A stretch of 64,000 nt of DNA, from contig JAVLKG010000004.1 in the NCBI GenBank assembly GCA_032128875.1, positions 416,001 through 480,000 on the forward strand. The letters are read 5' to 3'. The translations under genes were made by a program, and so were the position numbers. This document shows, in pieces, positions 1 through 64,000 of the stretch (the first letter of the stretch is position 1; each line of letters opens with the position of its first letter). A model generated the notes under the pieces. It searched no databases. It worked only from the letters and a program-made list of their open reading frames with translations, and was not told the origin of the DNA. This DNA is from Candidatus Melainabacteria bacterium 17Bon1m (GTDB taxonomy: Bacteria; Cyanobacteriota; Vampirovibrionia; Obscuribacterales; Obscuribacteraceae).

Positions 1-154
1 TTAGATCGCGAAAGGACAACGATTATCCAGAGGCAGCAAGCGCCCAACGTGGAGAACGTGGAGTTGGAGTATGGATCGCTAGTGCGGGCAAGTCGTTCCT
101 ACGGTTGTTACGACTAGACCGTCCGCTGTCTACTTATCGACTGCGGTTATTACC

Positions 155-651
155 TTGAAAAACATCCACGAACGCCTCACGGAATTGCTCAATGAGCCTG
201 ATGACGGGTCCTCTCTTTCGCGCGTGGTTGGAGGACATTAACGAAGAGCCTGATATTGAGACTGCCGGACCAGCAGATGAGGAATTGCTTCTGTACTTCT
301 TTCGACAGCACGGAATCCGTCTCAAAGCACTGGCAGACAAAGGACTTCCACGGCGGGTTTTCCAAATCGCACTATATATCTACTCTAGCGAAGCAGAAAG
401 GAGGCTATTGCAGTGCTTATTCTGGTGAGCTTCCTTACAATGTTAAATCAGGAGACTCGATTGATGTGGTTAAGAGAAAATTTGATGTCGCTGGCAACAA
501 GCCAATGGTCACACGATATTTAGATACCACCTCAGTAACTAAATTCCGTTATGGTCTGTGTCCACTGCAAATCAGTTTTTCTTTCAAAAGTGCCGATGGT
601 AAGATGCATAGTGTCAATCTGACCGATTTTAGCAAGCGGTCTGAAACATGA
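155..651 (+). pseudogene. Hypothetical protein gene broken by two apparent frameshifts
   Basis: Three successive frames join into one plausible protein: TTG155 (MKNIHERLTELLNEPDDG), then the ORF 192..428 frame (PLFRAWLEDINEEP...FQIALY), then the ORF 256..651 frame (ISTLAK...YSGELPYNVKSGDS...). The shifts fall at GACGGGTCC (~204) and at the TATATAT run (~373-379). Confidence 0.5.
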
Positions 652-675
652 CGGCAAATATCGGTCGGCTCTCAG

Positions 676-1194
676 GTGAATTTGGATGATATTGGATCTA
701 TGAAGATCGACGATTGGAAACATGCTAGCCGTTCAAATGGCGCAAATTATCACATCTATTGCAAGGATGAAATTCTCGTTCTCCATGCTGCTCAGCCATC
801 AGACCTTCACGATATGGGCGCCGTTAAACAGTTGGCATCACCGACCCTATGCCGAGGGAATCGAATTCGATTTCAAGCAGAAGTGGCGACGAAAGATACT
901 GACGGCGCCGGACTTTGGCTTACCGCCAGTCACCGAGATTGGCACTTAACCGATGGCATGTACGACCGGTTAATCAAAGGTACTTCAGATTGGCAACCAA
1001 TAGCATTGGTGATTGATGTTCCAGCTGACACTACCTACATCAGTTTCGGTGTGTGGATGACGGGCAACGGCGAATGTCGGATTAGAAATCCAAAATTCGA
1101 TCTTGTTGACGAAGCAGTGCCAGTGACCGCAAGCAAAGTTTGGGATCAGGTTGCTTCAAGTCGTTGGGTCGAGCGCCCAGACTTCGAAACATAA
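676..1194 (+). CDS. Hypothetical protein, galactose-binding-like beta-sandwich domain (of the kind seen fused to AraC regulators and esterases); start may be ATG700
   Basis: Motif string RGNRIRF...GAGLWL...DGMYDRLIKGTSDW...IDVP...ISFGVWMTGNG. Confidence 0.6.
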   Translation: MNLDDIGSMKIDDWKHASRSNGANYHIYCKDEILVLHAAQPSDLHDMGAVKQLASPTLCRGNRIRFQAEVATKDTDGAGLWLTASHRDWHLTDGMYDRLIKGTSDWQPIALVIDVPADTTYISFGVWMTGNGECRIRNPKFDLVDEAVPVTASKVWDQVASSRWVERPDFET

Positions 1195-1201
1195 AAACTG
1201 A

Positions 1202-1226
1202 TGAACCCCCGACCTACGGTTTACGA
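1202..1226 (-). other. tRNA-like fragment (anticodon loop to T-loop), possible att-site remnant
   Basis: Minus strand reads TTCGTAA ACCGT AGGTC GGGGG TTCA: anticodon loop (CGT), 3' anticodon stem, variable loop, T stem and start of T loop. The rest of the tRNA is absent. Confidence 0.45.
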
Positions 1227-1490
1227 AGTCATCAGCCTCAATCCTTCTTTCTGGGTGTCACCGAATATGGTGTGTTGCGCGTAATCTAAATCTTTTTCTT
1301 AAAGTGAAATCAAGCACTTTTTGCCGGTCAACCCTTTGGTTCTGGCGGCTGTGGCCCCTTTATTTTCATTGATTTTGTTGGAGTTGAACCGTTTTCTAAA
1401 GTTCCACATATGGGCCACCTTAACCCCCTGCCTCACCCAATAAAATGCTGTGAATGTCTCTGAAAAGCGTATGAGTAACAGCTGTAATAT

Positions 1491-1564
1491 CCCGCCCTGT
1501 AGGACTCGAACCTACGACCTCTTGGTTCGAAGCCAAGCACTCTATCCAGCTGAGCTAAGGGCGG
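1491..1564 (-). tRNA. tRNA-Arg (anticodon UCG)
   Basis: Full cloverleaf: acceptor CCGCCCT/AGGGCGG, D arm GCTC..GAGT, anticodon arm CTTGG-CTTCGAA-CCAAG, T arm GTAGG-TTCGAGT-CCTAC. CCA is not encoded. Confidence 0.95.
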
Positions 1565-1595
1565 ATGATGCGGGATTTATTCCTCGAACTCACTA

Positions 1596-1624
1596 ATGCT
1601 AGCCGTCCGGGGCTCAAGAGTCAA
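1596..1624 (-). promoter_or_regulatory. Sigma70-type promoter of tRNA-Arg
   Basis: TTGACT-N17-TAGCAT on the minus strand, about 30 nt upstream of the tRNA. Confidence 0.7.
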
Positions 1625-2019
1625 GAAAAATCGGCTTTCCCTCGTTTGGTGGGCATCTTTGGTTAATTAGATTCGAGAGTGAAAGCTTACATTTGAACGT
1701 TTTTTTAAATCCGTTCTTTCCTTTGTCGATTTAAGGCGTGCCACCATAAACGGTGGCACACCTTTGTACCTCTTCGAATTTTAGGCGGCAACACATGTGG
1801 CGCCCGCCTTAACCAATTTAGGTATGCGGTCATTTCATTAAGCATTCTTGTTAAATTGATTCATTCTTCAAAGCCAGTCTCCAGGTGCTTTTTAGAGCAC
1901 GTGCATCGAATTAATGTTCGGAATGAAACTTTTGGTTCGTTTTTCGCTCTTACAAAGTTACCAACTGAGCAGACGTTAGTGACAGTGCGAGTAGTCATTT
2001 ATCCGCTCGAGGAGAACGA

Positions 2020-2499
2020 ATGGATGACATTGAGCGCATGCTTGCTGAAAGCGAACAAGCTCGTCAAAAGTTGCGTCAGCAGCTTGAAGAGACAGAGCTT
2101 AGGTTCCAATCTTTGAAGCGAACTGTGGACAGCATTTGCAGTAGAGAAAATGATGTCGAACAGCGCGAGAATCAGGTCTCCATGCGAGAAGAGGAAATAT
2201 CAAAGCGCACGTCAGATCAAGATGCTCGTGAGATATTAATAGCTCGCCGTCAAGATCAGCAAGATATGCGGAACGAGCAGCAAGATCAGCGCGAAGAACG
2301 ACAAGATATGCGCGAAGATTCACAAGATCGCAGAGAGCAGCGACTCAATCGTCGAGAGCTGTGGCTAGATGGTCAACGGCAGCCAGATCGTCCATCGAAT
2401 CTGTCTGGTGATGGTCTGCAGCGTGGTCTGTCATCTAGGAAGGATGGCAACAACCGTGGCAGCAATGGCGGAAACGGCCGAGCCAGTCGCACACAGTGA
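2020..2499 (+). CDS. Charged coiled-coil protein with 7-residue Q-D-x-R-E repeats
   Basis: GAGGAG RBS before the ATG; 21-nt periodic CAAGAT repeats at about 2215-2355. Confidence 0.75.
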   Translation: MDDIERMLAESEQARQKLRQQLEETELRFQSLKRTVDSICSRENDVEQRENQVSMREEEISKRTSDQDAREILIARRQDQQDMRNEQQDQREERQDMREDSQDRREQRLNRRELWLDGQRQPDRPSNLSGDGLQRGLSSRKDGNNRGSNGGNGRASRTQ

Positions 2500-2718
2500 C
2501 GGGAATTTAACTCACTTCAATGTTTCCGAGTAAGCAGAAGCCTCGCTGACTGTCGCGAGCGGATTTAGCGACTTGAGTCGCGAGGCTTTGCTCATCAGCG
2601 GTTGCTTCTCCCGCCTACCTTGTAATACGTAAAACGCACAAAGAAGGTTCAATGGGCATGAGCGTTTGAAGATTAAACTCGCTTCATTTTTTTTGCGTAG
2701 CTGAGACTAAATCTCGTC

Positions 2719-2746
2719 GAAAAAACACCGTTAACCGTCTTTTTTC
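2719..2746. repeat. Dispersed 28-bp palindrome, copy 1 (two mismatches to the perfect copy)
   Basis: GAAAAAACACCGTTAACCGTCTTTTTTC, between convergent genes. Confidence 0.85.
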
Positions 2747-2790
2747 TAGCATTAACATTCGTCATGTTTTTTACAGCTTGAAAACCGACT

Positions 2791-3819
2791 TCAGGAAGCC
2801 GGGTTGCCCGAAGCGAGCGATGTCGTCCTCAGATAAAGGAGTATTTCGAGCATGATCACGTCCATGCGAGTGACTGTTGATCGCAGTTGATGCAGCATCG
2901 CAGTCCGGTCTTCGATCAGCTCAGCCGTGACGCGGTAATTCTGAGTAGAACTGTTTAGCAGTCGCTCTCTGCGCTCACCCATCGCCTTTGGTTTCCTTCG
3001 ATGGATGTGGTGATGTGATATGCAAAGTCCGTTCTGATTCCATTCGTTGACGAGCTTTTCTCTGCGTGTTTCTGCGTTTGGGCGCTGAGACGACGGCGCA
3101 TTCAAAAACTTCCAAACGCAAGCAGGATAGGCTGCCGATGGACCTTTCTGAGGTTCAAACAAGCGTGCCAAAATGTTGGGAATACCCTTCTCGATGCGTT
3201 TTTCACCTTGCTGTTCACGCAATGACATAAGCGCTAATGCTGTTTGAACGGCGCCTTCGACAGTATCGATGGTGTCATAAGCAACATGGTGAACATCTGC
3301 AAGCTGAAGTCCGCCACCAATAATGCCGGTGATACCGCCGCTAATCAAATCTCCGTAAGTATTGAGTTTGAGCGCACGGTCTCTGCGAGCCGCAATCATC
3401 GCGTTGATCGAGTCGGCCTTTGCGATTTCTTCTTCAAGAAAATGGACGAAAGTACGCACATCTTGCGTCACTACCATCACGTTCACAATGAGATTTTGGC
3501 GCGCTTCCAGATAATCTGCGCTGGTCAACTTACCTGCTTCCCTCTGTTGTCGCAAACTATCAACGACTACAAGGGAATCCCACAGCCCAAGTGCCTTTGC
3601 GGTTGATTGCGCTTCGGCAGAAAGGGTGTCAAGGGAGTGCGGTGGCGAACTCTCATCAGGCGCTTTTTCACTTGGATCTTCTGACAAAACTGGCGCCTTT
3701 CCAGATTGCGCAATCTGCTTTTTCGCCTCCAGAGCGAAAACGGGGGGCGCAATACAGGCAAGGCTGACCATCAAGGTGAGCCCGAGCGCCATTGCTGGTT
3801 TTTTAGATCGGTTAAACAC
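2791..3819 (-). CDS. Secreted hypothetical protein
   Basis: 342-aa ORF with an N-terminal signal peptide (...APPVFA-LE) and a consensus promoter upstream. Confidence 0.8.
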   Translation of the reverse strand: MFNRSKKPAMALGLTLMVSLACIAPPVFALEAKKQIAQSGKAPVLSEDPSEKAPDESSPPHSLDTLSAEAQSTAKALGLWDSLVVVDSLRQQREAGKLTSADYLEARQNLIVNVMVVTQDVRTFVHFLEEEIAKADSINAMIAARRDRALKLNTYGDLISGGITGIIGGGLQLADVHHVAYDTIDTVEGAVQTALALMSLREQQGEKRIEKGIPNILARLFEPQKGPSAAYPACVWKFLNAPSSQRPNAETRREKLVNEWNQNGLCISHHHIHRRKPKAMGERRERLLNSSTQNYRVTAELIEDRTAMLHQLRSTVTRMDVIMLEILLYLRTTSLASGNPAS

Positions 3820-3854
3820 TCAGTAAGTTTGCGGAAAGTTCTCTCAAACGCTTG

Positions 3855-3883
3855 ATGCTATGAGCCTTTGAGCCACCTGTCAA
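3855..3883 (-). promoter_or_regulatory. Sigma70-type promoter for 2791..3819
   Basis: TTGACA-N17-TAGCAT on the minus strand. Confidence 0.75.
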
Positions 3884-3964
3884 CTTTTATTTCTATCATC
3901 CCGCCGCCTTCTGTGCCCTTTCGAACTAAGGCAGGTTGCCGAGTATTCGGTTAAAATCAAGCGC

Positions 3965-4747
3965 ATGTGCGGACGCTATACCCTATACCACTCTTCAAAT
4001 GAAATCGTGGACCGATTCCGGACCATGCAGGTCGAGTTCGATCTGGAGCAGCGTTTCAATATTGCGCCTACTCAACTGGTTGCTGTTGTTTCTGAGAAGG
4101 CTGAAGGTGGAGAGACTCTGAGAAGACTTGAGCCCGTGAAATGGGGCTTGGTGCCGTTTTGGGTCAAAGACATCAAGACTTTCAAACCCTTCTTCAATAC
4201 TCGGGTTGAGACTATCGCTGAAAAGCCTTCATTCAAAGCCGCTTTTACTCGCCGCCGCTGCATAATTCCATGCGATGGATTTTACGAGTGGAAGAAAACC
4301 GAAGACGGCAAGGTGCCAATGTTTATCACGCTAAAGGACGGCGGCACATTTGGCATGGCTGGTATTTATGAAACCTGGAGTTCGCCTGATGGCGGTGATT
4401 TGACGACATGCTCGATTATCACGGTGCCTGCGAACAATTTCATGTCAGACATTCACGACCGTATGCCCGCGATCATCAGGCGCGAAGACGAAGATTTCTG
4501 GCTGAATCCTATGGAAGTTAACAACGAACAGTTGCTCAGAGTTCTCAAACCCTATGATGATGCGGAAATGAAAGCGCACCCTGTCTCGTCCATGGTCAAT
4601 TCACCACGAACAGATTCGGTTCGTCTAATCGAAGAGTGCACCATAGAACAAGCATTAGAAAAACCTGTTTCAGCGACGCGAGCCAAAGCTACTGCCAAAA
4701 AGCGTGAAAATAATTTGGTTGATACTGGGCAATTGAAGCTGTTCTAA
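3965..4747 (+). CDS. SOS response-associated peptidase (SRAP/YedK family, abasic-site protection)
   Basis: N-terminal MCGRY, plus GFYEW and IHDRMP motifs. Confidence 0.93.
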   Translation: MCGRYTLYHSSNEIVDRFRTMQVEFDLEQRFNIAPTQLVAVVSEKAEGGETLRRLEPVKWGLVPFWVKDIKTFKPFFNTRVETIAEKPSFKAAFTRRRCIIPCDGFYEWKKTEDGKVPMFITLKDGGTFGMAGIYETWSSPDGGDLTTCSIITVPANNFMSDIHDRMPAIIRREDEDFWLNPMEVNNEQLLRVLKPYDDAEMKAHPVSSMVNSPRTDSVRLIEECTIEQALEKPVSATRAKATAKKRENNLVDTGQLKLF

Positions 4748-4775
4748 TGACGGATGAAATCCGTCGGCGCTAGTA

Positions 4776-5183
4776 TTGCCGCGGTCGAGTGTGAGGAATC
4801 CCAGAGTGAGAATGACGTCCGGAGTGTTGCTGTTTAACCGCAAGCACAACGCCTTGCACGTTTTGCTCGTCTATAACGGCAATAGCTGGAGTATTCCCAA
4901 AGGCGGCATGGAACGCCACGAATCTCGCCGCAAGGCTGCCATTCGTGAATTGGAAGAAGAGACTTCCATCAAAGCACCAAAGAAGCTTGAAGAAATTGGT
5001 TATGTTGATAGAGCGCCGTTCGAGCGTCTGTATTGTTTTGTTGGTGAGGGCAAAGGTAAGCCAAAACCCGCTGATGATGCCGAAATCGCAGATTTCTATC
5101 CACTTAGTCAGGCGAAAAAACTGATAGCAAAGTATCAGCTGCCGCTTCTCGAAATTCTAGGCGCGTTAGAAAACAACTTGTAA
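4776..5183 (+). CDS. NUDIX hydrolase
   Basis: Nudix box GGMERHESRRKAAIRELEEETS, preceded by WSIPKG. Confidence 0.88.
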   Translation: MPRSSVRNPRVRMTSGVLLFNRKHNALHVLLVYNGNSWSIPKGGMERHESRRKAAIRELEEETSIKAPKKLEEIGYVDRAPFERLYCFVGEGKGKPKPADDAEIADFYPLSQAKKLIAKYQLPLLEILGALENNL

Positions 5184-5191
5184 TTGCGTTA

Positions 5192-5246
5192 CGTAGGGCA
5201 GCCGCATGCTGCTCCATGACAGGGAGGCGTATACGCCTCCTTTACG
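5192..5246. repeat. REP-like inverted doublet (CGTA-flanked family), copy 1
   Basis: CGTAGGGCAGCCGCATGCTGCTCC-ATGAC-AGGGAGGCGTATACGCCTCCTTTACG between convergent genes; resembles 33713..33769. Confidence 0.65.
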
Positions 5247-5249
5247 CGT

Positions 5250-7106
5250 TTATTCTATTTGCAGTTTGAACACTACCGGCGATGTTGTCGCCGTTTTGCG
5301 TTTTGAATCGGAAACTATGAATGAAACAGGATAGAGCCCCGGTTTTACCTTATTGGTGTCAAAGGTTATGCGAAAACCGCTGCGCAACAGCTTTTGACGG
5401 CCTAATCCTTTGGAAAGAACTTCAGTTTGTTCGCCGCTCATTCCCTGCATCACGTATTTGTCTCCCAGATTGCAGCAAATATCGGCGGGCGGTCGTGCGT
5501 TTTTCACATCCATCGCCCAACCGCCGAGAATAAAACGAGGGCAGGTTTTGCGATCAATAATGTATGTGTTGCCCTCGTGAGGGCATGGTGTCATGACGGT
5601 GCACTGAAACACCTGGTCCTTAGAATTTGGTAAAGACCTCAGCGGTGCTCGGTCTTCCGAAAAAACACTCCATCGTCGATTTTCCATATCCTTAAGCGTG
5701 GGGATGAGATTTTCTACGTCTGTGTATATTTGCCTCAGGTCATCGTTGTGTTGTTGCTTAAAGGAAAGCATCAAGTATTTGGTGTGTAACTGTTGGTCTT
5801 TGGTGAGTTCGCCAAGTGCGATTGAGTTGGCGAGCCCCGATATGTAGCCTGTGGCAGCCAGAGCAATCGAGAGAATCAGCACAGTCATTCTGAGCCACTT
5901 CAACGAAGTCTGGTCTGAAATTGCAATTAAGTAAGCACCGATAAAATTGAGATTGCTCAACAAGATGTATCGAGGAGCAGTCGCAATAATGCAGGTAAGG
6001 TCATAGGCTTCGCATCGCACCACTGCAATAATTGCTGTTGCGATTGTGGAAAATAGGACAAACGAGGCGCCGAAAAAGAGTAGGTTGGTTTTTCCATTTT
6101 CTCCCTCTGAAACCGGTGTTTGTAGAGTTCTTCGATGTTTGATATTGACGAAGGACAATATGCATGCAGCTGCGATCAACACTAAATGGAAAGAGCCGGT
6201 CACAGGTACGAAGTATCCGTGAATCGCGCTGCCTAAAAGAGTGAGAAAGAAGGTCCCTTTGTGCAGGAGTAGATATGCTGTGTCGTTGACTAGCGTGCTA
6301 TCTGCTCCAAGCGCTATCTTCAGTATCCTGGATGTTTGTGAAGACGCGCCTGGAGCCGTAAAGAAGAGTGTTGCGGCAACGAGAGTCGCAATGGTCCAAA
6401 GTAAGAAGGCGTGTTTCCACTTTGATAATTGAGAGAAAATCGAATCCGAATTATTATTTTGACTTGAATTGCTTACCGAAATTGCTTTTGCTGTAATCGT
6501 TTCAAAGCCTACCAACCAGGCAAGAAAACCGGATGAAAACCCGCCGAATGTTGAACCAAACGCCGCAGTAGCTGCCAGAAGAAGTCCTTTTCGATCTTTC
6601 GAGTCTTGCAGATTCGAAAGCAAATAAAAGCTTGCAATGGCGAACATGAGCGACAGAGTTGCAGTCAGCATAAAACCAAAGAGAAACGATTCCGAGTCTC
6701 GAAGTGAAAAGAGGCACATCGCGGCAACAAGTCCGCATAGTAATACTTTTGTCCGTGACATATGTGCGCGCGCAACCGCAGCCATTATGATTCCGAGACT
6801 CACGAGTTGGCAGAGCCAGCTCGTATACATAAGCGCCATGCTGCTGTAGCTTGTTACGGAGCCGATTGCGTACATCAACAAAACTGCGATCGCGGCACGA
6901 TGTTCATTGTGCGGCTGCATTATTAAGGTATAGTCGAACTTGCCTTGCGCCAGCTTCTCGAATCGCTGCATAAACTCGATGTCGTCAGGGATAAACGCAT
7001 CGACTGCAAAGGTCCTGATAAACCAAAGGGCAATCAAAGGCGGTATGCACGCGAGTAGACCGTAGAGGATCAGCTCGAGCTTTTGACGTAGATTCAAACC
7101 GGACAC
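5250..7106 (-). CDS. Polytopic membrane protein, putative GT-C-fold glycosyltransferase with a C-terminal soluble domain
   Basis: About 11-12 TM segments; first loop carries PDD and PHNEHR; PRY motif later. Confidence 0.6.
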   Translation of the reverse strand: MSGLNLRQKLELILYGLLACIPPLIALWFIRTFAVDAFIPDDIEFMQRFEKLAQGKFDYTLIMQPHNEHRAAIAVLLMYAIGSVTSYSSMALMYTSWLCQLVSLGIIMAAVARAHMSRTKVLLCGLVAAMCLFSLRDSESFLFGFMLTATLSLMFAIASFYLLSNLQDSKDRKGLLLAATAAFGSTFGGFSSGFLAWLVGFETITAKAISVSNSSQNNNSDSIFSQLSKWKHAFLLWTIATLVAATLFFTAPGASSQTSRILKIALGADSTLVNDTAYLLLHKGTFFLTLLGSAIHGYFVPVTGSFHLVLIAAACILSFVNIKHRRTLQTPVSEGENGKTNLLFFGASFVLFSTIATAIIAVVRCEAYDLTCIIATAPRYILLSNLNFIGAYLIAISDQTSLKWLRMTVLILSIALAATGYISGLANSIALGELTKDQQLHTKYLMLSFKQQHNDDLRQIYTDVENLIPTLKDMENRRWSVFSEDRAPLRSLPNSKDQVFQCTVMTPCPHEGNTYIIDRKTCPRFILGGWAMDVKNARPPADICCNLGDKYVMQGMSGEQTEVLSKGLGRQKLLRSGFRITFDTNKVKPGLYPVSFIVSDSKRKTATTSPVVFKLQIE

Positions 7107-7116
7107 CCTGATTTGG

Positions 7117-9804
7117 TTAATCGAGCATCTTCAATTGTTCGATGATGCTGTTTTTCTTGTGTTCCAGCTCAGCGATTTGGTCTTTGATGATTTGTACTTT
7201 CTCCGGCGGCGCCTTCTTTGCGAAATCAAGATTGCCGATGATCTGAGCTTGCTTCGCGAGTTCTTTTTCAGTAGCAGCGAGCTGCTGTTTTAACTTCTCG
7301 CGAGTTTTCTCGATATCAATCGTGCTGCCGAGAGGAATTGCAACTCTGATCGAACCAACTTTGTCCCAAGCAGAGCGCGGTGGCAGTGTGGAAAGCTCAA
7401 AATCAACTTTGCCTGCTTTTGCCAGACGCTTGACGTAGTCAACGTTTGCCTCAAGCAGTTTTTTCTCATCAGCGTTTTCAGCTTGAACGATAACTTCGAC
7501 TTCCGACGACGCTGGGACATTGAACGTCTGGCGAATGTTTCTCACTGAGCGAATAACTTTCATAATCAGACCCATTTCTGCATCTGATTGCTCATTGAAG
7601 AAACGCTCGTCATCACGCGGATACGGCGCGAACATAATCGAATCGTAGTTGTCGAACAACTCTGACTTCGGTGTTCTGCTCCAGAGTTCGTCCGTGATAA
7701 ACGGAGCCGTCGGGTGCATAGCACGCATCAAACCTTCGAATATATTGTGCAGAACTCGTTGAGTTTGCTCTTTCAATTCTGGTTTTGCCATTTGAATCTT
7801 GGCGATTTCGATATACCAGTCGCAATAATGGTCCCATGTGAAATCGTAGATTTCACGGGTCGCATCATGGAAATCATATTCGTTGTACGCATGACCAACG
7901 TTCTTCAACATTGTGTTGAAGCGGTGCAAGATCCATCTGTCTGCCAGTGTCAAAGTTTGCGGATCGATTGGCGCCGGCGTATAGCCTTCCAATTGTGAAA
8001 GCACGAATCGTCCTGCGTTCCACAGCTTGTTTGCAAAGCGTTTGTATTCATCTAGGCGATCCTCGCGGAAGCGAACATCTTGATCGCCTTTGATACCTAC
8101 GGATGCAAACCAAAATCTATTCGCATCGGCGCCGTATTTTTCGATCATATCCAGCGGATCGACTGCATTGCCTTTGGATTTAGACATGCGCTTTCCATCA
8201 GGAGTTTGAATAACCGGGTGAATCAAAACTTCTTTGAAGGGAATTGTTTTCACAAACTTCAAACTGGTGAAAATCATACGGGCTACCCAGAGATTGATAA
8301 TCTCGCGGGCAGTCGACAGAATTGTCGTCGGATAAAACACTTTGAACTCGCGTGTTTCCTCCGGCCAGCCAAGAGTGGCAAACGGCCAAAGCGCTGACGA
8401 AAACCAGGTATCAAGCACATCTTCGTCTTGCGTGAGAGTTTTTGAATCGCACTTACTGCATTGCTCGGGTGCGGTTTCATACGCATCTACGTGTTCGTTT
8501 TCACAAGTCCAAACTGGAATGCGATGCCCCCACCACAATTGACGGCTGATATTCCAGTCGCGGATGTTTTTCATCCAATCTAAATAAGTTGCGGCATAAC
8601 GCTCAGGCACGAACTTGATGCGCTCTTCTTCAACTACTTTGATTGCAGGCTCGGCGAGTTCTTTCATCGAGCAGTACCACTGATCTGAAAGGTATGGCTC
8701 GATAACGGTGTGGCACCGCTCGCAGTGCCCTACGCCATGCTCGTAGTCTTTAATCTCGACCATCAAACCGGCTTCTTCTAGTTCTGCAACTGCTTCTTTG
8801 CGAACAACGAAGCGATCTTTGCCGTGGAAGCGTTCAGGAACGAACTCGTTGGCACACAACTTACCTTCGCTGTCGATAACAATCGGCGCGGATAAATTGT
8901 GGCGCTGACCGACTTCCCAGTCATTGGCATCGTGCGCCGGAGTAATCTTCAAACAACCAGTGCCGAATTCGCGTTCTACATAATTGTCAGCGATGACAGG
9001 AATTTCACGATTGGTGAGCGGAAGTTTTACCATTTTGCCCACGTACTGCTTATAACGATCGTCGGCAGGGTGGACGGCAACTGCAACGTCGCCAAGCAGA
9101 GTTTCTGGTCTGGTCGTGGCGACAGTCAGACTGCCTTCGCCTTCTGTTAGCGGATATTTAATTAGATAAAGATGACCTTTCGTATCTTCGTGCTCGACCT
9201 CCAGGTCCGAAAGGCTGGTCAAGCAGCGCGGGCACCAATTGCAGATGCGATTGCCACGATAGATATAGCCTTCCTTGTATAGGATGCAGAAGGCGCGATA
9301 AATCGCTTTTACATAACTCTCATCCATTGTGAAAGCGATGCGGTCCCAGCTGAAGCTGACGCCCAGCCGACGGTATTGCTGCATGATTGTGTCGCCGTAC
9401 TGTTTGCGCCACTCCCACACCTTTTCAATGAACTTTTCGCGGCCGAGGTCGCGGCGGTTTATCTTTTCCTGTTTAAGTTTTCGCTCAACAACCATCTGCG
9501 TTGAGATGCCGGCGTGGTCCGTACCCGGCTGCCAGAGCACACTGTAGCCTTGCATGCGCTTGAGACGAATCAAAACGTCTTGCAAAGTGCCATTCAGAGC
9601 GTGGCCCATATGAAGATTGCCGGTGATGTTCGGCGGCGGTAGAGCGCACGAGAACACCGGGCGGTCCGGTATGATGTCAAGGTCGAAGACTTCCTTGTCA
9701 AACCACTCTTTGGTCCACTTAGCCTCGACTTCCTTTGGGTTGTAGGCGCCGGAAGTTGAATCAGGTGACATAGATGTTGCTGTCTTTGTGCTCGGGGTGG
9801 ACAT
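7117..9804 (-). CDS. valS: Valine--tRNA ligase
   Basis: PPPNITGNLHMGHA (HIGH-like), DWNISRQLWWGH, RMSKS (KMSKS-like), C-terminal coiled coil. Confidence 0.97.
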   Translation of the reverse strand: MSTPSTKTATSMSPDSTSGAYNPKEVEAKWTKEWFDKEVFDLDIIPDRPVFSCALPPPNITGNLHMGHALNGTLQDVLIRLKRMQGYSVLWQPGTDHAGISTQMVVERKLKQEKINRRDLGREKFIEKVWEWRKQYGDTIMQQYRRLGVSFSWDRIAFTMDESYVKAIYRAFCILYKEGYIYRGNRICNWCPRCLTSLSDLEVEHEDTKGHLYLIKYPLTEGEGSLTVATTRPETLLGDVAVAVHPADDRYKQYVGKMVKLPLTNREIPVIADNYVEREFGTGCLKITPAHDANDWEVGQRHNLSAPIVIDSEGKLCANEFVPERFHGKDRFVVRKEAVAELEEAGLMVEIKDYEHGVGHCERCHTVIEPYLSDQWYCSMKELAEPAIKVVEEERIKFVPERYAATYLDWMKNIRDWNISRQLWWGHRIPVWTCENEHVDAYETAPEQCSKCDSKTLTQDEDVLDTWFSSALWPFATLGWPEETREFKVFYPTTILSTAREIINLWVARMIFTSLKFVKTIPFKEVLIHPVIQTPDGKRMSKSKGNAVDPLDMIEKYGADANRFWFASVGIKGDQDVRFREDRLDEYKRFANKLWNAGRFVLSQLEGYTPAPIDPQTLTLADRWILHRFNTMLKNVGHAYNEYDFHDATREIYDFTWDHYCDWYIEIAKIQMAKPELKEQTQRVLHNIFEGLMRAMHPTAPFITDELWSRTPKSELFDNYDSIMFAPYPRDDERFFNEQSDAEMGLIMKVIRSVRNIRQTFNVPASSEVEVIVQAENADEKKLLEANVDYVKRLAKAGKVDFELSTLPPRSAWDKVGSIRVAIPLGSTIDIEKTREKLKQQLAATEKELAKQAQIIGNLDFAKKAPPEKVQIIKDQIAELEHKKNSIIEQLKMLD

Positions 9805-10034
9805 GTGCGCTCCAGGAAAGCGGTGTGAACTTCCGAAATAGTTCGGAAACCTCGATTATATCCAGCCTTCCAGTCCACCGTCCACTTGCAAAGAGGGATT
9901 CTGTGACGCAAAGACACAAACGCAACTTATCTAAACCGGCAGGGAGGGCTACTGATGTTAGAATTGCCGGTTGGCGTCAAGCTTCAATTTTGTCTTGACT
10001 AGTTTTGGGCAACACAGTTTTACAGGACCGGCAC

Positions 10035-10595
10035 ATGATCTCCAGTAATGATTTTCGACCAGGGGTAACTGTTGAGTGGAACAACGGCGTATGGCAGGTT
10101 GTTGAAGCCATGCACGTCAAACCAGGAAAAGGTTCTGCGTTTGTACGCACAAAGATGAGAAATCTCGAGACGCAAAACGTACTCGAAACGACGTTTAGAG
10201 CAGGCGAAAAACTGCCGCAAGCGATCGTTGAGAAGTCGGAAATGAACTTCGTTTATAAAGCCGGCGAAAATTACGCCATGATGGACACCGTCAGCTACGA
10301 GCAAATCGAGTTGTCGGAAAAGAACATCGGACCTGGCTGCGAATTCTTGAAAGAAGGATGCGAAGGCATCATCGTTATGAAGTACGACAACCGTGTCATC
10401 GGCGTAGACTTGCCGAATACTGTTGAGCTCGAAGTTACTGAAACGGTTCCTGATGAGCGCGGCGATACCTCTTCTGGTGGCGGTAAGCCAGCCACTTTGG
10501 AAACTGGTGCCACCATTCAGGTGCCTTTCCACATCAAGGTCGGCGACAAAATAAAAGTCGATACCAGAAACCGCAAGTACCTTACTCGCGTATAA
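10035..10595 (+). CDS. efp: Elongation factor P
   Basis: MISSNDFRPG start, HVKPGKGSAFVR loop (Lys form), KPATLETG. Confidence 0.97.
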   Translation: MISSNDFRPGVTVEWNNGVWQVVEAMHVKPGKGSAFVRTKMRNLETQNVLETTFRAGEKLPQAIVEKSEMNFVYKAGENYAMMDTVSYEQIELSEKNIGPGCEFLKEGCEGIIVMKYDNRVIGVDLPNTVELEVTETVPDERGDTSSGGGKPATLETGATIQVPFHIKVGDKIKVDTRNRKYLTRV

Positions 10596-10628
10596 ACCTG
10601 CATTTTGACTTAAACAATCGTCCGGACA

Positions 10629-11147
10629 TTGGAAATGAAGATAGACCTAAATCAAATTCGTGAATTGCTCTCCGTTGTAAGCCAGACGGATATTACCGAG
10701 CTGACTCTGGAATTCGGCGACCAGAAAATAACCATCAAGAAAAACGCCGTGCAATTTGCACCGTCGTCGATCATCGCTGAGACACCGATGGCGGCTGCGG
10801 TTGCGCATCATGTGCCAGTCAAGGCGATGTCGTTTGAGCCGGCTCCCGCAGCACAGGCTGCGCCGCCGCCCAAAGCGGAAGAGCCGGTCAGTGCCAACAA
10901 TGGATACGTTGCAGTGACCTCTCCGATGGTCGGCACGTTCTATCGTGCTGCATCACCGACCGCTGCTCCCTTCGTTGATATCGGCGACCGCATCGCTGTA
11001 GGTCAGACCGTTTGCATCATCGAAGCGATGAAGCTGATGAATGATATGCCTGCAGAAGTGTCGGGCAAAATAGTGAAAGTGTGCGTAGACAACGGCACCA
11101 CCGTTGAATACGGGCAGACGCTTTTCCTCGTTGACCCGAAAGGCTAA
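10629..11147 (+). CDS. accB: Acetyl-CoA carboxylase biotin carboxyl carrier protein
   Basis: SPMVGTFY, EAMKLMN biotinylation motif, Ala/Pro linker. Confidence 0.96.
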   Translation: MEMKIDLNQIRELLSVVSQTDITELTLEFGDQKITIKKNAVQFAPSSIIAETPMAAAVAHHVPVKAMSFEPAPAAQAAPPPKAEEPVSANNGYVAVTSPMVGTFYRAASPTAAPFVDIGDRIAVGQTVCIIEAMKLMNDMPAEVSGKIVKVCVDNGTTVEYGQTLFLVDPKG

Positions 11148-11262
11148 GCGAAAGCAGCGCTTGTGCGAAAGCAGCGTGAAAACCAAGACAATATTCGCGG
11201 CACGAAGAAATTCAGCAAAGGCTGATTTGGAAAACCACTAAAACGAACGAAGCGAGCAAGAG

Positions 11263-12621
11263 TTGATCGAAAAGGTTCTAATTGCAAATCGCGGCGAGAT
11301 CGCTCTCAGAGTTATCAGAGCGTGCAGAGAGATGAACGTGCGCACTGTCGCCGTTTATTCACAAGCTGACGCAGAGTCGCTCCACGTAAAACTTGCCGAT
11401 GAATCATTCTGCATCGGACCGCCGCCATCGAATCGCAGCTATCTCCACATTCCTGCGTTGATTTCAACTGCAGTTGTGACCGGTGCTGATGCCATTCACC
11501 CTGGTTATGGTTTTCTTTCAGAGAATGCAAACTTTGCGCAAATCTGCGCAGATCACCGCATCAAATTCATCGGACCTTCGATCACTGCTATCAATTCGAT
11601 GGGTGACAAAGCATCTGCCCGCGAAACAATGCGCGCTGCAAATGTGCCTGTTGTTCCTGGCAGCCAGGGCTTAATCACGCATGATGCTGAGGCGTTCAAA
11701 CTCGCTAACGATATAGGTTTTCCCGTTATCATCAAAGCAACCGCAGGTGGTGGCGGACGCGGAATGCGTGTCGCTCACGATCAAGCTCAACTTGCTCATG
11801 CAATTTCTGCTGCAAGAAGTGAAGCGTCGGCTGCCTTCGGTGACGGTGGCGTATACATCGAAAAATATTTGAAACCGATTCGCCACATTGAAATTCAAGT
11901 GTTGGCTGATTCGCACGGCAATTGCGTCCACCTCGGCGAGCGCGATTGCTCGGTGCAAAGACGTCACCAAAAACTAATTGAAGAGGCACCTAGCCCGGCA
12001 ATCAGTCCTGAAATGAGAAAACAAATGGGTGATGCCGCTGTGCGCGCCGCGTTGCAGATCGGATATGAAGGCGCCGGAACCGTCGAGTTCATATTCGCCA
12101 ACGACAAGTTCTATTTCATGGAAATGAATACTCGTATTCAGGTCGAGCACCCGGTTACTGAGTACATTACCGGTATTGACCTTATTAAAGAACAGATTCG
12201 TGTCGCCAGTGGACACAAGCTGTCCTTCACACAAGAAGACATCAAGTTCACCGGTCACTCCATCGAATGCCGTATCAACGCAGAGGATCCTGACCGCAAC
12301 TTCTTGCCGTCGCCCGGAAAAGTCGATGCCTACATCGCTCCCGGTGGACCCGGCGTGCGTGTCGACAGCCACTGCTATCCCGGATATTCGATTCCCCCTC
12401 ACTACGATTCTCTTTTGAGTAAGCTCATTGTGTGGGGACAAAACCGTCAGGAAGCAATTAACCGTATGCAGCGTGCTCTTGACGAATACGCCATAACTGG
12501 AATCAAGACGACCATACCTTTCCACCAAAAGGTCTTGGCAAACACTCATTTCCAAAATGGCGATGTGTCCACCGACTTCATCGAGAAGCACATGACCCCG
12601 GCGGAAGCTGTCAAGAAGTAA
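11263..12621 (+). CDS. accC: Acetyl-CoA carboxylase biotin carboxylase subunit
   Basis: [39 protein letters not shown]; follows accB. Confidence 0.97.
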
Positions 12622-12746
12622 TTCTTTTCCGGAGTAGTCCACATTGCTGGGTTCAAGCCGGCATCGGGCTTGTTCGTAGAAAACTGCTTAGAATCTGCTC
12701 GAATCCAGAACCCGCTAAAAATCCGAAAGTCCATACAAATCTAAAA

Positions 12747-12775
12747 GCCGCCAAGATGGCGGCGCTCCGGCCTAT
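12747..12775. repeat. REP-like hairpin (GGAGCGCCGCC family)
   Basis: GCCGCCAAGATGGCGGCGCTCCGGCCTAT; its first 22 nt are the exact reverse complement of 25344..25365. Confidence 0.75.
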
Positions 12776-12805
12776 CGTATAAAATAGAGTATCCCAGCCC
12801 GACGT

Positions 12806-12877
12806 GGCTCTATAGCTCAATGGTGGAGCAAGCGACTCATAATCGCCAGGTTACAGGTTCGAATCCTGTTGGAGCCA
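12806..12877 (+). tRNA. tRNA with CAU anticodon, non-initiator (elongator Met or Ile2)
   Basis: Acceptor GGCTCTA/TGGAGCC-A, anticodon arm GCGA-CTCATAA-TCGC, T arm ACAGG-TTCGAAT-CCTGT. The G1-C72 pair and the lack of three consecutive G-C anticodon-stem pairs exclude fMet. Confidence 0.9.
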
Positions 12878-12925
12878 AATTCTTATTCTCTGAATCACAA
12901 TTTCGGAATCACAGAAATTCTGGTG

Positions 12926-14386
12926 ATGAATCAAATCCGCTTTGTCGTCGCTAGCCTATTTCTGCTTTCGCTTTTCCTTATGACTGTTAAGTCGGGAAAT
13001 GGCGCGCAGACTATGCCGCTGCTGATGCCGCAGCACAAAGACAACTATTTCATGGAAACCACTCTGGGACATCCAAGTCTCTGGTTTCCAAAGGACATAC
13101 CGCTTAAGGTTTATCTCAATCCGCCGAAAGGTGTTCAGAACTATCAGCCGTACATGGCAGACATTTTCAAAAACTGCCTCAAAGAGTACGAGAGGGTTTC
13201 CGACGGCAAAATCAGATTTCAAATTGTCGAAAAACCGCCTTTTGATATTCAGGTCAGTTTTTCTTTCAAACTTTTGCCCGGCGCCAGCAGATGGGATTCC
13301 GGCTGGACTACTGTTCAAACCAGCCCGCACCACATTGACAAAGCAAACATAACCATCTTCACTCATACTAAAGCGTGGCTGGAAAAGGACTATTTGCGCG
13401 AAGTCTGTTTGCACGAACTCGGACACGCTTTAGGCATGCACAATCACAGTCCCGATCCGCATGATGTGATGTACAGCAAGTGCATGATTGTTCCGCAAGT
13501 GTTGACCATTCGCGATGTGAATACGCTGGCGCTGTTGTACGACTTTAAGCCATCAGATGTCGTTCTTGCGAATTTGCCGGAATACTGCGATCACATCTCG
13601 ACCGCCGTGCCGCGCCGTTTTTCGCAAGTACAAGCTGACGAATATAGCCAAAAGCTAGCGGAAAAATTGAATCTTGCGAAATGGTTGGCACAAGGAACAC
13701 AACATCGCAGTTGCGATCTTTGTCTCTTGCTCGACGGTAGCGGCAATATCTACAATTATCGAATTACGCGCAGATCTGGTTCTGTTGCGTTTGACAATTC
13801 GATTCTCACAGCGCTTGTAACTTCCATCCCGCTGCCCAAGCCTCCTGATGGAATTCTGTCGAAGGGCCCGAGCGCATCTCGCCGAATAATATTTTCTTTC
13901 ACCGTCGCTTCTGACGGCAAAATCGAAGCACTTCCCGTTTTGGACGATCAAGCAACGGAGATCATCCCCTGCGCGCAGGCCGTCGCTGCATTGCCACTAA
14001 TTTCTGGCCAAGCAACTGCGGTGGACACGTCTACGGCTGCCAGCGTCACGAAAGCAATTCCGGCAGGGCAAACGCCAATCACTGCGCCGAAAGAAACCCC
14101 TCAGCAGCTCGACGACCTCCAGTGGACCGCCAAGGTGAAGCAGCTTGTAAAAGACCGTTGGCAGCCTGACGAGCCTGGCAATGTTGTTCTGGGATTGGGC
14201 GTTAAACAGGATGGCAAAATTGCTCATCTCGTCGTAAAGCAGTCCATTTCCGACGTCGCGTTCATGCGCGCGGCGATGGATGCTTGTCTTGAGGCGGAGC
14301 CATTTCCCGCGCCTCCAGCTCCTGAGAATACGACGGAATTCGTCAAGGAAGTCGAGATCAATTTTGACGGAACTTCGACACCATAA
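12926..14386 (+). CDS. Matrixin-like (metzincin) zinc metalloprotease fused to two TonB/TolA C-terminal-like domains
   Basis: Signal peptide, HELGHALGMHNHS...DVM zinc motif; later LDGSGNI..ITRRSGSVAFD..PLPKPP and VKQDGKI..KQS..AEPFPAPP. Start moved from 12869, which overlaps the tRNA. Confidence 0.8.
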   Translation: MNQIRFVVASLFLLSLFLMTVKSGNGAQTMPLLMPQHKDNYFMETTLGHPSLWFPKDIPLKVYLNPPKGVQNYQPYMADIFKNCLKEYERVSDGKIRFQIVEKPPFDIQVSFSFKLLPGASRWDSGWTTVQTSPHHIDKANITIFTHTKAWLEKDYLREVCLHELGHALGMHNHSPDPHDVMYSKCMIVPQVLTIRDVNTLALLYDFKPSDVVLANLPEYCDHISTAVPRRFSQVQADEYSQKLAEKLNLAKWLAQGTQHRSCDLCLLLDGSGNIYNYRITRRSGSVAFDNSILTALVTSIPLPKPPDGILSKGPSASRRIIFSFTVASDGKIEALPVLDDQATEIIPCAQAVAALPLISGQATAVDTSTAASVTKAIPAGQTPITAPKETPQQLDDLQWTAKVKQLVKDRWQPDEPGNVVLGLGVKQDGKIAHLVVKQSISDVAFMRAAMDACLEAEPFPAPPAPENTTEFVKEVEINFDGTSTP

Positions 14387-14505
14387 CCAAAACCAAAATC
14401 TTTTGCTGGGCCGTCGTTTGCAAGGTTTGACCAGGCGAACTTTGATATAATCACACCGGAGCCCCTTGGAAGCCATGGTATCGTCGGCTTTCTTCGTTCG
14501 TCGGA

Positions 14506-17500
14506 GTGACGATGGGCATCACTACCTGTCCCTCGAATATTCAGCTTGAAGAACTGCTCGGCGGGCAGATCCGTGGTCCGGTCGCGGCTGATTTGGCAGA
14601 ACATATCGACGCCTGTGCTGCTTGTGCTCAAGCGGTTGAAACATTGGCGACGAATTTTTCGGTATCTGGCAAGCAGCCCGAGCCCATCGAGGTAGTAAGT
14701 GATTCTTCTACCAACGCGAGTGTTTCAGCGGCCAAAGAAAATCCTCACGCACCGCGAACATTGTTGTCTCTTGCCAATGCTGACGAAACTCTTTTCGCCA
14801 GTGCACAAGAAGAAGATCTGCTGAAGTTTCTTTTGCCACCACAGCAACCTGACGAACTTGGACGTCTTTCACACTATCGTGTTCTTAAAATTCTCGGCGT
14901 TGGTGGCATGGGTGTTGTTGTGCAGGCAGAGGACACACTGCTCGAGCGTTCCGTGGCATTGAAAGCGATCAAGCCAGAGTACATGAACGACAACAACGTG
15001 CGTCAGCGTTTTCTTCGTGAAGCTCGCCTTATGGCTGCACTCAAGAGCGATCACATCGTGACGATTCACCAGATTGGTGAGGACGCCGGCGTTTGTTTTA
15101 TCGCGATGGAATTGCTCAGTGGCGAATCGCTCGATTACTTGATCGCGCGTGTAGAACGCCCGACCTTGAGCGAGTCAGTTCGTATCGTTAGAGAAGTTGC
15201 GCAGGCTTTAGATGTGGCTCATAGCAAGGGACTTATTCACCGTGATATCAAGCCTGAAAACATCTGGCTCGAGTCTCCGAGCGGGCGTGTGAAATTGCTT
15301 GATTTTGGTCTGGCCCGTCCGCAAGTTGTTAGCGTCAAACTAACGACTAGTGGAATGATAATGGGCACGCCGGCATACATGGCACCTGAGCAAGCACGTG
15401 CCGAAGAAGTAAATGAGCGGACTGATCTTTTTAGCTTGGGTTGTATTCTTTATCAACTGATTTGTGGAGAACTTCCTTTCGGCGGTGAAACCGTTTGGGA
15501 AATTCTTTACGCGCTTAATGAAAAGGATCCAAAACCAGTCACGGATTTTTGGCCCGGCGTTCCTCCCGCTCTCAACGAGCTTGTGATGCAACTCCTGCAG
15601 AAGAATCCGGCGGACAGACCGCAAACCGCGGCTGAAGTGATAGCACGTCTTTTGATTATTGAAGGGGATCTGACTGATGGCGATGGTCCGCTACTGTCCG
15701 TGAAGAAAGTACAGAGCCCTTCGAGTTCTATTTATCAAAATAATCGACCCGGGGCGACCAAGACGCGAACACCTCAGCCCAGCGAATTGCAAATGTCGCA
15801 AATGATTCAAAGAGATGCTGAGCGCAGACAAGTCACTGTCTTGGTCTGCAACTGCAATCTGTTTGAATCAGAAGAGTATTTCGATCAGCTGGATGTTGAA
15901 GAGCAAGCGAGCGTAACACAGGCATTCCAAAGCGCGTGTGCAGAATCGGTGCGAAGATTTGATGGCACCATAATTCATTGCAATGATGAAGGGCTACTGG
16001 CGTGCTTTGGCTTTCCACTTGCCTACGAGGATGCTGCTGTTCGTGCAGCGAACGCCGCTTTGACATTGCGCGAACTCTTGAATCTTATTGCTGATGAATT
16101 GAAACAGAAACACAATCTCGACCTGAGCCCCTGGCTCGGAATTCATACAGGTTTGGCGATTGCACAATCTAAAGAGAGTGGCGTATCGCTTGTAGGCGAG
16201 GCTCGCAATCTCGCTATGCGATTGAAGGAAGTGGCCAACCCCGGACAGATTGTTTGCAGTCAAACGACTCACCTTTTGCTTCGCGGAAAGTTCGATTGCG
16301 CGAATCTTGGTTCTCACAAATTTCGCAGTGTTGCCGAACCTGTCGATCTGTTTTACGTGAAGTCCGAAATCGAAGGTGCGAATTCTGCCGAGATTGCATC
16401 ACCGGTAGAACTGTCACCGCTGACAGGGCGTGACGTCGAAATGAGCCTCTTGAAAGATCGCTGGGAGCAGGCGAAAGACGGAATCGGTCAAGTTGTGACT
16501 TTGACTGGCGAAGCCGGTCTCGGGAAGTCTCGACTTGTGCATGCTTTGAAGCAACTTGTCTATGATGATATGGATGAGCCGTCCCCCGTCTCGTGCCCTT
16601 ATACAAGTGATTCACTTCAGCAAGGGAAACATTCGCCAATCATAGAGTGGCGTTGCTCTCCTCATTTTCAAAATTCAGTGTTTTATCCGGCGGTCAGTTA
16701 TTTTGGACGACTGTTGAACTTTGGGCGTGATACGTCGGATGAAGAAGCCGTAAAACGCTTGATAGAGCATCTTGACTGCTATGGATTAGCGCAACCGGAT
16801 GTGGTGCCAATACTTACTTCACTGCTAAATCTTCCCACTGGCGAAAAATATCCGTCACTCGGTCTTGCACCGGTTCGTGAGCGACAAGAGTTGTTTCGTG
16901 TTTTGAAAGAGTGGTTGCACGCATACTCTGAAAAGCAGCCTGTCTTGTTCATCATAGAAGATCTGCACTGGCTTGATGCGACAACCCTGGAATTTCTCGG
17001 GCAATTTCTAGCAGAAACCGCGCACAGCAAAATTTTGACATTGCTGACATTCAGACCTGAATTTCATCCAGCCTGGCCTACTATGCCACATCTAACTGGC
17101 GTTGGATTAAATAGACTGACGAAAAAACAAGTCGCAGATCTGGTCAAGAAGAAAATCGGCGGAAGTTTGCCTGAGGGTGTCGTCGATCAAGTCTATGATC
17201 GCGCTGGCGGCGTGCCTCTCTTCATTGAAGAGTTCACTAAGATGGTGCAAGATTCCGGGATGCTGGATCGTGCAAATGGAGCTCAATTCAAGTCTATGAT
17301 TAGCCGTGAGATTCCTGCGACATTGCAGGACCTGCTCATGGCTCGTCTCGATAATATGGAAGGCGATCGCGAGCTGGCGCAGCTTGTTTCTGCCATTGGT
17401 CGAGAATTTAGTTTTGAACTTCTCTCGGCAGTGTCTGGTCTGGACGATGCTACTTTGTGTGCAAATCTCGCTAAATTGGTTCAAGCCGAAATTCTCTTTG

Positions 17501-18990
17501 AAAAGGGCAGAGCGCCGAAGTCGACATACTCGTTCAAGCACGCGTTGCTGGAAGATGCTCTCTATAACGCCATGGTGAAGAGTAAGCGCCAGCAGTCTCA
17601 CGCTCGCATAGCGCAGGTTTTGGAGACAAGATTTCCGCAAGTGGTGGCAACCCAGCCAGAACTCCTCGCGCACCACTTTACCGAAGGTGGTCTGACTGAA
17701 CGCTCTTTGAACTACTGGCTAGCTGCGGGGTTGAGAGCTCAAGAGCAGTGCGCGAATTTCGAAGCTATCAATCACCTCACCAAAGGACTGAGCCTTTTAG
17801 AGACCTGTGTTGAATCAGAAGAGCGCGATGAAATCGAGCTGATGATGCTTACTCCGCTTGGTGCAATTTATCAGGCGGCACTTGGCTATGCTGCAGAAGA
17901 AGTTGGTGCGACATTCGCGCGCGCAAAACAGCTTTGCAGGCGCGTGGGTGAGACGCCTCAACTGTTTTCTATTATGTGGGGAAACTGGAGCTGGCATCTA
18001 GTACGTGGCGAGCTACCTCTCGCGTTAGAACTGGCAGAAGATATGGTGACTTTCGCAGAGAATGTGCCTGATATCGGGATCATGATGGAAGCATACGTCG
18101 CACCTGCATGCACGCTCTTTTATCTGGGTGACTTTGATGGATGTCGCAATTGGTGCCTTGAAGCAATCGACAAACACGAAAACCAAGAGCATTGCCGCAT
18201 CTGGTCTACGATGACAGGGCAGAATTCAGCCTTGCATATTCGAACTTATTTGATGCTCGCACTTTATCATCTTGGGTATTCTGACAAAGCACTGAAGTTG
18301 CACGAAGAGTTGATTGCTATGGCGCGTGAAATTGGGCACCCTTTCAGCCTTGCGCACGCTTTGCATTTTAGTGGATGGTTACTCCTGAATTGCCGTAAGG
18401 CGGAATCGCTCTACGCCTCCGGCAAGGAAGAACTGAGTATTGCTACGGAGCAGGGTTTTGCTCTCTGGGAATCAACCGGCACTTTCTTTATGGGCGCTGG
18501 ATTGTTTTTGCAAGGGAAATTGGAAGAAGCGATTCAGTTGATGGAAAAGGGCGTTCGGTCATTTAGATCAATAGGCTCGTTCTTAACTCTTCCCGGTCAG
18601 TTGGGTGTCTTGAGTGAAGTGTATTTGAGTGCAGGAATGCTCGACAAAGCTCGCATGGCACTTGACGAAGGTTTGGAGTTGGCGAAAGGAAATAGCGATA
18701 GAAGCCGGCTTGCGGATTTACAGCGCTTGAATGGTGAATTGACTCTGCTCGAAACGGGCGATACTGACGTGGCAGAGCAATGCTTCCATGATTCTGTCGA
18801 AACAGCCTGCAAACAGCAAAGCCGTATTATGGCTTTGCGTGCAACAACAAGTTTGGCTCGATTGTGGAAGCAGCAAGGAAAAGTAGATGAGGCAAAGAAA
18901 GCCCTTTCTACCATTTACAGTGCTTTTGAAGAAGGTTTTGACGCCGAAGATCTCCGCTGCGCTAAAGAGCTGTTGAATGAATTGAGCTAG
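14506..18990 (+). CDS. Ser/Thr protein kinase - class III cyclase-like - AAA/STAND ATPase - TPR fusion protein
   Basis: HxxxCxxC zinc motif; GVGGMG, VALK, HRDIKPEN, DFG, APE kinase motifs; AERRQVTVL..GIHTG cyclase fold; GEAGLGKS Walker A; IEDLHWLD Walker B; helical C-terminus. Confidence 0.92.
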   Translation: MTMGITTCPSNIQLEELLGGQIRGPVAADLAEHIDACAACAQAVETLATNFSVSGKQPEPIEVVSDSSTNASVSAAKENPHAPRTLLSLANADETLFASAQEEDLLKFLLPPQQPDELGRLSHYRVLKILGVGGMGVVVQAEDTLLERSVALKAIKPEYMNDNNVRQRFLREARLMAALKSDHIVTIHQIGEDAGVCFIAMELLSGESLDYLIARVERPTLSESVRIVREVAQALDVAHSKGLIHRDIKPENIWLESPSGRVKLLDFGLARPQVVSVKLTTSGMIMGTPAYMAPEQARAEEVNERTDLFSLGCILYQLICGELPFGGETVWEILYALNEKDPKPVTDFWPGVPPALNELVMQLLQKNPADRPQTAAEVIARLLIIEGDLTDGDGPLLSVKKVQSPSSSIYQNNRPGATKTRTPQPSELQMSQMIQRDAERRQVTVLVCNCNLFESEEYFDQLDVEEQASVTQAFQSACAESVRRFDGTIIHCNDEGLLACFGFPLAYEDAAVRAANAALTLRELLNLIADELKQKHNLDLSPWLGIHTGLAIAQSKESGVSLVGEARNLAMRLKEVANPGQIVCSQTTHLLLRGKFDCANLGSHKFRSVAEPVDLFYVKSEIEGANSAEIASPVELSPLTGRDVEMSLLKDRWEQAKDGIGQVVTLTGEAGLGKSRLVHALKQLVYDDMDEPSPVSCPYTSDSLQQGKHSPIIEWRCSPHFQNSVFYPAVSYFGRLLNFGRDTSDEEAVKRLIEHLDCYGLAQPDVVPILTSLLNLPTGEKYPSLGLAPVRERQELFRVLKEWLHAYSEKQPVLFIIEDLHWLDATTLEFLGQFLAETAHSKILTLLTFRPEFHPAWPTMPHLTGVGLNRLTKKQVADLVKKKIGGSLPEGVVDQVYDRAGGVPLFIEEFTKMVQDSGMLDRANGAQFKSMISREIPATLQDLLMARLDNMEGDRELAQLVSAIGREFSFELLSAVSGLDDATLCANLAKLVQAEILFEKGRAPKSTYSFKHALLEDALYNAMVKSKRQQSHARIAQVLETRFPQVVATQPELLAHHFTEGGLTERSLNYWLAAGLRAQEQCANFEAINHLTKGLSLLETCVESEERDEIELMMLTPLGAIYQAALGYAAEEVGATFARAKQLCRRVGETPQLFSIMWGNWSWHLVRGELPLALELAEDMVTFAENVPDIGIMMEAYVAPACTLFYLGDFDGCRNWCLEAIDKHENQEHCRIWSTMTGQNSALHIRTYLMLALYHLGYSDKALKLHEELIAMAREIGHPFSLAHALHFSGWLLLNCRKAESLYASGKEELSIATEQGFALWESTGTFFMGAGLFLQGKLEEAIQLMEKGVRSFRSIGSFLTLPGQLGVLSEVYLSAGMLDKARMALDEGLELAKGNSDRSRLADLQRLNGELTLLETGDTDVAEQCFHDSVETACKQQSRIMALRATTSLARLWKQQGKVDEAKKALSTIYSAFEEGFDAEDLRCAKELLNELS

Positions 18991-21606
18991 TTAAATGCTG
19001 TGCATCTCTTCGAGCAGTTTCTTCTTGATCTTTGCCTTTGGCGGGTCGGCAAACTCGTGCGATCTTAGCTTGAATGTTCCGGCAACGGAACCGACGCGAT
19101 AGCAGAAGAAATTGCGTTGTTCTTGACCGACTACCCTGTCGATATTCAATTTCTCTTCGTCTGAGATAAGTTCGAAAGTGGGTGATGTATTCACCTGATT
19201 GAAGAAGTTGCCGATCGTGCGGTGTTTGATCTTTCGACCATCTACACGGAACATCTGTGGTCCAACCGTGTCGGCGTCTTTTTTCGCTAGTGCAAAGGCA
19301 AGCAATGTTCCAACGTTGATGATGATTTGGTTTCTGAAGTCCTCGGGCAAATGCTGAAGTGTTTTGCAACACCCTATGAATGCAATCTTGAACTTATCAG
19401 TCTCCTGTGTAAGAGCTTCGATTGTTTCTTTCTCAATGAAATTGTTCATCTCGTCGAGATAAATCGAGCATGGATTTTGCCTTTCTTCATCATCATCGGA
19501 TAGGCTCATTGCAGCTTGCTTGATTCCGGTCACAATAAGTGAACCGAGCAGGTTTGCATTCTGGTCTAGCTGTCCTTGCGGGATGCGAACCAAAAGTACT
19601 TGCTTGTGTTCGATAAGATCTTGCAATCTCAAATCACTGACTGGCTTCGTAAGAATCGGTCGTATGCGCGGATCACTAAGCATTGGTGTTACTCGGTTGA
19701 GAATCGGCTCAACCCAAGTGATCCACTGATCGGTTCTGGCAAGTTTCTTATACTGACCCCAAGAGTCGATCAAGGTTGCGTATTCGGTGCGTTCGTTTCG
19801 CTTACGTTCCACACCCTCTAAAAGGATGTCTCGGAAATCATTGTCTTGCAGCAGAGTCGGCAAATCGACCAGGGTCTTGTTGTTTGCCATTAGTAAGATA
19901 GCTGCATTGCGCAGAATGTTGGCGGTTTGCTGGCTCCACTGACTTTGCGAGCCCTGAGGCTCAGTGTAGATTGCTTTGAAGCCATGAACAATTGCAGAAG
20001 CAGCATCAATAAAATTGACGTTGTCTTGCGGTTCTAACGGGTTGTACGAAATAAAACCACCTTTGTAAGTCGGATCGATTATCATCACGCGTTTCGAAAG
20101 TTCGCTGCCTTTTGCATGCGCCGCAGTCCATTTCGAAACAAGTTCAGTTAGCTCTCCATCAGAGTCGATGACCACAACCGCTCTGTCGGCAGACTCGATA
20201 TCGTGGCAGACCATATTGGCGAGCAGCCGAGTTTTACCTTTGTCTGAGCCGCCCATCACAATCATGTGCGGATTGTCTGCGCGTGACTCTGGTGTCATAG
20301 CCATTGTTTTCGGCACCCATGGCTTCCAGATTCGCCACTCAGCGCGCGTACCAAGCGGAACCGAGCCGCGCCTAATTGGCTTAGCCCATTCACTGACCAT
20401 CTTATTGTGCTGAGACTTGTATTGCGAAGGAATGTACTCTTCCTTCGACATGCGGTTCAATTTTCCGTGCGGATTGAAAATCCAGAGCATGACAGTTGCT
20501 ATAAGAATTCCAATTCCGACCAGGACAGCAGCAAGTGTCATTAAACGATCGGATATTTCTTTCCTGGAAAGCCCGCTGTTTGGATCCAGGCATTGCAGGA
20601 AGTACGTCAGAATGTTGGTACTCGGCGGCGCATTGGTCCTAGGCGTTGTCGGAGGTTGTCCAAAACCACCTTGTCTCAGAACATCTTCGGAGATGGATTG
20701 GTCGGCAAACCATTTGCCTTCCACAGTCGCAATTTGTTGGCGCAGTTTGAAAACTTTTGCTCTGCTTGTGAAGGTTCCATTCAAATGATATTTGCCGAGC
20801 TGGTCTTTCTGAATTTGCGCGGAGTACAGCACTGGATAGCCATCTTTCAGACCATTGGTGTAAAACTGTTTTTCCAATCTAATTTCGTTTGGAGATACGA
20901 ATTGTCCTTGAATTCTCCATGACTTTCCATTGTTAGCGCTCAGGGCTGAAAGAGCGGTACCGTCTCTGTTGAGCATTAGGTCCCAATTGCTTCGGTCCAC
21001 TGACGAATTGGCGCAATGCACCTTGTACATGCCACCAACTTTTGGAGTATCGAAGGCGTTTAGGAGGTTGGGTAACACGGAACCGCCTTGCGCGGCTGGC
21101 TCAGGAGTATTGATGCGGGACGCCATTGTTCCAAGGAAAAAGCCGAATGCGATGAAGCACGTGCAAACGATAGCAGCAGCAATCGCGATTACTCTATTTT
21201 CTAAAGCACCAATTCTGGTGCTGCTGCGCCGAGCAATTGTGTTTGGACTCTGACTGTCTAGATTGTTACGGGAAATTCTCGCGTTCTTGGGAGCAGAATC
21301 ACTTGTTCTAGAACCAAGTAAGTCCGAAAGTGCGCTGGCTTCCTTGGTACCCTCATTAAGATTCAAACGCTGGCTGACCGGTGGTTCATTAAAAGCGAAC
21401 TCTTGCCTCGCTTGTGAGGGCGAGGTTGCGAAAAAGTCATTCGACTGCGGCGGGGCAGAGTTTTGACCGCTGGGTGCCGGCTTGGCGTTCGCAAGCATTG
21501 GCATTGACGTTGCGGCAAACTGGGATATGGGCGTTCTGCAATTCGCGCACAGGGTATCCTCGCTGCGAAGCAAGTTACCGCAGGTCTGACATATAAGGAT
21601 TTCCAA
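18991..21606 (-). CDS. VirD4/TraG-like type IV coupling-protein ATPase with an N-terminal zinc ribbon and two TM helices
   Basis: CQTC..CANC at the N-terminus; HMIVMGGSDKGKT Walker A; SYNPL; ANLLGSLIV; IYLDE Walker B; INVGTLLAF. Confidence 0.8.
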   Translation of the reverse strand: MEILICQTCGNLLRSEDTLCANCRTPISQFAATSMPMLANAKPAPSGQNSAPPQSNDFFATSPSQARQEFAFNEPPVSQRLNLNEGTKEASALSDLLGSRTSDSAPKNARISRNNLDSQSPNTIARRSSTRIGALENRVIAIAAAIVCTCFIAFGFFLGTMASRINTPEPAAQGGSVLPNLLNAFDTPKVGGMYKVHCANSSVDRSNWDLMLNRDGTALSALSANNGKSWRIQGQFVSPNEIRLEKQFYTNGLKDGYPVLYSAQIQKDQLGKYHLNGTFTSRAKVFKLRQQIATVEGKWFADQSISEDVLRQGGFGQPPTTPRTNAPPSTNILTYFLQCLDPNSGLSRKEISDRLMTLAAVLVGIGILIATVMLWIFNPHGKLNRMSKEEYIPSQYKSQHNKMVSEWAKPIRRGSVPLGTRAEWRIWKPWVPKTMAMTPESRADNPHMIVMGGSDKGKTRLLANMVCHDIESADRAVVVIDSDGELTELVSKWTAAHAKGSELSKRVMIIDPTYKGGFISYNPLEPQDNVNFIDAASAIVHGFKAIYTEPQGSQSQWSQQTANILRNAAILLMANNKTLVDLPTLLQDNDFRDILLEGVERKRNERTEYATLIDSWGQYKKLARTDQWITWVEPILNRVTPMLSDPRIRPILTKPVSDLRLQDLIEHKQVLLVRIPQGQLDQNANLLGSLIVTGIKQAAMSLSDDDEERQNPCSIYLDEMNNFIEKETIEALTQETDKFKIAFIGCCKTLQHLPEDFRNQIIINVGTLLAFALAKKDADTVGPQMFRVDGRKIKHRTIGNFFNQVNTSPTFELISDEEKLNIDRVVGQEQRNFFCYRVGSVAGTFKLRSHEFADPPKAKIKKKLLEEMHSI

Positions 21607-21815
21607 CTGGCGTCTGCTCCTCTTACGATACCGGACCGTGAAGCATTACCTGGAGAGGGTTTTCGGCACTTGCCGCTAAATTTCTTCTTTGCTTAGTAAG
21701 TTTTCTGAACACGATTGTTTAGGCTCAAATCGTATGCCTGGAATTCGTTGTTGTCAAGAGCTTTCGCGCTGGAAAAGGTACTCTTTTGGGATTTCACAGG
21801 ATTTAGTAGGGATTT

Positions 21816-22883
21816 TTGGGCTCGATGCAGCAAAACAACAAGGAGGTGACTGGTCCTGCGTTTGCAGAGTACGATATCCCTGATTCAGGCTTTCTTCGGG
21901 GCAGAATGGCTCTAACTTGCTTGCCGCCTAAAAATACTTTGTATTCATCGCTCTTGGCGGTGGTTTTGGCTGCTGGTTTTGTCTTTTCATTCGCCGCTCA
22001 AGCTTATCGGCTTTCTGTTTTGAGCGATCCGCACCTTACTGTTTGGGCGTGGGAGCGCGATGAGGACTTGTCCTATATAGACCCGACTAAAGTAAGGGTT
22101 GCGTATTTTGCAGGAACCATTTATGTACGTGGTTCAAGTGTGAGATTTCGTCCTCGCACTCAGAAGTTGAAACTACCTAAAAACGCATTGGCATTTCCTG
22201 TTTTTAGAATTGAGAGTATTCGCACTAAGAACGTTTCGAACGAACCTCATTGTTCAAGTTTGAGGGAACAGGAGCGGGATGAAGGTTTAAATGTTCCCAG
22301 CGTTGAAGCTGCGAGTTTTGTGGCAAAGACAATCGCCGCGCGAACGGAGAAATTACAAGAGACCAATCTTCAACGGTGCGACGTTCAAGAGAGAAACATT
22401 CAACAGAGTAATTTTCAACAGCGCACTTTTCAAAAGAGAAACACACACAAACACAATTTCAGCAGCAACATAGTGCAAATCGATTTTGATGCTCTCGAAG
22501 ATGAGCGGCCGTTCTACACGGTGCTGCTCAAAAATCTACGAAAAGAACTTCCTACTGGCACGAAGCTTTCTATCACTTCGCTGGCGTCATGGCTACTTGC
22601 AGATAAGTGGATAGAGCGCGGAAGTGCAGACGAAGCGGTCGCGATGTTGTTTTCCATCGGACCCGGCAAGAATGAAGTACTTTCCGTCTTGAAGAAAAGA
22701 ATTCTCGATACCGGCTCCGACATTCCAGTTGCTATAGGAATCTCAGCAAGTGAAAATATGACCAACAAAGTTTTATTCGAATCGGGTGTCCAACGAAAAA
22801 CCGACAATCTGTACATTTTTAGTTCACGACCATGGACGGAGCAGCGCCTCCGTTCGATCACATGCGAGGCACTAGCGAAATGA
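21816..22883 (+). CDS. DUF3142-like protein (TIM-barrel/GH18-like), exported; start uncertain
   Basis: TVWAWERDEDLSYIDP, QIDFDA..ERPFY..LL, LSITSLASW, DEAVAMLF motifs. Confidence 0.7.
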   Translation: MGSMQQNNKEVTGPAFAEYDIPDSGFLRGRMALTCLPPKNTLYSSLLAVVLAAGFVFSFAAQAYRLSVLSDPHLTVWAWERDEDLSYIDPTKVRVAYFAGTIYVRGSSVRFRPRTQKLKLPKNALAFPVFRIESIRTKNVSNEPHCSSLREQERDEGLNVPSVEAASFVAKTIAARTEKLQETNLQRCDVQERNIQQSNFQQRTFQKRNTHKHNFSSNIVQIDFDALEDERPFYTVLLKNLRKELPTGTKLSITSLASWLLADKWIERGSADEAVAMLFSIGPGKNEVLSVLKKRILDTGSDIPVAIGISASENMTNKVLFESGVQRKTDNLYIFSSRPWTEQRLRSITCEALAK

Positions 22884-25333
22884 CGAGATTCACAAGAAGC
22901 TTGATTGCTACTTTGCTGTCTCTTTCCTTTATATCAATTCCGACACCGCCGGCGAAGGCGTGTGCGCCTGACCTCGCTTATGCAATTTTGATTAATGGTA
23001 ATCATCCGGATTTGCCGTTGAAGCTCTTTGCCGGTGGAAATATTGGCATCGTGCAGCCAGGATGGGCGAAGTCGTATTTGGTAGTAGCCTACCGTTTGCT
23101 TTCGGGAAAGCCGCTTTCGAAGTTAGAGCAAGACAGTGTTTTGAACCTCTGGCACGAGCGAATCAAGAATGGATCTCGATTTGACACCAGCATCTTTCAC
23201 GATCCAAAAGATGATTACATGGCACTTCGCTGCAAAGCGATTGGTGATACAAAGAAAAACACCGATGAGTTGAGTTGGAAGATGGACTCGTATGTGTACG
23301 AATTTTCCATATCTGATTCTTCTTTCCAGCTTGCGAAAGAGACACTCGCAAATATTCTGAAGAAATATCCGCCAAAGTCTCAACAAGTCAAAGACTGGGT
23401 AAAGGCACAGGACGGTATTTTTGGAATTGGAACGGCAAAAGTTATCATTCCCACCGCACTGCCAGCGTCCGCCGATGGGCTCCTGCAGGAAGCCCGAACT
23501 TACCAAATTGCGGCAGGAAATTTTTATAGTAAGCGATTTGAAAAGGCCGCTTCTCTATTTCAAACTCTGGCTGATAAACCGAATTCTAGTTTAAACAAAG
23601 TAGCATCGTATATGGTGCTGCGTTCGAAGTCTAATGAGATACTCCGCGGCAAGGGGACAGGCGATGCGGAGGCGGTGTCTGTACAAATACAAAAAGCTGC
23701 CGACAAGGCGACGAAGACGTCGGAGCGAGAGCAGATTCTCGATCTGCTGAGACCGATCTCCTACTTAAATCATTCCGCACCGGAAGTTGTGAAGCTGCTG
23801 GCGACTATGATCAGTGATGGATCTAGCAAGCGATTTGGCTCCGATGTTGGAGATCTGACTTTTCTTTTGGATGGAAACGCTCCTTTGTGCGGATTGGATG
23901 TGCAGGGACCGACAACCTCTCTGCCGAGTTCCACTGCAAGTTCAGTGAATTCCGCCGGCGCTGGCGATGGTTCCGCTTCAAGCTCAAACGAATCTGATTC
24001 CCCTCACCCAGCTCCCGATGTTTTGACAGCACATGATATTGCTGATTTCGTTTGTACTGTTCAGCGAACTAGCTTCCTAGACTGGTCGAACACAGACGAA
24101 GAAAGGAAGAAAGCAAGAGAAGAAGGACTGCGAGTGGCGAAACACGCTCGCGAAGTGTGGAGCAAGAAAAAGAATGATGTTTGGCTTGTTGCAGCTCTTT
24201 CTGGTTTGGGAGTGAGTTTGCAAGACGACAAAGAATTATACGACGCAGCTATAAAAACGCCTGCGAGTTCTCCTGCGTTTCTTACTTGCAGGTTCTATGT
24301 TGTTGATTCGTTGATTTCTCAAGGAAAGAGGGAGGAGGCGCGCAAACTTTTATCGCCTATATTGGCTGCCACTAATTTGCCGCCCAGCTCGCGAAATCTG
24401 TTTTCGATGCAGATGGCTGCCGCTAGTAGCTCTATCTCAGATTACTTGAAATATTCTGTTATCAACCCGCCTGAAATTTTGCAGTCGAACAACGATTTAG
24501 TCTCCAGCAAATTTTATAAGCTAGAGGCTGCGAATGTTTATCAAACAGAAGCACCTGGGCTTGATGAAGATTGCGCGCTTGATCTGAGCCGCAATGCTCC
24601 TATGTCCACCTGGATGAAATTTGCTCAAAGCCAGCCTGCAAGCTCTAAATTCAAGGCAGTTGCTGTGCGGTCTGCATGGACTCGTGCACAGCTTTTGCAG
24701 AAGGAGACCGATGCAGCAAAGCTTGAAAATGATCTTGCAGCAACCAATCCAACTCTTGCGGCTGCGGTAGCAAAAATCAAAAATGCGCCGGCTGGACCAG
24801 CAAGACAGTTTGCAGTTGCATGCCTGGTTCTGCGCAATTATGGAATGACACCTTATTTGCGTGGTGGTACAGAACGGCACGGTGAGCCTATTGGCGAGTT
24901 TGACTATTACAACAATAATTTCTGGGTGCCGCTGCCGGTTAATGAACCTAAAGGTGATGATGCGATTAGTTACGCGTACAACGACTTTGTTGGTTATGTC
25001 GGAGATGCCGAGGTCACAAGTAAAGTAAAAACCTATTTCCAGCCGGGTGTTTCGCGTTTGCTTTCTGAAGCCGAGAAGAAAGCTGCAGTCGCTGAGCGCG
25101 CGCTGATCCTGAAGAATCATCCGTCGCGCTTTTTTGGACAGACTGTTCTCGATTGGGCGAAAGCGCATCCTAAAGATCAAGATGTCCCAGAGATGCTTTA
25201 TCGCATTGTGAAACTACCAAAGTGGTCGGAGCAAACACCGGTTGGAAGCGAGTTTTCAAAGAAAGCATATTTTGCTTTGCACAAAGGCTATCCCGGCAAT
25301 CCATGGACGAAGAAAGCCGTTTGCTACTATTGA
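22880..25333 (+). CDS. Large secreted alpha-helical hypothetical protein, partner of DUF3142
   Basis: ATGA overlap with the upstream stop; signal peptide ending AKA-C; GNIGIVQPGWAKSYLVVAYRLL; C-terminal HPKDQDVPEMLY..YPGNPWTKK. Confidence 0.8.
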   Translation: MTRFTRSLIATLLSLSFISIPTPPAKACAPDLAYAILINGNHPDLPLKLFAGGNIGIVQPGWAKSYLVVAYRLLSGKPLSKLEQDSVLNLWHERIKNGSRFDTSIFHDPKDDYMALRCKAIGDTKKNTDELSWKMDSYVYEFSISDSSFQLAKETLANILKKYPPKSQQVKDWVKAQDGIFGIGTAKVIIPTALPASADGLLQEARTYQIAAGNFYSKRFEKAASLFQTLADKPNSSLNKVASYMVLRSKSNEILRGKGTGDAEAVSVQIQKAADKATKTSEREQILDLLRPISYLNHSAPEVVKLLATMISDGSSKRFGSDVGDLTFLLDGNAPLCGLDVQGPTTSLPSSTASSVNSAGAGDGSASSSNESDSPHPAPDVLTAHDIADFVCTVQRTSFLDWSNTDEERKKAREEGLRVAKHAREVWSKKKNDVWLVAALSGLGVSLQDDKELYDAAIKTPASSPAFLTCRFYVVDSLISQGKREEARKLLSPILAATNLPPSSRNLFSMQMAAASSSISDYLKYSVINPPEILQSNNDLVSSKFYKLEAANVYQTEAPGLDEDCALDLSRNAPMSTWMKFAQSQPASSKFKAVAVRSAWTRAQLLQKETDAAKLENDLAATNPTLAAAVAKIKNAPAGPARQFAVACLVLRNYGMTPYLRGGTERHGEPIGEFDYYNNNFWVPLPVNEPKGDDAISYAYNDFVGYVGDAEVTSKVKTYFQPGVSRLLSEAEKKAAVAERALILKNHPSRFFGQTVLDWAKAHPKDQDVPEMLYRIVKLPKWSEQTPVGSEFSKKAYFALHKGYPGNPWTKKAVCYY

Positions 25334-25343
25334 GCGAACGGAC

Positions 25344-25431
25344 GGAGCGCCGCCATCTTGGCGGCCTTCAGGAATTCAAAATTGAGTTTTCAAAATTTCG
25401 ATGCCGGCTAGAAGCTGACGCTCCGGCCTAT
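25344..25431. repeat. REPIN-like inverted pair (GGAGCGCCGCC family)
   Basis: GGAGCGCCGCCATCTTGGCGGC ... GCCGGCTAGAAGCTGACGCTCCGGCCTAT, between convergent genes. Confidence 0.7.
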
Positions 25432-25470
25432 TACGACTTTGGTTTCCTATGTTTGGTTTCCTATGATTAG

Positions 25471-28400
25471 TTAGCGAATACCTTTCCAGCGTCTGTATGC
25501 GGCAGTACCGGGTATGTTTGCCGCAGCGCTGTCAGATGGCGCCCATCCAGCGACGAATCCATCGCGACCGCTCATCATTTTCATTAGTCGTTGTGGACTG
25601 ACTGGCTGCGCGTGTGATGGATTGCCTCGATCAGGATCGCCAAGGATGTAATTGCCATCGGCATTTCTGCCGGCTACATATATGTAGTGCCGGTTGCCGG
25701 TGTGCGGATTGATGACGCGTGCGACAGCGGAGTGCCCTTGATCTAATTCAGCATTAAGATCTTCCATGCCCTTCTGCCCGAATCGATTGTACTGATACGC
25801 CTTTGCTTCCAGTCCGGCTTGGCGCAGCTGTCCAGCCATCGTGTCGAGAGAACCGCGATAACCGTGGCTGAGTGTTCCGGCCAGTGCTTTGAACCCTCTC
25901 ATCTCTTGACCGTATTGAGGTGGGCGTCCTTTGAGGTGATCGCTGACCATCATGGCCATGGAAAACGCCGAGCAGCTGTGTCCGTCGTCTTGATGTGCAT
26001 AGAACCTCGAGCGGTCTGAGATGTCTCGCACAACTCGACCTGTCGGGGCGTTACGAACGGAGCGCTCCGGAACCAGATCATTTTCTGCCGGTTTTTCAGT
26101 CTTACGGATTTGTGGAAGCTCTAGTGGTTGTTTCACCGGTTGACCGGGTTGTCCGATTACGCCGTCATTGTTTCGATAAACGATGTCTGATCCGACATTA
26201 TGTTGGCGCCACAGCGGGCGCGAGTTGTTGCGAAAGTCATTGTTTTCAATGATTGAATCATTTACACCACCATTTGTCGGGCTTCCTCCTCCTAGAGAAA
26301 TTCCGGCTAAATGGCTGCCCTCAACAACATTGCCCCTCACTTGAATGCGTGAAGTTAATTTGCCCCTGTGTTCCGATGCTAATTCAATGCCGTAGTTAGA
26401 GTTCTTGATGTGGTTGCCTTCGATTATGACGTCGCTGCCACCATCGACATATATTCCAGCACCGCTGCGGTCTCCCTTATATGCTGGGTTGCTCTTTGTA
26501 TCAATATTGAAGACTGTATTTCCGGCGATGATGCCATTGCGAGCGCGGTCGATGCCGGCGCGTCCCACACCCTCGTATCCGATCACGTCGATACCAATGT
26601 TATCGTTATCGTGGACTTTGTTGTTAATAACGCGGAATCCATCGACATTTCCATTAATTGCAATCGTTTCGCTTGAACCTAGTTTGTTGTGATGAACTTG
26701 ATTGCCCGCGATTATGATGTTGCGCATCGGTTCTGCGGAAGTTCCTCTTACCACGATGCCATGCGCATTTTTTGAATTCTCGATATGGTGGATATTGTTG
26801 TTTGTGATTGATATATCGCGGCTTGTTCCTTCGACTTTGATTCCCGTCGGCGTGTCACCGCCTCTGACGTTGCGAATTTCGAATCCATCAATCTGGACAT
26901 TGCGCCTGTTAGAAATATCTATTGCACTGCCGGAGGTCCTTTGTCCGTCCAAATCAATAATTGCTTGCCCATCGCCGCGCAGGCTGATGCTGTCTTTCTT
27001 TATTTGCAGGCGCTCTTTGTAAACGCCGGGATGAACTTTGATAATTGAGCCTTCTTGCGCCTTGTCGATGGCGGCCTGAATGCTTTCGCCCTGTCGAACT
27101 TCGACGATCGGTCTGCCTGCGTCGTTTTGTCTTTGCAGCGGGTAGCGTTCACTGACTTTGCGTTCGCGTTCTCTTTCGGTGATCTGAGCGATTCTTTCTG
27201 GTGTTTTATCAGGCGTTCGCTCTGGCGTTCGCTCCGGTGTGCGTTCCGATTCACGCGCCGGTGCATGTGCACTAGCGCGTGACCATCCTCTTACGTCACG
27301 ATCAACGTCTCGTATGTATTTGCCTTCGTCATTGCCGTCCTTCCCTGGAGCGTACTTGGGGATAACCTTGGCGACGGTGTCTCTGCCTGCTTTCAGGAAG
27401 TGTGTGCCGTCCTGCATGAGTTTGAACCAGTCGCGCGCTCCTTCGGTAAAACTGCCATACTGCCTATAGCCGCCATCGCCTTTTATGTTGCCGACGCTAT
27501 TGTTACGATGGGCCGCACCGTGTTTTCCAAAACCTGATTCTGATTTGAAGAATCCCAGAGTCAGCGCAGGATCGATACCGTATTCAACGCCAAGCTTGTA
27601 CAGGTGTTGGCCGAATGTTAGCTCTCTGCCTGTTTCTTGATCTCTGATTCTCTCTTTGGCTGCCGGTGACTTTGCATCGCGCAGAATTTGGTCGATTTTC
27701 TCAGCGCTTATAGACGGCGAGCCTCTCAGCATCAACGAGCCATCTCGCCCAGCTTGTGGTGCGCGAACTGCTCTCATCTCCGGATCAATACTTTCTTGAT
27801 TGATGTATCTCTGAGCGACTGTTCCGTCTGGTCCTGGTTTGCCTCGCCCGCGTTTATGCGGTGTCGAGTCGCCACGTTTTGCACGACCACCTTCGTCATA
27901 TTCACTTGTGGCGGAGGGTATACCGTCTTGCTCGGCTGAGCGTCTGGTACCGCGAGCACTTGTTCTTTGCACGCCACTTTCAACGTCACGACGCACTCCG
28001 GGCGCCGTTTCGCGCGGACCTTGTTTTTGTGCGATCTCTTCTGGCGAGTACATCTGGAATGTATCGCCGACCTTGAAATGATTACGCCCGAGGCGCGCAA
28101 ACTCACGGTTTCGAATTCGAACCGCTTCCTGTTGCATCTCCTGCTGGGACATCTGGATTTTGCCTTGGCGCTGCATCTCTTGAAGTGCCTGATAAGGCCC
28201 CCAACCTTTTTGAAGTGAGGGAAGCTCCATGTTTTGATACTTCATGCTGCCGGGTTTTTCTGCACTACCTGGCTGGTCTGTCACTTTCGTGGTTTCGATA
28301 GAACCCTTGAATGCGCCGTCCTCAGTGTATTGGAATTCAAATTTCCTATTGCTCTTCTCGCTTTCAACAGAAACAGCGCGCAATTTACCGTCCCGTTGTT

Positions 28401-29592
28401 TTTCGAAGGTGTATTTCGCACCGTTTGTTGTGGTGGCACTGTTCGTCTTTTCATCGACGATCACACCGGCTTCCTTCAAGCCTTCATAACCAGTCGACGC
28501 ACCGATAGCAATAACTGCTTTATCTCTTTTCGATGGTGAATTTGCACCATCGAAAGATGGGTCGTTCAGACCTTTTTCACCAACTGTTCCTTTCAAGACG
28601 TATTGCACGGCGTCTTTCAGTGCTTTTGAATTTTTCAGATCTGTGGCAACGTGCCTATCTTGCGAACCGACAAGATCCAAAGCCTTCTTGACTCTTGTGG
28701 CTGCATCACCAGCGGTGCTCAAACCTGAAACGTCAATTCCTCTTGCTTTCAATTCGTCTGGCGTCAGAACTTTTAGCTGTTTCTTTCCATCAGCCATTTC
28801 GCGCATTGAAATTGCGCCGTTGCCGGTGAGTTCTGTTGTTTCATGGACAACTCCATCTGCTCTATCCTTGAATGTTTTGTGAATAGTGACGGCGCCATTT
28901 TCTTTTGCGACTTGTTCAGATTGCAGTTTATCTTTGTTCTGTCCAGGATCGAAATTACGAGAAAAACTTTCGGTAATTGGTGTTCGCAGATATTTTTCTG
29001 TGGATAAGCCATTTGGACCTTTGCCGGTTTCGAAAGTACGCTCGAAGCTGCGCAAATCTTTGCCTGCAGAGTATTTCTCACCAATTAAATGATCTTTGCG
29101 TCCTTGATACTCTTTGGCGACATCTTCTCTGCCATCTGTGCGGCTGCGTACTAGCTTTGCCAGTCCATCTTTGCGCTCGGAGGATTTGTAGGTACACTCT
29201 GCTCCGTTTGGTCCAGCAGTTTGGCACTGCAATCCTTTGTCGTCTGGCATCGGCAACATGCCGATGCCGGCAAACCTGGCCTCGCGCTCGACACCAGGCA
29301 TTTTTTTAGATCCGAGCCACATGTTATCCATCATGGCGCGATACGAGTTGAAGTCGCCACCCATGTAGCCGGCTTCTCTCACTGCGTCCGGACTGCCAGG
29401 CGCAAAACTGGCGGCAATCACGGACTGATTGAAATTTACCCGCGAACCGTCGCTGCCCGTTCCTTTATATACGTCGAACTGCAACTTCTCAGCAGCAACG
29501 GCAGCTACTTCAACTGCTGGTTGCTGTTCGACCGGACGCGGAGATTCCACTGCGCGGGCGGGCGCAGCCTCTGTTTGACCTCTTTCGCTCAA
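25471..29592 (-). CDS. Multidomain protein: unknown N-terminus, LysM-like module, glucosaminidase/lysozyme-like domain, right-handed beta-helix, C39-like cysteine peptidase
   Basis: QKGWGPYQAL..FKVGD; SISAEKID..YGIDPALTLGFFKSESGFG..GNIK..YAP; parallel beta-helix repeats (IxNNxVHxN); SCSAFSMAM..HYIYVAG..DP. Confidence 0.8.
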   Translation of the reverse strand: MSERGQTEAAPARAVESPRPVEQQPAVEVAAVAAEKLQFDVYKGTGSDGSRVNFNQSVIAASFAPGSPDAVREAGYMGGDFNSYRAMMDNMWLGSKKMPGVEREARFAGIGMLPMPDDKGLQCQTAGPNGAECTYKSSERKDGLAKLVRSRTDGREDVAKEYQGRKDHLIGEKYSAGKDLRSFERTFETGKGPNGLSTEKYLRTPITESFSRNFDPGQNKDKLQSEQVAKENGAVTIHKTFKDRADGVVHETTELTGNGAISMREMADGKKQLKVLTPDELKARGIDVSGLSTAGDAATRVKKALDLVGSQDRHVATDLKNSKALKDAVQYVLKGTVGEKGLNDPSFDGANSPSKRDKAVIAIGASTGYEGLKEAGVIVDEKTNSATTTNGAKYTFEKQRDGKLRAVSVESEKSNRKFEFQYTEDGAFKGSIETTKVTDQPGSAEKPGSMKYQNMELPSLQKGWGPYQALQEMQRQGKIQMSQQEMQQEAVRIRNREFARLGRNHFKVGDTFQMYSPEEIAQKQGPRETAPGVRRDVESGVQRTSARGTRRSAEQDGIPSATSEYDEGGRAKRGDSTPHKRGRGKPGPDGTVAQRYINQESIDPEMRAVRAPQAGRDGSLMLRGSPSISAEKIDQILRDAKSPAAKERIRDQETGRELTFGQHLYKLGVEYGIDPALTLGFFKSESGFGKHGAAHRNNSVGNIKGDGGYRQYGSFTEGARDWFKLMQDGTHFLKAGRDTVAKVIPKYAPGKDGNDEGKYIRDVDRDVRGWSRASAHAPARESERTPERTPERTPDKTPERIAQITERERERKVSERYPLQRQNDAGRPIVEVRQGESIQAAIDKAQEGSIIKVHPGVYKERLQIKKDSISLRGDGQAIIDLDGQRTSGSAIDISNRRNVQIDGFEIRNVRGGDTPTGIKVEGTSRDISITNNNIHHIENSKNAHGIVVRGTSAEPMRNIIIAGNQVHHNKLGSSETIAINGNVDGFRVINNKVHDNDNIGIDVIGYEGVGRAGIDRARNGIIAGNTVFNIDTKSNPAYKGDRSGAGIYVDGGSDVIIEGNHIKNSNYGIELASEHRGKLTSRIQVRGNVVEGSHLAGISLGGGSPTNGGVNDSIIENNDFRNNSRPLWRQHNVGSDIVYRNNDGVIGQPGQPVKQPLELPQIRKTEKPAENDLVPERSVRNAPTGRVVRDISDRSRFYAHQDDGHSCSAFSMAMMVSDHLKGRPPQYGQEMRGFKALAGTLSHGYRGSLDTMAGQLRQAGLEAKAYQYNRFGQKGMEDLNAELDQGHSAVARVINPHTGNRHYIYVAGRNADGNYILGDPDRGNPSHAQPVSPQRLMKMMSGRDGFVAGWAPSDSAAANIPGTAAYRRWKGIR

Positions 29593-29765
29593 TGTTCACC
29601 TTGCGCTTGGGGTGGAAGCGCTCTGGAAATAACTAGTAATGCAAGATCTATAAGTTAGCGGACGCCCGTGACCGCTCCGTTACATTAAACGGACCGGAAT
29701 TCCGATTGCGAAGGAAACTTAGAGAATCTGTCGAGCGAACGGTCGATTGAATTTAAGTGCAAACG

Positions 29766-30164
29766 CTAAAAATAGATGCCTATAACCAGGCTAATCATTG
29801 TGTAGACGCTCAACGCGATTAATACAACGGTAATAATGAAAGCAGACGTCCAAAAGACGTGCTCTCCAGCGTCGTGAATGCGTTTCATGCGGCGGTGATA
29901 GTCGATAGCACCGCCAGTCAATCCGAGAATTCCGAGTGCCATCATCGCAATTCCGACCTCGCGCGGATAATGCAGAGTGGCTTGGAAATGTCCTGAGCGA
30001 ATCATGTCGTGCATGAATTTGCTCAGGGTAAAACCAAATCCAATCAAGGTTAAACCCGTTCGAATCCAAGCCAAAAGCGTGCGTTCGAGCGCAAGTGTTG
30101 TCCGCATTTTTGCGAGTTCGAGACCTTGATCAGGTTTCGCAACTACTGGAGCCTCATCGCTCAT
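29766..30164 (-). CDS. DUF202/YidH-family membrane protein
   Basis: RTTLALERTLLAWIRTGLTLIGFGF signature. Confidence 0.88.
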   Translation of the reverse strand: MSDEAPVVAKPDQGLELAKMRTTLALERTLLAWIRTGLTLIGFGFTLSKFMHDMIRSGHFQATLHYPREVGIAMMALGILGLTGGAIDYHRRMKRIHDAGEHVFWTSAFIITVVLIALSVYTMISLVIGIYF

Positions 30165-30634
30165 TAATTACTCTCTGGACCTTTCTTGGCTTCATCAATT
30201 ACGAGCGTTTCCGAGATGCTCTTTTTGAGAACCTGAAATGTGTCCCACAGCTCGTCGTGAAGTTTTTCTGCTGTTCTGGTGGCATTGATGAGCTTGAGCT
30301 TTGTGCCTTCAAGGTGTCGGCTATCCGGTGTGCCCCTCGATTTTGAATAGGCTTTGTCGACTTCCTCTAACTGGCGCAAAGCTTTAGTCAAATCACGCAC
30401 AATCATTTTGCTTTTTTCGGATGATTGAATGATGAAGAAGCCTGTCGAATTCGGCTGTCCCTTCAAATTCATAAGCATCGTTTGTTCGCGGTCAAACTTT
30501 CCCTGTGCGTCAGCTCTTGCTCCGTCTGTTGTGGAGATTGGTGCGATAACCAATAGGGCGGCGGCCAAAAAAGCACCCGACTTAATAAGGGTGGTTGTGC
30601 CTTTGCTCCAAAAGGATTTAGTGGAACTCCTCAT
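30164..30634 (-). CDS. Secreted hypothetical protein
   Basis: Signal-peptide-like N-terminus (ARA-DA); its stop overlaps the DUF202 start by 1 nt. Confidence 0.75.
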   Translation of the reverse strand: MRSSTKSFWSKGTTTLIKSGAFLAAALLVIAPISTTDGARADAQGKFDREQTMLMNLKGQPNSTGFFIIQSSEKSKMIVRDLTKALRQLEEVDKAYSKSRGTPDSRHLEGTKLKLINATRTAEKLHDELWDTFQVLKKSISETLVIDEAKKGPESN

Positions 30635-30773
30635 TGTTTGCTCCCGCTTTCATATTCTGTGACTTTGGGAGTTTACCAAATTGAAGACCGCTGAAATTTG
30701 GATGCCAAGCTTTTGAGACAGAAATCGGCTTGCCAAGCGCTTTGGTGAAAGTCGACTGGACGATCTTCGTTTG

Positions 30774-30801
30774 GAAAAAAGGTCGTTAACGGTCTTTTTT
30801 C
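30774..30801. repeat. Dispersed 28-bp palindrome, copy 2
   Basis: GAAAAAAGGTCGTTAACGGTCTTTTTTC between divergent genes; identical to 50082..50109. Confidence 0.9.
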
Positions 30802-30850
30802 TAAGTCGATCTACCACTGGAGTTCGAGAAAAAGGCAGATGTAAAGCGGG

Positions 30851-32392
30851 GTGAGGGCTTTTGCCAGCTTGTGCCATGGCAATGTCTTCTTTGGTATAAA
30901 GGCGACGAATGGGCGGCGAGGGGTTTGTGTGTTTCGCGTGCGCTTGCAGCTGATGTTTGTCGCTGGACTTCTTCTACTCGTTTCGAAGAGCGAAATTCAG
31001 GCTGCCGAAGTTCGACGCTTTGATGATGTATCTGGTGCAAAGGCGCCACAAAAGTTGGTGGTTGCGCAGTCAAGTAGACCGACGCAGCAAATTTCAAAGA
31101 GCCCAGCCAGCAAGGTGCTGAACCATGCAGCGAACAGTGCGTCGAGCCATGCGCCGAACAATGCGTCGAACCATGCGCCGAACCATGCGCCGAACAGTGC
31201 GTCGAACCATGCGCCGCACAATGCACCCGGAGTCAACGTAGAAAAGGACTTCGAACTGGTCGAGCCTTCCGGCAAGCAACTTCAAGCGTTGCCTTTCGAT
31301 GAGGCGCATTCCGGCATCCAAAATCTGCTGAGTTATGGCAATGAGTTATTTACAGACGGATATTTGAAGGAAGCAGCCGAGCAATTCAAAGAGGTAATCG
31401 AGCGTGACCCTAACAACGTCACGGCAAAAAACAATTTGGCACTGTGTGAGAAACGTCTTGGTGAAATCGACCATTCCATTTCACTTTTGCAGGAAGCAAT
31501 TGCGACCGAACCACTCAAAGCTGAGCTACACAACAATCTGGGCTCAGCCTATCTTTCAAAGGGGGAGAGCGACCTGGCGCTCAAGTCATTTTTCCAGGCT
31601 TTGAACCTTCGTCCAAACTATCCGGAGGTTCATTACAACCTTGGGCATTTGTATTCTATTCGACGAGCTTATGATCAGGCAGTAGTCGAATATCAATCCG
31701 CGCTGAAGGAAAAGCCTGAAGATGCCAACTATCACCGCGATCTGGGCGATACGCTCAATTTGATAAAACGCTCAGAAGAAGCACTAATTGAGTATCGTGA
31801 AGCGAAGCGATTGGGAGACAATTCGCTTGGATTGAAGCTGCGTGTAGTTGCTGTATTTCGCGATTTGCAGCAATTGGGTGAGGCTGAAAAGCTCTGCAAT
31901 GACCTTATGAAAGACCACCCAAAGAATGCTGAAGTCCTTAATCAGCTGGGTCTGACATATCTAAGGCAGGGCAAGATCGAAACAGCGGAGCAGACTTTCA
32001 ATAAAGCCATCAGTATTGAGCCAAATTTTGCTCAGGCCATAAACCATCTTGGTATTGCGCTTTACCGGGAAAAACACATCTCAGAAGCCATCGCGGTTTT
32101 TCAGCAAGCGCTCCGTATCAAGCCTGATTATGCTGAGGCCTATTACAATCTCGGCACGGCATTGTACAGAAAGGGCGAAGTTTCAAACGCCGAAAAAGCT
32201 CTACTGGAAGCCATTCGCTACAACCCCCAAGATGCATACGCTTATAACAATTTAGGGCTAATTTTGTTAAGGCGCGGCAGTGTAGATGAAGCGATTGAAA
32301 ACTGGCGTAAGGCAATAACAATTGATCCAGTCCTGGCCGCAGCTTTCATAAACATTGGACGCGCTCTGCACGCCAGCAGGAGTGTTGAGTAA
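30851..32392 (+). CDS. Tetratricopeptide repeat protein (start probably somewhat downstream)
   Basis: About 10 canonical TPRs (e.g. AEAYYNLGTALYRKG..AIRYNP); signal-like segment ending IQA-AE. Confidence 0.9.
   Translation: MRAFASLCHGNVFFGIKATNGRRGVCVFRVRLQLMFVAGLLLLVSKSEIQAAEVRRFDDVSGAKAPQKLVVAQSSRPTQQISKSPASKVLNHAANSASSHAPNNASNHAPNHAPNSASNHAPHNAPGVNVEKDFELVEPSGKQLQALPFDEAHSGIQNLLSYGNELFTDGYLKEAAEQFKEVIERDPNNVTAKNNLALCEKRLGEIDHSISLLQEAIATEPLKAELHNNLGSAYLSKGESDLALKSFFQALNLRPNYPEVHYNLGHLYSIRRAYDQAVVEYQSALKEKPEDANYHRDLGDTLNLIKRSEEALIEYREAKRLGDNSLGLKLRVVAVFRDLQQLGEAEKLCNDLMKDHPKNAEVLNQLGLTYLRQGKIETAEQTFNKAISIEPNFAQAINHLGIALYREKHISEAIAVFQQALRIKPDYAEAYYNLGTALYRKGEVSNAEKALLEAIRYNPQDAYAYNNLGLILLRRGSVDEAIENWRKAITIDPVLAAAFINIGRALHASRSVE
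31121..31228 (+). repeat. In-frame 12-bp tandem repeat, 9 units (NHAP/NSAS)
   Basis: AACCATGCGCCG and AACAGTGCGTCG variants in tandem. Confidence 0.9.
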
Positions 32393-32522
32393 AGCTGAAA
32401 AGTGCCATTGGGTTTGACATTCCGGCTGTGACGTTCAATTCTGTGAGATTGTCAATGCTGGAAATTCGTTTGTCGGGTATCATTTTCCGCGTCCAGTCCT
32501 GCCGCTAGCCATAATTTTCGAA

Positions 32523-32933
32523 ATGGAACCAAGTTCAACATTCAGCTTTCAGCAAACAGTCGACTCAGTAATGCAAGCACTTGGCGTTATTGTTTGTCAC
32601 GTCGTGTTCGATGCCGGTCTGCATGGACTGTTCATGGCATTGATCGTGGGCGGCATTGGCTACGCCTGTCATTTGAAGGGCGCCAAGCAAGGTAAGCCAC
32701 TCATGAACGTTTGCAAAAAGCTCTCAATCTTTTGCCTGGCAATCATGATTCCAGGTTTCATCTCCCTTCTAACGATTCATAAGCTCCCTCCAGTCGGCGT
32801 CTACAACGTTCACTCGATTGGTTTCATTTGCTTCTGGAGTCTCATCTGTTTGCACATCTCGGCTGAAGAGATGAATCACCAGTTTTTCCCTGGTGGTGGC
32901 GACCGAAATGAGCCAGATTTGCAGGGCAACTAA
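32523..32933 (+). CDS. Hypothetical membrane protein
   Basis: 136 aa with 3-4 hydrophobic segments and several His residues. Confidence 0.7.
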   Translation: MEPSSTFSFQQTVDSVMQALGVIVCHVVFDAGLHGLFMALIVGGIGYACHLKGAKQGKPLMNVCKKLSIFCLAIMIPGFISLLTIHKLPPVGVYNVHSIGFICFWSLICLHISAEEMNHQFFPGGGDRNEPDLQGN

Positions 32934-33025
32934 GCTTCACGAAAGAGCGTCCTTGCAGGCGTGCCTCCTAATCCGGGCCTTATACTGGTAGATCTGAGCG
33001 GAAGCTTTCGAGGGAGGAAACGCAC

Positions 33026-33706
33026 ATGAGAAACCTTGCTGTATCGATGGTTCTCGCTGCTCTGGTTTGTGTGCAAGTTCCAAGCCAGGCTCAGGTCGGC
33101 TTTCAACGCGGGTATGCTCCCACCCAGCAAACAAATCCGTACGGCAATCCATACGCTTCTCCGTATGGAGTGACTCCGTACAATCCTTATAATCCTTATG
33201 GAAATCCATATGGATACAACCCGTACCGCGGCGCTGGACTTGTGCCGAATACAGGCTTCGGAGTTGTTAATCCATATGCAGGGCTTCCCGCGATGGGAAT
33301 GCCGGTGCCGATTAATGGCGGTTATTTCGGTATCAACATCGGCAATGCACGCTTAAATGTTTGGAAGGCACCTTCTGGATACTACTATCCTTGGTTGCCG
33401 AGACCGGTTGGTTTTGGGTATCAGGCGCCGATTGTCATAGTCAATCAAGGCAGCACTACGCCTGCGGCGCCGGCGCTTACCACCATATTTGATGACATGA
33501 ATAAATTCCTTGACGAAGCAAAAACCAAAGGTAAAGTGTCAGAGGCTGACTACAATCATTTGAAGTTGCGCGCTTCTGATTTGCAGAAGAAAGAGCGTTC
33601 GCTCGCAACTGCAAATGGTGGTTCGTTGCAGAAGGACGATGAAGAACAGCTTCGTAAAGACGTCGACAAACTTGGCGAAGAAGTCGCATATCGCGTGAAG
33701 TCGTAG
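33026..33706 (+). CDS. Secreted hypothetical protein with an NPY/G low-complexity region
   Basis: GGAGG RBS, signal peptide (SQA-QV), NPYGNPY repeats, helical C-terminus. Confidence 0.8.
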   Translation: MRNLAVSMVLAALVCVQVPSQAQVGFQRGYAPTQQTNPYGNPYASPYGVTPYNPYNPYGNPYGYNPYRGAGLVPNTGFGVVNPYAGLPAMGMPVPINGGYFGINIGNARLNVWKAPSGYYYPWLPRPVGFGYQAPIVIVNQGSTTPAAPALTTIFDDMNKFLDEAKTKGKVSEADYNHLKLRASDLQKKERSLATANGGSLQKDDEEQLRKDVDKLGEEVAYRVKS

Positions 33707-33712
33707 CACTCG

Positions 33713-33769
33713 CGTAAAAGAGCCGCGCATGCGGCTCCCTGCAAGGGAAGTGCATGCGCTTCCACTACG
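33713..33769. repeat. REP-like inverted doublet (CGTA-flanked family), copy 2
   Basis: CGTAAAAGAGCCGCGCATGCGGCTCCCT-GCA-AGGGAAGTGCATGCGCTTCCACTACG, between convergent genes. Confidence 0.7.
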
Positions 33770-33785
33770 ATGCTTAGTGACACTA

Positions 33786-36700
33786 CTACGGCTTTGACGA
33801 CCAATGCGGATAGAATAAGGTCAATCGGCGAATCGCTTCAGCGTTGCGAGCTGATTCAGCCGCTTTATTCATACCGGTTTCCAGAGCCATGTGATACCAC
33901 CTTGCCGCTTCCATTTGGTCGCCCAGATAAGCTTCGCGCGAGCCCAAGAAATAGGATAAGTCACACAGTTCGCGCACATTGATTCGTTTGTCGAGCATGG
34001 TTTTTGAGTCGACAGCTCCGATCAAACATTTGCCTATTTGGAACAGCGCATCGCTGTCGTTTTTCGCATAATGCTGGATGAGCAGTCGATTGGCGTCTTT
34101 ATTAATGCCTTTCTGCATCGGCATTGCTGCCGCACGCGTTAGCCAAACATATTCGGATCCGATGCCTTCAGGATTTTCAGGTATTAGCTTCCACAGCAAA
34201 TCATAAGCACTGTTTTGAAACGCGAACATGGCGAGCGGAGTAAAGAACTGTGGTGGCACATTTTCTTGAATCCACTTCAAGGCAATTTGCGGATTTTCTG
34301 TTGCTTCTAAATAGGTGTATGCCAAAGTCGACAAGTTTAAATAGTTTAGTTCATGCCCGCTGAATGAACTAGTAAGAACTGCATTTAGGATATTGAAACT
34401 GGTATCGTTCCTGCCGTTGAGAGAAAATGATTGAGCCAATTCCCCAATGTTGGTCGACTCAGAAAAACCTTCTTTCGCCAATGCCCGAACGGCACTTTTA
34501 CTTTCTTCCGGAAAGCCGGCCAGCGTTCGTTTGAAAGCAGGATAGATTTCGCGGCGCCAGATTTCGGCTTTGAGAAACCACGGATATCCTTTGAGCACTA
34601 GAGCCGCTTCGTTATATGCGTGCTTCTTCCAGAAAATCTGAGTCTTTAAAGCAAGTGCCGCCGGCGACAGTCGGTTGGCTACATAATACGCATCGGTGTA
34701 CGCTTCTGCTTTTGGCTCGCGCCCTTTCTGTGTAAGCGCGTTTACATATGTTTCCGCCACCTGAACCTCGACCTTGTTGTCGACATGTCCATCGAGCAAT
34801 TTGAGCGTCTCGTCCGGATTGCCATTGCTGTAATACAGCGCGGCGAGAAGTTGATTGGCGAGCTTCACTTGTTTTGGAAAGTCGCTTGATTTATCAATCC
34901 ACCTCTTGGTGTTTTCGATCGCGACTGCGGTGGTTCCAGCCAAAATAGATGTTTTAACGTACTGGCGTAAGACTTCTATATTGCCAGGAGTGTGTTCCAC
35001 CAGTTCTTCAATTCGATCAACGTACAGATGCTTTGCACCGCGATCGCTGTCTCCGGTGAAATCGCAAAGTGCTGCCATAGCTTTGGCACGTCGCGATGGA
35101 ACGCCAATTTTGTTGTCGGCAATTCTTCTTAAGTGCATTTGGTCGACGTTTTGCTGCGCTGCTGCCACAGATAAAACCCCATCAGCATCGGCGTCCAGCG
35201 CAAGCTTGTTTAAATTCAGCGCAAGTACAGGATGCAGCAATTCGTTGTGCGCAACTGTGGCGATGCGAAATCGATTCTCAGGGCGGCTATCAATATTCTC
35301 AAATATCGTTTTGCCGGCCGAAATAAGTTTTGGCTCTCCGTTTGCAAACCAACGCGATGTTTCGTCAAAGGCGAGGAACCTAGGATAATCGCCCAGATCC
35401 TTTGGACTGACTGCATTGCCTAAGAGCTTTGCGACATGATAATTGCCTGTGCGTGCATCCAAAATACTGTGAGCCAGCGCGCAAACCGAATCACCTATAT
35501 CGGATGAGCCAGGCGTTCCAAATTTCTCATCAAAGATTTTTTCCGCTGCCTTTTCCGTGTAAAAACCATTGTCAGGTTGCAGATAATCTAGAACGTGCGA
35601 GTATGCAAACGCGCGGAAGAAACTGGTCACAATAGCTGAAGAAATGAGGTTATCTTTTGGTTTGGAATCAAAATCCTTCAGATATTTGTCGAGCAGTGCA
35701 AAGAATTTGTCATGTGAATCAATATTTTTGCCTGTAATTGATTTCAGTTCGCAAAAGAATACGTTCTCGAATAGCCAAGTTTCCGGCGTCAATTGTTGTG
35801 CTTCTGCAAGCGGCTGCAAACATCCATACACAGAGAGACTTAAGGGCGAGTTCTTATCGAATCTGTTCTTGCAATATTCTCTAAGCCGCAAAAGATTCTC
35901 CGCGTTCGCTAATTTCTTCACGTAGAGAAATTTCGACTCGTTTGAGTTCAATCCTTGTTCAACTGCAGCACCTACTGTTTGCGCTTGCCACATGATATAC
36001 ATCCGCAGCGGGTCTTCCTCGGGGAGATCCGCTGCTAAATCTTTCGCGTCAACGCGATATCCCATAGCCTCTGCAAGACGCACTTGATTGCGCTTGGCAT
36101 TTTGTGTTTCATATCGGGCGGAAAGACTCGCAAATGCGAGTGCTTGCGCGAAAAGATCGTCCGCTGTTCCTGCTCTATCATATGTTTGAAAGGCAAGTGC
36201 TGTCAGTGCAGTTGCCGCTTGATCGATAAGTTGCGGCGAGCCGCCATCTTTTTTCCATTGAGCATTTACAAGTTCGACCGCCTTGAAGCAAGAGCGCGGG
36301 CTGTATTCCAGAAGCAGCTGATCTATCGGGTCTTGCAGTTTCGAATTGTCGTCGAACGAGTTTGCTTGAGGCAGCTTCGATGCCTCCGATGACTTCTGCT
36401 TCACTGCGGCATTAGACTCATCGCTCGTCTTTTCCGCGACTTTGTCCTTGACTTTGTCTGCAGGTTGATTTGGACGGTTCTCTAAGAGGTTATCCGTAAC
36501 TTTATCTCCGCCCGCAAGTTCCAGCCGCGGAGGCTCATCTTTGGTCCAATTCGGATTTTTCTCTTCTCTGACTAAATCTAACTCGGTTTCGAACCCGCCA
36601 AAAACTTTAGAGTGATTGAGAACGTTTTTGCCATTCGATTCAAATCGATGTTGGCCTTGATCTCCTTCCAAAGACCGCGCGTATTTCGAAAGCGAAGAGC

Positions 36701-37049
36701 AGATGTCTACAAATGAAGGAAAGTCCTTGATGGTAGTGATGTCTTTTTTGTCGGACTTGATACGCCAGAGTCCGTTTTCAAAAACGGCTTCGACTTTCTG
36801 CAGTGGTTTGCCTGTTACGATTTGCGTGACATTGGAAAGTGCCATTAGATAGCGCCTGTCCGGCTTGATTTGATAACTTTTTTCGACGATCTTGAAAGCA
36901 AGGTTGGCTGTCAGTTCGTCGTCTTCTTTGAAGGGTGAGCTGAAGCGAACCTGCTTGCTACCGCCACAGGAAGTCAGAAGCAAAAGCGCAGATAGTGCGA
37001 GTGTGAGAATCCGTTTCGCCTGAATATCATTCTGGCCTCGTGCGATCAT
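33786..37049 (-). CDS. Large hypothetical lipoprotein, alpha-helical/TPR-like
   Basis: 1087-aa ORF with lipobox LLLTS-C. Confidence 0.8.
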   Translation of the reverse strand: MIARGQNDIQAKRILTLALSALLLLTSCGGSKQVRFSSPFKEDDELTANLAFKIVEKSYQIKPDRRYLMALSNVTQIVTGKPLQKVEAVFENGLWRIKSDKKDITTIKDFPSFVDICSSLSKYARSLEGDQGQHRFESNGKNVLNHSKVFGGFETELDLVREEKNPNWTKDEPPRLELAGGDKVTDNLLENRPNQPADKVKDKVAEKTSDESNAAVKQKSSEASKLPQANSFDDNSKLQDPIDQLLLEYSPRSCFKAVELVNAQWKKDGGSPQLIDQAATALTALAFQTYDRAGTADDLFAQALAFASLSARYETQNAKRNQVRLAEAMGYRVDAKDLAADLPEEDPLRMYIMWQAQTVGAAVEQGLNSNESKFLYVKKLANAENLLRLREYCKNRFDKNSPLSLSVYGCLQPLAEAQQLTPETWLFENVFFCELKSITGKNIDSHDKFFALLDKYLKDFDSKPKDNLISSAIVTSFFRAFAYSHVLDYLQPDNGFYTEKAAEKIFDEKFGTPGSSDIGDSVCALAHSILDARTGNYHVAKLLGNAVSPKDLGDYPRFLAFDETSRWFANGEPKLISAGKTIFENIDSRPENRFRIATVAHNELLHPVLALNLNKLALDADADGVLSVAAAQQNVDQMHLRRIADNKIGVPSRRAKAMAALCDFTGDSDRGAKHLYVDRIEELVEHTPGNIEVLRQYVKTSILAGTTAVAIENTKRWIDKSSDFPKQVKLANQLLAALYYSNGNPDETLKLLDGHVDNKVEVQVAETYVNALTQKGREPKAEAYTDAYYVANRLSPAALALKTQIFWKKHAYNEAALVLKGYPWFLKAEIWRREIYPAFKRTLAGFPEESKSAVRALAKEGFSESTNIGELAQSFSLNGRNDTSFNILNAVLTSSFSGHELNYLNLSTLAYTYLEATENPQIALKWIQENVPPQFFTPLAMFAFQNSAYDLLWKLIPENPEGIGSEYVWLTRAAAMPMQKGINKDANRLLIQHYAKNDSDALFQIGKCLIGAVDSKTMLDKRINVRELCDLSYFLGSREAYLGDQMEAARWYHMALETGMNKAAESARNAEAIRRLTLFYPHWSSKP

Positions 37050-37068
37050 GGGTTTGGCACCATCCGAA

Positions 37069-37731
37069 CTAACTCGCTTCGGACAAGCCTTCCAGCTTGT
37101 GTTTCTTGCCTACACGCTCACACAGAATTCTGCGCAGATCTTCCTGTACCACAGTGAGAGGTTTACTGGCATCGACAATCACCCAGCGATCGGGATCTTG
37201 TTCGGCGAGTTTGTGATATCCGTCTCTCACCTTATGGTGAAACTCAATCGCCTCACGTTCGAGTCGATCGTGACCGCCCGGGTGCAAGCGCCCCAGTCCG
37301 TCACTTGATTCAATATCGAAAAGAATTGTCAGTTCTGGCGTTAATCCGCCGGTCGCCATTTTTGAAAGGTCGTTGATCAGGTTCAAATCAATACCACGCC
37401 CGTAGCCTTGGTATGCACGTGTCGAGTCAACGTAGCGATCGCAAAGCACAAGAGTGCCGTTTTTCAGTGCCGGAATGATCAATTCGTCGACGTGTTGCGC
37501 GCGGTCTGCCTGATAAAGCAGCAGCTCTGTCATGGGCATGACCGGATTTTCGGGGTTGAGCAGAATTCTGCGAATTTGTTTTCCCAGAGATGTACCGCCC
37601 GGGTCTCTCGTGACAATGTGCTTGACGCCCATCTGGTCGAGCTGTTTGGACAAAAGCTTGAGTTGGGTGGTTTTGCCTGCGCCCTCGGGGCCTTCAAGGG
37701 TGACGAAACTGCCTGGATAACTGGTTGCCAT
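37069..37731 (-). CDS. tmk: Thymidylate kinase
   Basis: FVTLEGPEGAGKTTQ P-loop, TRDPGG, LCDRYVDS..AYQGYGR. Confidence 0.95.
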   Translation of the reverse strand: MATSYPGSFVTLEGPEGAGKTTQLKLLSKQLDQMGVKHIVTRDPGGTSLGKQIRRILLNPENPVMPMTELLLYQADRAQHVDELIIPALKNGTLVLCDRYVDSTRAYQGYGRGIDLNLINDLSKMATGGLTPELTILFDIESSDGLGRLHPGGHDRLEREAIEFHHKVRDGYHKLAEQDPDRWVIVDASKPLTVVQEDLRRILCERVGKKHKLEGLSEAS

Positions 37732-38011
37732 GAGTAAGCGCTTGAATAGCCTGTAGAAACGGTGGGAAATGCTGGAAAGCATACCCTAAGCGCGCCTGCC
37801 GTTGTTGGAGAGGGCGCTTATCTCGGCGGCAAAACTCCCCGAAAAGGCGCCAATTCGCCCACATTACAGTCGAAATAAACGACTAAGAATGTTATGATCT
37901 TCCAACTTTCGGAATCCGCGTAATTCGGGTCTTGCCCTGCTTCGGCAGGTGGTGAGATGCGCGTTTCCATGTAGAAAAGTACTTATTTACGAACGAGAGG
38001 TTCAGCGGGCG

Positions 38012-39517
38012 ATGACTCAAACCCTAGAGGCACCCAAAGTGAAAGTGGATCGCAAGTGGCAATTATGGATCGGGGGTAAATTCCAAGATGGCGCCAGTGA
38101 GCGCACCTTGATCAACCCTGCCGATGGCAAGCCTCTGTGCAAAGTTGCAGAAGCCGATAAGAAGCAAACCGAAGCCGCTATCAAAGCAGCACGCAAAGCT
38201 TTCGACGAAGGTCCGTGGCCCAGAATGACGGCATTGGAGCGCGCTCAGTTTCTCTTCAAACTGGCAGACAAGATTGATGAGCATGCCGAAGAATTGGCTG
38301 AGCTGGAAACGTTGAACGGTGGCAAGCCTTTGCGTGAAGCCAAATACGATATGGGTGATGCGGCGAACTGTTTTCGCTATTACGCTGGTCTGGTAACCAA
38401 GCCAACGGGACAAGCAATTGATGTTCCGGCCCCATCCATCACAACTGTAGTTCGTGAGCCGATTGGTGTTTGCGCACAAATTATCCCGTGGAATTATCCG
38501 CTCTTGATGGGTGCATGGAAATTGGCTCCGGCACTGGCCGCAGGCAACTGCTGCATTCTCAAGCCGAGCGAATACACGCCTCTAACCGCTGTAAGATTGG
38601 CTGAAATTCTGCAAGAACTCGAATTGCCGGAAGGTGTCGTCAACATCGTCTTGGGCGATGGACCTACGGTCGGCAACACTCTTGCAGAAAGCAAGTTGGT
38701 CGACAAAGTTGCTTTCACCGGATCGGTAAAAACCGGAAAAGCCGTGGCTTCAGCAGCTCTCGGTAATCTCAAGAAAGTGACATTGGAATTGGGCGGTAAG
38801 TCGCCAATGGTTGTGTTCTCTGATTTTGATGTAGATACAGCCGTTGACTATGCGCTTTTTGCAATCTATTGCAATGCCGGTCAAGTATGCTCGGCTGGCT
38901 CGCGCTTGCTGGTTGAAGAGCCGATGTACGACAAATTCGTCAAAAAATTCGTCGAACGTGCCAAACATATAAAGGTTGGTCCTGGCATGGACCCTGAAAC
39001 CGAAATGGGACCGCTCATCAACGAATCTCAAATGAAGCGCGTTCTCGAATACATCGAAATCGGTCAGAAAGAAGGCGCCAAGCTGGAAGCCGGCGGCGAT
39101 CAACCGAAAGGAGAGAAGTACGGTAAGGGCTTCTACGTCAATCCGACAGTATTCACGAACGTCAAGCAAGACATGCGTATCGTCCAAGAAGAAATTTTTG
39201 GACCAGTCGTTGTTGTGCAGAAGTTCAAGACTGAAGAGGAAGCGATTCAATTCGCAAACGATTCAGATTTCGGTCTTGCCGGCGCAGTATTCAGCAATGA
39301 TGTAACCAGAGCACACCGCGTTGTTAAGGCTCTTAAAGCCGGTATCACGTGGGTCAACGCCTATCACAATACATATAACGAATGCCCATGGGGCGGTTAT
39401 AAGCAAAGTGGATGGGGCCGCGAACTCGGAACATTCGGGCTCGAAGCTTACACTGAAGTGAAGCAGATCAATATCAACCTGGATCCACAGCCAGTCGGTT
39501 GGTTCGAGAAGAAGTAG
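38012..39517 (+). CDS. NAD(P)-dependent aldehyde dehydrogenase (betaine-aldehyde-dehydrogenase-like)
   Basis: IPWNYP, FTGS, LELGGKSP, GQVCSAGSR, EEIFGP. Confidence 0.95.
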   Translation: MTQTLEAPKVKVDRKWQLWIGGKFQDGASERTLINPADGKPLCKVAEADKKQTEAAIKAARKAFDEGPWPRMTALERAQFLFKLADKIDEHAEELAELETLNGGKPLREAKYDMGDAANCFRYYAGLVTKPTGQAIDVPAPSITTVVREPIGVCAQIIPWNYPLLMGAWKLAPALAAGNCCILKPSEYTPLTAVRLAEILQELELPEGVVNIVLGDGPTVGNTLAESKLVDKVAFTGSVKTGKAVASAALGNLKKVTLELGGKSPMVVFSDFDVDTAVDYALFAIYCNAGQVCSAGSRLLVEEPMYDKFVKKFVERAKHIKVGPGMDPETEMGPLINESQMKRVLEYIEIGQKEGAKLEAGGDQPKGEKYGKGFYVNPTVFTNVKQDMRIVQEEIFGPVVVVQKFKTEEEAIQFANDSDFGLAGAVFSNDVTRAHRVVKALKAGITWVNAYHNTYNECPWGGYKQSGWGRELGTFGLEAYTEVKQININLDPQPVGWFEKK

Positions 39518-39536
39518 GATAAACCCTAGACATCGT

Positions 39537-39577
39537 AAACACCGAAGCTAATAAACTAGGCTTCGGTGTTTTCTTTT
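39537..39577 (+). terminator. Intrinsic terminator after the aldehyde dehydrogenase
   Basis: AAACACCGAAGC..GCTTCGGTGTTT hairpin followed by a T-rich tract. Confidence 0.7.
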
Positions 39578-40138
39578 GAACAAAGAAGAATGAATCAGAC
39601 GTACATGATGGTAAAGGTCATTCTATTCAGGGCGATATTCTGTGTTGGCTTAGCGACAATTGTTCTTGGTATTTTGTCTGCATTTTACTTTGTGCAAAAT
39701 CCAGAGCGAATCAAGGTGCACTTCCAAAATTGGATGATCGAGGAAGAAGCTGTTACATCAACAGTTTCTTTGCCGTCTAACAATGGAGAACTGACTCTAA
39801 CCGTTGTTCCGTTGCATCCATTTTTGTCAGAGTACAAATATATAGTTCGAGTCCGTATGAAAAATGGAGCAAAGTTCAAACAAGTCTTGGAGATTCAACC
39901 TGGTGGTCCACCAGATGTTATGGCGCTTTATCTTGAATCTCCAGAACATCAGCAGCTATTGTGTTTTAGACATTCGTGTGGTGGAAACGAGCTATTTGAA
40001 GTTTTGGATTTGAGAGATGGTAAATTGCATCGCTACTCATCGTTTAATGAAGTGAAGATGCAATATCAGATGCCGAAACAAGCACATATTGTGAATCTTG
40101 GTTTCATTACAGAAGGGCACTTGAGTCTGAGTAATTGA
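39566..40138 (+). CDS. Hypothetical membrane-anchored protein (start probably 39590-39608)
   Basis: One N-terminal TM segment, HPFLSEYKY segment, lower GC than neighbours. Confidence 0.6.
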   Translation: MFSFEQRRMNQTYMMVKVILFRAIFCVGLATIVLGILSAFYFVQNPERIKVHFQNWMIEEEAVTSTVSLPSNNGELTLTVVPLHPFLSEYKYIVRVRMKNGAKFKQVLEIQPGGPPDVMALYLESPEHQQLLCFRHSCGGNELFEVLDLRDGKLHRYSSFNEVKMQYQMPKQAHIVNLGFITEGHLSLSN

Positions 40139-40380
40139 AACCATCAGTTAGTTGAATGACCACAGATTAACTACTGCGAAATGATAGTCCTATCTGTTTC
40201 GGGTGAGGGCACCGAAAGTGGTGCTCCGCTTTCGTCTTGGGATTTTTAGAAAGCCCCGCCTAATTCATCCGGTTTTGCTGTTGAGTCCTGTGTGAGCGCA
40301 AGAGACGAACAGCGCGCTCAAAGGTTCTTACTAAGTACGCACGGTGTCTCGTAAAGCAGTTTTTCATAGGAGTACGACTA

Positions 40381-41757
40381 ATGATTTCCGGACTGGCTAG
40401 CAAGGTTTCGAAGGAAAAGAAGAGAATCTTCGCGATGGCGATGACTATCGCTGTTGGTTTTTCATCGGCAGCTCAGTTGCCGGCGATGAGTGCTGAAATG
40501 AAGTTGAAGAATCCGACAAACAGACCATTTGTGCGTCGAGCTATTCGAAGACCTGACTTTCAACCGGATGTCTTGCTCGTTGCAACTGATGCTAAGGCTG
40601 ACAAAGACGAGATCAAAGAGGCTCTTGAGGATGTGCATGCTACCGCAACTCAGACGGTGCGCGCCGGCAACTTGGAGATGATCCTCATCAAGACTGAAAA
40701 AGGTAAGTTGGAAGAAACTGAGACCAAGCTGACTAAAGACAAAAAACATTTCAGCGCTGTCGGTCGCAACTATCGCTTCGCTGCAAACTATGTACCTAAC
40801 GATAAAGACTTCAATGTGTCCTGGCACTTGGCGGCAATGCATTGTCCGAAGGCTTGGGATAAGGGAACTGGCGGCGCTAAAGTTGCTGTTCTTGATACTG
40901 GTTGTGAAGCCAGTGGCAAGGATCTTCAGGGCAAAATCGAAAAAGGATTTGATGCCAACACTGCGGCTGCACAAATTCTCGGTGGACTTTTGCTAGCTAC
41001 AGGAACGCTACCTGGCGTGACAGACCTGGCGGGAGCAGCAGCTGCTGCCGCTTCAGGCGGAGCGCAACACGACAGGCACGGTCACGGAACCTGGGTTGCT
41101 TCATGTATCGCAGCGACGATGAATAATGGCAAAACCTCTGCAGGTATCGCTCCATCATCGACGATCTATCCTATTCGAATTGCAGATGCTGCAGCTGGCG
41201 GCAAAGCAATTGCAACAGACTTCTCTGTAGCTTGCGCGATGGCAAAAGTATTCACATCAGGCGCGAGAATAGTCAACCTCAGCTATGGCGCTCCCTATGT
41301 TGGTTTTCACGAACCAACAATTCACGCCCCGCTTCATAAGATGTTCTCTGAGTTCTATTATGTGCGTCAAGGTTTGCTCTTCCTTTCTGCTGGTAACGAC
41401 GCCGTATTTGATGCGACTGTAAATCTTCCTTACATCAATATGGTTTCTGCGATCAACAGAACCGGCTCTCTGACCGATTTCTCTAACTATGGGACAATCG
41501 TTGATTTCACCGCACCAGGAGAAGAGATCTTCTGTATGGGCATCGATGGCGAACAAGCCGAGGTAAAGGGTACATCGTTCTCGAGTCCTATCGTAGCCGG
41601 CGTTGCCGCTTTGATCCTCAGCAAAAACCCTGCCCTTCCCAACTTCGCTGTCGAGCAAATCCTGAAGGCAAGTTGTGTAAACTCCACGCCAGGTTGGAAC
41701 GGATACTACGGATGGGGCATGCCGGACGCAGCCAGGGCGCTTGAACTGACACCTTAG
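40381..41757 (+). CDS. S8 subtilisin-family serine protease, exported
   Basis: Catalytic triad motifs VAVLDTG, HGHGTWVA, GTSFSSP; oxyanion SAGND; signal peptide and propeptide. Confidence 0.93.
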   Translation: MISGLASKVSKEKKRIFAMAMTIAVGFSSAAQLPAMSAEMKLKNPTNRPFVRRAIRRPDFQPDVLLVATDAKADKDEIKEALEDVHATATQTVRAGNLEMILIKTEKGKLEETETKLTKDKKHFSAVGRNYRFAANYVPNDKDFNVSWHLAAMHCPKAWDKGTGGAKVAVLDTGCEASGKDLQGKIEKGFDANTAAAQILGGLLLATGTLPGVTDLAGAAAAAASGGAQHDRHGHGTWVASCIAATMNNGKTSAGIAPSSTIYPIRIADAAAGGKAIATDFSVACAMAKVFTSGARIVNLSYGAPYVGFHEPTIHAPLHKMFSEFYYVRQGLLFLSAGNDAVFDATVNLPYINMVSAINRTGSLTDFSNYGTIVDFTAPGEEIFCMGIDGEQAEVKGTSFSSPIVAGVAALILSKNPALPNFAVEQILKASCVNSTPGWNGYYGWGMPDAARALELTP

Positions 41758-41794
41758 TTGTATTTTCAAAACCTAAGTTGTCGCACAGTAAATG

Positions 41795-41835
41795 AAGTTA
41801 AGAACCGGGTTCGCGCGAGCCTGGTTCTAACTTTT
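41795..41835 (+). terminator. Intrinsic terminator after the subtilase
   Basis: AGAACCGGGTTCGC/GCGAGCCTGGTTCT hairpin, then AACTTTT. Confidence 0.65.
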
Positions 41836-42002
41836 ACCAAGTCTATCAAAACTCTTTACGCCTTTAGTTCGCGCTATTCACAGTGTTCTGTGTTTGCTTG
41901 CTCTCTGTATTTCTTTCCTCACAGAGTCCTAAAATCAGCTCGCATTGCGTAGATCACTCACGGTTGGAATTTACTCGTTTTTCTCAAAGGAGATTTTGCT
42001 CA

Positions 42003-42641
42003 ATGCAAAAGCGTATGCGTATTGGCTTGCGTTTAACGAAATATCGCAAGATTGGGATCCTCTATGCGGCTGTATGTGTGGCGCTCGGGTTTATGCCTCA
42101 GCTGGCTATTGCCGATGACCAAGTCGATAAGCCATACGATTGGGTAATTCAAGTTGAAACGCGCCGATTGGAGCGGCAATTCGACTACACGAATTCCAAG
42201 CTTAATCCTATCGAAAAACTTGAAGTGCTTTGGTATCCGACCAAAGACGAAAACAAAAAGACGAATTACCAGTACATGTACTACCACGATGGCAAGCCCT
42301 ATGGACTGGAGAAGCTTCACAAGCTGGATATCGACGAAGGAGACGGAGTTGCAATTGAGGTCAAACACAAGGACAACAATCCGTCAGAAGCAGAGAAAAA
42401 AGATGCTGCTAACGCGATCTTTCGACTGGCGCTGGATTCCTACTTGCACAAAAATCCGCTCGTTGCAGTGAAGGTTCCTGCCGATTCGTTCAATGAAATC
42501 TCTGATCGACTGAAAGATCTCGGATTTCACGATTCGAAAGAAGACGGGGACCAAGTCGACATGGAAAACACTTTTAAAGCATCGATGACAATTGGCCTTT
42601 TCTCGGTGCCGGAAGGCAAGCACATCAGTTTGGTTAGATAA
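42003..42641 (+). CDS. Secreted hypothetical protein
   Basis: AAGGAG RBS before ATG42003; signal peptide (AIA-DD). Confidence 0.75.
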   Translation: MQKRMRIGLRLTKYRKIGILYAAVCVALGFMPQLAIADDQVDKPYDWVIQVETRRLERQFDYTNSKLNPIEKLEVLWYPTKDENKKTNYQYMYYHDGKPYGLEKLHKLDIDEGDGVAIEVKHKDNNPSEAEKKDAANAIFRLALDSYLHKNPLVAVKVPADSFNEISDRLKDLGFHDSKEDGDQVDMENTFKASMTIGLFSVPEGKHISLVR

Positions 42642-42769
42642 GACCGGAATAATCTGGACTTCCGCCTAAAACACGGACGGGTGTCGTTAGCCCTGTTATA
42701 CCGGTGGACCCGTTAGACGGTACACGCGATGAACGTAAGAAACGTGATTAACGCGATGGAGAAATTTCA

Positions 42770-43276
42770 GTGATGGTCGCTCACAGGCCTGGCAGAACCA
42801 GAATTAAAAGAGGACAGGGGCTGGTTGAAGTCGTTGGCGTTCTCATCTGTGTGGTCCCTGCAGTGCTGCTGGTGATTGACTTGGGGATGGTCGCAATAGG
42901 CGCTGGTCTCAATGATCAGGCTTGCCGGGATGCCGCAAGAGCTGCAGCATCTGGGCCTCCCAGCGATTTGTCCAAGGGCGAGAACCGCCAAGTGGGTTCT
43001 GGAACGGCGCCATACGACCGAGCTGTGGCAGTAGTGAAGAAGATTTATTCGACCAGATTACCAATGAAAGTGCGCGAAAAAATCGACGCTGTCGAGACAG
43101 TACGCGATATACCGACGGACGCCGGTGGTGCGGTCGACGGTGAGGTTTCGGTCAAAACCACAATCGACATTTTTCCACCGTTCTTGGCTGGTGCTGTTGT
43201 CGGTGCGAACGGCGTTTCGCTCAATTGCACACACACGGTTCCCATCACTTATGTAGTTCCTAACAAGAATCCGTAA
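42770..43276 (+). CDS. TadE-like minor pilin
   Basis: Prepilin-type KRG-QGLVE, hydrophobic helix, ACRDAARAAA. Confidence 0.75.
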   Translation: MMVAHRPGRTRIKRGQGLVEVVGVLICVVPAVLLVIDLGMVAIGAGLNDQACRDAARAAASGPPSDLSKGENRQVGSGTAPYDRAVAVVKKIYSTRLPMKVREKIDAVETVRDIPTDAGGAVDGEVSVKTTIDIFPPFLAGAVVGANGVSLNCTHTVPITYVVPNKNP

Positions 43277-43496
43277 TCGAAAAAAATGATGTTACTTCGA
43301 TAGTAATCAACAAATTTTAACGGCGCTAATGTGTCCACTTTCGATTCGTCGAGGGTGGCACATTAGATCTTGGGTCTTTTTTGCGCATCGCATTTAGTAT
43401 CACCAGTAAAAACAATATTCCCTCCTAAATACGCCGGGCTGCCAGTTTTATTGATGTGGAGGCTATCGCAGTTTCGATAAAGTCAGGACCCTCAAA

Positions 43497-44063
43497 ATGA
43501 ATTACAAGTTTAACCAGAATCAATATACTAGGCCCAGCAAGAGAAGTAGGAATGGCAGCTCGATGACCGAGTTCAGCGGTGCCATGATTATCTTTATCTT
43601 GTTTATTTTTACGCCTCTATTGAACATCGGAATTTTGCCTGTTCGCTATCTAATAGCGCACGGCATCATGACTGAGATGACGCACAGGATGGCTGTTTGT
43701 GAAAAACGCAGCGATGCTAATAAGTTACTGAAGACAAATTCCTGGTGGACAAACCTTTTGAAAGCCTGCGGAGTAGGCGTGAAGAACCAGGCTGCGACTC
43801 TAGTCATTGTGGATAAAGGCAATGGAAAAACGAGCGTTCCAATTAGCACTGCTCTATCAGGCGACCAATTGCCTAATGGACCTCAGGGACCCTTCATGTA
43901 CAGCCTACAGCTGAGCGCTGATTGTGATATCTCGCCGCTCTTTAATGCTGGAGCTGGGCTTCCGGGATTTACCAGCCCCGTCACTGTTCATCTGACCAGT
44001 CAGGCGCAATGGGAAAATCTGGGTCGCAATCCGGAAACCACCTACTATTACATCAATGAATAA
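43497..44063 (+). CDS. TadE/TadF-like minor pilin
   Basis: Basic leader, RNG-SSMTEF (Glu at +5), hydrophobic helix. Confidence 0.65.
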   Translation: MNYKFNQNQYTRPSKRSRNGSSMTEFSGAMIIFILFIFTPLLNIGILPVRYLIAHGIMTEMTHRMAVCEKRSDANKLLKTNSWWTNLLKACGVGVKNQAATLVIVDKGNGKTSVPISTALSGDQLPNGPQGPFMYSLQLSADCDISPLFNAGAGLPGFTSPVTVHLTSQAQWENLGRNPETTYYYINE

Positions 44064-44113
44064 CAACACACATAAGAGGACTGTTCTACTCGCCGTGGAC
44101 AAGTAAATTTGCG

Positions 44114-44998
44114 ATGAAAAGACGATCTAAGAACATAAGGAGACATAGAAGAGCGACCGGCAACATGCTGGTTTTGGGATGTGTGGTTTTGTCCATCGTA
44201 GGCATTGGCCTTCTCATTGGATATTCTTACGGCGGCTTGATCTTTACCCACAATCGCTTGCAGGGTTCTGCAGATGAAATTGCGCTCGCCGGCGCACGAA
44301 AGTTGAATGAAAACGATCGTGTCGGTCAGATGAACAATATGGTGGCGCGTTCTCGCCAGATGGTCATGCAGGCACAGCTGAATCTCGAGAAGGTGCAAAG
44401 TGATTATCCGCAACTTCAATCTATTGCCGAGGAGCAACTTGATGAGGCGAAAAATTGCGCTGAGGAATTAGAACAGCAGCGAACATATTTGAAAAATCTT
44501 GCCACCATGGAATCGGTGCAAGCTATGGAGAAAAAGTTCGATCAAATAAAAGGCTCATACCCTATGAATTTGCCCTGGATGAAGGTGGCAAGTCCGAAAT
44601 TGGACAAGATGAGGCTGGGCTATTTGGAGAATATTGAGTCGAACGTCGAACAATTGCAGAACATAAAAGAATTGGAAGACCATGATGAGGCGAAGGGCTA
44701 TGTGAAGAACAACCCCAAGCTTAAACTCTATAAGCAAGGTGCTTCCAAATACTTGCCCGCGCCTAATGACTCAATGCAGTTTTATTTGAGTTCGCTGGCC
44801 GCTCCTGTGGAGAAGACTGTCTCGCCTGCACACATTGTTTTGTCTAAAGCGTTTCAAAAACTCGACCTGCCTCTCATACCTACCTGCACTAAGGTAGAGT
44901 TAACTCTAAAGGTCGGCACCGGCCTCGGTGGCAACGCAAACCAAGACATAAAGGTCGAAAGTGCGGCTGCGGCTACTGGTGCCTCGCCACAGCAGTAG
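44114..44998 (+). CDS. Tad domain (TadG-like) protein
   Basis: Basic leader, TG-NMLVL TM, then RLQGSADEIALAGA, which matches the Tad LQxAADAAALAGA motif. Confidence 0.7.
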   Translation: MKRRSKNIRRHRRATGNMLVLGCVVLSIVGIGLLIGYSYGGLIFTHNRLQGSADEIALAGARKLNENDRVGQMNNMVARSRQMVMQAQLNLEKVQSDYPQLQSIAEEQLDEAKNCAEELEQQRTYLKNLATMESVQAMEKKFDQIKGSYPMNLPWMKVASPKLDKMRLGYLENIESNVEQLQNIKELEDHDEAKGYVKNNPKLKLYKQGASKYLPAPNDSMQFYLSSLAAPVEKTVSPAHIVLSKAFQKLDLPLIPTCTKVELTLKVGTGLGGNANQDIKVESAAAATGASPQQ

Positions 44999-45203
44999 GG
45001 CTGTAGGATGACTAAACGATTGCGGTAAAGAGTTTTGAATTGTAAACAGCGGCACCTTAAGCACCTTTCATCTCAATCGCGGATCATTCGTGCCGGCCTG
45101 TCGTCTGAGAGTGAAGGAAAACCGAGTCCTGGATGTCATGGGAGCGAGCGCTTGGCATGACCCGATCACATGGTAAAATTGCCCTCTGGAAAGCGAGAAT
45201 GCA

Positions 45204-47312
45204 ATGTTTTTGACGGTTTCAAAGAGCAGCTCGGCTGTGAACCTTGTCTGGAGACGCCTGGTTTCGGCAACCCTTGCCGTGGGCGTGTTTGGGACTTCTT
45301 TTGCGTATACGTGCATTCCTGCGCTGGCTTCGGATGCTGCTGATGTTTTGCCGGCAGAGACATCCGGGTCAGATGTCGAGCTTAAATCAGAAACGCCCAA
45401 AGAATCCTCGCCGAGCGTTAATTCGTCAAGTTCTGCGACCGGCATTGGTGAATTTACCGGCAAACTTAGCTATCCAGGCGCTTCAAAGCAGTCCAATTTG
45501 ACTGTCGACGATGTAAAAATCGAAGGCAACCGTCTTGTGCCGTCTGAAGATATTTTGCACGTCGTAAAGACAAAACGTGGCGATAAATTCGATCGCGACG
45601 TCCTTTTGCAGGATTTGAAAGCGATCAATGGCATGGGCTATTTCGACGATCGCAGTTTGCAGGCTTTGCCTGAGATGAGCAACGGCGGCGTTCTTCTTAA
45701 AATTCGTGTGCAAGAAAATGCGCCCATCACGCAATTCTCATTCGAAGGCAATGAAGCGCTCAGTTCAGAAGAGCTGTCTCATATCTTCGCTAATCAGCTT
45801 GGAAAACCGCAAAACTTGAACGACCTGTCTTCTTCTATAGATAAGGTCGAGCAGCTCTACCACGAGAAAGGCTTCCTGCTGGCGCGCGTCACCGATGTAA
45901 AAGACGACCCGGACGGCAACATCTCATTGAAGGTAAATGAAGGACAGATCGAGTCGGTTCAGATTGGCGGCAATCGCAAGACGAAAGACTTTATTATCCG
46001 CAATGCCCTCAAAATCAAACCAGGTTCTGTTTATAACGAGAAGCAGCTCACCAACGACCTGCGCAAACTTTACGCCAATGGATACTTCCAGGATATACGC
46101 CGCAGTTTGCAGCCATCGCCGACCAGTCCTGATAAATACATTCTCAAAGTGGAAGTGGATGAGAAGCGCTCCGGCTCTGTCGGTGTGGGCGGCGGCGTCG
46201 ATTCTATCGCCGGACCATTTGGCAATTTGAGCTTTTCGGACAACAATTTCCGCGGTCGCGGGCAGATTGTTTCGTTCAACTCCCAGATGGGGACCGGCAT
46301 GTTCGGGCAGGGCATCAACGCCGTCAACAACCCGGGCAACGGCTATATGGTCAACAAAAACAACTATCAAATCGAAGCGACATTTGTCGAGCCGAATTTC
46401 ATGAAGACCAATACATCATTGGCGCTGTCCGGATTTGGTCGCAATTTCTCCTCGATGATGGTAGATCAGTCGACGCAAAGGACTCTCGGAGCCTCTGCGA
46501 CATTTACAAAGAAACTGAAGCACAACACTGCCCTAAACCTTGGTTTTATTGGCGAGAACACGTCGCTGAGAGATTACAGCAGTATGTTCGGCAATGATGG
46601 TGCGCTCAATCAAATGGCCAACCGCGCTTTGGCGACCGGCATGGCCGGGTCTCAGGCGGGAGCCAATGCCCTGGCTCAATCTGTAAGAGACCAGCAATTA
46701 CGCGGCGGGACATTCTTGACTGTCAATCCTTCAATTACATATGACACCAGAGATGGTGCTGATCCTACGCGAGGTTCTTTCGCTAAGCTTTCCGCCGGAC
46801 CGTCGCTTGGTATGGGCAGTCCGAGTTTCATGAAAATCGGCGCCAGCGTAAGCAAATATATTCCTATTACCAAAGACATAACCTTGGCTACGAACATCCA
46901 GGGTGGTACGGCTGTCGGCGGCATGCCGCAGTTTGCTCAATATAGGTTAGGTGGATGGAATGGTATTCGCGGATATCGAATGTTCTCTGACTTAGGAACA
47001 GGTACCGGAATGCTTATGGCCACAGCGGAATTGCGTTCGCGCATACCGTTGCCGCGTAACAGTAAAGTTGGCAAAGTAATCGACAAGCACGTCAAGGCGA
47101 CTGCCTTCTTCGATGCCGGTCATGTGATGGGAAATGGTCTCACCAACAACCTTTTCTCGCGATCCAGCTTGGGTGCGTCAGTGGGCATCGGCTTGCGGGT
47201 GAATATACCGATGCTTGGATTGGTTCGCTTTGAATACGGTATGCCGCTCGTGTCCAGCATCTTGGGCAATTTTACGCCGCGTATGACGGTCGGTTTTGGC
47301 GATCGCTTTTAA
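45204..47312 (+). CDS. bamA: Omp85/BamA outer membrane protein assembly factor (three POTRA domains)
   Basis: Three POTRA starts (VKIEGN, FSFEGN, VQIGGN), NFRGRGQ, IRGY loop motif, C-terminal Phe; followed by skp-lpxD. Confidence 0.9.
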   Translation: MFLTVSKSSSAVNLVWRRLVSATLAVGVFGTSFAYTCIPALASDAADVLPAETSGSDVELKSETPKESSPSVNSSSSATGIGEFTGKLSYPGASKQSNLTVDDVKIEGNRLVPSEDILHVVKTKRGDKFDRDVLLQDLKAINGMGYFDDRSLQALPEMSNGGVLLKIRVQENAPITQFSFEGNEALSSEELSHIFANQLGKPQNLNDLSSSIDKVEQLYHEKGFLLARVTDVKDDPDGNISLKVNEGQIESVQIGGNRKTKDFIIRNALKIKPGSVYNEKQLTNDLRKLYANGYFQDIRRSLQPSPTSPDKYILKVEVDEKRSGSVGVGGGVDSIAGPFGNLSFSDNNFRGRGQIVSFNSQMGTGMFGQGINAVNNPGNGYMVNKNNYQIEATFVEPNFMKTNTSLALSGFGRNFSSMMVDQSTQRTLGASATFTKKLKHNTALNLGFIGENTSLRDYSSMFGNDGALNQMANRALATGMAGSQAGANALAQSVRDQQLRGGTFLTVNPSITYDTRDGADPTRGSFAKLSAGPSLGMGSPSFMKIGASVSKYIPITKDITLATNIQGGTAVGGMPQFAQYRLGGWNGIRGYRMFSDLGTGTGMLMATAELRSRIPLPRNSKVGKVIDKHVKATAFFDAGHVMGNGLTNNLFSRSSLGASVGIGLRVNIPMLGLVRFEYGMPLVSSILGNFTPRMTVGFGDRF

Positions 47313-47409
47313 TAACCAATGTTTTAATTACGTGCTGTCTACAAGCCGCCTTTGGCAACTGCTAATGGTGTAAACTGAGCCGTTTGACAGCGTTTTGTCT
47401 TATTGAGTT

Positions 47410-47985
47410 TTGGAGAAGAGAATGCACACCTTGCAAAAGAGCCTCGTTCTGGTAACCAGCGCATTGTCGCTTACTATTTCTGCATCTGCGTTTCCGGCAT
47501 TCGCTGCCGACGCTCCTGCAGCACCTGCAGCTGCCCCTGTTGCCAAAAGCGGCGGCGGCGGAATCGGTGTTGTCGACCCGGACAAGGTGGTAAAGGCATA
47601 TCCGAAAGCTGAGCAATTGGCGAAAGATCTGAAGAAAGAAGAAGATCGCGTTCACAAAATGATCGAAGACGGCAATCGTGAATTGGAGAAAGCAAAAACC
47701 GATCGCAAGCCGCCTGCGGAGCTGGAAGGCTTGCAGAGAAGACTGCAGGAGTCGATTGACACTGAAGTGAAGAAAGTTCAGGGTCGCGCTCAATCGCTGG
47801 AAACCCAATTGGAAAGCGATGTTCAGAATGCAATCAAAGCCGAAGCGGCCGCACGAAAGCTTGACATCGTTCTTCTCAAGCCGGTTGTATTCATGGGTGG
47901 AATAGACCTCACAGATTCCGTCATGAAGCGCCTTGCTGCAGCAGCTCCTGCCGCTCCTGCCGCTGCAAAGCCGGCAACCAAGTAA
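47410..47985 (+). CDS. skp: OmpH/Skp periplasmic chaperone
   Basis: IGVVDPDKV, coiled coil, [14 protein letters not shown]; lies between bamA and lpxD. Confidence 0.88.
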
Positions 47986-47996
47986 CTTGAATGATG

Positions 47997-48018
47997 AGGG
48001 GCAGCTTAGGCTGCCCCT
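47997..48018 (+). terminator. GC-rich hairpin after skp (terminator or mRNA stabiliser)
   Basis: AGGGGCAGC-TTAG-GCTGCCCCT; weak T tract. Confidence 0.55.
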
Positions 48019-48064
48019 TCGTCAATTGAACGTTTTAGTTTGCTGCATTATTTTGGGGTTAAAC

Positions 48065-49183
48065 ATGAAGCTGCCAGCCGAAATGACTCTTGCACAGATT
48101 GCTCATGTAATTGGCGGTCGTGTTGAGGGTAACGCCGACATAAAAGTGTCGTCCGTGGCCGTCTCGCCTTTGCAGGCGACTGAGAATGATCTGGCGCTTG
48201 TTTTTGATGAGAAGCTGGTTGCTCAACTAGACGATTGCAAGGCCAAAGCCCTTGTAGTCACACCAAAAGCGAAAACCGAACGCCCATGTATCGTCGTTGA
48301 AAGACCGATGTTGGCTGTGCAAAAAATGCTTTCTGCAGTAGCCGTGAAGCGTCACAGCCCTGCGCCCGGTGTTCATCCGACAGCGGTTGTCGATCCCACT
48401 GCAGAACTTGGTGAAGGCGTTGCGATTGGTCCACTGGTTGTAATTGGACCTGGGTGCAAAATTGGTGCAAAGACGGTTATTCATCCAGGCACCATCATTG
48501 GTGCAAAAGTTGAAATTGGCGAATCTTGCTCGGTAGGAGCGGGATGTTTGATCGCTGACGTAATTAAGATCGGTAATCGAGTTATATTGCAGCAAGGGGC
48601 GGTATTGGGCTCTGATGGGTTCGGGTACGTCACTGAGCGCGAATCTAATTTAGAGCGACGCCTGAAAGGCAATCGCGATATCAAAGATGAGTCCAATCCT
48701 CATCTGAAGATCCCTCATATCGGCACAATCATTATTGAAGATGACGTGGAAATTGGCTCCTGCACAACCATCGATCGCAGCACCATGGGTGCCACCACTA
48801 TCGGTCAAGGCACTAAAATAGATAATTTGGTTATGATTGCCCACAATTGCCGCATTGGCAAAGAAGTATTGATTATCGGCACTACCGCTATCGGCGGTTC
48901 TTGCACGATTGAAGATCGAGCGATAATCTCCGGCAGTGCCTGCATCGCAGATCACATTAAGATCGGAAAGGACGCAATTGTTGAAGGCATGGCTGGTGTG
49001 ATTGCCAATGTGCCTGCTGCTGAAGTGCAGGTTGGGGCGCCAGCAGTCGAAAGACGGCAACATATCGAAAGTTTGATTCGCATCAAACGACTGAAAGAAA
49101 CGAATGCCGACGTCAAAGATTTGAAACAGCGCGTGGCAAAGCTTGAAGCATTGCTGGCTGAAAAGGCTTTAGAGAAAGTGTAA
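48065..49183 (+). CDS. lpxD: UDP-3-O-acylglucosamine N-acyltransferase
   Basis: Hexapeptide repeats, [30 protein letters not shown]. Confidence 0.95.
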
Positions 49184-49200
49184 GAGGATAAACAAGGTCG

Positions 49201-50037
49201 ATGACATCACCTTCTGCGAGCGTAAAAGACAAGTTTCGCGTCGAATATAAAGGTCGCGGCGCTACCTCTAAGAAGGATATTGCCGTCGTTATCGAGAGCG
49301 GAGCGCCTGGCTCTGGCATCAATTTTTCAGTGCTGGATGCACGCGAGCAAGCGAAGGGTGCCTATGTCACTTTTCCTGCAAGAGCTGCAAGTGTCGTTAA
49401 TACAATGCGCAATGTGACGCTCGGCAAAGACGGCGTGCGCCTTTGCATTGTCGAGCATATTCTTTGTGCAGTTGCTATCTGGGGTCTGGAAGATGTCCTC
49501 ATCACCGTGGACGGACCAGAACTTCCACTTGGTGACGGCAGCGCAAATTTCTTTATTGAGCTTTTCCGATCCGCTGGTTTAGAGCGTCGTGTGCCGCAGG
49601 CAGATATTGAACTCACTGAAACAGTGACTGTTGGATCTGGCGATCGAATGATACTCGCTGTTCCTGACAGCAAGTTTTCTCTTACCTATTTGATGGATTG
49701 GGATCACCCCAAAATCGGCCGCAAGTGGCAGACATTCGATGCTTCGAGAGAACCTGAAGAAATTGCCACAGCCAGAACTTTTGCGTCGCTCAAAGAGCAT
49801 CAGATGCTTGGACTTGCTGATGACAGCGTCAGCCTGACCGAGGACGGTTTTACCAAACCGCTTCATTTTGATGATGAACCCGTGCGGCACAAGCTATTGG
49901 ATCTTCTTGGTGACCTGACGCTGATTGGTGTTAATCCAATGCGCGTCAAAGCGAAATTCATCAGTATTAAAGGCGGCCACGAAATGGACGTTCAACTGGC
50001 TCGTAAGTTAGAACCTCTTGTAAATACCTCCAAATAA
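49201..50037 (+). CDS. lpxC: UDP-3-O-acyl-N-acetylglucosamine deacetylase
   Basis: IVEHIL, GDGSA, ARTF, EPVRHKLLDLLGDL, GGH. Confidence 0.92.
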   Translation: MTSPSASVKDKFRVEYKGRGATSKKDIAVVIESGAPGSGINFSVLDAREQAKGAYVTFPARAASVVNTMRNVTLGKDGVRLCIVEHILCAVAIWGLEDVLITVDGPELPLGDGSANFFIELFRSAGLERRVPQADIELTETVTVGSGDRMILAVPDSKFSLTYLMDWDHPKIGRKWQTFDASREPEEIATARTFASLKEHQMLGLADDSVSLTEDGFTKPLHFDDEPVRHKLLDLLGDLTLIGVNPMRVKAKFISIKGGHEMDVQLARKLEPLVNTSK

Positions 50038-50081
50038 GGCTTGTCAACAGCTCGTTCTTTTGCACCAGAGATGTTGTTTTG

Positions 50082-50109
50082 GAAAAAAGGTCGTTAACGG
50101 TCTTTTTTC
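50082..50109. repeat. Dispersed 28-bp palindrome, copy 3
   Basis: GAAAAAAGGTCGTTAACGGTCTTTTTTC between lpxC and the next co-oriented gene. Confidence 0.9.
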
Positions 50110-50257
50110 CATAGACAAACGTCCGGGTTTTCCAGGTGGCTGTGGAGCCGCGAATTGCCTTAATATGGGACGTTTGAGACCGTGCAATGAAGGTATGATC
50201 TCGAGGACAAAAGTACATGCAGTTTCCAAGTTGAAGCTGCAATGGAGAGGTGGCGAC

Positions 50258-51730
50258 GTGAAGAAGACGAGTGTCAAAAGAGCAGTATCACTGATAGCGT
50301 TGGCGGCGACTTGCCAGGTGGCTCAGCCGGCATTTGCTTACGATGAAAAGAAGGTTGCGGAGTCATCCGGGGTCAGTCTGACCATTTACAACCAGAATTT
50401 TGGATTGGTAAGAGATACTCGGTCTGTGGAATTGGCTAACGGCATCAACCATGTCCGATTTGAGGATGTGGCAGCAAAAATCGATCCGACATCTGTTAGT
50501 TTCACTTCCTTAACCGCTCCCAACAGCGTTGTTGTCCGCGAACAGAATTATCAATACGACTTAATTGAGCCAACGACAATTCTTTCAAAGTCGGTAGGCA
50601 AAGATGTACGCATAAAGAACTATCTCGCCGGCGGCGGGGTTTCTGAAATCAGTGGCACGCTTATCAATTCTCCTCGGACTTATGTGTCCGACACTGAAGG
50701 GCGTGTTTCGTCCACATATTCCGGTCTGGTAGTGAAGACCGGCAACGGTGTTATCTTGAATCCGCAAGGTCAAGTTGAGCTTTCTGAACTTCCTTCCGGT
50801 CTTGTTCCAAAGCCTTCATTGTTGTGGAAATTGGAGACAGATAAAGCCGGTTCGCACAAAACCGAAATTGCCTATCAAACTGCAGGTTTGAACTGGAAAT
50901 GCGACTATGTTGCTGTCGTGAATAATGATGATACGAAGACGGATTTGACTAGCTGGGTGACTTTGGATAATCAGTCGGGAGCTAGTTATCGTGATGCCAA
51001 TCTGAAATTGTTGGCTGGTGATGTGCATCGCGTAACTGCACCTACAGCTTATCTGGCAAAAGGCATGATGTTCCGTGGAGGAGCTGCAGCCGAAAGTCAA
51101 TTTACCGAACAATCATTTGCCGAGTATCACCTCTATACGATGGCCGGTAAAACTGATGTGAAAGACCATGAAACCAAGCAACTGAGCCTGTTTAATGCGG
51201 CTCAAGTGCCGACTAAGAAGCAATTCGTTTTCGACTCGAACGGTCAATTTTATGCAGGTGGGTGGTCGCCTCAAGGTCAGAGTAAGAAGATCAATGTGAA
51301 ATTGGAGATGGACAATTCAGAGAAGAATAATCTCGGAATGCCCATGCCTAAAGGCAAAGTTCGAGTCTACAAGAAAGACAAGGACGGCGCTTTGCAGTTT
51401 ATCGGTGAAGATCAAATCGATCACACACCTCGCGACGAAAAGGTTCGTCTTTATATCGGCGATGCTTTTGATGTCGTCGGTGAACGTAAGCAGATGAACG
51501 TGCAACGTGTCTCCGATCATGTCACAAGAGTGCAGATGGAAATCAGTCTGCGCAATCACAAGAAAGAGCCGATTACAGTGACCACAGTCGAGCACGCTTA
51601 CGGGCAGTGGAAGATTCTCAATTCATCGCAAGAGTATAAGAAGAAAGACTCCACAACATTTGAATTCGACGTCAAAGTAGCGCCGGATAGCGAAACGAAA
51701 GTCACTTACGAGATCGAGATGCGGTATTAA
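50258..51730 (+). CDS. DUF4139-domain exported protein
   Basis: GAGG RBS with GTG start; LTIYNQNFGLVRD, EQNYQYDL, EYHLY, PMPKGKVRVY, IGEDQIDHTP. Confidence 0.85.
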   Translation: MKKTSVKRAVSLIALAATCQVAQPAFAYDEKKVAESSGVSLTIYNQNFGLVRDTRSVELANGINHVRFEDVAAKIDPTSVSFTSLTAPNSVVVREQNYQYDLIEPTTILSKSVGKDVRIKNYLAGGGVSEISGTLINSPRTYVSDTEGRVSSTYSGLVVKTGNGVILNPQGQVELSELPSGLVPKPSLLWKLETDKAGSHKTEIAYQTAGLNWKCDYVAVVNNDDTKTDLTSWVTLDNQSGASYRDANLKLLAGDVHRVTAPTAYLAKGMMFRGGAAAESQFTEQSFAEYHLYTMAGKTDVKDHETKQLSLFNAAQVPTKKQFVFDSNGQFYAGGWSPQGQSKKINVKLEMDNSEKNNLGMPMPKGKVRVYKKDKDGALQFIGEDQIDHTPRDEKVRLYIGDAFDVVGERKQMNVQRVSDHVTRVQMEISLRNHKKEPITVTTVEHAYGQWKILNSSQEYKKKDSTTFEFDVKVAPDSETKVTYEIEMRY

Positions 51731-52735
51731 TTAGATCGTAACGAGTTGATCTAACGCAATTTGGGCAGCGCCGATAATACCGGCGTCATCGCCTAACGAA
51801 GAGCGATGTATGTCGAGGCGCTCTCCGACTCTGGGCAATGACTTGTCGATGACGAGTTCTTTCAATAAATCGTAGTCGACAAATTTAGCCATGCCGCCCG
51901 AAATGATGAAGCAGTCGGGATCAAGAGTGTGAGCCAGCGTGACGATACCGGCACAAATATGTTCATGCCACGTATCAACGATTCGCTTTGCGATAATGTC
52001 GCCTTCTTTAGCAGCAGCGCAAACTTTATCGACGGCAGGATCAGGAAGCAAAGCCGCCAGCGGAGTTTGATCGACAGTAACATTGGTGAGCATTTCTTTC
52101 GCTGTCGCTCTGAAACCGCGTCCTGAGCCATAAGCTTCCCAACAGTCGAATAGTCCGCAGGTGCACAGACGATGATTATTCAGATTCGCGCGCAAGTGTC
52201 CGATTTCGCCTGCAGCATAATGAGCGCCGCGGAAAAGCTCGCCTTTCATTATTATGCCGCCACCAATACCGGTGCCGAGAGTGACTGCTACGACGCAGGT
52301 TTTGTGGCTCAGCCCGAGAGCTTTTACTTCACCATATGCTGCTGCGTTGGCATCGTTGTCGACATGCACTGGCAGACCTGTTCTGCCTTCAATCTCTTTT
52401 TTGATCGGTGTGCCTGCCCACCCTGGTAAGTTTCCTGTCGAACCAATTACTTCTCCGGTTTCAATATTGACGATACCGGCGGTAGCGATGCCGACGCCAC
52501 TGAGGATGTGGTCTTTTCTTGCTTCTTCGATGAGTTCGACAAGCGTATTGATGATATTCTCCGCGCCCTTCGGCGTCGGTACTTTCTTCGGCTCAGCGAT
52601 AACTTTGAATTCGGCTACAGGAGCGCAACCAATTTTGGTTCCGCCCAGGTCGATGCCGAGAGCCGGCATTTTGTCTTTGAGTATGTTGTCGAGGTCTCTA
52701 TTCTGACTGTCAGCGCTTTTAGCGGATGTCATCAA
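51731..52735 (-). CDS. ROK family sugar kinase (glucokinase-like)
   Basis: GIDLGGTK, DNDANAAAYGE, TLGTGIGGG, GEIGH..CTCG..CWEAY. Confidence 0.93.
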   Translation of the reverse strand: MMTSAKSADSQNRDLDNILKDKMPALGIDLGGTKIGCAPVAEFKVIAEPKKVPTPKGAENIINTLVELIEEARKDHILSGVGIATAGIVNIETGEVIGSTGNLPGWAGTPIKKEIEGRTGLPVHVDNDANAAAYGEVKALGLSHKTCVVAVTLGTGIGGGIIMKGELFRGAHYAAGEIGHLRANLNNHRLCTCGLFDCWEAYGSGRGFRATAKEMLTNVTVDQTPLAALLPDPAVDKVCAAAKEGDIIAKRIVDTWHEHICAGIVTLAHTLDPDCFIISGGMAKFVDYDLLKELVIDKSLPRVGERLDIHRSSLGDDAGIIGAAQIALDQLVTI

Positions 52736-54906
52736 ATTCCACCTAATTGGCCATGGTCGGGACTGCCCTTCAGGACCAAGCGGTTGAAGGGAATCTGTTG
52801 GCCGTAAATCAGGTCGAAGCCCATTCTCTGGTTGCCGGTAAGGAAGTCACGCGACAGAAGCAGCTTGAAATCCTGCGGTCCGATAGCGGCAGTCATCGAC
52901 TTGGAGTACGCCAACTTATCGATGAAGTTGTATCCGACCGAGCCGCCCAGCGTCAAGTATTTGCTCACTCTAAAACCGCCGGCTACGTAAGCAGAACGCG
53001 AGCCCTGAATGAACTGGTCAAAAACGAAGGGCGATTCACCGCGAATAGCCGACTGCGTATAGCCGAGTCTAATTTTGAAACGGTCGGCAACTGCCTCGAT
53101 ATTCGGACCGATCTGCGCCATAGCCATGGCGTCGCCGGTCGAGTAGTAGCGCAGTGCCAAGCCACCCGAAAGGTTTGACGAAACACCGTACTTCTCATTA
53201 CCGATCTTAAAGAGTGGATGGGTTGAGGCGCTGATGGTCTCTGAAAAACGGTAGGCAGAAACTGTTTTTGTCGAAGTGGATTTGTTGAATAGTTTTGCGT
53301 ATTCAGGAGTCAGGTTGATCAACTGAGGATTGTCTTGCGCCCAGCCTGCTGCCGACCTGAAACTCAAACTGGCGAGGAATGGGACCTTATTGGTGGTGCG
53401 CGTATCAACGAATTCGCTCAAAATGCGCGCACGTCTGAAACCGAAAAGACCGTCTTCCATGAAGCGGTTTACACCACCCTGATACCTGGTGGTTCTGCTG
53501 ATCTTATATTTGAGATCGCCAATCAGAAGATCCGAGTTGGAACCGTACGCCAGGTGAGCTTGCAAACGTTTGTTCTGAAAGCCGATTTGAGCGCCCACAC
53601 CAGGCAGGTTTTTCGTTTCGGATGTCGTTCCTTCTAATCGTCTTCCGCCCAACTGAAGCAGTGGCGCGTACGAAAGAACACCATATTTGCCAAGCGATCT
53701 ATGGAAATTCGGCCCCAGGTTGAGACCGCCGGACATCATGTTGTTGCCGATGTACGGAGTGATAGGGAAGACGACGTTATTTTCCTGACCGACGGTAGCG
53801 GTAAATTTCGGCAGCTTGACACCAAGCTTGCCGAACATCATCCTGCCACCAAATACGGTGAGGTTGTCGTGGTCCTTATAACGTTCATATACCATTTTTC
53901 TGGCGCTGAACTTAAAGCTTGCATTCTCGGGAATGTAGGCGTCCGGGTGCAATCTCTTTTCGAAAAGCTCATCTTGATAGTTGAGCGGCGCATAACCGAT
54001 GTTGCTCGAAACCGTAATCGGCTTCGGCATCTTCATGGTGCCGTTTCTGAAGTTCAAACCTTCGTCCGTACCGTAAGCTTTGCGCGCGACAATTGAAGTT
54101 CCTTGTACTTCGGTATCCGGGTTGGTGATCAAATATTCGTCTGAATTGACTTTGAATTTGAAAGCGCTGCCCGTCGTCACTTGTCCGTCGCGATAAATGC
54201 GCACATTGCCGCGCGCATCCATAAGCTCGGTGTTCTGGTCGTACATAATCATGTCGGCTTCCAGCTTGGAATTTTGACCGGCAATGATCGCGACGGCATT
54301 TCCTGTTCCTAGAAATGTATTTTTCTGTTGGTCGTATTCTGTGTCATCGGCAACGATTTGAATCGTTCCTTTGAGAGTGGTGTCTTCGTTGATGGTTAAG
54401 GAGCTCTCATCTATTTTTCCGAGCTCTGGCGAGATGTTTTCCGGCGCCGACTTGAGAGTGTCTGCAGCGGCTTTTTCCGGAGCGCCCATCTGTGGCGAGC
54501 CCACGCCCGAACCATCGGTAGCCCGCCCCGCCGGTGACTTGACGTTGATGTCGTATTCGAGAGATTCGTGAATCGGAGTTGCGAACTGATTCTTTTTATC
54601 TGCGGTCTCGGATGTTTCCGTGGCCGGACTTTCGTCGAGTTTTGGTACGAGCGGGTGCAGCAATGTGCCGACCGGCTCGGATTTTCCAGAATTCTTCGAT
54701 GAAGATTTCGCTTCAGACGGAAGCGCTTGACAAAGTGTCAGATTGCCAGAAACAAAAAGGAGGCAAAGAGAGGTTGCAAAGAGATTTCTTTTCACGCTCT
54801 TCGGGCTTGTCGAGCCGCCTGGTGAAATAATCTTTGCAAGTTGCGACAATCCGCACTGTGCAAGATTGTTTTTGATATAACGAGCCGACAAGGGCTTCAA
54901 AATCAT
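52732..54906 (-). CDS. LptD/OstA-like LPS assembly outer membrane protein (cyanobacterial type)
   Basis: OstA-like jellyroll (IVADDTEYD..GNA..LEADMIMYD..ARGNV) followed by an amphipathic beta-strand-rich region. Confidence 0.65.
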   Translation of the reverse strand: MILKPLSARYIKNNLAQCGLSQLAKIISPGGSTSPKSVKRNLFATSLCLLFVSGNLTLCQALPSEAKSSSKNSGKSEPVGTLLHPLVPKLDESPATETSETADKKNQFATPIHESLEYDINVKSPAGRATDGSGVGSPQMGAPEKAAADTLKSAPENISPELGKIDESSLTINEDTTLKGTIQIVADDTEYDQQKNTFLGTGNAVAIIAGQNSKLEADMIMYDQNTELMDARGNVRIYRDGQVTTGSAFKFKVNSDEYLITNPDTEVQGTSIVARKAYGTDEGLNFRNGTMKMPKPITVSSNIGYAPLNYQDELFEKRLHPDAYIPENASFKFSARKMVYERYKDHDNLTVFGGRMMFGKLGVKLPKFTATVGQENNVVFPITPYIGNNMMSGGLNLGPNFHRSLGKYGVLSYAPLLQLGGRRLEGTTSETKNLPGVGAQIGFQNKRLQAHLAYGSNSDLLIGDLKYKISRTTRYQGGVNRFMEDGLFGFRRARILSEFVDTRTTNKVPFLASLSFRSAAGWAQDNPQLINLTPEYAKLFNKSTSTKTVSAYRFSETISASTHPLFKIGNEKYGVSSNLSGGLALRYYSTGDAMAMAQIGPNIEAVADRFKIRLGYTQSAIRGESPFVFDQFIQGSRSAYVAGGFRVSKYLTLGGSVGYNFIDKLAYSKSMTAAIGPQDFKLLLSRDFLTGNQRMGFDLIYGQQIPFNRLVLKGSPDHGQLGGI

Positions 54907-55223
54907 TGTTAGTCCTTCTGGTTTCTTCTGACTATCGGCGGTTTTTATTCTCGAGTTTCAAATCCCGCACCAACCGGCGCAACTGAATGAAACTCCACCG
55001 CGGATGTCAACATCGGGTGACAATACTATAAAGAAATGGCACTCAGGTCAAGGAACATCTACCAATCTAGTATTACTAAGCATGTATTCAGGGGAGCCGA
55101 CGCTGCGATTCAATTGAACTTTGTAGACGGCTAGACGTGTACAGCGTGCAAAGTGTTTCCATGAGAATTTATTAGCAACTTTTATTTCTTAGCAAACGAT
55201 ATATCGCCGCTCGAAATCGAATT

Positions 55224-56378
55224 ATGAACCCATTTGTTTTTCATGTACCTACCAAAATTGCCTTCGGAGAAGGACTGGCAAGCGGCACTGCCGATATTGT
55301 CAAGGAGTTGGCAGGTAATCGCGCCCTGATCCTTACCGATAAGCCTCTGATGAAGACAGGTATTGTCGAACAGATACTGATGGGTTTCGGTGATATGAAG
55401 TATGTCGTTTTTGACGATGTGCCACCCGATTCAGATGTCGATTGCGTTAATAAAGTGGCCGATTTGGCACGCGCCGAAGAATGCGATTGCATTGTGGCGA
55501 TTGGCGGTGGATCGGTGATGGATACGGCTAAAGTCGTAAACATTTGCCTGACGCTTGGCGGTGAAATTCTCGAATATCAAGGATTGAATAATATCGCAGA
55601 ACAATTGCTGCCACTGGTGGCGGTGCCAACCACGGCAGGCACCGGTTCGGAAGTATCGATGGTGGCGATGGTAAAAGACAGAGCAGAAGGGAAGAAACTG
55701 CTTTTCGGAAGTCGCTACTTGGCACCATCAGTGGCTGTTCTCGATCCCTTGCTTACTGTTTCTCTGCCGCCCAAACTGACCGCCGCTACCGGCTTGGACG
55801 CTCTCACACACGCAGTCGAATCTTATACGGCGGTAATCAGCAATTCTGTTTTTACAGATTCGCTTTGTATAGATTCTACTAAGATGATCTTCGAGAATCT
55901 GCGCGCTGCCACTAATGACGGTGGCAACATCGAAGCGCGATCACAGATGCTCGTTGCCAGTACTATGGCGGGTGTTGCTTTCACCAATTCAGGAGTTGGT
56001 GTGGTCCACGCACTTGCTCACTCGGTCGGTGCAAAATTCGGAACTCATCACGGCATTGCCAACTGCATCTTTCTGCCTCACGGAATGCAATTCAATATGG
56101 ACGCTGTGACTGAGCGATACGCCAAACTCTCACGACTGGTCGGCATGTCTACATCCAGTAAAGACTCAGTCGCAGCAGCGGAGTTGATTGAAGCAATCGA
56201 AAAGCTTTGCACCGACTGCGGCTTGCCCAGGCGTCTGAGAGATGCCGGTGTTCCGGAGTTGAAGAGTGACGACATTGAAGAACTAACCTTTTTAACAGGC
56301 TCGGATCCTGCCATAATGTTCAATCCTAAAGAATGTTCACCCGAAGATATTAAAGGGTTATACGAGAGGGCGTATTGA
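55224..56378 (+). CDS. Iron-containing alcohol dehydrogenase
   Basis: GGGSVMD, PTTAGTGSE, GLDALTHAVE, HALAH..HHG. Confidence 0.95.
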   Translation: MNPFVFHVPTKIAFGEGLASGTADIVKELAGNRALILTDKPLMKTGIVEQILMGFGDMKYVVFDDVPPDSDVDCVNKVADLARAEECDCIVAIGGGSVMDTAKVVNICLTLGGEILEYQGLNNIAEQLLPLVAVPTTAGTGSEVSMVAMVKDRAEGKKLLFGSRYLAPSVAVLDPLLTVSLPPKLTAATGLDALTHAVESYTAVISNSVFTDSLCIDSTKMIFENLRAATNDGGNIEARSQMLVASTMAGVAFTNSGVGVVHALAHSVGAKFGTHHGIANCIFLPHGMQFNMDAVTERYAKLSRLVGMSTSSKDSVAAAELIEAIEKLCTDCGLPRRLRDAGVPELKSDDIEELTFLTGSDPAIMFNPKECSPEDIKGLYERAY

Positions 56379-56785
56379 TGCAGTTTTTCGCAAATACCGA
56401 CGAGCTTCACCAAGTGATGAAAGAACTTTGGGCACGCATCGGCAGAGACCCTGACATGTCCGAGAAGCTTTTGCAGTCAAAATTAATCGTGCAGTTTCAA
56501 TACCGCGAGCCGGAAGGTCGCGTAACCGTCGACTGCTCGGACGGCAAAGAAATGAAAGTGATGGTTGGCAAACAACCGATCAAACCGATTGTCGAAATGG
56601 CTATGAAAGCAGATGTTGCTCATGATTTTTGGCTTGGTAAAGTAAACGTTCCTTTTGCAATCGTGAGCGGCAAAATCATGGCACGCGGCCCCGTCGCCAA
56701 GGCACTGCAGCTTTTGCCCGTCATCAAGCCTGCTTTCGATATTTATCCCAACGTCATCAGTCAGCACAAGAAAGTGATGGCTTAG
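56375..56785 (+). CDS. SCP2 sterol/lipid-binding domain protein
   Basis: MKADVAHDFWLGKVN..AIVSGKIMARGP; start overlaps the ADH stop. Confidence 0.75.
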   Translation: MMQFFANTDELHQVMKELWARIGRDPDMSEKLLQSKLIVQFQYREPEGRVTVDCSDGKEMKVMVGKQPIKPIVEMAMKADVAHDFWLGKVNVPFAIVSGKIMARGPVAKALQLLPVIKPAFDIYPNVISQHKKVMA

Positions 56786-56821
56786 CCTCAGCTGTCTGCG
56801 ACCAATAGGACACATTGAAAA

Positions 56822-57964
56822 ATGTCGGTGGTGACAATCGGCGAAGTCGTAGTCGACTGGATTTCGACAGAAATCGGTACAGATTTTACTGACGCCAGAG
56901 ATTTTGTTCGCTCCTTGGGCGGCAATGCTTCCAATGTGGCAATCGGTCTGGCGCGTCTAGGCGTGCCCGTTAGCTTGATCGGCAAACGCGGTGACGATCC
57001 GCATGGGAAATACCTCGACACTGTGCTGCAAAACGAAAAGGTCGATCTAAAAGATCTCATCGTTGATCAAGGCAGTCCGACTGCACAATGTTATGTGTTT
57101 CGCCACGAGCGCGAAGAATACAGCTTCTTCAACTGGCCGCGCCCGAACGCCAGTCATCTGCTTACCGAAGATGAAGTCAAAGAAGAATCGATTGCTGCTG
57201 CTGAATTTTTGCATGCCACCGGAATTTCTCTAACCATTGCGCCTCGAAGGCATGCAGTTATAAAAGCATTTAGGATCGCAAAACGGCTTGGTGTGCCGAT
57301 TTCCTTTGATGCTGGATTTCCCACAGGTGAAGACAGAGAGGCTCGCGAATTTGCCCTTACTGCACTTAAAACCGCAGATATCGTCAAAGTCAACTTAAGC
57401 GAATTGGAGTTTTGGACCGACGCACTCGAGCAGGAATCGAAGGCTGAGAAAAGAGCTGGCGCGTCCAGCGGCATCATGCCTAACAAACCTTTGACTGCGA
57501 CTATTGTCGAGCCGTTAGATAAGGACTCTAAGAGAGCATCTGACCAAGTCGTTCAATTGGGCAAAAAACTAAGCGCATTTTTGAACGGCGCGGACGTGAA
57601 GTCGGGTCCGCATCTTATAGTTACCCTGGGAGCGTCCGGCAGTCTGCTAGTGACGCGTTCGGGAATTGATGTTTTTGCTCCGCCACTGCCGGCTGATGCG
57701 GTTTCTGAATTAGGTGCCGGGGATGCTTTTATCGCGGGCATGATAGCCGAGCTGCTCAGGTTTGCAAAAGAGAAGGGACATGACTCCAGCGCCAGTGATG
57801 CACGTGTTTGCCCCGCATTTCTTGCCGATCTAAAAGACGCGGATTGGCGTCGAGTTTTGACTGCTGCCAATGCTGTGGGGGCTCTTTCGACACGTTCTAT
57901 GACCGCCTGGGAAGGGTTGCCCACCGGCGAGGAGCTGTCTTTATTAGTGAAAACCGTAGTCTAA
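56822..57964 (+). CDS. PfkB family carbohydrate kinase
   Basis: GGNASNVAIGLARLG, VTLGASG, GAGDAFIAG. Confidence 0.93.
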   Translation: MSVVTIGEVVVDWISTEIGTDFTDARDFVRSLGGNASNVAIGLARLGVPVSLIGKRGDDPHGKYLDTVLQNEKVDLKDLIVDQGSPTAQCYVFRHEREEYSFFNWPRPNASHLLTEDEVKEESIAAAEFLHATGISLTIAPRRHAVIKAFRIAKRLGVPISFDAGFPTGEDREAREFALTALKTADIVKVNLSELEFWTDALEQESKAEKRAGASSGIMPNKPLTATIVEPLDKDSKRASDQVVQLGKKLSAFLNGADVKSGPHLIVTLGASGSLLVTRSGIDVFAPPLPADAVSELGAGDAFIAGMIAELLRFAKEKGHDSSASDARVCPAFLADLKDADWRRVLTAANAVGALSTRSMTAWEGLPTGEELSLLVKTVV

Positions 57965-58057
57965 CTGGCTCGTTTTACATGAAATCCTGGTCCCGCGGGC
58001 TATCTTTTGGCGGTTTCTAAGGGTAGACTAATCTTCGTATCAGTTACTGGTGCCTTT

Positions 58058-58192
58058 ATGGAAGCCATTGCCAATCTTGTCGGCATGTTTCATGTCGCAT
58101 CCATAGTAGTCATAATCGGCCTTGTCGCCTTTTCGCTATTGGTGATTTTTCTTCTGCTCAAGGTGTGGCAGCCCGACTGGGACGGCAATTAG
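58058..58192 (+). CDS. Small single-TM protein (44 aa)
   Basis: Strongly hydrophobic ORF filling the intergenic gap, with C-terminal WQPDWDGN. Confidence 0.5.
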   Translation: MEAIANLVGMFHVASIVVIIGLVAFSLLVIFLLLKVWQPDWDGN

Positions 58193-58228
58193 ACCGTCAG
58201 ACAATGTTTGTAAATTCAATCGTTCACA

Positions 58229-58948
58229 TCAAGGCGAAATAACTTTATCCGCCGAGAAAAGGTATTCGCTAATTGCGTACATGTTCGTGATTTGTTCAGG
58301 CTTTACTTTGTCTTTGAGCCCATAGAATTCGACACAGAGTCCGCAAGCAAAGACTTCCACGCCTTCTGCCTTGAAGTCGTCCAGAACTTTTCTTATTGAA
58401 GAATCCGGATCCATCAGACGCACGCCAGTGTTTGCCAGCAAGATTGCCTGCGGTCTGTGACCAGCTTGCAGTATGGTTTGCAAAAATACGTTCAGTAAGT
58501 TGACACTGAAATCCCTGTCGCCTTCTCCGAATGTGTCCTTCGCTATGAAAATTACACTGGTCTTTCTTGTTTGACCGGAATGGTTTTCTTGTTTTTTTGC
58601 ATTAGTTGCCTCGGAATCGTTCGAAGTTATCGATAATTTTGATAGTTTCGATTCTTGAGATTGCTGCGATTCTTGCGATACATGTGATTTATGTTTGTCT
58701 TGTGATTCTTTTTTTGAATCGATAACAACCACATATCCTTCATTGCTTTCTTTTGATTGAAGAGACAAGCCGAGTGAATTGGCAAGGCGAGTCAAGTTCA
58801 TTACATTGATGTCGCTGTCTACGAGAACTTCAACTGCACCCTCCGGCTTTTGATCGAGAATTTTCTTTGTGCGCAATACCGGCTCTGGGCACATAAGACC
58901 GCGCAGGTCTAATGTATTTGTTTGATCGTGTTTTTTGTCTGTGCTCAT
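58229..58948 (-). CDS. yedF: Selenium metabolism protein YedF (TusA/SirA + DsrE-like domains)
   Basis: LDLRGLMCPEPV TusA motif; D.FGEGD, ACGLC.FYGL, ITNMY; overlaps the selD stop. Confidence 0.9.
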   Translation of the reverse strand: MSTDKKHDQTNTLDLRGLMCPEPVLRTKKILDQKPEGAVEVLVDSDINVMNLTRLANSLGLSLQSKESNEGYVVVIDSKKESQDKHKSHVSQESQQSQESKLSKLSITSNDSEATNAKKQENHSGQTRKTSVIFIAKDTFGEGDRDFSVNLLNVFLQTILQAGHRPQAILLANTGVRLMDPDSSIRKVLDDFKAEGVEVFACGLCVEFYGLKDKVKPEQITNMYAISEYLFSADKVISP

Positions 58949-60003
58949 TTCTTTACCTCGATCTGACCAGCTTTTCCTTTTACAAATCCGCCGATTATGC
59001 TTGCTGTCAATCCGGCTGCAGTAAGCTCAGCCAGAAGGCGCATGGCTGGCTCTTCTTGGAGCGAGAACATGAGCCCGCCTGATGTTTGCGGATCGAATAA
59101 CAAGTCCTGCAATGCAACATCTATATCTTCGAGATTCATAACGTATGAGCTAAACGTATTTCTATTGCCGTAGGCGCCTGCAGGTACGAAACCTTGTGAT
59201 GCCAGAGCAACGGCACCGGCAAAAAACGGCAAATCATCTATATATAAGTACGCCGCTAATCCACTTGCTAAGGCCATTTCGGTGGTATGGCCAATCAAAC
59301 CAAAACCGGTTATGTCGGTGGCCGCATTTATCTTGTATTTCTTTGCAATCTCCAGCGCGCGCTTATTCAGGAGAGTCAGAGAGTCAATAAGCTGCTTGTA
59401 CTCTAGATCAGAAAGAGTGCCTCCTTTGAGCCCCAGAAGCATCACGCCTGTGCCAAGCGGTTTTGTCAGCAGTAGTACGTCACCATCCTTTGCACCGCCA
59501 TTGGTGAGTACTGATTGAGGGTTGATAACGCCCGTAACCGACAAACCGAAAACTGGCTCTGGTCCTTGAATTGAATGACCGCCTGCGACCGTAACTCCCG
59601 CTTCTGCGCATGCCGCTTGTCCGCCTTTCAAAATTTCTTCTACTACAGACAGAGGGTAATCGCAGGTGGGAAAACAGAGCACGTTAAGGGCGATTACCGG
59701 CTTTCCGCCCATTGCGTATATGTCAGATAGCGCATTAACTGCCGCAATGCGTCCAAATAGGAAGGGATCGTCTACTACAGGCGGGAAGAAATCTATCGTT
59801 TCAATAATTGCAATATCTTCTGTAATTTTGTAAACAGCGGCGTCTTCGAAATTATCCAGACTGGTGAGGAGTTCTGGGCATTGCGTCCTGGGAATGGAGC
59901 TTAGAACTTGCTTCAGCTCGATAGAACTAATCTTTGCCGCACAGCCAGCGGCTTTTACGTTGGCTGTCAATTTTCTTGAAGATTCATTATTGCTTGTGGT
60001 CAT
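58945..60003 (-). CDS. selD: Selenide, water dikinase (Cys form)
   Basis: AAGCAAKI, DAAVY, TIDFFPPVVDDP, NALSDIYAMGG, TDITGFGL, DPQTSGGL. Confidence 0.96.
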   Translation of the reverse strand: MTTSNNESSRKLTANVKAAGCAAKISSIELKQVLSSIPRTQCPELLTSLDNFEDAAVYKITEDIAIIETIDFFPPVVDDPFLFGRIAAVNALSDIYAMGGKPVIALNVLCFPTCDYPLSVVEEILKGGQAACAEAGVTVAGGHSIQGPEPVFGLSVTGVINPQSVLTNGGAKDGDVLLLTKPLGTGVMLLGLKGGTLSDLEYKQLIDSLTLLNKRALEIAKKYKINAATDITGFGLIGHTTEMALASGLAAYLYIDDLPFFAGAVALASQGFVPAGAYGNRNTFSSYVMNLEDIDVALQDLLFDPQTSGGLMFSLQEEPAMRLLAELTAAGLTASIIGGFVKGKAGQIEVKK

Positions 60004-60383
60004 TTTGTCTGCGTCGTGGTTGTCGTAAGGAACCCGCATGAATACTGGATATCTTGGAGTGGGTGGCGGGACTATCTGATCGTATGGTTGATTGTCTCAA
60101 GTGATGAACTTTTCTGTGTCTCATGTAAACCCGCATGATATGCAGTTCTTGGATGTGCCTTGGTTTTAGCCATTCCAAGAAACCTTTTAACTAAATTCAG
60201 CAATCACTTCTGAATTTGCAGCGTTTGAGGCATTCCAAAACGCGAGTGAGTGTAATACATTTATTGACGGAACCCACCTCGCAACAAGCATAGACGGTGG
60301 TCCTTGCGTAAGTCTACGCCTATTCGCGTACGTGGTTTCGTAACTTTTTTCTACCCCACTCAGATATTTAAGAAGGATCTGGC

Positions 60384-60590
60384 ATGCCAAAGAAAGTACT
60401 TGTGGCGCTTCCTCCCGGATTGCTGGAGCAGATTGACAGTGTTGCTCAAGTTGAGCACCGCACTCGCTCCGATTTGATAAGAGAGGCATTGAGACGCTAC
60501 ATCGACGGTTTCAAGCGTACTCAGGGACCGCGCATGTCAATCAGTTCCGTAGGCTCGCAAAAGATCGCCTTGCTCACTGAATCAGAGTAA
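60384..60590 (+). CDS. Ribbon-helix-helix (CopG family) DNA-binding protein
   Basis: KVLVALP..LLEQID..RTRSDLIREALRRY; AAGGA RBS. Confidence 0.85.
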   Translation: MPKKVLVALPPGLLEQIDSVAQVEHRTRSDLIREALRRYIDGFKRTQGPRMSISSVGSQKIALLTESE

Positions 60591-60661
60591 GCCGCTCTTA
60601 GTTAGCGTCAGCCTAATACCATTTTTCCTTAAATCGCATGGTAGTTTCCCCACTTAGTCTG

Positions 60662-60690
60662 TTGACTTCCGGGCGACTGCAACGCAGAAT
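60662..60690 (+). promoter_or_regulatory. Sigma70-type promoter upstream of a structured leader
   Basis: TTGACT-N17-CAGAAT. Confidence 0.5.
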
Positions 60691-60782
60691 TTAATAGCCA
60701 AGCTCGGCGTAAAAGGCCCGTTACAAGAGAGGGGACCGAGACTTCGGTTAGGACATGAGCGTTGAAGTTCTAGGACGTAGCC

Positions 60783-61112
60783 ATGCAGTGGGGCAACATA
60801 CTGGTATTTGAAGTCCTGTTTATAGCCACCGTGGCTATGGGCTTAGGCTTCGCGCGTGCACCGCGGTGGCTGCTCAGACGCAAACTTCAAAAGGGCTTCC
60901 CCTGGGGCTACTATGCCGACCAGATTCCCCAGTCGGATCCCTACATGTTCAACGACAAAGATACAAACGACTTCTTGCACGATACAGGGCTCGAATTCGG
61001 TGGTCTGGACGGGGCTGGCGATTTCGGCGAATTCAGTGGATTCGGAGAATTGGGCGAATACGGTCAAAGCTTCTTCGGTGGCGATGGCGGCGGCATGGGC
61101 GGCGGCGAATAA
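60783..61112 (+). CDS. Hypothetical membrane-anchored protein with an acidic Gly/Phe-rich tail
   Basis: N-terminal TM segment; C-terminal GDFGEFSGFGE..GGDGGGMGGGE; AGGA RBS. Confidence 0.65.
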   Translation: MQWGNILVFEVLFIATVAMGLGFARAPRWLLRRKLQKGFPWGYYADQIPQSDPYMFNDKDTNDFLHDTGLEFGGLDGAGDFGEFSGFGELGEYGQSFFGGDGGGMGGGE

Positions 61113-61191
61113 GCTGTACGGCGGCTGTTTCAAGCCTAGAATTTCTTTTGCCTAACTGCGCTAAACTGGTTGGGTATGAGGGAGCGGTGCC

Positions 61192-62721
61192 TTGGCGGAT
61201 CCTAATTTTCTTTGGCTGTACGGCTTCGTATTGCTGATTGGCGGCAGCCTTTTTACTAAAGAGAAAGTCAAGAAAGCTCTCACCGGGGCTTTGCTCGTCT
61301 ACGCCACGATTTTTGTGTGTCAGGGTTTGTGGAATTCGTCCCACAGTCCGGCAAAGAGTGGCAAGGGCGGTCTGGGCAACTCCAACAACGCCGATGTTCT
61401 GCTTAAGGTAGAGTCTGCAGTCAACACTTTTCAGCGCAATACCAGTTCATTTGCGCCTCCACAGCCCACAGAGGCTGTAAACAAGCGTCGAGCCGAGATG
61501 CTTATGCAGGCCGAAGACCTTCTCAAAAAGAGTGTCGCCGACCAACCCAACGACCCCATGATTTTGGCTCGAGCCATTATCGTCTCGAAAGAACTGGGTC
61601 GCCCGACAAGAACGAATATAGAGCGACTGGAAGCAATCAATACTGACAAGTCACGTCAATTGGCTCGTATTCTTGAAGCTCTCTACAACAATCCTAAAGC
61701 ACTTGATGCGCAGAAACGAAAAGCCTTAGCGACAGAAATCGAAACTGAATTCAACGGTTGGTATAAAACCGTCTCACTGATGCGCCTTTATACCGCAACA
61801 CATCAGATAGAAGCGCTCAAGAAAGTTACTGCAGAATTCGATGATGCCAATCTGCGTTTTGTCGCTCGTGGACTCTTTCTCATAGGAGTGGTCGGACTTG
61901 CATTTCTAGGTGGCGTGATCGTGATACTCGCCACGCTTTTTATGATGCCACGGCGCATAACACCGCCCGAACACAGGGAACAAGTTGCTTCTCCTCAAAA
62001 GTACGGCGCTTTAACCATCTATTCGGTATTCATTGCTTGGCTGGCAACGCAGCAGGTCATTTCGATTTTCTTGCAGTCTGCGCTTAAAGACGCCCAGCTG
62101 GCCAAACAAGGCGCATTAGTCGCCGGCTTGGTCATGTTCTTCATGTACTTGATAGCTAATGGACCTGGCATTCTGTGGGTTTATTTCCTTGCGCTCAAAC
62201 CTCGAGCAATCAAGCTTTTTGAAGGTGTTCGACTGCGTTTTAAAGTCGATCGCAACGGGCCGTTCAAACTGATTATGTACGGCGTTTTTACCTGGATGGC
62301 CGCCATTCCATGTGTTGTAGTCGCCTACTTGCTTGCTGCTAAATATCTGGGCTCTCAAGGCTCCAGCAACCCTGTTATTTCGTTTGTTATGCAAGCCGCC
62401 CGCAATAACAGCGTGGCTGCCGCAGTTATCTTCTATGTGACACTGGGAGTGCTTGCTCCTATTTGCGAAGAAATACTATTCAGGGGCTTTCTCTACACGG
62501 CTCTGAGGCGCTATTGGGGTATTTTGCCTTCAATGCTATTGTCCGCCGCGCTTTTTGCCGGTATACACCTGGATGCCGGCGGTTTTCTGCCGCTTATGAC
62601 CCTCGGTATGCTTTTCGCCTTCACGCTTGAGAAGACCCGCAGTATTTTGCCGTGTATGGTCGCCCACGGACTCTGGAATAGCGGCACCTTTACCATGGTA
62701 CTTCTGGTCTTCTCTCCTTGA
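61192..62721 (+). CDS. CPBP (CAAX/Abi) intramembrane metalloprotease with an N-terminal soluble domain
   Basis: EEILFRG, FAGIH, HGLWN motifs. Confidence 0.9.
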   Translation: MADPNFLWLYGFVLLIGGSLFTKEKVKKALTGALLVYATIFVCQGLWNSSHSPAKSGKGGLGNSNNADVLLKVESAVNTFQRNTSSFAPPQPTEAVNKRRAEMLMQAEDLLKKSVADQPNDPMILARAIIVSKELGRPTRTNIERLEAINTDKSRQLARILEALYNNPKALDAQKRKALATEIETEFNGWYKTVSLMRLYTATHQIEALKKVTAEFDDANLRFVARGLFLIGVVGLAFLGGVIVILATLFMMPRRITPPEHREQVASPQKYGALTIYSVFIAWLATQQVISIFLQSALKDAQLAKQGALVAGLVMFFMYLIANGPGILWVYFLALKPRAIKLFEGVRLRFKVDRNGPFKLIMYGVFTWMAAIPCVVVAYLLAAKYLGSQGSSNPVISFVMQAARNNSVAAAVIFYVTLGVLAPICEEILFRGFLYTALRRYWGILPSMLLSAALFAGIHLDAGGFLPLMTLGMLFAFTLEKTRSILPCMVAHGLWNSGTFTMVLLVFSP

Positions 62722-62767
62722 GCCGGTAAGGTTTCCCGGCTATTTTGACTCGCTTAATGGGCATATA

Positions 62768-62795
62768 GAAAAAAGACCGTTAACGGTCTTTTTTC
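62768..62795. repeat. Dispersed 28-bp palindrome, copy 4 (perfect)
   Basis: GAAAAAAGACCGTT|AACGGTCTTTTTTC is its own reverse complement. Confidence 0.92.
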
Positions 62796-62807
62796 CAGAC
62801 CGATCTC

Positions 62808-63365
62808 TTGAATGAGAAGCGAAGTCGGGCAGGGGGTCAAATGGTCACAGCCAAGCCTCAAATTGCCATCAAGTTGGTTTCCAAGCCTTATTCGAAAAGG
62901 ACTGCGTTGGGACCGCTCATGGTAGGTATTGGCGTGGGCTGGATATTTGCCATTCTCTGGCTGGTTACGGGAATTTTTGCTCTCGTGCACAATATTTACT
63001 GGGGGCTCACGCTCCTGGCTTCAACTTCAGGCTTTTCGTTGTTTCTTGGTCTTATGACTTACTCCATGGTGCGAGATGCGAATCGCAGTTTTGTCTTTGA
63101 GCTGACTGATTCTGATGCTGTTCTCTATGTGTATGATCGGCTCAAAAAGCGTAAATCCACTCAAATGGTGCTTCTCGACGACGTCAAATATGTCGAATAC
63201 TATCCGTATCGCGATTCATCATCGATGATTTTGCATACGTCTTATGCGCAAATGGAAGTGCCCTTGTGGCCAATGGGAGAACAGGTCAAGGATGTGATCG
63301 ACTTTCTCGATGGTCGCGGCTTGCAGATCGTCAATGTTCAATTTGACGACGTGATTCCTGATTAG
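62808..63365 (+). CDS. Hypothetical membrane protein (2 TM + small beta domain); start may be ATG62841
   Basis: 185-aa ORF with two hydrophobic helices. Confidence 0.7.
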   Translation: MNEKRSRAGGQMVTAKPQIAIKLVSKPYSKRTALGPLMVGIGVGWIFAILWLVTGIFALVHNIYWGLTLLASTSGFSLFLGLMTYSMVRDANRSFVFELTDSDAVLYVYDRLKKRKSTQMVLLDDVKYVEYYPYRDSSSMILHTSYAQMEVPLWPMGEQVKDVIDFLDGRGLQIVNVQFDDVIPD

Positions 63366-64000
63366 TGAAACCCACCTTTTTGCCGTTGGTGTTTATTTCG
63401 GGAAATGTCACGGTAAAACAGGTGCCGATCCCGTCAGTGCCTTCTTTTACTTCTACTTTTGCATTGTGGGAATTGGCAATTTCTCTCACGATTGCGAGCC
63501 CTAGACCGCTGCCTGATGCGCCGTCTCTGAGTATCCTGTAAAAGCGCTCGAAGACCAAATCTCTTTCTTTCTCCGGAATGCCCGGTCCGTTGTCTTCTAC
63601 AGACAGAGTTGGTGAGCGCAGTTTGGAGACTCTGACGGTGACCTTGCCGCCTTCCTGGTTGTAGATAACAGCGTTCTCGATGATGTTGGTGACAAGTTCG
63701 CGCAAACCTACGGGATCCCCATCGATGAAAATTGATTCGTGGGGAGACTCGAATCCAAGGTCAACTTTCTTTTCGATGGAAAGCGGCACCAGATCTTCAG
63801 TGACGCTGGATACGATTTCGCTCAAATCAGTTATTTGTCGTGCCGTTTGTGATACCCCAGGCTCGCTTCGCGCTAGTGTCAATAGACGCACGATCAAGTT
63901 AGACATTCGATTGATGCCGGTGTGAAGCTGCGCCAGAACTGACCTGACGGACTCGTCCTCGTTCATTTTGAGCGCCAAATCTGCGTATGTTTTTAGTCCC
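63331..64000 (-). CDS. Sensor histidine kinase, C-terminal part (5' end lies outside the window)
   Basis: Frame is open to the window edge (GLKTYADLAL); LLTLAR, NIIENAVIY N box, DNGPGI, FERFYR, GSGLGLAIV. Confidence 0.92.
   Translation of the reverse strand, partial: GLKTYADLALKMNEDESVRSVLAQLHTGINRMSNLIVRLLTLARSEPGVSQTARQITDLSEIVSSVTEDLVPLSIEKKVDLGFESPHESIFIDGDPVGLRELVTNIIENAVIYNQEGGKVTVRVSKLRSPTLSVEDNGPGIPEKERDLVFERFYRILRDGASGSGLGLAIVREIANSHNAKVEVKEGTDGIGTCFTVTFPEINTNGKKVGFTNQESRRQIEH

Follow-up and report, generated by a model that had tools for sequence, protein, structure and literature searches.

What does a protein built of predicted wall-cleaving domains do when it carries no signal peptide, and whose walls would it reach? 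The question is raised by a gene of an uncultured, non-photosynthetic relative of the cyanobacteria (genome 93% complete), which we analysed in a window of 64,000 nucleotides, the whole stretch of DNA studied. The 1373-aa open reading frame of the initial annotation is real and its domain map is confirmed, with limits that match within about 30 bases. The start codon is TTG, with AAGGTG four bases upstream, and its position is common to the orthologues of the genus; across independent contigs the gene shows zero base differences and zero gaps. Scans for sigma-70 promoters and terminators gave nothing exceeding chance. The gene also occurs in four RNA runs (other runs, with small word shares, were left out of this check), on contigs of 29–47 kb with flat depth, which are therefore DNA-like and uninformative on expression. 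The gene and its parts are:

25471..29592, minus strand: whole gene, predicted 1373-aa leaderless modular hydrolase (ORF and orthologues)
29275..29592, minus strand: residues 1–106, disordered hydrophilic leader without a signal-peptide core (pLDDT < 50)
28765..29232, minus strand: residues 121–276, single-layer beta-meander of ∼26-residue RxDGL-type hairpins (AlphaFold)
28288..28707, minus strand: residues 296–435, helices and a second short meander (structure model)
28021..28245, minus strand: residues 450–524, GWGPY module (alignments, model)
27742..28020, minus strand: residues 525–617, R/G-rich linker and conserved extension (orthologue comparison)
27271..27741, minus strand: residues 618–774, predicted GH73-like/lysozyme-superfamily glycosidase (Pfam, profile matches)
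27538-27540, minus strand: putative catalytic Glu685 (profile alignment)
27118..27267, minus strand: residues 776–825, charged linker with short PERT repeats (TRF)
26161..27114, minus strand: residues 827–1144, right-handed beta-helix (Pfam Beta_helix, E 7e-16)
25528..26016, minus strand: residues 1193–1355, predicted papain-fold C39/C39_2-like peptidase (profile alignments)

The first ∼450 residues had been taken as unrecognised. Structure prediction, which covered the N-terminal parts of the protein, gives instead a disordered leader and a confident MORN/OspA-like beta-meander. The meander is modelled by AlphaFold with 12 strands at a pLDDT of about 90, and its structural matches are of MORN type and OspA (best Z 11.6, rmsd 3.2, 155 aligned). 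Its repeat number differs among orthologues, 4 of the 7 orthologue rows having an 81-residue insertion, and the segment 296–435 is present twice in longer homologues. The leader has a dN/dS of about 0.19–0.21 against three orthologues, and we infer that it is a candidate export signal.

The GWGPY module is the conserved hub of the family (dN/dS 0.016 against the homologue L026). It had been described as a divergent LysM-like module; the segment stands, and its LysM identity is not confirmed at significance. Pfam returns no LysM match at E <= 10, hhalign against LysM profiles gives 1% or less, the global score against LysM (6.8) falls inside the shuffled range (maximum 9.8), and searches of PDB sequences, PDB folds and viral folds give nothing significant. 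The model has two helices with a single bridge residue on each side, the LysM criterion being beta-alpha-alpha-beta. Its best structural match (Z 3.5) is not LysM; the 5k2l LysM is matched with Z 3.2, rmsd 3.1 and 48 of 49 residues aligned. LysM is named in the titles of 2 of 50 structural-match rows, and 6 further rows are ones that we take to contain it. The first Atlas match is LysM (0.84), a lead only, and an indirect bridge to LysM passes through three GEGP[W/F] modules, at 80% (partly circular) and then 26%. The module is possibly a very divergent LysM.

For the glycosidase domain, profile matches (9vvp Gp29, 8yxk, 6fxo and g-type lysozymes) recover the lysozyme-like fold that had been proposed around KSESGFG. 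The Pfam Glucosaminidase match (PF01832, E 4.4e-5) stays below the cut-off, at 24.6 bits against a gathering score of 30.2, which the relative P0022 exceeds (30.6 bits). KSESGFG begins at residue 683, and E685, invariant in 11/11 aligned domains, is correctly placed: it aligns with chain residue 116 of 6fxo (profile alignment; whole-sequence E 0.072), and in AtlA-gl the catalytic Glu is E116 (PMC7170848). Where GH73 enzymes have the substrate-binding motif YA(S/T)D, the protein has Y747-A-P, and five residues further along comes an invariant Asp, so that the required aromatic is present and the spacing different; 8yxk and 9vvp have this YAP/WAP form too. The extension at residues 525–617 travels with the domain: it is present in P0012 and the other orthologues, and both are deleted in L026, which is without residues 541–790 and 90–94% identical in the common parts. 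The linker on the other side had been called a PERT tandem; the linker is there, and the tandem comes down to two exact and two degenerate copies at residues 786–800 (TRF, 1.9 copies of 12 bp) in a charged stretch that orthologues do not conserve.

The right-handed beta-helix, earlier placed at ∼26165–27110, is recognised by Atlas (0.95–0.97) as well as by Pfam. The family to which it belongs is widespread and uncharacterised; at E <= 1e-20 the search gave 2820 relatives. Residues E975, D995, D1002, E1007, D1015, D1050, E1070 and E1074 are retained in 77 of 77 distant relatives, which suggests that these acidic positions may serve catalysis or metal binding. In the comparison with active sites of characterised families, the PDB matches span just the N-terminal cap or short stretches. 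The NCBIfam label NosD was rejected, being a generic beta-helix match far below its cut-off.

At the C-terminal end, profiles recover the C39-like fold and the catalytic residues lie where the Cys/His/Asp motifs had been seen: the papain-fold set Gln-x5-Cys ... His ... Asp-Pro is represented by Q1201, C1207, H1302 and D1319, with Cys, His and Asp invariant in 14/14 and Gln in 13/14. The nearest solved relatives by alignment are the transporter leader peptidases 6mpz (E 8e-4) and 3k8u (E 2e-3); a single-sequence PDB search with the protein gave 0 matches. The Pfam C39 score is below cut-off, many relatives carry PF13529, and no ABC transporter fusion or membrane segment is found in the protein. 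By these comparisons the domain is closer to the stand-alone C39_2 type than to canonical C39. It evolves slowly (dN/dS 0.02–0.03). In the available part of PMC10318531, C39 and C39_2 are not classed as wall hydrolases.

The meander and the GWGPY module form a chassis that is confined to one Obscuribacterales family, in 35 of 107 genomes. The set of module-bearing representatives compared below also numbers 35, namely 37 search matches minus two without the module. By sequence, the cargo on it is swapped among GH73-like, amidase_3, GH25, M15, 3D, C39-like and metallopeptidase domains. Thus L027 has amidase_3 (E 1.6e-42) in place of the GH73-like domain, and L028 combines C39, 3D (weak) and amidase_3. 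The prediction that paralogues would share the N-terminus or GWGPY module with swapped catalytic domains is borne out in other genomes and not in the host genome, whose only paralogue (C2:754503) has the glycosidase domain in common. Ten of the 35 representatives carry GH73-like, GH25 or amidase_3, and in two of these ten an M15 motif is present as well; in the other 25 no peptidoglycan glycosidase or amidase is recognised. The cargo of some carriers includes a phosphoesterase, a metallopeptidase or a weak c-di-GMP-binding motif, which shows that the module does not go with wall enzymes alone. Purifying selection acts on every domain. Orthologues of the gene occur in 7 of 12 other genomes of the genus, at a syntenic locus among ordinary chromosomal genes; in G005 the gene is cleanly missing from that site and the flanking genes lie 25 bp apart. 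The gene is accessory, given this empty site and the module's presence in 35 of 107 genomes.

The lack of a Sec signal, also claimed before, proves to be a family-wide trait. We called signal peptides by a crude rule, a hydrophobic core judged from the best 11-residue mean in the first 45 residues, which was positive for 7/8 exported-type and 0/4 cytoplasmic genes of the window; the protein reaches 1.18 and has no core. Such a core is seen in 0/36 module carriers and 0/55 C39 relatives, and the leaderless trait spans many unrelated cargoes across the lineage, whereas ordinary envelope proteins of the host genome do have signal peptides. Among beta-helix relatives a signal-like core is present in 67/74 distant ones against 1/41 close ones, the strongest new clue, with the caveat that the close group is related by descent and its counts are not independent. 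Source names place a member in this lineage for only 4/42 of the close group. That normally Sec-exported enzymes systematically lack signal peptides points to a lineage-wide export route.

A common N-terminal export signal was not found. The motif 'ASxxLxxDAY' was rejected, since on 13 held-out representatives it gave 2.65, with 2.45 after shuffling; its plain pattern is not enriched, and its matrix is not enriched genome-wide and weakly so in hydrophilic proteins (14/152 against 6.5 shuffled). A second motif tried is absent from the protein. As for machines, searches of the 93% complete host genome gave no T6SS sheath, no flagellar/T3SS FlhA and no T-type VirB4; the genome has two clusters of VirB4/TraG-type ATPases and several coupling proteins. 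A VirB4-type match is present in 30/30 family genomes. Chromosomal T4SS-like clusters are thus universal in the family, and their co-occurrence with the hydrolase is uninformative. One coupling protein lies in the window, 3.9 kb from the hydrolase; it is present in 52/60 family genomes and was not seen adjoining the homologues in L027 or L028:

18991..21606, minus strand: orphan VirD4-like coupling protein (Pfam; context only)

The family's T4SS-like machinery would be the likeliest route, a tentative guess by elimination.

In our view the protein is probably a modular lytic enzyme, exported to act on the walls of other cells, be they prey, competitors or dead cells. A lineage-specific chassis of disordered leader, beta-meander stalk and GWGPY module would carry exchangeable cargo. 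The protein would be synthesised in the cytoplasm, a compartment free of peptidoglycan, and would therefore presumably need no immunity protein; it would leave by a Sec-independent route that reads its N-terminal part. Outside, the GWGPY module may bind glycan, Glu685 may cut the glycan strand, the beta-helix may bind or cut an acidic surface polysaccharide, and the Cys peptidase may cut a peptide or protein layer.

The neighbourhoods bear on whether the target might be the cell's own wall. No immunity gene consistently adjoins the gene or its homologues in the neighbourhoods compared, and no orphan toxin cassettes were seen next to it. The 3′ neighbour is a convergent gene in the window, L023, L026, L027 and L028, and a DUF6745 gene in L024 and L025 (a 146-aa piece of it in L021). 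The upstream 156-aa exported protein was ruled out as an immunity protein, being a family core gene (59/60 genomes). An autolysin or surface-remodelling enzyme, reaching the wall, capsule or biofilm matrix of its own cell by an unusual route, would fit the missing immunity gene, the purifying selection and the synteny within the genus, and autolysins typically have LysM-plus-hydrolase layouts. However, the gene is dispensable, its cargo is of unrelated chemistries (one C39 relative bears a chitosanase-like domain), and the genome's ordinary envelope proteins carry signal peptides; we hold this reading unlikely.

The kinship of the peptidase with 6mpz and 3k8u would suit a surface fibre or adhesin, with the meander as stalk, the beta-helix and GWGPY module binding, and the C39-like domain only processing the protein itself or assisting export, as in type I systems; the glycosidase can be lost, as L026 shows, and giant proteins of Omnitrophota have C39 domains close to the N-terminal end (10.1101/2023.11.21.568195). 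Here, though, the domain is C-terminal or internal and unfused to a transporter, no ABC exporter is found among the scanned neighbours, dozens of short proteins without a leader, some of them bearing LysM, also contain a C39-like domain, and full catalytic amidase and GH25 domains substitute for the glycosidase in relatives, which makes an adhesin distinctly improbable. That the protein is a cytoplasmic store freed by lysis alone (self-lysis, phage-like, holin-dependent), with no dedicated machine, agrees with the missing signal peptide, the PHROG endolysin and tape-measure matches of the glycosidase domain and the secretion genes not found, but is very improbable given ordinary chromosomal neighbours with no phage family among 28 scanned, a leaderless trait across many unrelated cargoes and a leader itself under selection.

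An exported lytic enzyme can be compared with known systems. The Xanthomonadales T4SS effectors (X-Tfes) described in PMC6536674 likewise join variable peptidoglycan glycohydrolase or peptidase cargo to one common signal-peptide-free recognition part, from chromosomally dispersed genes and with a VirD4-type coupling protein. Their common part, XVIPCD, is C-terminal, whereas ours is N-terminal and central, with several cargoes per chain and no adjacent immunity lipoprotein; the host's T4SS-like clusters are of TraG/TraC type. Pfam finds no XVIPCD in the protein, which ends in the C39-like domain, and the GWGPY model matches 7mu9 in the noise range (Z 3.1). Polymorphic toxin systems, as outlined in PMC3482391, share the constant trafficking-like N-terminus with beta-hairpin repeats and the exchangeable C-terminal enzymes, but not the linked immunity gene that is their key distinguishing feature there, nor the orphan cassettes; the meander would also be much shorter than an RHS shell requires. 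GH73 glucosaminidases and two-domain lysins such as Staphylococcus aureus AtlA-gl and Clostridioides difficile Ecd09610 (PMC7170848, PMC9405191) have the catalytic Glu at the same profile position, and in this type of lysin a glycosidase and then a Cys-His-Asp peptidase come after an uncharacterised N-terminus. They differ in having YA(S/T)D rather than YAP-x-x-D and NlpC/P60 rather than a C39-like peptidase; ours adds a beta-helix, in a Gram-negative, chromosomal, non-phage setting. Vampirovibrio chlorellavorus, of the same class, is a predator whose T4SS was proposed to pass hydrolases (PMC4451040); that T4SS is T-type and partly plasmid-borne, and in the accessible part of the source the prey is an alga and no effector family is defined. 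The giant wall-degrading proteins of uncultured Omnitrophota (10.1101/2023.11.21.568195) are also multi-domain, with C39, and read as predation tools; they have predicted signal peptides and an N-terminal C39, whereas ours is much shorter and leaderless, with its C39 C-terminal.

Our literature search, largely without subscription papers and supplements, found no description of this family and no predatory or antagonistic role for Obscuribacterales. These bacteria, described as versatile heterotrophs, commonly occur in water, soil and treatment plants. That they are unrecognised predators or antagonists, delivering leaderless modular effectors through chromosomal T4SS-like machines that read an N-terminal signal, with no immunity needed, is rather doubtful as a whole. 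The repertoire in such a case would be large, comprising the chassis family and short proteins of LysM, C39-like, GH25 and beta-helix type. A family so defined, its chassis constant and its predicted wall hydrolases exchangeable, offers a direct handle: the host need not be cultured for single domains to be expressed and assayed, and the chassis could serve as bait in the search for the export machine. The beta-helix family, with thousands of members and no characterised relative found, is a target for enzyme discovery. The systematic loss of signal peptides suggests that these bacteria may attack other microbes via an export route not yet described.

The window is part of C4 in the source genome, G000. 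The open reading frame at 25471-29592, already called in the initial annotation, was re-derived unchanged on the minus strand; it encodes 1373 aa from a TTG start codon with AAGGTG ahead of it. Contigs from four runs span the gene with zero differing letters and zero gaps, which rules out faulty assembly as the source of the fusion. Against Pfam the whole protein gave two weak matches and no others. Cut into domains, it matched Beta_helix (E 7e-16), Glucosaminidase (4.4e-5, under the cut-off) and Peptidase_C39 (0.13); the GWGPY module (residues 450-524, the conserved core of the family) and the leader, searched as cut pieces, matched no Pfam entry.

The N-terminus, previously listed as unrecognised, resolves in an AlphaFold model (built on a 20-row alignment) into a disordered leader (residues 1-106) and a 12-strand meander (residues 121-276, pLDDT about 90, hairpin period ~26 residues), followed by helices, a second meander and the GWGPY module. 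By structure the meander resembles axonemal proteins of the MORN type as well as OspA (best Z 11.6, rmsd 3.2, 155 aligned), a likeness of arrangement that says nothing of function. In four of seven orthologue rows, extra hairpins make up an insertion of 81 residues. Modelled alone (pLDDT 75), the module has no significant structure match; LysM recurs among its weak ones (5k2l, Z 3.2, 48/49 aligned), with 2 of 50 rows titled LysM and six further rows presumably also holding that domain. When its profile was compared directly with those of 11 LysM domains from G000, no match resulted. A chain that reaches LysM by way of three GEGP[W/F] modules looks suggestive, yet is partly circular. The early description as a divergent LysM-like module is no more than plausible.

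For the GH73-like glycosidase, a profile of 11 aligned domains matches phage protein 9vvp (1e-5), the phage cell-wall hydrolase 8yxk (8e-4), which we take to be the Ecd09610 glucosaminidase, 6fxo (0.07), which is the glucosaminidase of an S. aureus autolysin, and lysozymes of the goose type. The GH73 motif YA(S/T)D appears in the form YAP, with an invariant Asp further on. E685, the Glu first proposed as catalytic in a glucosaminidase/lysozyme-like domain, pairs with residue 116 of 6fxo, counted along the profile alignment; 6FXO is AtlA-gl, whose activity is reported to be abolished by E116A (PMC7170848).

A search with the beta-helix finds 2820 relatives at E <= 1e-20, and no solved structure matches it past short stretches; all 77 distant relatives among the best 120 keep at least 8 of its acidic residues. 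The C39-like profile (14 aligned domains) matches transporter leader peptidases at E values between 8e-4 and 3e-3, and the Gln, Cys, His and Asp line up in register, which upholds the original Cys/His/Asp assignment; its best-ranked match, to a designed repeat protein, was rejected as spurious. The substrate of this domain may be other than peptidoglycan, because PMC10318531, in the part available, does not group C39 and C39_2 with the peptidoglycan-cutting papain families. In a leaderless protein (cluster representative P0071) a C39-like domain is fused to one resembling GH75 chitosanases, which hints at fungal or algal walls as some of the targets.

Of 12 other genomes in the genus, seven have a full-length orthologue at the corresponding site. 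The gene is accessory, since in another of the 12 (G005) the flanking genes lie 25 bp apart without it; it was not found in four others, which are 77-86% complete. Relatives sharing the N-terminus and module with exchanged catalytic domains, which the initial annotation had suggested seeking, do exist: L026, 90-94% identical over the shared parts, lacks residues 541-790, the entire glycosidase cassette; L027 has an amidase_3 at the glycosidase position; L028 carries C39, a weak 3D match and amidase_3; and P0012 is a close relative of L027, yet has the glycosidase. Five other orthologues have an extra domain of ~100 residues after the module. Between module and amidase, L027 (residues about 1140-1290), P0020 and P0057 have another domain, which gave no match in a PHROG search and which we presume resembles a SleB-type wall hydrolase. 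Every domain is under purifying selection: against L026, the module has a dN/dS of 0.016, C39 one of 0.02, the beta-helix one of 0.08, and leader and meander stand at about 0.2.

Searching 1.84 billion proteins with the module profile matched 37 clusters; two were repeat artefacts, leaving 35. Ten of these have a GH73-like, GH25 or amidase_3 domain and two more have C39, with or without beta-helix; the others show phosphoesterase, metallopeptidase, papain-like or MshEN-like motifs or no recognised domain, the papain-like and MshEN-like calls resting on our own patterns and one weak NCBIfam match, and several clusters being fragments. The 28 module loci with source names come from Melainabacteria/Obscuribacterales (22), 'Cyanobacteria bacterium' (2), 'bacterium' (3) and Proteobacteria (1). 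Among 107 genomes of the order, 35 carry the module, and these all belong to a single family. The protein family is real, lineage-restricted and modular. In P0026, P0028, P0029, P0042, L086, L087 and L092 the module precedes an MshEN-like (c-di-GMP-binding) motif (weak NCBIfam match, E 0.019), which could mean regulated or pilus-linked export. A second group (L029-L036; 1900-2700 aa), not found in G000, has only meander and module in common and varied C-termini (weak ART-PolyVal, FHA and weak ATLF-type matches). Distant modules also lie within open frames of ~9000-9900 aa at G042:C1, G044:C30 and G045:C1.

The lack of a signal peptide noted from sequence held under a crude rule that asks for a mean hydropathy >= 2.0 over 11 residues within the first 45: a signal-like core occurs in 0/36 module carriers and 0/55 C39 relatives, and in 7/8 of the window's exported-type genes. 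Among the best 120 of 2820 beta-helix relatives, 67/74 evaluable distant ones have such a core vs 1/41 close ones, after dropping 3 distant and 1 close without an N-terminus. The difference means that in this lineage a domain which other bacteria send out through Sec has come to follow a hydrophilic leader. The close relatives form one clade, so the loss may be a single event; only 4/42 of them are named to the lineage.

G000 encodes many leaderless LysM proteins, among them ones with extended LysM at C11:118061-124497, C3:227831-230197, C16:24390 and C12:31364; judged by eye, the one at C11:118061 also has EF-hand-like repeats and ends in a calpain-like part. No T6SS sheath, FlhA or T-type VirB4 was found in G000. 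Its two VirB4 clusters of the TraG/TraC type include large membrane proteins, and one of these clusters has a coupling protein of its own; G000 further encodes three coupling-protein-like genes, three secretins and pilus ATPases. VirB4-type matches occur in 30/30 family genomes and the coupling protein in 52/60; being universal, these T4SS-like genes prove only that a route exists. Of 113 hydrophilic G000 proteins that have neither signal nor membrane segments, 13 show the motif [LFM]-P-x-[LVIF]-x-[ILV] within their N-terminal 100 residues (internal windows: 1 and 1; shuffles: 2.2), two of the 13 being known before the pattern was fixed; examples are C11:118061, C11:122698, C9:230209, C5:337766 and C18:41914. 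The motif is a candidate lineage-specific export or chaperone signal, and is absent from the 1373-aa protein.

Features around the studied gene
18991-21606, minus strand: orphan VirD4-like coupling protein; it has a zinc ribbon at the N-terminus, its Walker motifs look intact, and most family genomes share its ATPase domain at 57-88% identity
21816-25333, plus strand: DUF3142 gene and 833-aa exported helical protein, which stay paired in genus orthologues
30164-30634, minus strand: upstream 156-aa exported protein without Pfam family, an unnamed core gene in 59/60 family genomes
30769-30803 and 33726-33763: short repeated elements (30-38 bases), also elsewhere in the genome; contigs break there

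No small co-oriented gene consistently lies 3' of the gene or its orthologues; DUF6745, of which a literature search found no mention, follows in orthologue loci L024 and L025, while L021 has a piece of it in that position. The family is organised like polymorphic toxin systems, yet does not fall under their definition as given in the accessible part of PMC3482391, because a consistent immunity gene is missing; it is also organised like the X-Tfes of PMC6536674, as far as that source's available text describes them. A literature search including PMC4040986, PMC4451040, PMC9405191 and 10.1101/2023.11.21.568195 found no description of the family in the portions available. Remodelling of the cell's own wall is an unlikely role, an adhesin with self-processing less likely still, and release by lysis the least probable. 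Best supported, and favoured here at somewhat better than even odds, is a role in which members of the family would leave the cell independently of Sec and attack the walls of foreign cells.
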